DNA of 64,000 nucleotides from Malacoraja senta. Its lineage: Eukaryota. Below, piece by piece: positions 1-64,000 of the stretch. Each line of letters begins with the position of its first letter. Within the stretch, counting starts at the first letter, position 1. The stretch is taken from the NCBI GenBank assembly GCA_038087875.1, contig CM075988.1:6636001-6700000 (forward strand). The letters are read 5' to 3'. The position numbers were made by a program, and so were the translations under genes. The notes beneath the pieces are model-generated. The model saw only the letters and a list, made by a program, of their open reading frames with translations, ran no database searches and was not told the origin of the DNA.

Positions 1-2044
1 GTTTCATGCAGTTTGTGTTTTTTTTTTATCATCGTTGGCAAATTAATTTCCCTACTGGGACAAATAAAGTTCTATCGAATCGTATTGAAACGTCACCCAT
101 TCCTTCTCTCCAGAGATGCTACCTGTCCCGCTGAGTTACTCCAGCATTTTGTGTCTATCTTCGAGGCAGAGAGTGGTTCAGGACTGCTCAGGTTGCGGTG
201 GGATGGTTGTGGTGACGGAGAGCCGGCCGGCAGCCTCATCAGGTCGGTGGCAAGAGTTGGCCCAGACCCGCGAGCCCTCGGCACTCCCTCCAGCCCACAC
301 GGCAACAGGACGCACAAACCGCCCGTTGCTCTTTTGCAAACTCATTCTCTCCCTTCCCCCGCTCCCACCTCGCCCTCCCCTCCCCCCTGCAACCACAGAT
401 ACACTGAGCCGAACACACTGAATAAAAAGCTGTAGGAATTTTGAAAACTCCAGTATGAACTCAATGGCCATTGTGCTCTGTTAGGAATGTCAGCGAGCAG
501 TCAACTGTTAAATAGAGGGCCATTCAATGGCCTGGCCTATTTCCCTGAGAAGGCATTCATTTCCCAATGGCTGTGGACAATGGCCAGTATTGTGGCGTGC
601 CATGGCCTAGGGTTTTTACTTGTCCTTCTCTCTAAGGAATTCCAATACGCTGTCAATTGCTGTTAACATCTCGGCCTCTGGCAATAAAATGCAGTTATTA
701 GTTAATAAGCAGATCATTGTGGACAAACAAGGTCTCTCCAACGATCCTGGGCTGCTATTATTCCCCGCACTCGGCTTTGATTTCAGATTCTCCCCATGAT
801 TATTTTGCTTTTAACTGATTTTCATTTCCCCAGCTGCAAAACCTTTCTGAGTTTCTGCACATTTTATGAACTCCCCAGAGGTGCGGAGAATGATCTGCCA
901 CAGTGCATGGCGGATGAAAGAGGAACATAAAACCACACCCCCCCCCCCTTCCCTCCTACACCCCCCCCTCCCCCGCCTCCCACCCAGACAGAGTGTCCAG
1001 GCAGTGTGCCTGCCCCTGCTCTTCCTCTGTCGTACATCCCCTGAAGCTGCCGCCTCGCACAGGGTTACAGCTGTGCAAGCAGTCCACACACCAAGTCCAC
1101 ACTTTGGGCAGTCATGGTGGCACAGCTGGTAGAGCTGCTGGCTCACAACGCCAGAGACTTGGGTTCGATCCTGACCTCGGCCGCTGTCTGCGCGGAGCTT
1201 GCACGTTCTCCCCGTGACCGCGTGGGTTTCCTCTGGGTGCTCCGGTTTCCTCACACATCCCAAAGACGTGCGGGTTTGTAGGTCAATTGGCTTCTGTGAA
1301 ATTGTCTGTAAAATGTGTTTACTTTATTTTGGTTCATTGTCATGTGTGGAAAGCTTTATTCTTGCGGACTATCCAGTCAGTGGAAAGACTGTTTATGACT
1401 ACAACCAAGTCGTCCACAGTGTACAGATATAGAATAAAGGGAATAACGTTTAGTGCAAGATAATGTCTAGTAAAGTCTGATTAAAGATAGTCCCAGGGTC
1501 TCCAATGGGGTAGATGGTAGGTTAGGACTGCTCTCTAGTTGGTGATAGGATGGTGCAGTTGCCTGATAAAAGCTGAGAAGAAATTGTCGCTGGGAGTGGA
1601 TGAGAAAGTGGGATAGCAGAGAACTAGTGTGAATGGGTGATCAATGGTCGACTTGGTGGGCCGAAGAGCCTGTTTCCAAACTGTATCCTTTAATCAATGA
1701 AGGCAGGGATGATCAGTGACACCGGGATAGAGTAGAACACAATCTGGAGAAGGTCGGAGGTGGACGGCAGCCCTTCACCCTGGCCCTTTGCTCAGTTTTG
1801 CATCTGTGCTGGTGGATCTGAGTGCTGGTATTATCCGATATTTGAACACATTGAGCAATGTTATTATATAACACCACACGATCACAGTACAGCAGGCAAA
1901 CAGCGTCGCTCTTCTGAAAAAGCCATTTTAAACTTTGTCTACTTTCTCTGAAGAAGGGTCTCGACCCCAAGTGTCACCCATTCCTTCTCTCCAGAGATGT
2001 TGCCCGTCCCGCTGAGTTACTCCAGCATTTTGTGTCCGTCTTTC

Positions 2045-2208
2045 AAGAGAGAGCTAGATAGGGCTCTTAAAGATAGCGGAGTCAGGGGATATGGGGAGAA
2101 GGCAGGAACGGGGTACTGATTGGGGATGATCAGCCATGATCACATTGAATGGTGGTGCTGGCTCAAAGAGCTGAATGGCCTACTCCTGCACCTATTGTCT
2201 ATTGTCTA
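2045..2208 (+). mobile_element. Young CR1-type 3' end with (CTATTGT)n tail; near-identical copy at 5161-5330
   Basis: aagagagagctagatagggctcttaaagatag...ctcctgca(c/t)ctattgtctattgtct. Confidence 0.75.
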
Positions 2209-3659
2209 TCATCCCACAAGGGGGTGTGAGTATCAGCACGATTACAGCACAGGTTCTGATGAGATCATATCACCTGCACTCCCTTACTGGGAATAAAACG
2301 TAACGCACTGCGCACAAAAAAATACAGTCAAATGAAGTCTCGAAGGTGGGCCGTTCCTGGTCCATCACGTGCACAGCCCTCCCCACCACCTAAAGCATCT
2401 ACATGTGGCACGGCCTCAAGAAGACAGCCTCTATCTTCAAGGATCCCCACCATCTGTGCCCTGCCCTCTTCTCGCTGCTACTGTTGGGGAGAAGGTACTG
2501 AAGTCTGATGTCCCACACTACTTTCCTACAAACTCCATCTACACTTCACGCTGCCTCGGCAAGTCCACCAGCACAGTCAAGGCCGAGTCTCACCCCAATA
2601 ACCCTCTGCACACCCTGGCCACTGCCTGACCCGCTGTTATTCCAGCATTTGTATCTATCTTTGGTACAAACCATCACCTGCAGTTTCTTCCTGAACATAA
2701 CCTACAAACCCACATGTCTTTGGGATGTGGGAGGGAAGTGGAGCACCCGGAGGAAACCCATGCGTCACTCTGGAGAACATGGGTAGGGGACATTTTGGGT
2801 CGGGACTCTTCTTCTGACCCGCTGAGTTACTCCAGCACTTTGTGCCTTTCTCTGGAGGCTCTGTGTGCATTCTAGGAGACTCCACATGGTCCTTCATCAT
2901 CCTTCCCATAAAGGGACCTGCAGAACCTACAGATATCCTTGAGCAGGGATTGCTTGGGCAGGGCTAAGGCAGGTTCTTGCAATTTCCCTTGATGTTGTTT
3001 GTAGGTTCAGAAGCATTGGAGCAGAATTAGGCCATTCGGCCCATCGAGACTACTGCACCATTCAATCATGGCTGATCTATCTTTCCCTCTCAACCCCATT
3101 CTCCTGCCTTCTCCCCATAACCATTGACACCTTTACTAATCAAGAAACTGTTAATGCCCGCTTTAAAAATATCCAATGACTTGTTCTCCACAGCCTACTT
3201 CAGTAAGGATATTGTGTACAGGAATTGGTACATCATGTTACAGTTGTGTACCATGTGGGTGAGACTGCATTTGCAAGTACTGTATGCAGCTCTTGACACC
3301 CTGTAAGAAGTAGGGCATTATGCCAGAGAGATTCACTTCACATTATCCTCCAACTGTGTCTCTCTTCCACGCCACACGCCATAACTATTGGCAACTTTCC
3401 TGAAGTAAGATCGTACTGGATATCTTCTGTGAAAGCGCATCAGAGTGGCGGCTCCTCCTTGAGATTGAGCCACAGCTCTGGGTCCATACCCGAGGATCAC
3501 ATCATTCTGGGGGCTTTGCTCATACCTTCCCCTGAACCGTGGTACCTGTTGCTCATGTTCACAACCTCCTTCCCTTCATTGCAGCAAGTGCTTGTAGACC
3601 TGTCAACAGAAAGGGCCACATCTCACCTTGGAGATGACGGGGAACTCAATCACTGATAT

Positions 3660-4400
3660 AACCTCGTCTACCGCAGCCAGTGCTCCCGGTGTGACCTCCT
3701 GTACATTGGCCAGTCCAAGTAGACGACGACTGTTTCGTTCAACACTTACGCTCAGTCCGTCAAGGCCTACTGGATCTCCTGTGTGCTCATCAATTTAACT
3801 CCCATTCCCGTACTAACCTTTCTAGCCTGGGCCTCCTCCATTGCCAGAGTGAAACCATGCGCAAACTTGAGGAACAACACCTCATATTGTGCCACCTGGG
3901 TAGCTTACATCCCAATGTATCAACATTGAATTCTCCAATATTAGGTAATAACATAACCCTCTTCCTTGCCCTTCTTTCTACTGTATATGCCCACATATCA
4001 TCTCTTTCCATCCGCTTTCCCTTCTCCTCCTCTCCCAAGTACTCCACCTGGACTCACACTTATCTCTCCCCTTCCCTTCAATCTGCATTTCTTCCTCTAG
4101 CCTAACAATCCACAACTCTTTAATCCTTTTGACTCACACTTTCTGTCTTCTCATCACTGACCTTTGTCCTGCCTATCAAAAAACCTTCCTCACCTGTTAC
4201 AACCTTTGACCTGCCAGGCTTTGTTCTGTCCCTCCTCCCTTCCAGCTTTCTACCCCCCTACCTCGAACTGAAGAAAGGTCTGAAGAAAGGTCCCAAACCA
4301 AAACGTCACCTATCCATGTTCTCCACAGATGCTGCCTGACCGGCTGAGTTACTCCAGGACTCTGTGTCTTCTTTTGTAAACCACCACCTGCAGTTCTTTG
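3660..4400 (+). mobile_element. Penelope-like retroelement 3' fragment (degenerate GIY-YIG endonuclease, CT-rich tail and terminal repeat)
   Basis: NLVYRSQCSRCDLLYIGQSK ... LGLLHCQSETMRKLEEQHLI ... NIEFSN (frameshifted), running into the tctgaagaa...aaacgtcacc...agatgctgcctgacc terminal repeat. Confidence 0.85.
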
Positions 4401-5358
4401 TTGCTACTGAATTAATCTCGCCAATGGGACAAAACTAGACCTAGTCTGTGAGATGCAATTTCTTCCCTGGATTATGATGGGCAAAAGCCCATGAATTCAT
4501 CGAGAGCGACCACTACGGCTTGTATCTCCATCCATCCCATAATCTCTTGTGATTCACCAGGCAAAGGTCCTCGCACTTTGCTAAAGGTGGCAAGAAGCAT
4601 CCATGGTCATGGAGATTTCCTGTGTAGGTCTTCAACTCTGCCACATGGTCCAACACATGTAAACCTTGTCCCCAGTTGGGTGTAGATCAGCAGGACCCAT
4701 CTAGTAAACAGCTGCAACAGCACCAATTCACTGAGTGAACAAGTAACTGGCTGTTTGTCAGCGTGGCTAAAGGCAGTCTCCTCACACTTTGGACCTCTCT
4801 CCAGTTCAACTCTGACCCAAAAATGGGGTCCTTGACGAAGAAGAGTCAGGAGATGGAGCTTTGCTTCTCCTTCATTGCTCCTCATTGTGATCTCCACACT
4901 CCCTCGATGAAGAAAGTTGGCTCACCCTATCGGCTGGCTGATGTAGCTTAAATTCCTCCTCACTCATCACTGATCCTGCCCTTTAACGCTGGTTTCCCTC
5001 ATCATACACTGATGTACACAGAGGTTCATTGGGCCTTTGGCTTAGCATAGAGAGTCAAAGAGCTATAGAGCTATGCTGGCCTTCATTCCAACCCGTCTAT
5101 GCTGACCAGGTTTTATACCTGAGCCCTTCCCATTAGCCTGCATTTACCCACTTCCCTTTAAAGAGAGAGCTAGATAGGGCTCTTAAAGATAGTGGAGTCA
5201 GGGGATATGGGGAGAAGGCAGGAACGGGGTACTGATCGGGGATGATCAGCCATGATCATATTAAATGGCGGTGCTGGCTCGAAGGGCCGAATGGCCTACT
5301 CCTGCATCTATTGTCTATTGTCTATTGTCTAAACCTTTCTAATCCTTGAACCTGCCCA

Positions 5359-5920
5359 AACATTGTTCAAAGAAAGCAAACTCAATGCTAGCATTTATTT
5401 CAAGATGGCTTGTGCACAAAAACAGGGATGGAATGCTGAGGCTCTATAAGGTGCTGTTGAGGCCGCATTTGGAATATTATGAGCAATTTTGGTCACCATA
5501 TCAGAGGAAGGATGTGCTGGCTCTGGAGAGTGTCCAGAGGAGGTTTACAAGAATTGTCCCAGGTTAACCTATGGTGAGTGTTTGGCCTGCACTCGCTGGA
5601 GTTTAGAAGAATGAGGACCTCATTGAAACATACAGAATAGTGAAAGGCTTGGTTAGAATGGATGTGGAGAGGATGTTTCCACTAGTGGAAGAGTCTAGGT
5701 CATAGCCTCAGAATTAAAGGACGTTCTTTTAGGAAGGAGATGAGGAAAAATGTATTTAGTCAGAGGTTGGTGAATCTGTGGAATTCTTCGCCACAGACGG
5801 CTGTGGAGACCAAGTCAGTGGACATTTTTAAGGCAGAGATAGATAGATTCTTGATTAGTACAGGTGTCAGAGGTTATGGGGAGTGGGCGGGCAAATGGGG
5901 TTAGGAGAGAGAGATAGATC
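5359..5920 (+). mobile_element. CR1-type (HER1-like) LINE 3' fragment
   Basis: LYKVLLRPHLEY..QFWSPY.RKDVLALESVQRRFTR followed by the CR1 3' region. Confidence 0.85.
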
Positions 5921-6304
5921 AACCAATGATCCCAGGTTTACACATCTGGTAACAAAAAGAATAGTTCATTTAAAATGTGTAGGAAGGAACTGCGGATAGA
6001 CACAAAGCGCTGGAGTAACTCAGCGCGTCAGGTGGCATCTCTGGAGAAAAAGGACTGGTGACGTTTCTGGCAGGGACTGGACTGCAGATGCTGGTTTATA
6101 CCGAAGATAGACTCAAAACGCTGAATGCAGACCAGTCTGAAGAAGGTTTCCGATCTGAAACGTCACCTATTCCTTTTCTCCAGAGATACTGCCTGACCCT
6201 CTGAGTTATTCTAACATTTTGTGTCTAATTTCATTTAAAATGCAGTTTTATAATTCATTCATGAGCAACAACCCAATTTTCTTTTCCCTCTATGCTCTTG
6301 GGTC

Positions 6305-6605
6305 ACGGCATGGTGGCGCAGCGGTAGGGTTGTTGCCTTACAGCGCCAGGGACCCGGGTTCGATCCTGACTGCAAATACAGTCTGTACAGAGTTTGGACG
6401 TTCTCCCTGTGACCGTGTGGGTTTTCTCCGGGTGCTCCAGTTTCCTCCCACACTCCAAAGGCGTACATGCTCGTAGGTTAATTGGCTTCATTAAAATTGT
6501 AATTTGTGCCTTGTGTGTGTGGGATAGTGTTAGTGTGCGGTAATCGCTGGTCAGTGGGGGCTTGGTGGGCCGAAGGGCCTGATTCCGCGCTGTATCACTA
6601 AACTA
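6305..6605 (+). mobile_element. HE1/V-SINE-like tRNA-derived SINE (representative; about 20 copies in the window, e.g. 1113, 10727, 11380, 16790, 24758, 39864, 45030, 51376, 58636 on plus; 10020, 13020, 14330, 22845 on minus)
   Basis: A box TGGCGCAGCGG, B box GGTTCGATCC, conserved core gtttgtacgttctccc...gggtgctccggtttcctcccaca, LINE-derived tail gggccgaagggcctg...ctaaact. Confidence 0.85.
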
Positions 6606-6674
6606 TTCCAGAGGGTCACTGCAACCTTTGCTACTATCTCCCTGGTGGCCTCACACTGTGTTTCAGTCACAAGT

Positions 6675-6702
6675 CTGAAGAAGGGTTTCGGCCCGAAACG
6701 TT
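6675..6702 (+). ncRNA. Minimal type I hammerhead ribozyme motif (PLE-derived)
   Basis: CUGAAGA-A-GGGU-UUCG-GCCC-GAAA-CGUU. Confidence 0.65.
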
Positions 6703-8139
6703 GCCTATCTCCTTCGCTCCATAGATGCTGCTGCACCCACTGAGTTTCTCCAGCATTTTTGTGTACCTTCGATTTTCCAGCATCTGCAGTTCCTTCTTTA
6801 ACACTGTTTCTTAGTGTCCAGCTCGTTCTTAGTCTCCCAATTTAGTTTATTGTCACGTGTACCGAGGTACAGTGAAAAGCTTTTGTTGCATGCTAACCAG
6901 TCAGCAGAATTGAGCCATTTACAATGTATAGACACATGTTAAGGGAATAAAGTTTGGTGCAAGGAAAAGCCAGAAAAGTCCAATCAAGGATAGTCCAAGG
7001 GTCACCAATTAATTCAGCACTGATCTCTGGCTGTGGTAGGAAGATTGATGATTCTTGGGCAAATGTTCCAACTATGGAACCCCTGGCTGCTCTGCTTGCT
7101 GGGGACAATATGCTCATCTGCAAAACCCTTGACGCAGTTGAAAATAAAATCAGCTCACAACACCAGCTACTGTCTGTGAGTGGAGCAGTCACATAGAGGC
7201 TGAGAGCCACGTCACCCACTGCTAGCATCATCGTTCATGCGTAAACATCTCCAAGCACTTAGCCTTCAAGGAAAAATAATGCTCATGTTAGGTTTGTGTT
7301 TAAACTCTGTTAGGTCTCTTTCTGTTTACAATGCCCTATGTCAGAGGGTGGTGAATCTGTTGAAATCTTTGCCACAGAAGGCCCTGGAGGCCAAGTCAGT
7401 GGATATATTTAAGGCACAGAAAGATAGATTCTTGATTTGCACGGATGTCAGAGGGAGAAGGCAGGAGAATGGGGTTAGGAGGGAGAGGTAGATCAGCCAT
7501 GATTGAATGGCAGAATAGACTTGATGGGACGAATGGCCTAATTCTACTCCTATCATTTATGACCTTATGACTAAACTAAACTAAAGCTCAGAGCCACCCA
7601 GGCTAAGGCGCTTCACTTAAATGACACCTCATCCATGAACTTACAAGGTTGTTCCCTCTGTAGATTCAGTGGGTGCTAACTACAAACTGCACCACAGTTA
7701 CAAGTCCAGGCTACTCAAATAGCACCTTCCAAGACACCAGCCATTCGGAAGAATAAGAGTACATCGGAACACCACCACCTAGATGCTTGCTGATGTGGAA
7801 ACACATCTCCTGTCCTTTGCCGTCCCTGGTCAAGAAACTTATTTCCCAACAGCACGGTCAAAATCCCTTCACCAGGAAGACTGCAGCAGCTCAAGGTAAT
7901 TGCTCACCACAACCTTCCCACAAAGGCAGTTACAGACAGGCAGAGTACATTGCGATAGAACTTTATTTAACCCAGGAGGGAAATTGATCTGCCAACAGTC
8001 ATAAAAACACAAAATACATCAAACATGAAATTATGAAATATCACATCCCAAAATATGAATTAAAAAAAGAGAATTAAATTAGGAGTTAAATTCTCACAAC
8101 ATATGAGAGCTCTTACAGTCATTGGCAAGATTAGGCCTG

Positions 8140-9135
8140 CTGGAAAGGGTACAGTGACAATTTACAAGGATGTTTCCAGGTCTTGAGGAGCTGAACTATC
8201 GGGAGAGGCTGGGCAAGCTAGGACTTTATTCCTTGGAGCGCAGGAGGACGCGGGGTGATCTTGTAGAGGTGTATAAGATCATGAGAGGAATAGATGGAGG
8301 AGATGCACAGTGTCTTTTACCCTTTAACCCAGAGGAGGGGAATCAAGAATCATATGCTTAAGATTAGAGGGGAAAGATTCAATAGAAATCTTGGCAACCT
8401 TTTCACACAGGGGGTGGTGGGTATATGGGATGAGATGCCAAAGGAGGTTGTTGAGGCAGATCTATCGCAACATTTAAAGGGGCTGTCCCACTTGGGTGAC
8501 CTAATTGGCGAGTTTAGAAGAGTTTAGAAGAGTTTGAGAAAATGTCATGCTGAAGACCTCCTTCCACTATGTTGAAGACTAGCATCGACTAGCTACGACT
8601 AACTTCGGGAAAATTGGACACCGAATAGTGGAGAGTGAAGACGACCTCCTTCGACCTCCCTTTGACTATGACGAAGACTATCTACAACTACCTTAGACTA
8701 CCCTCGATTACCTACGACTAACATGCCGACCTACTACGACTAAACCTACGAGTAAAAAAAGTATTGATTTTTTCCATGGCGACCTTTTTTTACTCGCGGG
8801 CATTTTTCAACGTGTTAAAAAATACGCCGCAAACCTAGCTAAGCCCTCGAGTACACGGGGACTACTCTCGAGCATGAAGGAGAGTTACGAAGACCTCCTA
8901 CGACCTCGTGTCGACCATGCTGCGAGTATGAGTCGAGGGCAAACTCGCCAGAACTCGTGGATTAGGTTGCCCAAGTGGGACAGCCCCTTAAGACATTTGG
9001 ACAGGTACATGGACAGGACAGGTTTAGAGGGATATGGGTCAAACACGGGGAAGTGGGACTAGTATAGATTGGGCAGCTTGGGCAAGTTGGGCAGAACGGC
9101 CTGTCTCCATGCTGTATGACTAATGACTATGACTC
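8140..9135 (+). mobile_element. CR1-type LINE 3' fragment interrupted by a MITE
   Basis: PGLEELNYRERLGKLGLYSLERRRTRGDLVEVYKIM; (CTATGA)-like tail. Confidence 0.85.
8478..8988. mobile_element. PIF/Harbinger-type MITE inserted in a CR1 fragment
   Basis: TIR AGGGGCTGTCCCACTTGGG / CCCAAGTGGGACAGCCCCT, TAA TSD; interior rich in CTACGA/CGACTA repeats. Confidence 0.85.
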
Positions 9136-11961
9136 TCTACTTGTCTAATCCCAAATATATCTATACATATAAGTACTCATATATCGCAGATCTGCACATC
9201 TATGCGGGTTTGTAGGTTTATTGGACTCTGTGAAATTACCCCTAGTTTGTAGGGAGTGGGTGTGAAAGTGAGATAATAATGGAACTTGTGTGAACGGGTG
9301 ATTGATGGTCAGTGTGGACTCGGTGGGCTGAAGGGCCTGTATCCATGCTGTATATCTAATGAAACTAAGCTTCGTGTTGCAAGGCTGTATCAGCGGTGCT
9401 GCCTGTGCGGAGTTTGTACGTTCTTCCTGTGACCGCGTGGGTTTTCTCCGGGTGCTCTGGTTTCCTCCCACTGGTTTCCTCCCTTTGGCCTTCAGATTTT
9501 TAGGTTGAAAATAGACACAAATTGCTGGAATATCTAGGTGGGACAGGCAGCATCTCTGGAGAGAAGGAATGGGTGGAAAAAATCTCTCTCCAGAGATGCT
9601 GCCTGGCCCGCTGAGTTACTCCAGCATTTTGTATTTATCTTCGGAGTAAACCAGCATCTGCAGTTCCATCCTACAGGTTGTTAAGGTGATTGGCTTCTGT
9701 AAATTTGTAAATAGTCCCTGGTGTGCAGGATAGTGCTACTTGGTGGGCTGAAGGGCCTGTTTCGCGCTGTGTCTCCAAAGTCTAAAGCCATTTACATCAA
9801 GCTGACACTAGGTGGTGCAGTGTTTGGAGTGCCTCTTCCAAGGCCCAGCGATGGGCTGTGCTGATGACTTGATCCAGGGCAACTGCCTGGCTTGGTTATT
9901 GGGCCAATGCTGCCCTCTGCTGTCCTCTGTGTGAATCACAAGCTCGAATATCATCATGGCCCCTTTCCCCATTAGACTTTAGACTTTAGAGATGCAGCAT
10001 AGAAACACTCCCTCTGGCCCAACCTACAAAACCTGTACCTTTTGGATGTGGGAGGAAACCGGAGCACCCGGAGAAAACCCAACGCGGTCACAGGGAGAAC
10101 GTGCAAACTCCGTACAGACAGCACCCGTGGTCAGGATCGAACCTGGACCTCTGGCACAATGAGGCAGCAACTCTACCGCTGCGCCACTGTTGCCAGTTTC
10201 CCTGACTCACAACAGGAATGTCCCAAAGATAGACACAAAGTGCTGGAATTACTCAACTGGTCAGGCAGCGTCTCTGGATGAAATGAATGGGTGGCGTTTT
10301 GGTTCCTTAGGCGTTGCTTGGATACCTCTCAGCTCCTCAGTAGAAGATCATTCCTTCTCTGTGAACCTAGACACTGACTTTATTGCAAGGAGGTAACCAT
10401 CACAATTAAGCATCATCTCAGCCACATGCACAGATACAAAGCACACACTGTGATACGGATAACCTGTTTTTATTTAGGACATTTCATAACCTCTGGGTTT
10501 CTCAAAGTATTTTACACCAGGGACAGTTTGCACACAGCAATCTCCCGCCAACAGCAAAGGTGTTAATGAGTGGCTGGGTATTGGTTCAGGGCGGGTGGAG
10601 AGGGGAGGATGGTGTAGGAGGCGGTGTGGGGGAAGCAAGTAGGTCTGGCTGTGGCTGTGGTCCTCTATCTCTTCCTTTCATTCCGCAGGGTTGATGTAGT
10701 CGCTGCAAGGAACCAAGAACCACGGGTGGCACGGTGGCGCAGCGGGTAGAGCTGCTGCCTCGCAGCGCCAGAGGCCCTGGTTCGATCCTGACTACAGGTG
10801 CTGTCTGTGCAGAGTTTGCATGCTCTCCCTGTGACTCCGGGTGCTCCAATTACCTCCCCCATTCCAAAGATGAGCGGGTTTGTAGGTTTAATTGGCTTCT
10901 GTAAGTTACCCCTAGTGTGCAGGGACTGAAAGTGGGATAACATAGAACTAGTATAGGAGTGGTCAATGTGGACTCAGTGGGCCGAAGGGCCTGTTTCCAT
11001 CTGTATCTCTAAAGGAAACACTCCCAGGGACCACAATCGAGTCGAGGATAGAAAACAGATGTATTGGGATGATGGGCAGAGGAAATGGTGAGGGGAGAGA
11101 TGGGTGAAGGTGTTACATAGGTGGTATATAGGTGGTACATAGAAGCAATGCTGTCCCTGATTTATGTATTGGTCTTTATAACCTATTTTTTTAAAATTCT
11201 GATTATATGTTTTCTATAAATCTCTGTATGGTGTCCTTGAGACCTCGGTATAAGGCGCCCGTAAATAAAATCCATTATTATTATTATTATATGTTATCCA
11301 ACATGGAGACGCTGGCTGGTGATTTAAACCTCAGCTTGGTTTCCGTGACCTTCACTCATGCCAGGCTCAACCATCTGGGCGGCACAGTGGTGCAGCAGGT
11401 AGAGCTGTCCGGCACTGCACCACAGACCCGATTTCAATCCTGACCTCAGGTGCTGTCTGTGTGGAGTTTGCACGCTCTCCCTGCGACAGCGTGGGTTTCC
11501 TCCGGGTGCTCTGGTTTCTTCCCACATCCCAAAGACGTGCAGGTTTGTAGGTTAATTGGCCCTCTGTAAATTGCCCCTAGTGTATGGGGAGTGGACGAGC
11601 GATCGATGGTCGGCATGGACTCGATGGGCCGAGGGGCCTGTTTCCATGCTGTATTGTTCAATCAACCTTTCTTCCATTGCTGGCAAGGGTTGTCCTCAAA
11701 TGTGAAGCTCCCCAGGTGCTGCCTGACTGCAGAGCATTTGGAAAGACTTTCTCTGTTCCTGTATGTGGGGCATCATTTGCTGAAACGTGTGCAGTTAAAT
11801 CTATTAGTGCAGCTCGACCAGTGCAGCCTGGTGGACAGGAATATTCAGTGTAATTTGCAAAACAAATTGAATGCTGGTTCGTTTGAGAGTGCGGGGGGTG
11901 CAGTGTGGCGCAGTGCCCTGCCACAGAGCGGCCTCTCTCTGTATCTGGCACTCCAGCTCCA

Positions 11962-12054
11962 TCACACGCTCGTGTACAGCAGGCCCCGTAGGTGGGTCAC
12001 GTGGCACTTTGTTATTCTCACCAGCGTCACAAACTGCTGCCTCAGGCTGGTCAT
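11962..12054 (-). CDS. Mini-plakin terminal coding exon (MTSLRQQFVTLVRITKCHVTHLRGLLYTSV*)
   Basis: Acceptor tgtttctggtgcag|; compare plectin YVDLRTHYSELTTLTSQYIKFISETL. The stop falls where the rod domain would begin. Confidence 0.75.
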   Translation of the reverse strand: MTSLRQQFVTLVRITKCHVTHLRGLLYTSV

Positions 12055-15000
12055 CTGCACCAGAAACACAACACACATCAGCAACAGGCAGAGAGACCTC
12101 CCGCATGGAGGGATATGGATCACGTACTGGCAGAGGAGATCGGGTATACTTGGTATCAGGCTCGGCATAGACATTGTGGGCAGAAGGGCCTGCTCCTGTG
12201 CTCTACTGTTCTATGGTCTGTGGTTTTTTAACAGAGCAGCTCCACCAGGATGGAAGTTCAGTGATCGTGAGACTGGTCAAGGAGGGTAACCTCATCCTCG
12301 ATGACAGGAGGGAATGAGATCCACACCAGACTTCCTTCAGGAGAATATCCTGGGACCACTCGCACTACTTCCATCCTTACCTCACACTTTGGGTCTTTCC
12401 ATCTCTGGCCTTGATCACACCATCTGCCAATAAAGCCACCCACATCTGTGCCCACCTATCACTTGCCAGGCTATGTCCTGCCCTCACCTCTCTTCGAGCT
12501 TCCTGACTACAGGTGCTGTCTGTGCGGAGTTTGTACGTTCTCCCTGCGACGCCGTGGGTTTTAACCGGGTGCTCCGGTTTCCTCCCACACTCCAAAGACG
12601 TACAGGTTTGTAGGTTAATTGGCTTCAGTAAAAATTGTAAATTGTAAATTGTCCCTAGTGTGCAGGAATGTGTTTGTGTATGGAGATCGCTGGTCGGTGT
12701 AGACCGGGTGGGCTGAAGGGCTGTTTCCACTCTGTATCTCTAAAACTAAATCTGAAAACGAAAAACTTTCTAATCCCCCCACCCCCAACACAATCAGTCT
12801 GGAGAAGGGTCCCGATCTGAATCGTCACCTGTCTCCAGAGATGCTGCCTGACCCGCTGAGTTACTCCAGCACTTGGTGCTTTTCTATGGCAGAAAGCCTA
12901 TTGATTCTGCCTGGTCCAAGACACCAAAATGATCCACCAGCTGACAGCTCCCCAGCTCCCCAGCTCCCCAGCGCCACAGGGTAAGAGCGTCCGATCCATT
13001 ACGATTAGTTTACTTTAGTTTAGTTTAGACATACAGCATGGTAACTGGTCCTTCAGCCCACTGAGTCCATGCCGACCCATACACTAGCACTATCCTACAC
13101 ACTAGGGACCAAAGCCAATTAACCTGCAAACCTGTACGTCTTTGTAGTGTGAGAGGAAACCGAAGCACCCGGGGAAAACCCAAGTGGTCACGGGGAGGAC
13201 GTACAGACTCCATACAGGTGGTAAGGATGGAACCTGGGTGTCTGGCGCTGTAAGGCAGCAACTCTACTGCTGCGCCACCATGTCATGCGGTAAAGAACAG
13301 CAGAGATAAGTTATTTGAACTTTTACAAAGCAACTTGAACAGCGCACGAAACAAACCACGTCTAGAGGGGGAAGCAGAGGGCACAACGGCTGCTACCTCT
13401 CCTTGCAGGGTGTAGGTCAGCTCCGGTTTCACCGCAGAGGCAGGCTGGTGCTGTGTCATGCTCTGTTTAAACGAGGCAGCCTGGAGCTTGATTTGCTGGA
13501 AGAAAAGAAACAGAATGTGAACCAGTGGACAGAGGCACCCTGGACAGGAGATGCACTGGGTGAGTGTTTTACACAGAGTGCTGGCGGCCTGGGACACTCT
13601 GCCAGGGATGGTGGTGGAGGCAGGTATAGGTCAGAAGGTCAGAAGTGATAGGTGCAGAATTAGGCCATTCGGCCCATCAAGTCTACTCTGCTATTCAATC
13701 ATGGCTGACCCATCTCTCCCTCCTAACCCCATTCTCCTGTCTTCTCCCCATAACCCCTGACACCCGTACTAATCAAGAATGGTGCAGTTAGAATACGGAA
13801 GATAGAAAAGTACAGCATAGGAACAGGCCCTTCAGCCATCAATGTCTGTGATGTATATCCCCCATATCCATGTGCCATTGAAGGGCTGTTTTGGATGGGA
13901 TCATGGATATGCATGACATGGATGACCCGTTCACACTAGTTCCATGTTATCCCACCTTCTCATCCACTCCCTGTACGCTCAAGGCCATTTACAGAGACTG
14001 ATTAAGAGATTTCCAGCTCTTTGTTTGAAACGATGACATATTTTGAACAAATTATGAACATGAACTTTTGCATGGGTGCCATCCTGCTTATTATTTTCCT
14101 CCATTAGATGCCTAATTCACTTGTTGCCAGAAGAGGTAATGAGGTGATATGTAAGAGAGAGGGTCGACACAAAATGCTGGGGTAACTCAGCGGGACAGGC
14201 AGCATCTTTGGAGAAAAGGAATGGGTGACGTTTCGGGTCGAGACCCTTCGTCTTCAGAAATAAGAGAGAGAGAGTCATCTCGGGACCAGCCACGGTCAGC
14301 TTCAGACTCAAGCTGCTGAGTTTTTAGTTTTTAGTTTTAGTTTTAGAGATACAGCGTGGAAACAGGCCCTTCGACCCACTGTCCATGCTGACCAGTGATC
14401 ACCCATTCTATCCTGCACACTTGGGACAATTTACAGAGGCCAATTAACCTACAAACCGGCACATCTTTGGAGTGTGGGAGGAAACCGGAGCACCCGGAAA
14501 AAAATCATGGCGTCACAGGGAGAACGTGCAAACTCCGTACAGACAGCAGGGCGCTCCATACAACATTTGAGGGCTTGTCAGCCTGAAGAAGAGTTTTGAC
14601 ACGAAACGTCACCTATTCCTTTTCCCTTTGCTGCCTGACCCGCTGAGTTACTCCAGCACTTTGTGTCTGTCTTCACCCCAACGTCATGTTCAGTTCAACA
14701 CTGTTTTAACCTGGTGCATTCTGCTGTAGTGGTTTCTGCAATATCCAAACATCTTCACTGGCAAGAGAAGCTGAGAGCCTCCTTCACTTCCTCCACACCT
14801 CCACTTCTTACCTCAAAGGCACGGACACATTCACTCATCGCCCTCCAACATTTCCCCAGCTGGAGGGCAGAGAAAAAGTGATTCAGAATGACTTTAACCT
14901 GAATAAACAATTTTGCATTATTATTCCAGGAATCAAACAGATTTACCGTGAATGGAAGCGGCCTTCTACCCAACTCGTCCATGTCAAACGCAATTCCTTT

Positions 15001-18000
15001 CTGAACTAGTCCCGTTGCCCACGCCTAGTCCAGATTCATCTCAGCATATCCTATACATATACCCGCCAAAATGCCCTTTGAATGATGTTGTTACACCTGC
15101 CTCAACCAGTTTGTGTGGCAGCTTGTTCCAGACACCCACCACCCTCTTACAGAGAGCGGTTGATAATCTCAAACTCACTGCCAGAGGTGGTGGTGGAATC
15201 AGATACAATCACTGCCTTTAAGAGATATTTAGGAGAGGGACATAAATCGGTAAGGCATAGAAAGATGCAGACCTAATGTAGGCAAAGGCGATTAATGTAG
15301 ATGGTCAAAAAAGATGATGTGGACTTGGTAGAACTTTATCTGTGCTGCCGACTCTGGCTCCTATGACTCCGTGACCAAGTGTACTGTGGCCACATTTGCT
15401 GATGATACAAATAAAGATGAATCAGCAAGTTGTGAGGGAACACAGAGGGACATGGGTAGGTCACAGGAGTGAACTAGAGGTTGGCAGATGCCTTATAATG
15501 TGAGGTGGTCAACCTTGGAAGATTCAAATGTTAATTAAGGAATCTGGGCATCCCAGTGCAAGAAATACTAGCAATTAGCATGGGGATACATCAGGTGGGA
15601 ATGGAACATTGGTCTTTACTGCATGAAGTATGGTCTGTAAAAATACGGCAGTTTTGATGTATGCTCACAGGAGGCTGGTGATTCTACATCGTTTTGGTCT
15701 CGATATTTATGGAAGGGACAGTACTTGCAATGAAGGCTGTGCAGAGAAGGTTCACGAGGCTAATCCCTGGAATGTTGAGCATGGAAGAATAAGATGTGAC
15801 TACGCCATTCATAGAGGAATTGACAGAGGTTAGACTGAGAGCATGGTTCCCCTGGTGGAGGTGTCTAGAATTAGGCTGCAATGTTTCACCGACTTCAGGC
15901 TGAGATGAGGAGGAGTTTCTTCTTTTGGTGGGTCATGAGGTTTTGGAATTCTCTCTCCTGGACAGTTGGGGAAATGGAGTCATATTCAAGATAGAGAATG
16001 GTGGGCAATTACACTTCAATTGAGGCAAAGGGTGTGGAGAGCGAACAAGAATGTGGTGTTGGAGGCAAGACTGGATCAGACATGACCTTACTGAATGGAT
16101 CAGCAGACTCAAGGGGCTGACTGGCCTAATCCTGCTCCCATTGCCTATATCTATATTCATATGAACCCAGTGGACTGTATGGAGAAAATATGGTACATGC
16201 AAGTGGTACAGGCATGGCACCACATGGTAAATGCCAGCTGATACTGAGAGAAGGCCTCTATCTCTATATCCTGATAAAGGGTCTTGACCCAAAACGTCAC
16301 CTATCCCTTTCTCCAGAGGTGCTGCCTGACTCGCTGAGTTACTCCAGCATTTTGTGTCTATCTTTGCTCTAAATCCATATATTCGTCATCTCGTGTGTTA
16401 GGGGCTATTTATTTCCACCAGGTTTATCGGCAATAGCCGTGATGGATCTTGAACAATGTGCAGGTGGTTCCTCACCAACTGCAGGCAGCTGCTGACGAGA
16501 AACTCTCTCACCTTTTGGTGCCCGAGGTTCTTGATGATCACCAGCTTGCTCTCACATTGTACGGTGTGAATCCATTCCTGGAACCTGTGGGTCTGCATTA
16601 CCCAGGCGCGGAGTGGGCAGTAACAGAGCTGGTATGATTCAAGGCAGCTTGCAAAGCCGGTCAATAACTTTATCCTGAAATCCAGAATATTGTTAGAATT
16701 AATGTGCTTGGGGGCTCGGTGTAGGTGGGGTGGGGGGGGGGTGGGTGGGCAGTAAGCAGGGGATGACAGTCAGGGCAGGTTTGGGACAGTACGGTGGGCA
16801 GTGGTTGAGTTGCTGCCTTACAGCGCCAGGGACCCGGGTTCAATCCTGACTGTGGGTGCTGTCTGTACGGAGTTTGTACGTTCTTCCCATGACCTGCGTG
16901 GGTTTTCTCCGAGTGCTCCGGTTTCCTCCCACACTCCAAAGACATACAGGTTTGTAGGCTAATTGGCTTTGGTAAATCATCCCTAGAGTGTGGGATGGAA
17001 CTAGTGGACGGGTGATCATTGGTCGGCGTGGACTTGATGGGCCGAAGGGCCTGTTTCCACGTTGTGCCTCCAAAACTAAAGGTCACGTGGTGGTGGGGGT
17101 TGGGGGGGGGGGAACAGACAGGGTGACACGGAGCAGTCACGGGACAATCGGGACAGGGTCAGAAGGGGAAATAGAAAAGGCACAGAGGAATTGCCTCTTT
17201 GTCCCTCCCATTTTATGGAGGCAAATACTTCAGTGAGGCCCCCAAAGGCCACATTACTGCCACTCCCTGTGTCTCACTTGGAGTTGTCAAATATAGATGC
17301 AAGCAACTGCAGATGCTGATTAATACACAAAAGAACACAAAGTGCTGGAGTAACACAGATGTGAACTATTTGAGAGTAGCTGGACACAAGGCCAAAAGGT
17401 AGCGAGTTCTAGCTGTTGATGATGAATAAAGTTATCAAAACAGTGCCCTGTAATTATTATGAGGATATTTATAGGCAACGACGTATGCTGCATCTACAGG
17501 CGAATATTCTCTTGCGTAAGTTTGGTGCGTGTACAGATGTGGTGAAGATGTCGCTGTTTAGAGCATACTGCACACCACTCTACACTGTGCACCTGTGGTC
17601 GAACTACGGAAAGACAAGTCTGCAGAGACTAAAGGTGGCCTATAATGATGCCATGAGAACACTGTTAAGGAAACCTAGATGGTGTAGTTCTAGTAACATG
17701 TTTGTGGCTGCAGGAGTCAATACTTTAGAAGCTATCCTAAGAAATCATATGTATAAATTCATTTGCAGGATAAATGACTCTAAAAATGTAATTATCGTGG
17801 CCTTGTCAAACATAAGGTTTAGCACTAACGCTACGAATCCCAGTTGTGGAGACACTGGTATCGTTGTCTCGTTGTAGAACACTGATCTTTCTTTTTTATT
17901 CTGGATTTTAAATCATGTATTGTGTTTTTTTAATATATAATTTATGATGCTTTTATAAGTGATGTACTAGGATTTTATATGTATTTTATGGTGTTTTTAT

Positions 18001-21000
18001 ATGCAATGTATTTTTATGTAATGTTGCCCCTTGTCTGGACCTTGAGTCTGAAATAAAGTTTATTATTATTATTATTATTATTATTAGTCCCTGATTGCCC
18101 CAGAAGTGATGAACCATTGAAAGTCAATTTGTGGGTCTGGAGGTACACAAGGAGACCATATTGGACACAAAGTGTTGGTGTTATATCTTGCAATACTGCT
18201 GTATCCATTATCCTTTATCTGAAGAAGGGTTTCGGCCCGAAACGTTGCCTATTTCCTTCGCTCCATAGATGCTGCTGCACCCGCTGAGTTTCTCCAGCAT
18301 TTTTGTGTACCATCCTTTATCTATTCACTGTGGACAGTTTGATTGTAACCATGCATAGTCTTTTCTCTGACTGGATGAACGCAAACAAAAGCTTTTCACT
18401 GTGCCTTGGTACATGTGGCAATAATAAACTAAACTAATATCCCCTTCTCTGAAGAACATGAATAGGTGAGTTTTTGCATTGGGCCCCTTCTTCAGTCTGA
18501 GAAGGATCCCGACCCGAAACATCACCCATCCATGTTCTCCAGAGATGCTGCCTGACCTGCTGAGTTACTCCAGCACTCTGTGAATCATCACCTCTCCATG
18601 TTCTGCAGAGATGCTGCCTGACCTGCTGAGTTACTCCAGCACTCTGTGAAACATCACCTCTCCATGTTCTCCAGGGATGCTGCCTGTCCCACTGAGTTAC
18701 TCCAGCACTCTGTGAAACATCACCTCTCCATGTTCTCCAGGGATGCTGCCTGTCCCACTGAGTTACTCCAGCACTCTGTGAAACATCACCTCTCCATGTT
18801 CTCCAGAGATGCTGCCTGACCTGCTGAGTTACTGCAGCACGTTTTGTCTCTTTTTTTGATAAACCAGCATGCATAGTTTCTTGTGCAACAAAAGCTTTTC
18901 ACTGTACCTCGGTACACGTGACAATTAACTGAACTGAACTTGCATCTCAGGAGATCAGATAACATATTTTGAGGCCATCTGACAATGAATAAGTGCAGCA
19001 AAAAGTGAATTCGATCTGGAACAAAGACGTTTTTCCTCTATTTGGTTCGGGTTATCTGACCTGAGAAGACGTGTTGGAATCCTCACCTTTCCTCGGTGTA
19101 TGTTTTCATGGTGTGAAGCTTGCTGTGCAGGAGTTGAATCCTCTGCCTGTCTCTGGATGTGACCATGTTGTCCAACCTCATGCTCTTCTGCTGACTGTCA
19201 CCCCCTGTAGGGTGGGGAAGACTCTCGGTGCCTTTGTTGAATGCGCAGGTTTGGCCAGTCCCCTGGTCTCTCCCTGCTGCACCACACTGGCCCACAAGTC
19301 TCCACAAGCTGTCATCTACCTGGTTGATCTCTTGATGCAGATTCTGTAAAGAGAGGTGGTGACAAAGGGTTACCGCTGCTGCACCTTCACCACCTGGTCA
19401 GCAGGCGCTAGACAGACTAAATGATACTCCACGCCAATGATGACATAACGAAACACTCACCGCTCGATTCCATCAGGTCTTGGTTGCTCAGTTTATTATC
19501 TCCATTCACCCGCTCCAAATACTTGCCTACACTCAACTAATAACAATTCTTAGATAGGCACAAAATGCTGGAGTAACTCCGCAGTCATGCAGCATCTCTG
19601 GAGAAAAGGAATAGATGACGTTTCGGGTCGGGACCCTTCATCAGACTGAGAGCAATAAAACCTCATCTTGTAAAGCAGTTGACTATCACTACCACCCACA
19701 TAGTCTTTCGGGAGGGAGAATTCAGGATGTCAACTATTCTTTGCCTGAAGAAATGCTTCCCTATTTTGTCCTCTCATATATCCCCCTCTTTTCAATCAAC
19801 CCTCCCCCCCCCCGCTATCACCACCTCCCCCCCACACCAGCCCACTGTTCCCAAGTCTCTTTCCTTTCCCCCAACTTGGTTCCACCTTCATTGTTGGTGA
19901 TCATTCAAAGTCCAGTATGGTTGTCCTCCTGGTGGGTTCAGGTGGACACCTATGCGTGACATCTTTTAACGTGGGGAGCTTAGTTTAATTCAGTTTAGTT
20001 TATTGTCATGTGTAATGACGTACATTGAAACAGCTTTTGTTGCGTGCCAACCAGTTTGCGGAAAGACAATACATGCTTACAATTGTGCCGTCCACAGTGT
20101 TAAATCACAGTGTTAAGTCCACAGCCGTCCACAGTGTACAGATACATGATAAAGGGAATATAGAATGTGTGCAAGATCCATTCCAGTAGAGTCTGATTGA
20201 AGATAGTCTGAGGGTCTCCAATGAGGTAGATAGTAGGTCAGGACTGCTCTCTAGTTGTTGGTTGGATGGTTCTATTGCCTGCTAGCAGCTGGGAAGAAAC
20301 TGTCCCTGAATCTGGAGGTGTGCGGTTTCACACCTCTATACCTCTTGCCTAAGGGGAGAAGAGGGAGTGACCGGGGTGAGACTGGTCCTTGATTAAGCTG
20401 CTGGCCTTGCCGAGGCAGCCTGAAGTGCAGATGGAGTCAACGGAAGGGAAGAACCTGCCTATCACCCACAAACAGAAGATGCACACAAAATGCTGGCGTA
20501 ACTCAGCGGGACAGGCAGCATCTCTGGAGAGGAGTGGGTGACGTTTCGGGTCGACACCATTCTCCAGACCCTTCTTCTCGACACAAAACGTCACCCATTC
20601 CTTCTCTCCAGAGATGCTGCCTGTCCCACTTAAGTTACTCCAGCACTTTGTGTCTACCTTCAGGGTAAACCAGCTTCTACAGTTCCTTCCCACACACTGG
20701 GCCCCTATCCCCACCGTTCCCATCTGCCCACCATCCTTCCCTTATCTGAATCCACTCATCAGCTTCTCCTATCAGATTCCACAATCTGCAGCCCTTTGTT
20801 GAATCCTCTTATCCCCTCCCAGCCTCTGTCGCCATCTCCTTTCCTCCGTCCCCCACCTCTCTCCATCTGCCAGCTAACCTCTCCTCCCCTGGATGCACCT
20901 ATCCACCCCCACCCCTCCCCCTCATCTCTTTATACTGGCCATCTCTGGTCTAAACTCCCTGCCCTGATGCAGGGTCTCAACCAGAAATGCCCACCATCCC

Positions 21001-24000
21001 TTTGCCTCCATAGATGCCGTCTGACCTACTGTTCCTCCAGCAACTTGCTTTAGGATTCTAAATCTCAAGCTTCCCTGTTTTGCCGTGTCCGTTTTCAGGC
21101 TACCAGGATAAAGTGAGGATACGTGAATCCCGCTACTAACCCTTAATTTCTTCCTGTACATGGGGTGGTGACATTGTTGACTGTCGGATGTGCACAAGTT
21201 CGATTCCAGCAGCATCACCTTCTCCACAATCAAGGACAGTGCTCGGTAAGACTTGCTCCTTGCATCAGAGTAGCTATAAAACAATTAGAATCAGCAAAAC
21301 AACTTCCCAAAACCTTCAGCGTCGCCACAGAATTCCCATTCACGCCTGCGCTTTTTAAGTAGGGGAACCCAATGAAAGTGATCCACACTTTTAAGATGTA
21401 GGAGATGTCAAGGAGTTAGGTTTGAAACCATTGGCCTGGATTATCATAGAGTCATAGAGCACAAAACAGGCCCATCGGCCCAACTTGCCCATGCCATCCA
21501 CATGACCCATCTACGCTAGAACGTGCAAACTCCATACACACAGCACCCGTAGTCAGGATCGAACCCGGGTCTCTGGCACTGTAAGGCAGCAACTCTACTG
21601 CTGCGCCACTGTAGGCAATGAAGCACTTTTGAAGTAGAATACATGGCCAATTTGCTGAGGCATGGGAAGTCTCACAAACCACAATTACAATTAAAACACA
21701 AAGTACTTGTGCTATAACTCCATGATAAATGCTCAACTAAGAAAACTAAGCCCTAAACCAAAGTATTATCTAATTTAACACAACAACTTATAATAAATAA
21801 CTCAATTTGCGGAAAAAAATAAAAAACATCTCCCTACATATTAATTCTCTTTAAAATAAAACTAATCCTGTAGATGCAAGTATATCATTGGGGTTATCAA
21901 GTGAGCACCTCCCTTCATTGGTGTTTCATTGAGCTAGGCCCACGACACCTTGGGCAGCAACAGTTGGTTTTGGCGTCCCAGAACAAACCCCCCCTCAATA
22001 CCTGGTCTCACCACCTATGCTACCAGTATCTACTAAATAAAGGAAGCTGCAGCCAATTAGCTTACTCTAACAGATGATAACCACATCTGTCATCCTAGCC
22101 CATCATGAAGCTTGTAACACCACAAATATCACCCTTGCATGAGACTTACGCAGACTACAATTACAAAGAAATACACAAACTGCATGTCATACGATTCCTT
22201 TCTGCCCCCAACTGACACTATTTCTTCTCCACCAAATCCACCTACTGCCTTGCTCTGCTGCCTCTGGCATTTGCTTTACAGCCTGACGCAAACTCTGTCC
22301 GCAAATTCCTAGCTCTCCAAATAGCCACGTGGTTGATCTCGCTAAGAAACCTCGACAACCCACCTCTACCGGACGTAGTCTTGCTCTCCATCCCCGCTGC
22401 TCAACTTCTGCTGCCATCTCTACATATCTATGCCTTTTCCATTCATAAGCCTCATCCTTTAAGTTCTCCCAATCACAATCAATTCTATAAAATACACTAT
22501 CCACTGACTAACTGACCTTAACACTGAGGAAGGGTCTTGACCCGAAACGTCGCCTATTCCTTCACTCCATAGATGCTGCCTCACCCGCTGAGTTTCTTCA
22601 GCATTTTTGTCTACCTTCGATTTTTCCAGCATCTGCAGTTCTTTCTTAAACATAACAATATATCAGGCCTCAAACTTCAGTTTCAGGAATAGTGATGGAG
22701 AAATGATCGTTTAGTGAGATTTCAGATGTATTTCAGCTGCTCTTCTCCAATTTAGGGTTGATGGGGTTTTACACATCCAACCCTGTTTTAATATTTCATC
22801 CCAACAATTATATCATCGGCCAGTGCCGCACCCTCTGGGAAGCTTTTGGTTTTAGAGATACAGCGCAGAAACAGGCCCTTTAGCCCACCGAGTCCATGCC
22901 GACCAGCGATCACCACGCAAACACAAGGGACAATTTACAATTTTACCGGTCAATTAATCTACCAACCTGCATGTCTTTGGAGTGTGGGAGGAAACTGGAG
23001 CACCCGGGGCAAACCCACGAGGTTACTGGGCGAGCGTACAAACTCCATACAGACAGCACCTGTAGTCAGGATCGAACCCGGGTCTCTGGCACTGTAAGGC
23101 AGCAACTCTACCGCTGCGCCACCGTGCCACTCTAACTTTACAAAGAGAAGATGAGAAAGATTGAAGGGGCCTGAGGGCGTGTCACCTCCAAGATTGCTGA
23201 GGAACGTGAGCTGAAAGAGCAAAGTGAGACTTGAGAAAGAATATTGACTGGGAGTAGACAAACTGGAACTTTGGCAGCGTACACCTCCTGGGTGGATGGT
23301 TTAGAAATAAGGTATAATCCACCTCGAAGTCCATTGGGATGGGGGATGGGGACGTTTATAGACGGGTAAATAAAAGTGGCAATGAGTGCGCTGTGCACAG
23401 TTATAGTGGAATGAGAGGGACACCTGGTAGAGCCACTGTCTTGCAGCACCAAAGACCTGTGTTCACTCCTGACCTCTGGTGCTGGCTTGGTGGAGTTTGC
23501 ATGTTTTCCATGTGATCGTGTGTGTTTCCTCCAGGCGCTCCGGTTTTGTCCCACATCCCAAAGATGTGCAGTTCAATAAGCTAGGTGGCCATTACAAATT
23601 ACTTGGAGTGTTTAAGGTGAGTGATAGAACCAGTGCGGCATTGATGGGAATGTGGGGAGAATAAGAAAATTGGATTCATGTGGGATTGATGGCCAGCATG
23701 GACCCGAAGGGCTGAAAGGCCTGTTTCTGTGCTATATCCCTCTATGATTCCATGATACATGGACTTGATGAGCCAAGATGCCTATTTCTGTGTTGCACTT
23801 CAGGAATAATCCTGGGTTCAAACCTGCTTAAGATTGATCTATTTAAGATTGAGATGAATGGATTTTTAGATACCAGGGATATTAATGTAGTTTGCGCAAG
23901 TGAGATCAGCCAGGTTCTTCCGAAAAGCAGAGTAGGCTCAGAAAGCTGACAGGCCTCTTATTTATGTGTAGAAAGGAACTGCAGATGCTGGTATACACCA

Positions 24001-27000
24001 AAGATAGACATAAAGTGCTGGAGTAATTCAGCAGGTCAGGCAGCATCTCTACAGACAAAGGATGGGTGAGGTTGTGGGCTTCTTCAGACTATCTATCAGA
24101 GTCACTTATCTACTCTTATTTATGTTTACATTACAGAGGGGGGCATCACATTCTGGCATTTGCTGCTATCAGCGGATGTCCACACTTACACATACGTGGA
24201 GTGCTCACTGACCCACTCCCGCTAACTGTAACATCCCACACAATACTAACCTGCATTAGTTTCAAGTTGTGACTTGCTATATTTATCAATGATTCTCTTA
24301 CAAACCATGGCCACAGTTTCAATACTCACAGGCTCACTTCAGACGTCACAGCAATGATCCCAGGTTTACACGTCTGGTAACAAAAGAATAGTTCATTTAA
24401 AATGTGTAAGAAGGAACTGTGGATAGACACAAAGCGCTGGAGTAACTCAGCGCGTCAGGCAGCATCTCTGGAGAAAAAGGACTGGTGACGATTTGGGCAG
24501 GGACTGCAGATGCTGGTTTATACAGAAGATAGACTCAAAACGCTGAACGCAGATCAGTCTGAAGAAGGGTTCCGACCTGAAATGTCACCTATTCCTTTTC
24601 TCAAGAGATACTGCCTGACCCGCTGATTTACTCCAACATTTTGTGTCTAATTGTAATATCATTTAAAATGGCATTTTATCATTCATCATTCATCGAGAAT
24701 CATTCATCATTCATGACCAACAACCCAATTTTCTTTTCCCTCTATGCTCTTGGGTCAGGGCATGGTGGTGCAGCGGGAGGGTTGATGCCTTACAGAGCCA
24801 GAGACCCAGGTTCGATCCTGACTACGAGTGCTGTCTGTACAGAGTTTGTACGTTCTCCCTGTGACCGCGTGGGTTTTCTCCGGGTGCTCCAGTTTCCTCC
24901 CACACTCCAAAGACGTACAAGTTTGTAGGTTAACCGCTTCAGTAAAATTGTAATTTGTCCCCAAGGTGTGTAGGATAGTGTTAGTGTGTGGTGATCGTTG
25001 GTCAGTGGGGGCTCGGTGGGGTCAGTCTTTATCATCCTGGGCAAGTGTTCCAACTATGGAACCCCTGGCTGCTCTGCTTGCTGGGGACAATATGCTCATC
25101 TGCAAAACCCTTGACCCAGTTGAAAATAAAATCAGCTCACAGCACCAGCTACTGTCTGTGAGAGGAGCAGTCACATAGAGGCTGAGAGCCACGTCACCCA
25201 CTGCTAGCATCACCGTTCATGCGTAAACATCTCCAAGCACTTACCCTTCAAAGAAAAATAATGCTCATGTTAGGTTTGTGTTTAAACTCTGTTAGGTCTC
25301 TTTCCGTTTACAATGCCCTATGTCAGAGGGTGGTGAATCTGTGGAATTATTTGCCACAGAAGGCTGTAGAGGCAAACTCAGTGGATATTTTTAAGGCAGA
25401 GATAGATAGATTCTTGATTCGTACGGATGTCAGAGGTTATGGGAAGAAGGCAGGAGAATGGGGTTAGGAGGGAGAGATAGATCAGCCATGATTGAACGGC
25501 GGAGTGGACTTCACTGGGCCGAATGGCCTAAATCTGCTCCTATTCCTTATGACCTTATGACCTATGTTCCCACCTCTCTCGGATTCCACATCAGAGCAGT
25601 GAATTCCTCTCTGTTGTTGGAATATTGACTACAAATTTTGTAAAATTTACTGTATTGCAAACTTTTTAACAATTTATAATAGCAGTATTCATAAGCAAAC
25701 TTGTTACTCATAACATCATATGGCGGGAGAGGCAGGAGGGTGAGGGGTGATCTTATAGATGTGTACAAAATCATGAGTGGAATAGATCGGGTAGTCGCAC
25801 AGAGTCTTTTGACCAGGGTAAGGGAATCGAGAACCAGAGGATATATGTTTAAGGTGAGGGGGAAAAGATTTAATGGGAACCTGAGGGATAAAGTTTTTAC
25901 ACAAAGGATGGTGGATATATGGAACGAGCTGCTGGAGGAGGTAGTTGTGGTAGGTTCTATCGCCACATTTAAGGAACATTTGAACAGGTGCATGGACAGG
26001 GCAGGTTTAGAAGAATATGGGCAGGTGGGAATAGTGTAGATGGGACATGATGGTCAGCATGGGCAAGTTGGGCTGAAAGGCCTGTTTCCATGCTGTATGA
26101 TTCTATGATTAAAATCAGCCCAGGATATTTGGGCTTTTTTATTTATAGAGAATACCTATTTATGGAAACGTTATAGGAAACTTATGTAGAGAAATACAGA
26201 TTTGGCTGCAGCCTATACATAACACTACAAAGCAAACTCCCTCCAACTCAAAACAGGCTGCGTCAATCCTTTACAATTTTGGATTAATGACAGGATGAGA
26301 CGAGCTGAAGATGCTGGGCTGGCTGGCAATTGAAGCTGATCTCTTTCACTAACTTCCTGCTGTTCTCCACTAGTTTGGCCTCCATGCAACTAACGTGGGT
26401 GACTCTCCGCTGATCTCTGCAGCGTCCCAACACCTTCTTCTGGATAACTCGAAATGGCAGCGTGCCAACCGAGCTGGGAAACTTAACTCCGGGGAATTCA
26501 TTTAATTTATGGTGCACAGGAGGATGAGGGGTCACCTTATTGAGGTGCATAAAATCAAGAGAGGAATCGATCGGGTAAATGCACAGACTTTTTCCCCAGA
26601 ATAGGGGAATCAAGAACTAGAGGGCATACTGTAGGTTTACGATAGACAAAAAAAGCTGGAGAAACTCAGCGGGTGAGGCAGCATCTATGGTGCGAAGGAA
26701 TGGGCGAGACCGCTGAGACCTCGACCCGAAACGTCGCCTGTTCCTTCGCTCCATAGATGCTGCCTCATCCGCTGAGTTTCTCCAGCTTTTTTGTCTATCT
26801 TTGATTTTTCCAGCATCTGCAGTTCTTTCTTAAACATACTGTAGGTTTAAAGTGAGGGGGGGGAAGATTTAATAGGCATCTGAGGGGTAACGTTTTTTAC
26901 ACAAAGGGCGGTGGGTATGGAACAAGCAGCCAGAGGAGGTAGTTGAGGAATATACTATCATAAGTACATCTAAAAAGCATTGGACAAGTACATGGATAGG

Positions 27001-27392
27001 ATAGGTTTACAGGGATATGGGCCAAGTGTGGGCAGGTGGGGCTAGTGTAGATGAGCACATTGGTTGGTATGGGCCAGTTGGGCCGAAGGGCCTGTTTCCA
27101 TGCTGTATGACTCTATGACTCTCGATAACACTGTCCACAGCCATCAGGTTGTGGATTAGAAGGGGAGACTAGCTGGAAACAACATCTGATCAATGTTGTT
27201 TATCTTTTAACAGAGAAATTAACTTTTCCTTCGGCAAAGACCTACCTTGAAGAGCCAACGGCACAAACCAAAACTCTCGAGGACATCGAAGTAGGTGAGG
27301 AGGCTGATGACTGAGAGCACACTGAAGATGATGGCAGACCCACAGAGGTCAGCTACAGTTCCAAATAGACCCCGGAACACCAGCAGGTCCAT
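11962..27392 (-). CDS. Putative membrane-anchored mini-plakin (N-terminal TM segment + plakin-domain SR8-SR9-like repeats), about 350-365 aa, 8-9 coding exons
   Basis: Six consecutive GT-AG exons (21141-21273, 19087-19343, 16512-16674, 14812-14898, 13397-13495, 11962-12054) splice into one open frame that aligns by eye with the end of the plectin/dystonin plakin domain. Phase-compatible upstream exons at 26.4 kb and 27.3 kb supply a Kozak ATG and a hydrophobic helix. Confidence 0.75.
13397..13495 (-). CDS. Mini-plakin exon (QIKLQAASFKQSMTQHQPASAVKPELTYTLQGE)
   Basis: 99 nt, strong acceptor tttcttttcttccag|, donor GAG|gtagca; compare plectin DYELQLVTYKAQL...VIQE. Confidence 0.75.
14812..14898 (-). 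CDS. Mini-plakin exon (VKVILNHFFSALQLGKCWRAMSECVRAFE)
   Basis: 87 nt, phase 0/0, donor GAG|gtaaga; compare plectin ...KVEECQRFAKQYINAIK. An in-frame alternative acceptor lies at 14859. Confidence 0.7.
15380..16140 (+). mobile_element. Old degenerate CR1-type LINE fragment
   Basis: FADDT motif (tttgctgatgatacaaa) and a decayed 3' region. Confidence 0.65.
16512..16674 (-). CDS. Mini-plakin exon (IKLLTGFASCLESYQLCYCPLRAWVMQTHRFQEWIHTVQCESKLVIIKNLGHQK)
   Basis: 163 nt, tttcag|...AAG|gtgaga. Ungapped 54-aa match to plectin QRELEQLGRQLRYYRESADPLGAWLQDARRRQEQIQ...; the L..Y.....PL.AW.......QE.I pattern includes the spectrin-repeat Trp. Confidence 0.85.
17450..18086 (+). mobile_element. LINE 3' fragment (RT C-terminus) with AATAAA and (TTA)n tail
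   Basis: LFRAYCTPLY...LWSNY...LQRLKVAYNDAMR; the clade is not determined. Confidence 0.75.
18219..18246 (+). ncRNA. Minimal hammerhead ribozyme motif
   Basis: Identical to the 6675 core; the insert is flanked by the direct repeat ATCCTTTATCT (18210-18220, 18312-18322). Confidence 0.65.
18519..18840 (+). repeat. Tandem repeat, about 5 x 66 bp, derived from the PLE terminal repeat
   Basis: Unit acatcacctctccatgttctccag(a/g)gatgctgcctg...gagttactccagcactctgtgaa, starting at 18519/18585/18651/18717/18783. Confidence 0.92.
19087..19343 (-). CDS. Mini-plakin exon (NLHQEINQVDDSLWRL...RDRQRIQLLHSKLHTMKTYTEER)
   Basis: 257 nt, ctctctttacag|...AG|gtgagg. The end aligns with plectin RWRERVAQLLERWQAVLAQTDVR, including the split Arg codon. 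Confidence 0.8.
19617..19644 (-). ncRNA. Minimal hammerhead ribozyme motif
   Basis: CUGAUGA-A-GGGU-CCCG-ACCC-GAAA-CGUC, in the sense orientation of the mini-plakin intron. Confidence 0.65.
21141..21273 (-). CDS. Mini-plakin exon (YSDARSKSYRALSLIVEKVMLLESNLCTSDSQQCHHPMYRKKLR)
   Basis: 133 nt, ttttatag|...AGG|gttagt, phase 2 to 0, like the plectin LKTISLVIRG...KASLK exon (recalled). Confidence 0.7.
22187..22480 (-). mobile_element. RLE-type (HERO/NeSL-like) LINE 3' fragment
   Basis: EAYEWKRHRY...GWRARLRPVEVGCRGF restriction-like endonuclease motif. Confidence 0.8.
22524..22551 (+). ncRNA. Minimal hammerhead ribozyme motif
   Basis: CUGAGGA-A-GGGU-CUUG-ACCC-GAAA-CGUC. Confidence 0.6.
22845..23129 (-). 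mobile_element. HE1/V-SINE-like SINE, well preserved
   Basis: ggcacggtggcgcagcggtagagttgctgccttacag...ggttcgatcc head, full body and tail. Confidence 0.85.
23137..23210 (-). CDS. Mini-plakin optional exon candidate (LTFLSNLGGDTPSGPFNLSHLLFV)
   Basis: Strong acceptor ctttgctctttcag|, donor AA|gttaga (phase 0 to 2). It would bridge donor 26395 to acceptor 21273 in frame. Confidence 0.25.
24352..25560 (+). repeat. Dispersed duplication, copy 2
   Basis: See 5924-7570; lacks about 0.45 kb that is present in copy 1. Confidence 0.9.
26354..26439 (-). CDS. Mini-plakin putative exon 2 (KKVLGRCRDQRRVTHVSCMEAKLVENSR)
   Basis: Phase-0 acceptor atccag| matches the previous donor. Donor AA|gttagt (26354, phase 2) joins 21273 in frame. 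Alternative donor CAC|gttagt at 26395 (phase 0). Confidence 0.45.
26640..26834. mobile_element. Short palindromic PLE-terminus insertion with 15-bp TSD, nested in a CR1 fragment
   Basis: Inverted arms; flanked by CATACTGTAGGTTTA (26625-26639, 26835-26849). Confidence 0.8.
27246..27392 (-). CDS. Mini-plakin putative first coding exon (MDLLVFRGLFGTVADLCGSAIIFSVLSVISLLTYFDVLESFGLCRWLFK)
   Basis: Strong Kozak GCCATGG at 27392 (alternative in-frame ATG at 27407). Acceptor cttttctcgtcag| at 27462, donor AAG|gtagg, GC3-rich codons, about 20-aa hydrophobic stretch. Confidence 0.6.
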
Positions 27393-27527
27393 GGCGAGGA
27401 ACAGCATGGGGCAGTCACAAAGAGGCCAGGCGGCCACTCGAGCTGAGAGCGAGGAATTCACTCTGACGAGAAAAGTATACAGTTGAAATCTCTCAGCTAT
27501 CCTTTACTGAACACTCTTATCCCTTGT

Positions 27528-27555
27528 CTGAAGAAGGGTCTCAACCCGAAACGTC
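27528..27555 (+). ncRNA. Minimal hammerhead ribozyme motif
   Basis: CUGAAGA-A-GGGU-CUCA-ACCC-GAAA-CGUC. Confidence 0.6.
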
Positions 27556-28581
27556 ACCTATTCCTTTTCTCCAGAGATGCTGCCTGACCCGCTGAGTTAC
27601 TCCAGCATTTTGTGTCTGCCTTCCCTTTAACTTTAGTTGGGTCTTTCTCTCAACAACACTCTACCTTGCCCTTTCCTCCTCGCTCCTCAGTGTCTCTCTC
27701 TCACACTCTGCAGTTTCCCAGCTCAATTCTCACTCTATCTCTTGCTTCAATGATTGTGTTTCTGCTTCTATTTGTTCTGCCTCTCACCCCACCCTTTCCC
27801 TTGAATTTCGTTTCTCCTCAACTTAAAATTCTTGATCACTGTCTCTGCCCATCAACTCCCCTGCTTCTCTCCACTGGCTTCTCCCTCTCTCTGCCCCCCC
27901 CCCCCCCCCCCCCGGTGCTCCTGGCTTTAATCTCTCTATACCCCTAGGGTTCTCTCCACTGTTTCTCTGACTGCTGCTCTCTATTCCAGCGTTGAACTGT
28001 ACCTGTACAACTCTCAGTTAGGTGATTAAGTTACTTTGCTCCCTCCCTCTCGGGGAGTTTCACTGACGAATCACTCGAACCTTCCCCTTGGCTTCACATC
28101 GATCAGTTACAATCCCACCCTGCCACACATTGAACAGGAGAGCTATTGCTTTATTTCAGTGGCTCATCTTGAAAGACCGGTTATCAAAAATGTGAATGCC
28201 AGAAACAAAGGGTGACAAATTCCCGCCCTCTGAATGCAATGCTCAAATCAGCTGGTCAATGTAAAACTGGCATGAACATAATTCAAACTCCTGATTCATT
28301 GGTAGTTTCTGAAGTTGGTTTACAAAACTTTATTGAAATTGAGATTTGTAAACAGAAGCTGAAAATCCCAAATCCTTCTGTTTATCTACGCCCATATTGC
28401 TTGCACATCCTGTTGTTGGAGTGTACCTTTCTCCCTCGTTACTGTTAGGCTCCCCAAAACACTCCCTCGTTCCGCGTTGCAATCACCCTATTAGTCAGAC
28501 TCCGATTCTGCTGATAACATTCCAGAAAATACAAAAGTCCGAGGTGGGGTGGAACATCTTATCTCTCTTCGTGTATCCTAA

Positions 28582-29222
28582 AGAGCCTGTCCCACTTGGC
28601 CGTCATTTGCGCCTCATTTACGCGTCATATGTAAAATAGGTAGGTGCGTCGTGACGCATGGGGTGTGTGTGGGTAATGCACGCATTGCGTATGGTGAGGC
28701 GTGGAATCGCATGCAGTAGCGCGCGGTATCAGGCGGCACTCCAGGATTTCGTATTGTAGCGAAATCCACGTGGGCCATCTGCGTGACGTATCACGTACGC
28801 ACGCTGACGCATTGGCTACGCACGTTGTATCGCGTGGTGACGCATGGTTACATCACCGTCCATAAACATGCGCCGCCGCGCACCGCCCATACGCGGTTGG
28901 CCCGCCTTTTACGCGTCATGTAACCTCTAACCTCGTCCACACAGACTTCTTCCTGGGTTTCTTGCTAGCCTTTCTTGTTGTACCCCTGCCTGGCTGATCT
29001 GTAAGTATGAGGGCTGCTGCTAACAGATGTCTCTGTTGTTGCTGTAGCAATAAAATCTGTAGTTCTTCCATGATGGAGAATAGGGAAGCTGGGTATTCTA
29101 ATGACATCACGCGCACCAGACGGCTGTGCTGACGCATGATGATGCATGATTTGCGTGCGACGACCTATTTTACATATGACGTGTAAATGAGGCGCAAATG
29201 ACGGCCAAGTGGGACATGCCCT
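28582..29222. mobile_element. PIF/Harbinger-type MITE with about 60-bp TIRs
   Basis: AGAGCCTGTCCCACTTGGCCGTCATTTGCGCCTCATTTA... and its inverted copy; TAA TSD; CpG-rich interior. Confidence 0.85.
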
Positions 29223-29693
29223 TAATTCTCTGCCTTTACAGAGCTTGACGCACGTGGATTTTTGGTTGTTATTCTTTTCTCCCTGGCCTGTCCATTAGAT
29301 TGTTTTCCCTGAACCTGATCACCTTTCATCAGCTCTGATGGAAAGTTATCAACCTGAAACATTGAACTGCTCCTCTCTCCACAGATGCTACCTAACCTGC
29401 AGAGTGCTTTCTGTTGTTTACAAAAAAGAACACACAAAGTGCTGGAGTAACTCAGCGGGTCAGGTTCAGAGGTTCAAAGTTCTCCAATGAGGTAGATGGG
29501 AGGTCAGGGCCGCAATCTAGCCCTTGAAAGGACAGTTCAGTTGCTTGATAACAGTTGGGAAGTAACTGTCCCTGAATTTTGGACACAAGCAATAAGAGAT
29601 AATAGACCAAAACTGACATTTTGTGCAGTGGTAATTGTTAAGGAGTTACTTTGAGAAAAAGAGGAGTTGAAAAATCATCATGTTTCAAGAGGG

Positions 29694-29875
29694 TAGACAA
29701 AAATGCTGGAGAAACTCAGGGCGTGAGGCAGCATCTATGGAGTGAAGGAAATAGGCAACGTTTCGGCCCGAAACGTTGCCTATTTCCTTCGCTCCATAGA
29801 TGCTGCCTCACCCGCTGAGTTTCTCCAGCATTTTTGTCTACCTACGATTTTCCAGCAACTGCAGTTCCTTCTTAA
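29694..29875. mobile_element. Short palindromic PLE-terminus insertion with 14-bp TSD
   Basis: About 75-bp arms centred on AACGTTTCGGCCCGAAACGTT; flanked by ATGTTTCAAGAGGG (29680-29693, 29876-29889). Confidence 0.8.
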
Positions 29876-32800
29876 ATGTTTCAAGAGGGGATTACAGGGC
29901 CGAAGAGTGCACGTTCAGTCTTCAGGGGTAAGGTTGTTTCTGCTCAGGTCACTTGGCATGTTACCTTCATACCATTTGCAAAGCTGCCTTCGCAGCACCA
30001 AAGCCAAAGAACCAGATCAGGCGCAATGGACCAAATTGCCTTTCAATGCAGCGATTCAAACCAAAGGTTGCCACAGTGATAAAGTGTAACTCACCCTGAT
30101 CTCTTCACACTTAACCCAGTCTCCATCTTCACACAAACCCTTCAGCAGTCTCAGCCTGTGCGATTGTAATGATGTGAACGCGAATAAACTTTACTCTCTA
30201 TTCATGCTTTATATTTCCAGTAAAGCCACTAGAATAGGGAAGAGATGTTGAAGAGATTCTTTGAATTCCTTTGCTTGTGAACAGTGAGTAATGTTGGTGG
30301 CATTGGTACATTATTGTCATGTCTGCTGGTGTTGGTCATACAAAGTAGATGACCTTTTTAAGAGCTTCAAACATTCCTTGGTTACAAAGACCCTCTCGCT
30401 TTACTCTCACATCAACTGGTTTACTTTTGCTCTCTCTGCGCCAATGCTGTATCTCCACTCTGTTAGATTAAACCTATTGCAGATATTATGTGAAAATGTG
30501 GGTTCGAATTTTGAAATTCAAGTGCTAGTTTCGATTAACAGGCACAAAGGTGAATACCAATAAGCTGTGGAACATTTTGGAATGACCCAAGAATACAATA
30601 TTTTTAGTGTAAAAATAGGACCTTTCTTGCAAGGATGTAAAGCGCTCACGCCCTAGTAGGGAAACAATATATAGCAAAAATGCTGTATCAGAACTTACAG
30701 CATTATTCTTTAAAAAAACACACGTTGAGGGGACGGGACCCAACGGGTCCCCCTTGGTCTAGTTATTCTTTAAATTGTTTTCAGAAAGACAAAATACCTT
30801 AAAAGTAATTTCTCTATTCCACGTCTGTTGCCAGCAGCAACAAAATCCGGCGAGGGGCACACCCAATTGGCGAGGCTCATTATTTAGCTTGCCTCTCTCT
30901 CGTGAAGTATAAAAGTCTGGCTAAAAGTTGGAAAGGACCTTCAATCTCACCAGGCAGCTGACAAAACGTATTGAATGTCATAAACCAGAATACAAACTGA
31001 CTGAGGTGCTTAAAAATGTTTTGGAAAGTGTAAATGAATTCTGTCTTCAAGTGTAAAAACCTAGACATTTAGAGCGAGGGGATTGTAGAAGGAAAATTAG
31101 CACACCATTTTCAACAAATCCACAAAAAATTCCAGGTCCCAGATAGGAGAATTTAAGTTTCTGGAAGCAGGAGAAAGATTTGTGAAATAAGGATACCAAA
31201 GAATTTGGTGCAAGGAAATTGATGGAACAGAACACATGATGAATGTTTAAGGGGTTGTTGTTATTTTTGAAGTTTGCTAAATTTCTCCAAAAATAATTTT
31301 AGTTCTAATATAAAATGTACTTGGACAGTAGAAGTATTGATTAAAGGAGAATGGTTTCGGCAAAACACATCACTATTCGGGCAGCTTTTTTCATTTACTG
31401 CTCTTTGCTCCAAGGCAACAAATTATGATGGATGTACAGTAGGTCATAGAGTCATGCAACATGGAAGCAGACCCTTCGGCCCAACTGGTCCTTGCTGCCC
31501 TATCTAAGCTAGTCCCATTTGGCCACGTTTGGCACATATCCGTCTAAACCTTCCCCATCCATGTACTGACTTGTAACTGCTGGCAATAAATGGTTAGTGA
31601 AGTTAAAGTGGAAAATAAAACCTCAAAACATACATTAAAAAAAGGACTGGGGAAGAATAAAGACCAAAAATAAATCTATAAAACGAATCTCAAGCTTGGG
31701 GGTTGAGCTTAGATGCAACACTAAGACTTGGCCAGCCTACGAAATAAACAAACCTGATGAGCAGTTTCAAGTCTAATGTGAATTGGAAATGGGAAATCTA
31801 CGTATGCTTTTCCCTCTCCAAACATGTTGATTGTTGCCATTTTCAAACGTTGCAAAGGTCTTTTATTGTCACAGATACCAATTAAGGTACAGTGATATGT
31901 GAATTACCATTCAGCCAGACGGGAAAAAAGCGACAAGACACACGACTACATAAAAGTTAACATAAACATCCAGCACAGCGGATTCCCCACATTCCTCACT
32001 GTGATGGAAGGCAATAAAGTCCAATCTTCTTCCTCTTTATTCTCCCGCGGTCGGGGCAGTCGAACCATCCATCGGGGTGATCGAAGCTCCCGCAGCCGGC
32101 GGTCGAAGCCCCCGCGTCGGGGCAATTGAAACTCCCGCGTCAGGGCGATCGAAACTCCCGCGGCTTGGAGTCCCCGATGTTGGTCCCTGACAAGACTGCG
32201 GGCTCCGTGATGTTAAAGTCCACAAGTACCCACGGTTGGAGATCCGAGGTTGACCCCTGGCAAAGGGAACGCGAGCTCCGCGATTGTTAGTCAGCAGGCA
32301 CCCGCAGTGGAGCTCTGAAAGTCGGTCTCCAGCAAAGGCCGCCAACTCCTCGATGTTAGGCCGCAGTGCGGACGGAGATACGTACGGGAAAAAAAAGCAT
32401 CTCCTTTGCGGTAAGAGCTTAGAAAACGTTTCCCCCAACCACCCACCCCCCCTCCCACATAAAACAAGCTAAAGAACACTAAAAACATCCATTTAACACA
32501 TACAATTAAACACAAAGGAAATAAAGGACAGACTGTTGGCGAGGCAGCCATTGCTGGCGCTACCCGGTAGTTCATTTTACCTTTTACATATAAAACACTT
32601 GAACCATAATATTATTTAGGTGTCATCTGGGCTCACTCATACTCAAATTAAACTCTAGATTCATGACTCACTCTAAAACGAGGGCACTAAAATATAATCT
32701 AATGTTGCAATGCAAATCTGAGAGTATTTCTAGACGTGCCATCCCTAAGATGGACAAATATTCCAAACATACTGTTTTCAACCAGCCAACATCAACAGGT

Positions 32801-35654
32801 TTGTGTCACCACCGTTGCTTTTCTGTGAAACTGTGCTGTTATGTTGTCTACAAGGTTGTGAGTACATTGCAATTCTTTAGTTTAGTTCAGAGATGGATTC
32901 AGCCCACCGAATCCACGGCAACCATCCATCACCGGTTTACACCACTTCCACATTATCCCATTTTCTCATCCACACCCTGCAAATTAGCAGCAATCTAATG
33001 GTCAATTAACCTACAAATTGGTGCGTCTTTAAGATACGGGAGGAATCAGAAGCACCCAGAGAAAACCATGTGGTCACAGGGCGAATGTGCAAACTCCATG
33101 CAGACAGCAGCAGAAGGATCAAACAAAAAGTCTCTGGTGCTGTGAGGCAGCAGCTCCACCAGATGTGCTACTCTTCACCTAGGGACTATAGTTTTGAATT
33201 ATTTAGTTTAGTTTATTGTCATGTGTGAAAAGGTTTTTTGTTGCATGCTAACCAGACAGCGGAAAGACTATACATGGTTACAATGAGCCATCATCCACAG
33301 TGTAAAGATACAGGATAAAGGGTATAACATTTAGTGCATGATAAAGTCCAGTAAAGATAGTCCGAGTGTCTTCAATGAGGTAGATAGTAACTCAGGACTG
33401 AAACAGCCTCTTGCCTTATGGGAGAGGGACTGGAGTGAGACTCATCCTTGATTATGCTGGCGGTCTTGTCAAGGCATTGTGAAGTATTGATGGAGTCGAG
33501 AAGGGTCTCGACCCAAAACGTCGGCAATTCCTTTTCTGCAGAGATGCTGTCTGACCCGCTGAGTTACTCCAGATTTTTAAATCTATCAATGGATCCAAGG
33601 GAGGTTGGTTTCTGTGATGGTCTGGGCTGTGTCCCCAATTCTCTGCAATTTCTTGCGGAGGAGAAGGGTGGGAGGCGGGAGATGTAAACAAAGATCTGAT
33701 TGTACCATTCTATTATTGGATCCAATTTAATTTGCATCCTGGATCTTTTCCTATCAGTCTTTTATCTGATAATAGTAAAAAAAAACTGCATCCACCAACA
33801 AAAGCACTTTTTATTTCAAAATGTCATTACTTTTGACAAACTACACAAGAATCTCTTCCTGAATTTTTTGAGCAACTACACAACCCCAGTAAACAGCAGT
33901 AAAATTAAACTTGTGTGGATAAAATAAAAAGCATTGAAAAGAAAAATGTCAACATTTAAAGTGAGAGCACTAGAGTAAAGAGAACAGGGCAGGAAATGAT
34001 CCGGGATCCTAAATTAAACACAAAGTGGTCAGATGGATTAAGAAGGAATGAGGGTCAGCTGAAGTATGCTCTTAGGCCAATGGACTAAATAGTTCTCATG
34101 CTTGACATTTATATATCAGTCTCGGGAGTGTCTGGGTGAGATGATTCAGGTGGTGGAACAGCAGGTTGTTCACACCACAATCTTTACAAAGCCCAGATCC
34201 TCAAGATTCCCTCTTTTCTATAAAATCTCTTTTGTAAGTCAATAAACCAAGTTCTCATAAACTTCACAAACTCTAACCAAGTTGGAATATTATACACATA
34301 GATCTACACCCCCCCCCCCCCCCCCCCCCAGCAATTTAAATGTTTATTTGACTGCTTGACTGCGGGAGAAGAATAAAGAACAGAGAACAGGGAAGAGATA
34401 AGACTTTTGCCTTCCATCACAGTGAGGAGGTGTTTGGAGATTCACCGTGATGGATGTTTGTGTGGAATTGTGTTAATTGTGTGGGTTGTTTTTTTTTGCT
34501 GTTATGACTGCAGGAACGAAATTTCGTTGAACGTTGGTGTTAAATGACAATAAATGGCATTCTAAATTCTTCTTCTAAATTACTTTGCATGCTATTTTTG
34601 TCAAAAACATAGGTTATTTATGAAGCACAATGTACTCTACAGCCGTGTGTTTCTTGGAATCAAAACTTTAAACTCGGAAACTTCAGCTGTATTTTCACCC
34701 TTTACCAAAAACAAGAATTTGGATTTGGACTCATTCCAACAGTGAAACACTTGGAACCAATATTTTATTCAATAGTTTGCAGAAAATTATTCATCTTTTG
34801 CGACTTTGGGGCATTGAGTGCCATCCTCCATAAACTGAGCTCAGACTCTTTATCAAGAAACACTTGGCTCCAAACAAACCTCTTTGATGTGGTCTCTATA
34901 GTTTTCTAGGTACCGGCAGTACATTAACTGTAACTGATTCTAGCCACTACTTTCAATGCAGACAGACCTAAGATAATCTTGTGACACACAGGCAGTCCTC
35001 CAAAGTAGTTACAGCAGAATATCCCTCATCATTTAAATCTGAACACAAAACCATTTAGAAAAATCTAGTTGCGAGAGAGGGAGATTAATTTTAGATAAAA
35101 TACTACCCACGTTAACATCTAATCCTGATGACTTGTCGATTTCTTCTGCTCCCTTGAGTCTGATTAATTCTTTAAAGCACGAGTTGTTAATAAACAAATA
35201 TCTACCATGAGGAACTTCATTTTATTGCTGCACATACACAGCAGTGAACAGAAAGGGAGCTAATCAACCACAAAAGCTGAATTGTTTTAAATCAAAGACA
35301 AAATTAAGTTGTTGTATTGGGAATTAGATTCAGTTATAAGATGTGTTACAGCTAACAAAGTATTGCATACCTATGATGTGAAATCAGCAGGTCATGAATT
35401 CCACAATTGGCCATGGTCCGAGGAATGCATCAAATGTTACAGCTGGCAAAGTAACAGCTCTCCGTCACCAGATACGTTGATCTGTGCAGATAAGCGTTCC
35501 AGTGAGAGGTGGGGGCTTCACAAACTACAGAATTTGAGAAAATGAGGTAACTATTGTCAATCTGTAGAATACTCTACATTGAAATATGTCATAGTAAACA
35601 CAAGATCTCAAATCCAACTATTTCTGCATTTTAATCAATGCTCAGAATTCACTG

Positions 35655-35858
35655 AGAGGGAGAGAGAGAGAGCAAGTGGGGGAGGAGAGGGGGTGAGGGA
35701 GAGAGAAAGAGTGAGAGCAGGGAGAGAGCGAGAGAGGGGAGAGAGAGAGAGAGGGCGAGAGGAGGGAGAGAGAGAGAGAGAGAGAGAGTGGGGGGAGAGA
35801 GAGAGCGAGAGTGGGGCGAGAGAGCGAGAGTGGGGAGAGAGGGAGGGGGGGAGAGACG
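35655..35858 (+). repeat. Imperfect (GA)n microsatellite downstream of the chek1 stop
   Basis: Direct inspection. Confidence 0.9.
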
Positions 35859-36062
35859 GGGTGCTAAAATTATCAGCCCGATCTCGCAACTATCAGGTCT
35901 TGGATTAGGCCCAATATCTCCCCAACACCTGCGGCAAGACCTATCTCAGACAGGACAAGCATTATTTTTTTTTAGATACTTGTGAAAAATTATCTTGACA
36001 TTTCCAGAACATTTTTAGAAGCAATGTGGCCCACAGGTTGGGCATGCTGCTGTAATAAACAC

Positions 36063-36068
36063 TTTATT
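36063..36068 (-). promoter_or_regulatory. Candidate chek1 polyadenylation signal (AATAAA)
   Basis: First AATAAA I found on the minus strand after the stop, about 420 nt downstream; others lie further on (e.g. 35221-35226). Confidence 0.4.
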
Positions 36069-36485
36069 GGCCCACTGTCACAACCCCACCTCTCCACTGG
36101 CTTGACTTTGGTTGTGAAAACCCTTGACCAGTGCTACACCTAACTGGGGACTGACATTTAACAGTGCCTCCCAACATTGCTAAGAAGAGAATCTACATTA
36201 AGCTAGCTGGCAGAGATTCAAACAGTGACCCAGCCACCCAGAATGGGGGTGAGAGAGAAGCATTGCTTTTGATTGACCCGAGTGAATTTGTTCAGGTATA
36301 AGCTCTGCTGCTTTTAGTCGATTATCTATCACTTGAAATCTCTCCGGCTGAACTCCTACCGATCAACCATAAACAAGCACACACTTTAGTGTGTTCAAGT
36401 CGAGTCAAATAATGTAACTCGGCCGTTATCCTACACAATACTACTGGTAGCATCATCCCAGCAGATACAACGCTCAAATATAAAA

Positions 36486-58205
<21,720 letters not shown>

Positions 58206-59399
58206 CATCCTGCACAATCACAGATGGTGCTGAAAAAAGTAACCCAACAGAAATATAATCAGATATACAAGAATAGTTTTTTATCCCAGAATCTATGCAT
58301 CGCTGGCAATGCCACCTTTTATCACACATCTAGTATTGACCCCAGGAAGGTGGCAGTGAATGCAGTCTTGAACAACTGCAGTCTTCTGCTGAAGATTCTC
58401 TACATTGTCATTGGGGAGGGTGCTCTAGGATTCAGACCCATTGAAGGACGGACAGGATAATCAGTATTTTCTGTTATATTTTTCAGATTTCCAGAAGTTG
58501 TGTTTTCTTGTTCTGTACATTTCCAGGTCACAATAACATGCTACTTCAAGCAATGTGCAGGTAGAGTTCATATGTTTCCACTGCCCCATCCTTCTTGAAG
58601 GTGAAGTGAACCGTGGAGGCCAAAGATTGGGGAAGGGCGGTACGGTGGCTCAGTGGTAGAGTTGCCTTACAGCGCTTGCAGCTCTGAGACCCAAGTTCGA
58701 TCCCGACTTCGTGTGCTGTCTGTACGTTCTCCCTGTGACCATGTGAGTTTTCTCCGAGATCTTCGGTTTCCTCCCACATTCCAAAGACGTACAGGTTTGT
58801 AGGTTCATCGGCTTGGTATAAGTGTAAATTGTCCTTCGTGTGTGTTAATGTGCGGGGATTGTTGGTCGGTGCGTGCTCGGTGGGCCGAAGGGCCTGTTTC
58901 CACGATGTATCTCTAAACAAAACTAAAAAGGGCTATTAAAGGGCTGGGCAAATGCAAAATATTTCTAACAAAAAGGCTTTGGAATGTCAGCAAGCAAATC
59001 GTTCATTGCAAGGAATCAAGATTCTCCCCTCTTCACGGCAAGTGATTTAATTGTGAGTCGTCCAATTGAATTTCTTGTCAGACGTCACAAGAATTTTGAC
59101 AGTAATGGTGATTACATTTTAACAGTAAACGGTTAGCATTTTTTCTGGTGGATATGGTCAGCAAGTGAAAAAGGTGCTATTTGCCATGTAGCAATCCAGT
59201 CCACACAATTGTCCAAATCTTGTTGGATACAGGCATGGACTGCTTTATTTGCTGAGTTGCAAATGAAGTTCAACATTGCACAACCATCAACAAATATCCC
59301 CATTCCTGACTACCTGATGGAAGGTCATTGATAATGCAGCTGAATAGGGTTGCAGCTCGTCCATCTTCCCAAAGAACTCTTGCAGTGCTGTTCCACTGA

Positions 59400-59940
59400 G
59401 GGTGAATGAGTTTAACACCCCAGTAATGAAGGTCTCCCTACTGTGCAGTGTCTACCATTCAGTGGTGGCCAGTGCTCTGTTTTTTGCGGTGGCCTGTTGG
59501 GGAGATGGCGCTCGCATAGCGGACAAAAACAGACTGGACAAACTGATCAGGAAGGCCAGCTCAGTGGTCGGGGCTGAGCAACGAACGGTCCAGCAGGTGG
59601 CAGAGGCCAGATCTCTGAAAAAACTGGGTTCTATAATGACCAACCCCACTCACCCACTCCATGCCCTGAAGGTGATCAAGAGCAGCAGCTTCAGTCAGAG
59701 ACTGATTGCACCAATGTGCAAAACGGAGAGACATAGGAAGTCCTGTTTACCAGCTGCGATAAGATTATACAATGCGCATAAATAACTGCACTTTTTAAAA
59801 ATTAATTGTATTTTAACTTGTATTTTAACTTGTATTTTAACTTGTTAAGTATGGAAGCTATTTGTGGTGTTATGTATGTCTTGAAGCTGTCGTGGCATTG
59901 TAATTTCCTGCAAAGGATTATTAAAGGTATATCTCTCTCT
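59400..59940 (+). mobile_element. Rex1/Babar-like LINE 3' fragment
   Basis: SVVASALFFAVACWG...RLDKLIRKASSVVG...HPLH...KTERHRKS.LP.AIRLYN. Confidence 0.8.
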
Positions 59941-60203
59941 TATCTCTCTCACGTATCTCATCTTTGGAATCTGAGCATGGGTGAGCACGACCTCTTGAGA
60001 TCAAGATCATTGAGCCCTTCCAATACTTTAAGGATTGACAGTAGTCAACCAGATGATACTTAGCTAGATTGGATTTGACCTGCCATCTGTAGCAGGACAC
60101 AGGCAATTTCAGTCTTGTAGGTATGAGTTGTAAATGTTCTGGCAAATTTTCGGGGGTTGGACCAAAATGTTCGTTTAGATTAGAAGAGATAGAAACAGGC
60201 CTT

Positions 60204-60403
60204 NNNNNNNNNNNNNNNNNNNNNNNNNNNNNNNNNNNNNNNNNNNNNNNNNNNNNNNNNNNNNNNNNNNNNNNNNNNNNNNNNNNNNNNNNNNNNNNNN
60301 NNNNNNNNNNNNNNNNNNNNNNNNNNNNNNNNNNNNNNNNNNNNNNNNNNNNNNNNNNNNNNNNNNNNNNNNNNNNNNNNNNNNNNNNNNNNNNNNNNNN
60401 NNN
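60204..60403. other. Assembly gap (200 N)
   Basis: Run of N. Confidence 1.
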
Positions 60404-60439
60404 TTGAGAAGTCTGCTTTCTCTTTCTCTTTCTATCTAT

Positions 60440-62640
60440 CTATGGGGAATAATCTGGATAAAAGTGACAGGGAACGCCTGTGCAACATGTGTAATTTGAA
60501 TCCTAAAAGTAACAAAGAATATAGAATATTAAGTTCTAAGCTAACCAAATGTTTGGGACATGAATCTTAGCCGGTTGAAGGAACATGGGATGTAGAAACT
60601 TAAAAAGGAAAAAAAAAGGGAAAAAGAAAAAAGGCGCTGAAATGATATAACCCCGGGGACCCCTTGTCTGACATAAGCAACCCTGTTTATAGAAGAGGGG
60701 GGATGAAGGAACAAATTCGATGGGGAAATGAGGAACAAAATCGGGAATAGTGTAGACCTGATACCAGTGTGGCGGCGCGGATTACTGCAGCGGCCCCTAC
60801 AGCCTGTCTGTCTTTTTTTTTATTTTTGTCTAGTTAAAGGTAGTTGTTTGTTGTTTTATACAGTTTTTAACTGTGTATATGTGGGGGGGGGGGAAGGGGG
60901 AAACTTTAAAAAATCTCTTCCCTGCACGGGAGACCCGACCTTTTCCCTGTCGGGTCTCCGTTGTCGTTGGGGCCTAGCTCCGTGGAGCGGCCTCCGACCG
61001 GGACGACCTGGGGGCTCCAGTCGCGGAGCCTGTGGAGCTGTGGACTTACCATCGTGGGGCTGGCCGGCCTCGGAGTGTGAGGAGCGGTGGTGGCTCGCTG
61101 CTGCCGCCCGACTCCGGAGCTCCAGCTGCAGACCGGTGGACTATGATATCGGGAGCTCGCGGGTCCGGGTGGGAGACCGCTTTCCGGAGCTCCCGCAACG
61201 CAAATTCTCCCGCCCGTGTCGCGGGGTTGGAACGACCCGGAGCGGGGCCGTAAATCGCCCGGTACGTCTTTAATGGCCGCAGGACATTCCAGCGCCCGCC
61301 AGGGGCTCCAACTTTGTGACTTTTGGGCCCAGAGCGCGGCCGTACACCGCCCGGCGCGGCCTCAACGGCCATGGGACTTAACATTGCCCGCCTGGGGCTT
61401 CAACATCGGGAGAAAAATGGTGCAGGGGAGAGAAAAGACTTTGCCTTCCATCACAGTGAGGAGGAGATTCACTGTGATGGATGTTTTTTCTGTAAATTGA
61501 ATTGTTTGTGTGTCGTGTAGGAATTGTTTTGTTTGTATGGCTGTGGAAACGGAGTTTCGTTTGAGCCTCTTTGAGGTTCAAATGACAAGAAATAAAATCT
61601 AATCTAACCACCTCCCCCATATAAGATCCTGTAGGGGTGGGGGGGGGGGGGGGGGAGGCTCCAGCACCCCTACAGGGAAGGGCACCCCCAGCAGAAACTG
61701 ATACTGATAGCGACTTGGAGACTGAAAAGGCAGATGAGAAAGCAGAAGGGAAAGGGCTGATGCAGAAGAAGAAGCAGTAATTGAATTCAGCAGTGAGAGA
61801 GTTAAACAATGCAGATGACCGGAGAGAGAAAACAGCAGATAAATTAAAGATTGGAAGGGAAAAAAGCATGAGAATTGAGGCTGCTTAAAAACTTTAACTC
61901 ACAAGCCAACAGCCTATACCGTTTAAAACAAACTTAACTTCGAACTTTGAATCAATTTTGGCACAGAGCTGGAGAGAGAGAAAGACAGAGCGGAGAGTTT
62001 GTGAGTGACCCAATGGTTGTGGGGTGTGGCAAGATCTTGATTGATAGGAAGTCTGACTAATGACAATCTGGATCAATGTCCAATCACAGTGCCCAGGATT
62101 CTGATTGACAGGGAATTGGACCATCCCATTGTGAATCATACCGGCCTGCCCATTCCAAGCAGATGAAGCTTTTTGTGGGCTTGGTTAATTCTTATTCATT
62201 TTAACTCTCTTTCCAACAAGAAGAAGACTTTCATGACTTAAAGACAACGCTGACAACTACACTAGCCTCAGCCTTCCCAGTCCACCTAGCCATTATTAAG
62301 TGCAATACCCATATGAGTGGCCATGACAAAGTCTCCCAGGGGAATGCCTGAGCTAATAGTACTGCTCACATGGCAACTTGTAAATTCTGGTCCAAAAAGA
62401 ATTAATGATTCTAGTAAACAGAACAGACTTGTCAGACAAGGGAAGGTTTAGAAATTGCAAAGGGACGCCTTTGAATAGGAAAAATAATTATGGAAACGAA
62501 AGGGCAGTGCCATTGATTCCACTACGGGACTCTGGATCACACCACTTTTGGACAAATTTGTGTAATTGATGTTTTTCTGTCTGTTATTTTATTTTATATG
62601 CACTCCCTTGTGCATGCTGGTGAGAAGGAAAAACAATAGA
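60440..62640 (+). mobile_element. Highly decayed endogenous retrovirus remnant (gag/pol)
   Basis: RNase H-like HLAIIKCNTHMSGHDKVSQGNA*ANSTA at 62283-62375; FHDLKTTLTT (RT connection) at about 62230; HSLVHAG (integrase HHCC-like) at about 62601; possible myristoylated MGNNLDK gag start at about 60442. Confidence 0.65.
60763..61605 (+). mobile_element. GC/CpG-rich unclassified interspersed repeat; relatives at about 31860-32570 (minus) and about 34350-34560 (plus, 3' part)
   Basis: Shared 5' gcc...acag(c/t)ctgtc...T-rich...poly-G region and 3' gacttt(a)(t)gccttccatcacagtgagg ... gacaataaa-like end. Confidence 0.7.
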
Positions 62641-64000
62641 GATACACCGTACAATTTAAAAACCTAATTGTGATGCCCATTTTCCTTTGTGAAAATTCCA
62701 TGCTAATTTAGTAAATGTGTGAAATGGGAGGCAAGCTTATGAACGTATTTGGGTGTATCAACGTTTTAAGAGTTTGAATGATTTCCTTGAGGTGTGTATT
62801 ACTGTGTTTTACTTTTGAGTGATGTTATTGTTTAAAGTGTGAATGTCTGTGAGATGTAGCATATTGTATGTGTAGCAACTTGTGAGTGGATGTCACAGGA
62901 ATAAAGGTATAAAATAAGTAAATTTAAAGATTGTTACGTGTTTGTGGAACCGTTGGATGAATGCTGATTTAATCCTACACTTCAGATGAAATAGGATATC
63001 ATTGAATGAGCTTGCTCTTTTATGTAGTGTGTGTCTCTTTAAGAAGTCAGTAGCTGTGTGGAGGTGGAGCCACACAAGGTTATTTTTAATTCCTTTGGTC
63101 TTTGCAAATGTGTTAGCAATCTATGGAAATTAAGTTCATTCTTTATTTTCTCTTAACTTTCAATAGAGGAGAGATGAAAAAATGTAGGGTGTTTGTTTTG
63201 TCTTATTGGTGTTTTAAGTGTTTTCTTCCTATTTTTAAATCTTTTGAATTGAGTAAAAAAAAAGGAGACAATATCTCAGTCCTAAATGGCCTACCCCTTA
63301 TTCTTAAAGGGACTGGTTTCACGTTTCCAGAAGGCCACTTGTGCCAAAAGAGCGAGTGCTAACATATCAGTTATTGATCATCCATGTTATTAATTTGGGT
63401 TTTAAAAAAGGAGCAAGACTTTTATAATCAAATTGGTTAGTAAGTGGTGATGACATAAAATTGCAGGGTGTAGGTTGACTGAGACAGAATTTGACAGTTG
63501 GAGCATAATGTAGGAATATATATATATATATTTTCATTTAGGGAGGAAGAATAGAAAATAAGAGTATCTAAACTTTGGAATGTAACTCTGCAAGGGGATT
63601 TGGGTGTCCTTGTAGTTGAATAATGAAGCTAACGTGCTGGTTTAAAAAAAAAAAACAGCACGTTATTATTTGGCTGAAGATAGCCAGGGGCAAAGTGCCT
63701 GTAAAGAATGAAAAGTACATTAAGAATATCTTAAATAATGTTCTTTCTAATGTGGTGAAAATAACGATTTTTTTGTCTCTTAGAATGCAAATGAGGAGCC
63801 AGTTTTCCCGTTTCCTGTCTTAAATGTGTGGAAGGAAGCCTGTGTTTTTTGCTAGTTGATTACATCAGACCGTAGTTTGAGAAAAATAATTATGGGGAGT
63901 AAATGTTGAGATAATTGCAGTGCCAAATGGAAAATGAGTGTAGCCTGCAGATCAACATGGATAGATACATTTCATAGGACCCTTCCTCTAGCCATAAAAT

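Follow-up and report, generated by a model that had tools for sequence, protein, structure and literature searches.

A few spectrin repeats tethered to a membrane by one transmembrane helix are found in nesprin-3 and nesprin-4, the nesprins being tail-anchored via a C-terminal KASH domain. A short N-terminal sequence that anchors a plakin-type protein to the membrane is found in plectin 1b, a full-length cross-linker that arises from an alternative first exon of PLEC. Plectin's rod is encoded by a single exon, exon 31, according to PMC8468861. Plakin-derived genes with partial architecture that are absent from some vertebrate lineages are described in the accessible portion of PMC8782857: MACF1CTL, which corresponds to the C-terminus of MACF1, has been lost in placentals and is called the plakin family's eighth member, and EVPLL, which corresponds to envoplakin and is called a possible ninth. 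Within that portion neither is described as a membrane-anchored SR8-SR9 protein, and no mention of the family reported here was found.

The locus considered here resembles each of these in part. It lies in a stretch of 64,000 nucleotides from the skate Malacoraja senta (the window, to which all positions refer) and is a real gene, coding for a protein of about 345 aa in which an N-terminal hydrophobic helix is followed by a brief disordered linker and a tandem pair of SR8-SR9-type repeats. It differs from plectin 1b in being a separate gene with only two repeats behind the anchor, and from nesprin-3 and nesprin-4 in that the anchor is N-terminal. The gene model comprises eight coding exons on the minus strand (Table 1), together 1038 nt and 345 codons over 15.4 kb, with compatible phases and GT-AG ends in 7/7 introns; the introns are rich in SINE-like repeats.

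Table 1. Coding exons of the gene, in gene order, by position in the window.
Coding exon	Position	Strand	Length (nt)	Phase	Encoded part	Evidence
1	27246..27407	-	162	0-0	Hydrophobic N-terminal anchor	tblastn P0001 E 5.3e-38
2	24330..24373	-	44	0-2	Linker behind anchor	tblastn and splice sites
3 (earlier note's 1)	21141..21273	-	133	2-0	SR8-like helix A and start of helix B	tblastn E 1.4e-19
4 (earlier note's 2)	19087..19343	-	257	0-2	Remaining SR8 helix B, disordered insert, SR8 helix C	tblastn E 2.5e-49
5 (earlier note's 3)	16512..16674	-	163	2-0	SR9 helix A	tblastn E 7.5e-30
6 (earlier note's 4)	14812..14898	-	87	0-0	SR9 helix B	tblastn E 6.3e-6; only 14868-14812 aligns to P0001
7 (earlier note's 5)	13397..13495	-	99	0-0	End of SR9 helix B and B-C loop	tblastn E 4.6e-13
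8 (earlier note's 6)	11962..12054	-	93 (90 + TGA)		SR9 helix C, C-x3-H-L motif	tblastn E 3.4e-12

The last six exons had been predicted in the earlier note, and their boundaries, phases and open frame were all reproduced exactly: 6/6 have AG before them, 5/5 internal ends have GT after them, and joined together they form a single open frame of 276 codons with a TGA stop at 11964-11962. Each of the six is also matched by P0001, an independently assembled protein of 362 aa. They constitute the 3' three quarters of the gene, the first of them beginning mid-codon, and the earlier view that it encodes only spectrin repeats is not supported, as the two exons upstream encode a conserved hydrophobic N-terminal anchor. 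Exon 1 starts with an ATG at 27407, with a shark-conserved ATG (MDLL...) at 27392, and ends in the donor AAG/gtaggt; its Kyte-Doolittle 19-residue maximum is 2.15, at residues 25-43. Exon 2, between the acceptor ttaccag/ and the donor CCT/gtgagt, encodes 15 residues, TCKPGIIAVTSEVSL, identical to P0001 at 15/15 positions. Near the N-terminus the same 19-residue window mean reaches at least 1.6 in 18/19 sequences, the exception being a 301-aa Ascaphus model.

This locus is, with high probability, the skate orthologue of a conserved, uncharacterised but already annotated plakin-derived gene of jawed vertebrates. The product is identical to the orthologue of Amblyraja radiata at 314/344 aligned residues (91.3%) and to that of Leucoraja erinacea at 304/344 (88.4%), and is 88% identical to the 362-aa ORFs on intron-free Logan contigs of about 1.5 kb. 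P0001 belongs to a 90%-identity cluster of 22 sequences; the 15 listed are two RefSeq proteins of 344 aa and 13 Logan contigs (1400-1602 nt), each holding the entire 362-aa ORF without introns. In the window the reading frame is distributed across 15.4 kb, yet it runs unbroken on these 1.5-kb contigs, from which we infer that the gene is represented by spliced RNA in the relatives. An exhaustive HMMER search against 1.84 billion representatives (E <= 1e-3) yielded 23 matches, of which six were small chondrichthyan proteins and 13 were small proteins of bichir, lungfish, salamander or frog origin; the remaining four were long plakins or fragments thereof, comprising a plectin, two MACF1-like sequences and one without a name. 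Relatives were recovered from sharks and chimaera, from bichir and lungfish, and from salamanders and frogs; in teleosts and amniotes the search found none. In the tree a 100/100 branch splits the small proteins from the plakins; the osteichthyan members cluster at 99/95, the chondrichthyan group is weak (64/12), and the internal order broadly follows the species.

Contrary to the earlier description of a hidden gene with no vertebrate counterpart known next to CHEK1, RefSeq/UniRef models already exist for at least 20 species under the names 'uncharacterized protein LOC...', 'plectin-like' or 'MACF1-like'. They include LOC116991216 (A. radiata), LOC129712432 (L. erinacea) and LOC103180288 (Callorhinchus milii), and the counterpart models of Heptranchias perlo are named 'plectin-like isoform X1/X2'. 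These models and their amphibian, lungfish and bichir counterparts share length, anchor, repeats and C-terminal motif with the window's product, which is set apart by the opening 13 codons of coding exon 6. They carry no described function, and the literature searched gave no mention of six LOC identifiers of orthologue models.

The plakin affinity is significant and position-specific. In phmmer searches of the PDB with P0001, the sole match at E <= 10 was plectin SR7-SR9 (5j1i; E 1.7e-7), with residues 177-352 aligned to 187-363 of the chain. With a profile of 21 family members the same structure was recovered at 77.5 bits (E 9.5e-21), positions 89-314 of the profile aligning to 131-365 of the chain; the next match had an E of only 0.21, and, despite the structural likeness discussed below, no nesprin was matched at the sequence level. 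Six long plakin sequences, two of them near-identical plectin isoforms and hence five distinct proteins in all, gave 33 domain envelopes; in each sequence a single envelope scored 54-73 bits, and the other 27 scored at most 4.2 bits. The bit scores overlap between MACF1-like proteins (54-73) and plectin (58-77) and leave either as a candidate for the closest plakin. Sequence evidence gives the two repeats a specific homology to SR8 and SR9, which close the plakin domain of plectin and MACF1, with about 15-19% identity to the plectin pair; the invariant Trp and QE motif of SR9 helix A are common to both. Exon 5, which aligns ungapped to plectin, carries this Trp together with the QE..H...C motif. 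No Pfam cutoff was reached by any of the 21 members or by any single exon, which leaves the PDB sequence match and the predicted structures as the basis of the spectrin/plakin assignment.

The C-terminus lies no more than about ten residues from the end of the crystallised SR9, at the start of plectin's rod. This agrees with the earlier note, which proposed a diverged paralogue of the plakins that retains SR8-SR9 and has its end at the expected start of the rod; the HMMER comparison with 5j1i likewise recovers the ungapped plectin alignment that the note gave for a 54-aa exon, as well as the succession of the three exons after it. The absence of CH, SH3, rod and plakin-repeat domains that it had observed extends to the family: 0/21 members match Pfam families for CH, SH3, actin-binding domain, rod, plakin-repeat or GAR modules. 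Compared with plectin and MACF1, the family therefore has two of nine spectrin repeats and, in place of the SH3, actin-binding, rod, plakin-repeat and GAR modules, a hydrophobic anchor.

Structure prediction points the same way: the predicted fold is a pair of three-helix bundles with an uninterrupted helix running from one into the other, i.e. tandem spectrin repeats as in the SR8-SR9 pair of plectin and MACF1. For the A. radiata orthologue the AF2 model (pLDDT 77) shows helices at 72-96, 106-141, 176-236, 242-294 and 307-343, and its best Foldseek match is 5j1i_B (E 3.3e-5, TM 0.53); the model of a lungfish member (pLDDT 79.5) has an unchanged helix pattern and the same best match (E 1.3e-5). 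Residues 139-171 of the former, with pLDDT below 50, fall in the region of the exon 4 insert, about 35 aa that are predicted to be disordered, occur in chondrichthyans only and are missing in the osteichthyan members. In VIA-align, residues 70-343 superimpose on plectin 1112-1371 with Z 16.9 (rmsd 3.1 A, 228 residues), a modest margin over other two-repeat spectrin structures such as nesprin-2G (Z 15.4), and such Z values are common among helical bundles. Nesprins are among the nearest structural neighbours also by atlas TM (0.60 by query). A feature peculiar to the family is a His/Cys quartet in SR9, at positions where 5/5 plakins have Q, T/I, Q and Y/F: C239 is present in 20/21 members and C331 in 19/19 complete C-termini, each paired with a His at i+/-4 (H-x3-C, C-x3-H). 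The quartet may coordinate a metal ion or tie SR9 together in some other way.

The stretches flanking the gene bear on how it is to be read. Its neighbour, as claimed in the earlier note, is CHEK1, a minus-strand ORF at 52483-52761 matching Chk1 kinase chains at E 3e-35; the ORFs 39419-39583 and 36489-36623 we take, by eye against the CHK1 C-terminus, to be its C-terminal coding parts. CHEK1 thus lies upstream on the same strand, and the gene begins about 9 kb downstream of its last coding exon. It is accordingly very improbable that a large conventional plakin gene reaching outside the window contains these exons as an internal or alternative segment, as the automatic NCBI names 'plectin-like' and 'MACF1-like' in some species might suggest: CHEK1, with its last coding ORF ending at 36489, occupies the upstream side, the 11.9 kb downstream hold no further plakin-like open frame (tblastn with P0001 gave chance-level matches only), the 13 listed Logan contigs and the RefSeq models of two skates start at the anchor exon, share the stop and encode 344-362 aa, and the 100/100 branch sets the small proteins apart from plakins. 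Repeat-filled introns and a free choice of splice sites can often yield an ORF, but a chance frame pieced from repeat-rich intergenic DNA has a practically negligible probability and was rejected, given that every exon is matched by P0001 (E down to 2.5e-49), that intron-free contigs exist, and that HMMER found orthologues conserved from chimaera to frogs. It is also quite improbable that the N-terminal segment is a signal peptide or type II anchor and the repeats luminal or extracellular, with the cysteines forming a disulfide in a secreted or surface protein. The two nearly invariant, family-specific Cys and the additional signal-peptide-like hydrophobic segment at the extreme N-terminus of several frog members would fit such a topology, but the Cys-His i+/-4 pairing fits a metal site better than a disulfide, and in the frogs the combination of a signal peptide with a second hydrophobic segment behind it would again leave the C-terminal part cytosolic. 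To our knowledge, moreover, all plakin-domain spectrin repeats are cytoplasmic. The flanking charges, 0 before and +2 after the segment in the window's product, with positive charge greater behind than ahead in skate proteins, also speak against it; being variable among orthologues, they give a weak basis for any orientation.

A further alternative accepts the family and holds the window's copy to be damaged, either as an impaired allele or as a unitary pseudogene of recent origin, the middle of SR9 helix B having been removed or scrambled by loss or replacement of the 5' part of coding exon 6. The splice sites and frame predicted for this exon hold, but its 5' boundary is uncertain, because the first 39 nt (14898-14860, 13 codons) encode VKVILNHFFSALQ, which matches no orthologue, and because a much stronger in-frame acceptor lies at 14859, with 18/20 upstream pyrimidines against 11/20 at 14898. 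At this place (R/S)(I/V)VEEIEEKAL(E/Q) is found in each of the 15 other skate sequences, and KRIVEEIEE is invariant in all chondrichthyans of alignment A1. A VEEIEEK-like 7-mer (<=2 mismatches) is encoded nowhere on the window's minus strand, and the introns flanking the exon hold no 12-mer resembling the motif. The stretch itself resembles a polypyrimidine tract with CAG behind it, so that translation of the 13 codons and their in-frame skipping are equally likely. The window lineage further has 21 private residues against seven in A. radiata; eight of these, however, fall inside the lesion, and the 13 outside it, mostly conservative, are no clear excess. Against damage there are also the 8/8 open exons, the 14/14 canonical splice sites, the retention of the whole quartet and the invariant Trp, and the preservation of frame under either reading, and an assembly error is possible. 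Thus, the copy may be impaired by the missing exon 6 motif, though we regard a damaged gene as unlikely.

These observations lead to a proposal for the gene's origin and action. It would have originated when part of a plakin gene was duplicated, before cartilaginous and bony vertebrates diverged, and joined to a new membrane-anchor exon. The N-terminal hydrophobic helix is a putative signal-anchor or transmembrane segment, which would insert into a cellular membrane and leave the C-terminal part cytosolic, and the product would then be a short, stiff, membrane-attached rod of two repeats. Instead of cross-linking the cytoskeleton, such a rod might dock binders of the SR8-SR9 face or act as a spacer for them. 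This joint working model of membrane helix and cytosolic rod is a tentative one, drawn from sequence features, and somewhat less likely to be right than wrong. What lies behind the placeholder names, all that public annotation gives, is an uncharacterised gene that has been conserved from sharks to frogs.

The six minus-strand exons that an earlier note had assembled downstream of CHEK1 from the sequence alone are borne out by inspection of the DNA: an AG precedes each of the six, a GT follows all five internal ends, and the last exon closes with a TGA. They measure 133, 257, 163, 87, 99 and 93 nt and, when joined, form one open frame of 276 codons. Since splice sites and frame by themselves could be put together by a patient reader in repeat-rich DNA, the model had to be judged by an independent sequence. 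Using the 54-aa exon as a search query, we recovered a single longer protein, P0001, which has 362 aa, is 89% identical and is encoded on a 1584-nt Logan contig, and this skate protein in turn matched all six exons in a tblastn search of the window (E 1.4e-19, 2.5e-49, 7.5e-30, 6.3e-6, 4.6e-13 and 3.4e-12). This excludes a chance ORF and confirms the six-exon observation far beyond chance.

The same search located two further coding exons upstream of the first of the six, which itself opens in mid-codon. Thus, the earlier proposal that the gene encodes only spectrin repeats does not survive. The full model comprises eight coding exons (1038 nt, 345 codons; the original six being coding exons 3-8) with compatible phases throughout, separated by seven introns, all GT-AG, of 1316-3056 nt. 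The intron between coding exons 4 and 5 carries a short unit in about four head-to-tail copies, which holds a common SINE-like core (GTGCTGGAGTAACTCAG...GGCAGCATC) that recurs in most introns of the gene, and the intron between coding exons 2 and 3 contains an open frame without a Pfam match, which looks like part of a retroelement ORF. The gene sits tail-to-head behind CHEK1 on the same strand, and the positions of the CHEK1 C-terminal ORFs place the coding regions of the two genes about 9 kb apart. A transposase remnant of the Tc1/mariner type lies within a CHEK1 intron, adjoined by an ORF that weakly resembles the HTH domain of Sleeping Beauty, and an assembly gap is seen beside a G+C-rich stretch near the CHEK1 5' end.

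Features of the plakin-derived locus and its CHEK1 neighborhood (positions in the window)
Feature	Position	Strand	Basis
Coding exon 1, protein match	27461-27243	minus	tblastn of P0001, E 5.3e-38
Coding exon 1, start	ATG 27407; second ATG 27392 (shark start MDLL)	minus	DNA reading
Coding exon 1, donor	AAG/gtaggt at 27246	minus	DNA reading
Coding exon 2, short	ending 24330	minus	tblastn of P0001
Coding exon 2, splice sites	acceptor ttaccag/ at 24373; donor CCT/gtgagt at 24330	minus	DNA reading
Open frame, 106 codons	22190-22507	minus
Repeat unit, ~60 nt, ~4 copies	~18560-18830	minus
Coding exon holding H235 and C239 of SR9	16512-16674	minus
Coding exon 6, first 13 codons	14898-14860	minus
Last coding exon, holding C331 and H335 of SR9	11962-12054	minus
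Stop codon TGA	11964-11962	minus	DNA reading
CHEK1 kinase-domain ORFs	56197-56481, 55580-55729, 55143-55304	minus
CHEK1 kinase-domain ORF (Chk1 kinase exon)	52483-52761	minus	match to Chk1 PDB chains, E 3e-35
CHEK1 C-terminal ORFs (presumed)	39419-39583, 36489-36623	minus	recognized by eye
Tc1/mariner-type transposase remnant	44088-44756	plus	HTH_Tnp_Tc3_2, E 1.1e-13
Assembly gap, 200 N	60204-60403

The relationship to the last spectrin repeats of the plakin domain (SR8-SR9) is established at the sequence level. P0001 matches 5j1i, the crystal structure of plectin SR7-SR9, with E 1.7e-7 (residues 177-352 against 187-363), this being the single distinct PDB chain recovered at E <= 10; the alignment reproduces both the ungapped 54-aa match to plectin and the order of the following exons on which the initial suggestion of homology had been built. 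The 54-aa exon on its own retrieved nothing from the PDB at E <= 10. A profile of the 21 small family members, which range from chondrichthyans to frogs, recovers 5j1i with E 9.5e-21 (77.5 bits; profile 89-314 against chain 131-365) and the next match only at E 0.21. The sole region of the chain so aligned, 131-365, corresponds to SR8-SR9. Six long plakin sequences, amounting to five distinct proteins (two are near-identical plectin isoforms), each contain exactly one site for this profile, at 54-73 bits, and 27 of the 33 envelopes score no more than 4.2 bits. One site per long plakin points to a position-specific match rather than to a generic likeness among spectrin repeats.

Pfam searches placed none of the six single exons and none of the 21 family members above the gathering cutoff, PF00435 and newer plakin and spectrin models included, and with E relaxed up to 10 the six exons and P0001 yielded chance-level matches or none. 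A precomputed label, PF27015, is attached to four members (P0001, P0002, P0004 and P0025) and may denote a curated family for exactly these proteins; structural searches of the atlas returned generic spectrin-repeat neighbors only, at the level of leads, PF27015 not being among them.

Spectrin repeats were expected of the spliced product, and both available AF2 models have this predicted architecture: a long N-terminal helix, a disordered linker and then five helices in the pattern A, B, C+A', B', C', which reads as two three-helix bundles joined by a continuous helix. In the model of the Amblyraja radiata ortholog (P0006; pLDDT 77.0) the anchor helix spans 2-45 and the repeat helices 72-96, 106-141, 176-236, 242-294 and 307-343; in that of the lungfish protein (pLDDT 79.5) they span 22-71 and 99-118, 127-162, 167-230, 236-287 and 300-341, with one extra helix at 356-376. 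A disordered insert of about 35 residues occupies the SR8 B-C loop of chondrichthyans (pLDDT < 50 at 139-171), the bony-vertebrate members being without it. Foldseek ranks 5j1i top for both models (E 3.3e-5 for A. radiata, 1.3e-5 for lungfish), and VIA-align superimposes model residues 70-343 on plectin 1112-1371 with Z 16.9 and an rmsd of 3.1 A over 228 residues. Nesprin-2G follows closely (Z 15.4) and the top structural matches are all two-repeat structures of the spectrin type; with scores this close, the structure argues for tandem spectrin repeats as such and it is the sequence match that argues for SR8-SR9 of a plakin. As had been anticipated, the product stops where the rod would begin: it ends a few residues past SR9 helix C, and the RefSeq and Logan ORFs end likewise. 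In plectin the rod is encoded by a single exon, exon 31, according to passages of PMC8468861.

The N-terminal part added by the upstream exons bears a hydrophobic segment. A 19-residue window with a mean Kyte-Doolittle value of at least 1.6 is found near the N-terminus in 18 of the 19 sequences examined, the exception being a 301-aa Ascaphus model with a later start. In the product encoded here it covers residues 25-43 (maximum 2.15), with a net flank charge of 0 before and +2 after. We infer a single-pass membrane protein with its repeats in the cytosol, an orientation that is weakly supported because flank charges differ among the orthologs. In four anuran members (P0033, P0035, P0055 and P0056) the conserved anchor is preceded by another hydrophobic segment right at the N-terminus, possibly a signal peptide or an additional membrane span.

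Four positions of SR9 rank with the best-conserved columns of the family: H235 and C239, which close helix A, and, in helix C, C331 and H335 (numbered as in A. radiata). Of the 21 members, all have H235 and 20 have C239, and each of the 19 whose C-terminus is complete has both C331 and H335; the copy in the window retains the whole quartet. In the five plakin segments, Q, T/I, Q and Y/F stand in their place. The spacing of the quartet, H-x3-C...C-x3-H, suggests a candidate metal site or a staple linking helices A and C.

P0001 falls in a 90% cluster of 22 proteins, of which the 15 that are listed comprise 13 Logan contigs of 1400-1602 nt and two RefSeq proteins of 344 aa each, LOC129712432 of Leucoraja erinacea and LOC116991216 of A. 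radiata, both annotated as 'uncharacterized protein'. Thus, the description of the gene as hidden no longer applies, public models being already in the databases, albeit without a described function. Each of the 13 listed contigs carries the whole 362-aa ORF uninterrupted. An ORF spread over 15.4 kb in the window and continuous on 1.5-kb contigs would imply spliced RNA in those relatives, and the gene is apparently transcribed and spliced in related skates, as read from intron-free contigs of unspecified library type. The product of the window is identical to the A. radiata protein at 314 of 344 aligned residues (91.3%) and to that of L. erinacea at 304 of 344 (88.4%), which marks the source of the window as a third species of skate. 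The LOC116991216 ortholog group is characterized by an N-terminal hydrophobic anchor, SR8-SR9-like repeats, the motifs W...QE..H...C and C-x3-H-L and a length of about 300-400 aa; at 345 aa, with the anchor, the repeats and the residues W, Q, E, H, C, C, H, L and L all kept, the window product falls within it.

Beyond skates, a HMMER profile of four chondrichthyan proteins, run against 1.84 billion representatives at E <= 1e-3, gave 23 matches. Six are small chondrichthyan proteins (the skate cluster, Heptranchias, Cetorhinus/Carcharodon, Pristiophorus, Rhincodon and Callorhinchus), 13 are small osteichthyan proteins of 191-396 aa (the reedfish Erpetoichthys, the lungfish Protopterus, two salamanders and nine frogs), and four are long plakins or fragments thereof (two MACF1-like, one plectin b and one unnamed 2881-aa protein). 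No small teleost or amniote member was among the matches of this one search; for these groups the result is 'not found' and does not amount to 'absent', given a profile made from chondrichthyans only and frog members that already reach down to 1e-4. The 21-member alignment, used as a query for more homologs, added one protein (P0056) with 6 matches among 5615 candidates. Several shark models (P0021, P0004, P0023 of Pristiophorus, P0024 of Rhincodon and the lamnid P0003/P0020) lack SR9 helix C and have alternative or truncated C-termini; these could be isoforms, or the models could have run on into an intron by mistake.

In a maximum-likelihood tree of 183 shared columns, a branch with 100/100 support divides the 21 small proteins from five plakin segments. 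The osteichthyan members come out as one group (99/95) and the chondrichthyan ones only weakly so (64/12); the internal order broadly follows that of the species. With the root placed on the plakins by assumption, the simplest reading of this tree would be a single origin before the chondrichthyan-osteichthyan split.

The window copy departs from its orthologs at one place. The first 13 codons of coding exon 6 read VKVILNHFFSALQ, at a position where the other skates have (R/S)(I/V)VEEIEEKAL(E/Q) in 15 of 15 sequences. The acidic stretch (R/S)(I/V)VEEIEE of SR9 helix B is thereby missing and VKVILNHFF stands instead, although KRIVEEIEE is invariant among the chondrichthyans of our alignment A1 and a similar acidic stretch occurs in plakins. 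A search through the rest of the window found nothing resembling the motif encoded there, and a microexon located elsewhere in it finds no support. A frameshift pair or small inversion is likewise unsupported, the other frames and the reverse complement giving stops or unrelated peptides, as is replacement by a repeat shared with other parts of the window; the closest repeat copy stops at about 14952, and a transposon thus offers no explanation.

The odd stretch itself resembles a polypyrimidine tract followed by CAG, with 18 of 20 pyrimidines before 14859 as against 11 of 20 before 14898, which makes 14859 a candidate in-frame acceptor whose use would skip the 13 codons. A plausible history is that the 5' part of exon 6 was deleted and splicing moved to 14859, so that, compared with the orthologs, 12 conserved residues would be gone and the frame kept; alternatively, the 13 foreign residues could be translated, or the assembly could be in error. 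That the copy is functionally impaired is suggested by the missing acidic motif of SR9 helix B, but its reading frame and all its splice sites are intact, and we judge impairment quite improbable. In the remainder of the protein, private residues number 13 for the window lineage and seven for A. radiata, and are mostly conservative changes.

Plakins are giant cytoskeletal linkers, and the family shares with them the sequence of the plakin-domain spectrin repeats. It differs in having no full plakin domain, in which an SH3 domain is embedded in SR5: two repeats account for residues ~70-344 and no SH3 is detected in any of the 21 members. Nor did Pfam detect a CH-type actin-binding, plakin-repeat or GAR domain in them, and there is no coiled-coil or spectrin-repeat rod, the stop codon coming after SR9 helix C; outside the two repeats these proteins hold the anchor and short tails only. 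Thus, the gene is a plakin-domain derivative and not a plakin by the defining architecture, three features of which are lacking. Our plakin comparators, MACF1 and plectin segments only, do not single out a donor paralog. Word searches of the literature, judged by title and abstract, found no paper on the gene or under six ortholog LOC identifiers. Passages of a comparative study count seven plakins in mammals, with MACF1CTL, lost in placental mammals, as an eighth and EVPLL as a possible ninth, and do not mention the present gene (PMC8782857). What we describe is an annotated, conserved and uncharacterized gene, and no new kind of system.

With every cytoskeleton-binding module of true plakins missing, the protein cannot cross-link filaments alone. 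Instead, its N-terminal helix would insert in a membrane and leave the two repeats in the cytosol as a stiff rod of about 280 residues, so presenting the SR8-SR9 surface at the membrane, where it would serve for docking or would compete for the partners that this surface has in the giant plakins. We offer this mechanism tentatively, as a real possibility that falls somewhat short of probable. Membrane targeting of a plakin through a short N-terminal sequence has a precedent in plectin 1b, which is anchored in the outer membrane of mitochondria according to passages of PMC8468861. The C. elegans allele VAB-10 deltaSR8 is described, in parts of a preprint, as nearly silent alone and synthetic-lethal with loss of pak-1, upon which hemidesmosomes collapse (bioRxiv 10.1101/681072); these genetics hint at a separate role for SR8. 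A more ambitious proposal, unlikely when its parts are taken jointly, is that of an unrecognized ancient plakin branch, a membrane-anchored, SR8-SR9-only mini-plakin with a His2Cys2 metal-stapled SR9 that, at a specific membrane, tethers the interaction surface formed by SR8-SR9 in the giant plakins or competes with it. Such a branch would predate the split of cartilaginous and bony vertebrates and would have persisted in sharks, rays, chimaeras, bichirs, lungfish and amphibians, with an apparent loss in teleosts and in amniotes.

For annotation, the locus is to be named as the LOC116991216 ortholog, with the exon-6 anomaly flagged. If the gene is truly lost from teleosts and amniotes, it would provide a clean case of lineage-specific loss, and an SR9 in which the His2Cys2 quartet binds zinc or another metal would, if real, be the first metal-stapled spectrin repeat. 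With about 280 soluble residues, the family offers a compact handle for seeking partners of SR8-SR9. Both cartilaginous and bony vertebrates have preserved, as a small and separate gene with a membrane anchor, no more of the plakin domain than its last two repeats, and this suggests an independent function for SR8-SR9.

Follow-up and report, generated by a model that had tools for sequence, protein, structure and literature searches.

A Small Plakin-Derived Gene Beside CHEK1 in the Skate Malacoraja senta Encodes SR8-SR9 Behind a Predicted N-Terminal Membrane Anchor

Most counts place seven to nine genes in the plakin family, which encode giant cytolinkers; their plakin domain is built of six to nine spectrin repeats, and SR5 contains an SH3 domain. 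Plakin repeats are regarded as cytosolic modules. EVPLL contains the envoplakin N-terminus, and nesprins are anchored in membranes by a C-terminal KASH domain. In its accessible sections, a survey of the plakins (PMC8782857) recognizes at most nine members, makes no mention of the gene described here, dates EPPK1 to early gnathostomes, and reports the loss of MACF1CTL in placental mammals. According to the available portions of the respective reports, dystonin-a2 (BPAG1a2) carries an N-terminal transmembrane segment on a plakin-family chain and is targeted to perinuclear/ER membranes (PMC3352950, PMC3279385), and the alternative first exon of plectin 1b provides an N-terminal signal anchor that leaves the remainder of the protein cytosolic (PMC2426950). 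Plectin SR7-9 dimerises both in the crystal and in prediction, and the accessible text of that study names no protein partner for SR8-SR9 (PMC11203604).

The window analyzed here, 64,000 nucleotides of contig CM075988.1 of Malacoraja senta, holds a mini-plakin gene of eight exons and about 345 aa that adjoins CHEK1, in the interval between CHEK1 and a CDON/BOC-family gene (Table 1). Its coding chain extends across 15.4 kb, and the corrected model shares 91% identity with the homologue P0003 over 345 columns. A whole-protein search of this genome (E ≤ 0.01) returned a single locus, with exon 1 matching nowhere else, and this genome has its plakin SR8 exons on different contigs; the anchor exon thus belongs to a separate locus and does not serve a full-length plakin gene as an alternative first exon. 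An origin as a 3′ extension of CHEK1 was rejected, given that CHEK1 has its own stop near 36.55 kb and the homologues are annotated as stand-alone proteins.

Table 1. Coordinates of the mini-plakin gene and associated features, numbered along the window.
Feature	Position	Strand	Details
Exon 1 (first coding)	27246..27462	-	95% identity to P0003 residues 1-55
Predicted single transmembrane helix LCGSAIIFSVLSVISLLTYF (residues 21-40)	27288..27347	-	Hydropathy; helical in AlphaFold model
Exon 2 as first proposed (KKVLGRCRDQRR); probably an intronic pseudo-exon outside the protein	26354..26439	-	
Exon 2, 44 nt, linker TCKPGIIAVTSEVS	24330..24373	-	Phase 0 to 2; 15/15 listed skate-cluster proteins
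Exon 3, SR8 helix A and beginning of helix B	21141..21273	-	Phase 2 to 0
Exon 4, SR8 helix B, long loop, helix C	19087..19343	-	Phase 0 to 2
Exon 5, SR9 helix A with W223, H235, C239	16512..16674	-	Phase 2 to 0
H235 codon	16568-16566	-	Exon 5
C239 codon	16556-16554	-	Exon 5
Exon 6, SR9 helix B	14812..14898	-	Two possible acceptors
Exon 7, last part of SR9 helix B and B-C loop	13397..13495	-	Phase 0 to 0
Exon 8 (last coding), SR9 helix C, conserved Cys and His, then stop	11962..12054	-	
Conserved Cys codon	12006-12004	-	Exon 8
Conserved His codon	11994-11992	-	Exon 8

Exon 1 is flanked by a CAG acceptor and an AAG|gtaggt donor, the latter in phase 0 directly after RWLFK. It contains an ATG at 27407 and a second at 27392 in the Kozak context GCCATGG; shark homologues begin at the second (MDLL...), which is therefore favoured as the start. 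These splice sites and this Kozak start agree with the initial annotation. The acceptor at 27462 implies that an untranslated exon could lie upstream, and none was found there.

The joining of the hydrophobic exon to plakin SR8-9 in a protein of about 350 aa, proposed from the DNA alone, is borne out by homologous proteins. A skate protein cluster has 22 members, and the 15 listed comprise RefSeq models from two skates (one each) and 13 Logan proteins; all 15 hold the hydrophobic part and SR8-SR9 in one chain. The Logan proteins come from contigs of only 1400-1602 nt, and since such short contigs contain a chain that is spread over 15.4 kb of genomic DNA, they represent spliced RNA. Every one of the 15 reads LFK|TCKPG at the first junction, which maps to 24373-24330. 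This 44-nt exon is not an exonised repeat, a possibility that was rejected because it has two matches in this genome, itself and a local partial copy. A local duplicate at ~5.9-7.6 kb carries part of intron 1 and half of exon 2.

These junctions bear on the model as originally drawn, in which exon 1 is spliced to an exon at 26.4 kb and the basic patch encoded there determines how a membrane-tethered cytolinker is oriented. The candidate (26439-26354, minus strand) does exist, is bounded by AG and GT, and reads in frame through to exon 3. Nevertheless, it appears in no homologue, all 15 listed skate proteins use the 24.37-kb exon instead, and the candidate is one of 11 stop-free, in-phase AG..GT segments picked out by a simple filter in the stretch from exon 1 to the 21.2-kb exon. 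Its donor is the weaker one (4.6 versus 6.6, on a frequency-based weight matrix), and its peptide matched none of the 54 proteins compared better than E = 3.6. By these comparisons it is most likely an intronic pseudo-exon, and the original model, which moreover supplies no filament-binding domain, is highly improbable. The phase-0 splice after RWLFK stands, while the basic patch placed behind it, together with the positive-inside argument built upon it, falls away: the patch has no counterpart in homologues and the skate C-terminal flank of the hydrophobic run carries a net charge of only +1 over 20 residues.

The two repeats are homologous to plakin SR8-SR9. Plectin SR7-9 (PDB 5J1I) is the only significant PDB sequence match (E = 1.5e-7 and 6.6e-12), the top Foldseek match, and the top VIA-align row (Z 16.9, rmsd 3.6, 231 aligned), and the protein shares its sequence homology (E = 6.6e-12) and two-repeat fold with SR8-SR9 of plectin, dystonin/MACF1, and desmoplakin. 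The AlphaFold model shows one N-terminal helix region followed by six rod helices, that is, two repeats. Four exon boundaries coincide in codon and phase with plakin exons of this genome, including both boundaries of exon 4, whose long loop is chondrichthyan-specific, and W223, R199, and L203 are conserved. On the strength of the sequence and fold matches and the shared intron positions, the gene is taken to descend from the plakin domain. Next among the fold matches comes a nesprin-2 fragment (Z 15.4), and no nesprin was matched by sequence in the PDB searches. Short nesprins (nesprin-3/4) are likewise membrane-anchored spectrin-repeat adaptors, but their KASH anchor is C-terminal, in contrast to the N-terminal anchor here.

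Against full plakins, the differences are considerable. Identity is about 17-18%, only two repeats are present in place of six to nine with an SH3 domain in SR5, and there is no SH3, actin-binding domain, rod, plakin repeat, or GAR; the His/Cys quartet described below and the N-terminal hydrophobic exon are new. The stop comes after SR9 helix C, and no filament-binding domain (CH pair, plakin repeat domain, GAR) is encoded; skate proteins lack a rod after SR9, and a short C-terminal tail is seen in the models from salamander, lungfish, and Ascaphus. In full plakins, Pfam recognizes SH3_10, SR_plectin_7, and other families, whereas full homologues (three skate and six bony-vertebrate proteins) returned no family that was plakin-type, filament-binding, or otherwise meaningful, and a scan of 14 single-exon frames gave none either. 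ESM Atlas returned only sub-0.9 spectrin-type leads for P0003. Three homologues bear the precomputed label PF27015, for which no family name was traced in the literature or ESM Atlas. The earlier designation of a membrane-tethered cytolinker is consequently divided: a cytolinker is unlikely because the protein has no actin-, intermediate-filament-, or microtubule-binding domain, while an adaptor remains plausible. EPPK1, MACF1CTL, and EVPLL resemble this gene in being stand-alone genes derived from part of a plakin gene, but they keep other parts (plakin repeats; spectrin/EF/GAS2), and the accessible sections of the survey describe no transmembrane segment in them (PMC8782857).

The hydrophobic helix proposed for exon 1 is confirmed by hydropathy as an uncharged run of 20 residues with a mean Kyte-Doolittle value of 2.07. 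The best 19-residue window reaches 2.15, versus 1.08 elsewhere in the protein; five plakin slices gave 0.22-0.71. Residues 21-40 are helical in the AlphaFold model (pLDDT 71-78); residues 1-54 are hydrophobic or amphipathic throughout. An N-terminal hydrophobic segment is conserved in shark, chimaera, reedfish, lungfish, salamander, and frog relatives, with an uncharged run of 16-50 residues within the first 140 aa in 19/21 family sequences, as judged by hydropathy only. At the sequence level, the skate exon did not rise above shuffles when scored with a bony-vertebrate anchor profile (130 and 239 of 1000), and the reverse profile beat block-wise shuffles for three of ten sequences (0, 1, and 6 of 1000), with frogs and axolotl not above them. 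These comparisons provide only partial evidence that the anchor sequence is homologous across the family.

The topology call rests on hydropathy. Charge after the run is more positive than before it in 16 of 19 sequences, equal in one, and reversed in two, which lends mild positive-inside support to an N-out/C-in arrangement. With the same gene and the same cytosolic orientation, the anchor might instead be directed to the mitochondrial outer membrane, as in plectin 1b, or form a hairpin in one leaflet of the ER or lipid droplets. The N-terminal signal anchor of plectin 1b does have a positive C-flank (PMC2426950), and here too the run is N-terminal and its C-flank mildly more positive; in addition, some frog models have hydrophobic runs of 31-50 residues that could be a hairpin and not one pass. 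Yet the mean hydropathy of 2.07 exceeds the "moderate" 1.49 quoted for plectin 1b in the portion available, and chondrichthyan C-flanks range in net charge from -1 to +1 only, near zero, so that this alternative is unlikely. Plectin 1b is a full-length cytolinker on mitochondria and dystonin-a2, similar in combining an N-terminal transmembrane segment with a plakin-family chain, belongs among the isoforms of a giant spectraplakin whose ends bind actin and microtubules, while here the anchor belongs to a separate gene of 345 aa.

A second feature is the conserved H235-x3-C239 and C331-x3-H335 of SR9, near-invariant in the family. P0003 has 26 His/Cys positions, only four of which are conserved (25/25, 23/25, 22/23, and 22/23), and each of these is found in 0/5 plakins. 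The two His and two Cys are selectively conserved in i,i+4 pairs, the pattern of a His2Cys2 zinc site, and a helical-wheel estimate places both pairs at flank positions, about level with each other along the parallel helices A and C, leaving the groove faced by each pair ambiguous. Since the quartet is near-invariant in the family and absent from the five plakins, a putative metal site is the likely explanation; no metal site on a spectrin-repeat scaffold was found described in the literature. Alternatively, the run could be cleaved off as a signal peptide or act as an N-in/C-out anchor, with the repeats luminal or secreted and C239-C331 a disulfide in place of a metal site. Cys makes up two of the conserved four, chondrichthyan proteins are Cys-rich, and the charge bias is weak, all of which would suit this arrangement. 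The N-termini are, however, acidic or neutral and do not show the basic n-region typical of signal peptides, the run is immediately followed by charged residues, the two His are as strictly conserved as the two Cys, and plakin repeats are generally known as cytosolic modules; a luminal protein is accordingly rated as quite improbable.

Exon 6 of Malacoraja senta departs from its relatives in missing their initial nine codons (S/R-V/I-VEEIEEK). It may use the acceptor at 14898, with 10 unrelated codons, or that at 14859, 12 codons shorter. A micro-exon in intron 5 was sought with a best score of 16, no better than background, and the nine codons are absent from the 64-kb window, their back-translated pattern giving 0 exact matches in this genome. 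This loss, which would damage SR9 helix B, and the duplication involving intron 1 and exon 2 could indicate a gene that is functional in relatives and decaying in this species. Both acceptors nonetheless keep the frame with no stop, identity to P0003 is 80-100% across the remaining exons, none of the four His/Cys has been lost, and the exon 6 alteration is possibly an assembly error, which makes decay very doubtful.

Family members occur in skates, four sharks and a sawshark, a chimaera, reedfish, lungfish, two salamanders, and frogs, and a 100/100 branch of the tree separates 15 family rows from five plakin rows. On this sequence evidence, the family is at least as old as jawed vertebrates and separate from the plakins, and hence no recent fusion. 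The family appears to be absent from amniotes and teleosts; one further homologue search, with 7997 candidates scored, recovered six proteins, missed known members, and was uninformative on both groups. Databases list family proteins as uncharacterised. A literature search, whose coverage left out subscription journals and supplements, found no description of the gene or its architecture, in keeping with the earlier claim that this architecture had not been described.

On balance, the reading that we favour by a modest degree of confidence is a separate and ancient jawed-vertebrate gene, likely a partial genomic plakin duplication, encoding a predicted single-pass N-out/C-in membrane protein with a cytosolic SR8-SR9 docking adaptor and a likely zinc site at the far end of SR9. 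Partial duplication of a plakin gene would have produced the stand-alone gene, whose product, probably an uncharacterised membrane adaptor, would enter the membrane via the ER route as an uncleaved signal anchor and display a short rigid SR8-SR9 rod in the cytosol. The metal site may cap SR9 or clamp two SR9 tips, at the point where full plakins continue into the dimerising rod, and the protein, having no filament-binding domain, would recruit partners to the membrane without linking filaments itself. A bolder and distinctly speculative proposal is that this undescribed early jawed-vertebrate gene was retained in cartilaginous fish, reedfish, lungfish, and amphibians but disappeared from amniotes and teleosts, that it encodes the plakin line's first spectrin repeat to bind zinc, and that the His2Cys2 tip of membrane-anchored SR8-9 acts as a dimer clamp in place of the rod or engages SR9 of full-length plakins, tethering them to an organelle.

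The plakin family thereby gains a minimal, apparently membrane-anchored offshoot, and since it has been kept across the sampled jawed-vertebrate lineages, SR8-SR9 alone can carry a selected function. If the absence in amniotes and teleosts is real, the gene would be a gene-loss marker in the CHEK1-CDON interval. Its protein, which is also present in axolotl and frogs, is small and tractable enough to serve in the search for binding partners of SR8-9.

A gene joining the hydrophobic exon 1 to the plakin-derived spectrin repeats SR8 and SR9 almost certainly occupies the minus strand of this region, as a single locus in the assembly (G000) with coding exons spanning 15.4 kb. The splice sites, GCCATGG start and hydrophobic peptide of exon 1 are all present as initially annotated, and the exon then placed second proved to be wrong. 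A protein query from exon 5 retrieved a 362-aa protein, member of a cluster of 22, and in all 15 of the listed members (RefSeq XP_032905545.1 and XP_055516830.1, plus 13 Logan proteins) LFK is followed by TCKPG, which maps to the 44-nt exon 2 of the table below. The peptide of the exon first proposed found no match among 54 proteins compared (best E=3.6), this exon being one of 11 in-phase candidates in the same intron. The Logan proteins derive from contigs of 1400-1602 nt; since the coding span is 15.4 kb at one locus, contigs below 1.7 kb carrying the whole chain are best read, from their length, as spliced, RNA-derived transcripts of related skates. With gene models in RefSeq, the gene is already present in databases. 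No paper describing it emerged from literature searches on its architecture, on taxa and on six LOC identifiers, and the Discussion of a vertebrate plakin-gene survey (PMC8782857) does not mention it.

The eight coding exons yield 345 aa with an open frame to the stop, or 332 aa with a shorter exon 6, in which two in-frame acceptors are possible. The first nine codons of exon 6, conserved in all relatives, are replaced by unrelated sequence; they are absent elsewhere in the intron and have no exact-pattern match in G000, and the alteration is either specific to this species or an error of the assembly. In the 13 Logan proteins the start (MTSSLSARV...) lies 18 codons further upstream, at a position occupied here by GTG. 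A local duplicate downstream of the gene contains part of intron 1 with the acceptor and the first half of exon 2, of which no further copies were found in G000.

Features of the locus (positions in the window, G000:C12:6636001-6700000, unless prefixed)
Feature	Position	Strand	Remarks
Exon 1	27462-27246	minus	
GTG at earlier Logan start	27461-27459	minus	straight after acceptor
Exon 2 as initially annotated	26439-26354	minus	not supported by homologues
Exon 2	24373-24330	minus	
Exon 4	19087-19343	minus	
Exon 6	14812-14898	minus	unrelated sequence at 14869-14898
Last exon	11962-12054	minus	stop at 11962
Local duplicate	5924-7571		versus 24352-25561; 86-92% identity, two blocks
Tandem array	18516-18840		intron 4; 4.9 copies of a 66-nt SINE-derived unit
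CpG-rich stretch	28500-29200		1 kb upstream of exon 1; observed/expected 1.22; palindrome-like ends
CHEK1	36546-56500	minus	multi-exon, apparently intact; last exon ends near 36.55 kb
Transposase remnant	43700-44900		CHEK1 intron; Tc1/mariner-like
Integrase/RNase H frame	L020:1639-3276		retroelement, upstream of CHEK1
Ig and FN3 exons, CDON/BOC-family gene	L014-L019 (G000:C12:6556001-6616000)	plus	convergent with the gene

Upstream, CHEK1 is encoded by the same strand and ends about 9 kb from exon 1; its exon at 56.2-56.5 kb matches Chk1 (E=1.3e-35). The CpG-rich stretch could represent a promoter or else a small mobile element. On the opposite side, about 25-80 kb past the window start, the convergent Ig/FN3 gene has an FN3 exon closest to the BOC/CDON family, in a domain scan covering 98 of 706 unmasked frames. 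We take CHEK1 and CDON to flank ACRV1 and the PATE cluster in the human genome. The proteins of the window share about 91% identity with their Amblyraja radiata counterparts, which marks the genome as skate-like.

The PDB sequence search gave plectin SR7-9 (5J1I) as sole significant match (E=1.5e-7 with the single sequence, 6.6e-12 with the profile), the second row of each search having E>=0.28. AlphaFold on 26 sequences (mean pLDDT 78.6) placed six rod helices over residues 76-343, the N-terminus being helical and the linker disordered. Plectin SR7-9 was the top Foldseek match of a 7-sequence model, and the 26-sequence model scored Z 16.9 against it (rmsd 3.6 over 231 residues), with nesprin-2 (15.4) and spectrins below; since Z values run high among helical bundles, the rod assignment rests on the sequence match.

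Exon 4 starts at a boundary (phase 0) shared with two plakin loci of G000, L007 and L008, which we take to be plectin-like and desmoplakin-like, respectively. Its end, within a conserved Arg codon (phase 2), matches L008, the end of exon 5 (phase 0) matches L007, and an 84-nt exon of L007 equals the 28-codon exon 6 of other skates. These common boundaries argue that the gene likely arose when a segment of a plakin gene was duplicated genomically, rather than by retroduplication. Exon 4 also carries a low-confidence chondrichthyan insertion of roughly 35 residues between SR8 helices B and C, which bony-vertebrate members lack.

Close homologues were found in basking shark, sawshark, chimaera and white shark. 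A profile of seven chondrichthyan sequences, searched against 1.84 billion representatives (E<=0.001), gave 26 matches: six of chondrichthyan type, five plakin-family chains and another 15 proteins (169-430 aa). Ten were assigned to species (whale shark, lungfish, axolotl, Pleurodeles, reedfish and five frogs), and P0032 is from Mantella; all carry the labels "uncharacterized", "hypothetical" or "MACF1-like". In a SR8C-SR9 tree, from which 10 rows were omitted as near-duplicates, fragments or divergent at the C-terminus, a 100/100 branch parts 15 family rows from five plakin rows, and chondrichthyans stand apart from bony vertebrates under midpoint rooting. No teleost or amniote occurs among the species-assigned matches; because frogs already lie near the detection limit, loss in these groups is only a hypothesis.

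Within the first 140 aa, 19 of 21 sequences carry a hydrophobic, uncharged run 16-50 residues long, five N-terminally short fragments being left out; P0024 and P0028, which lack it, may be incomplete models. The segment is quite probably a membrane anchor. In 16/19, the residues following the run carry a more positive charge than those preceding it, chondrichthyan C-flanks reaching only -1 to +1. The spectrin repeats are predicted, with fair confidence, to be cytosolic. The chondrichthyan profile beat block-wise shuffles for the segments of reedfish (1/1000), lungfish (6/1000) and Pleurodeles (0/1000), did not recognise the remaining seven of ten, and the reverse test with a bony-vertebrate profile was negative; thus, position and character of the predicted anchor are conserved throughout, and sequence homology is demonstrated in some lineages only. 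Four frog-type proteins (P0043, P0032, P0036 and P0054) have extended N-termini with extra or repeated hydrophobic segments and an uncharged run of up to 50 residues. Precedents for anchored plakin chains are dystonin-a2 (PMC3352950, PMC3279385) and plectin 1b (PMC2426950), the anchor in both being supplied by an alternative first exon of a giant protein.

The skate protein P0003 has 26 His/Cys positions, of which only a quartet in SR9 is conserved, apart from C269 (14/25), which is shared with plakins. Counts in the 25-sequence alignment, whose independence is overstated by its many frog rows, are 25/25 for H235, 23/25 for C239, 22/23 for C331 and 22/23 for H335, against 0/5 for each in plakin slices. 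All five of the sampled lineages show the pattern, although reedfish is without C239. H235/C239 end SR9 helix A and C331/H335 lie late in the parallel helix C, both pairs on flank positions that a helical-wheel estimate puts 13-20 Å beyond the W223/F322 layer. This fits a putative His2Cys2 zinc site at the distal tip of SR9, within or between chains, and the prediction of a metal site is, on balance, slightly favoured. Since plectin SR7-9 is described as dimerising in crystal and in prediction just ahead of the rod (PMC11203604), a dimer clamp would, by analogy, be a reasonable guess.

By the defining domains of the family, the gene product is not a plakin; its mode of action would resemble that of small spectrin-repeat adaptors anchored in a membrane. 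Jointly, we lean somewhat towards a protein that would enter the membrane by the ER route as an N-out/C-in adaptor, with a metal that would cap its SR9.
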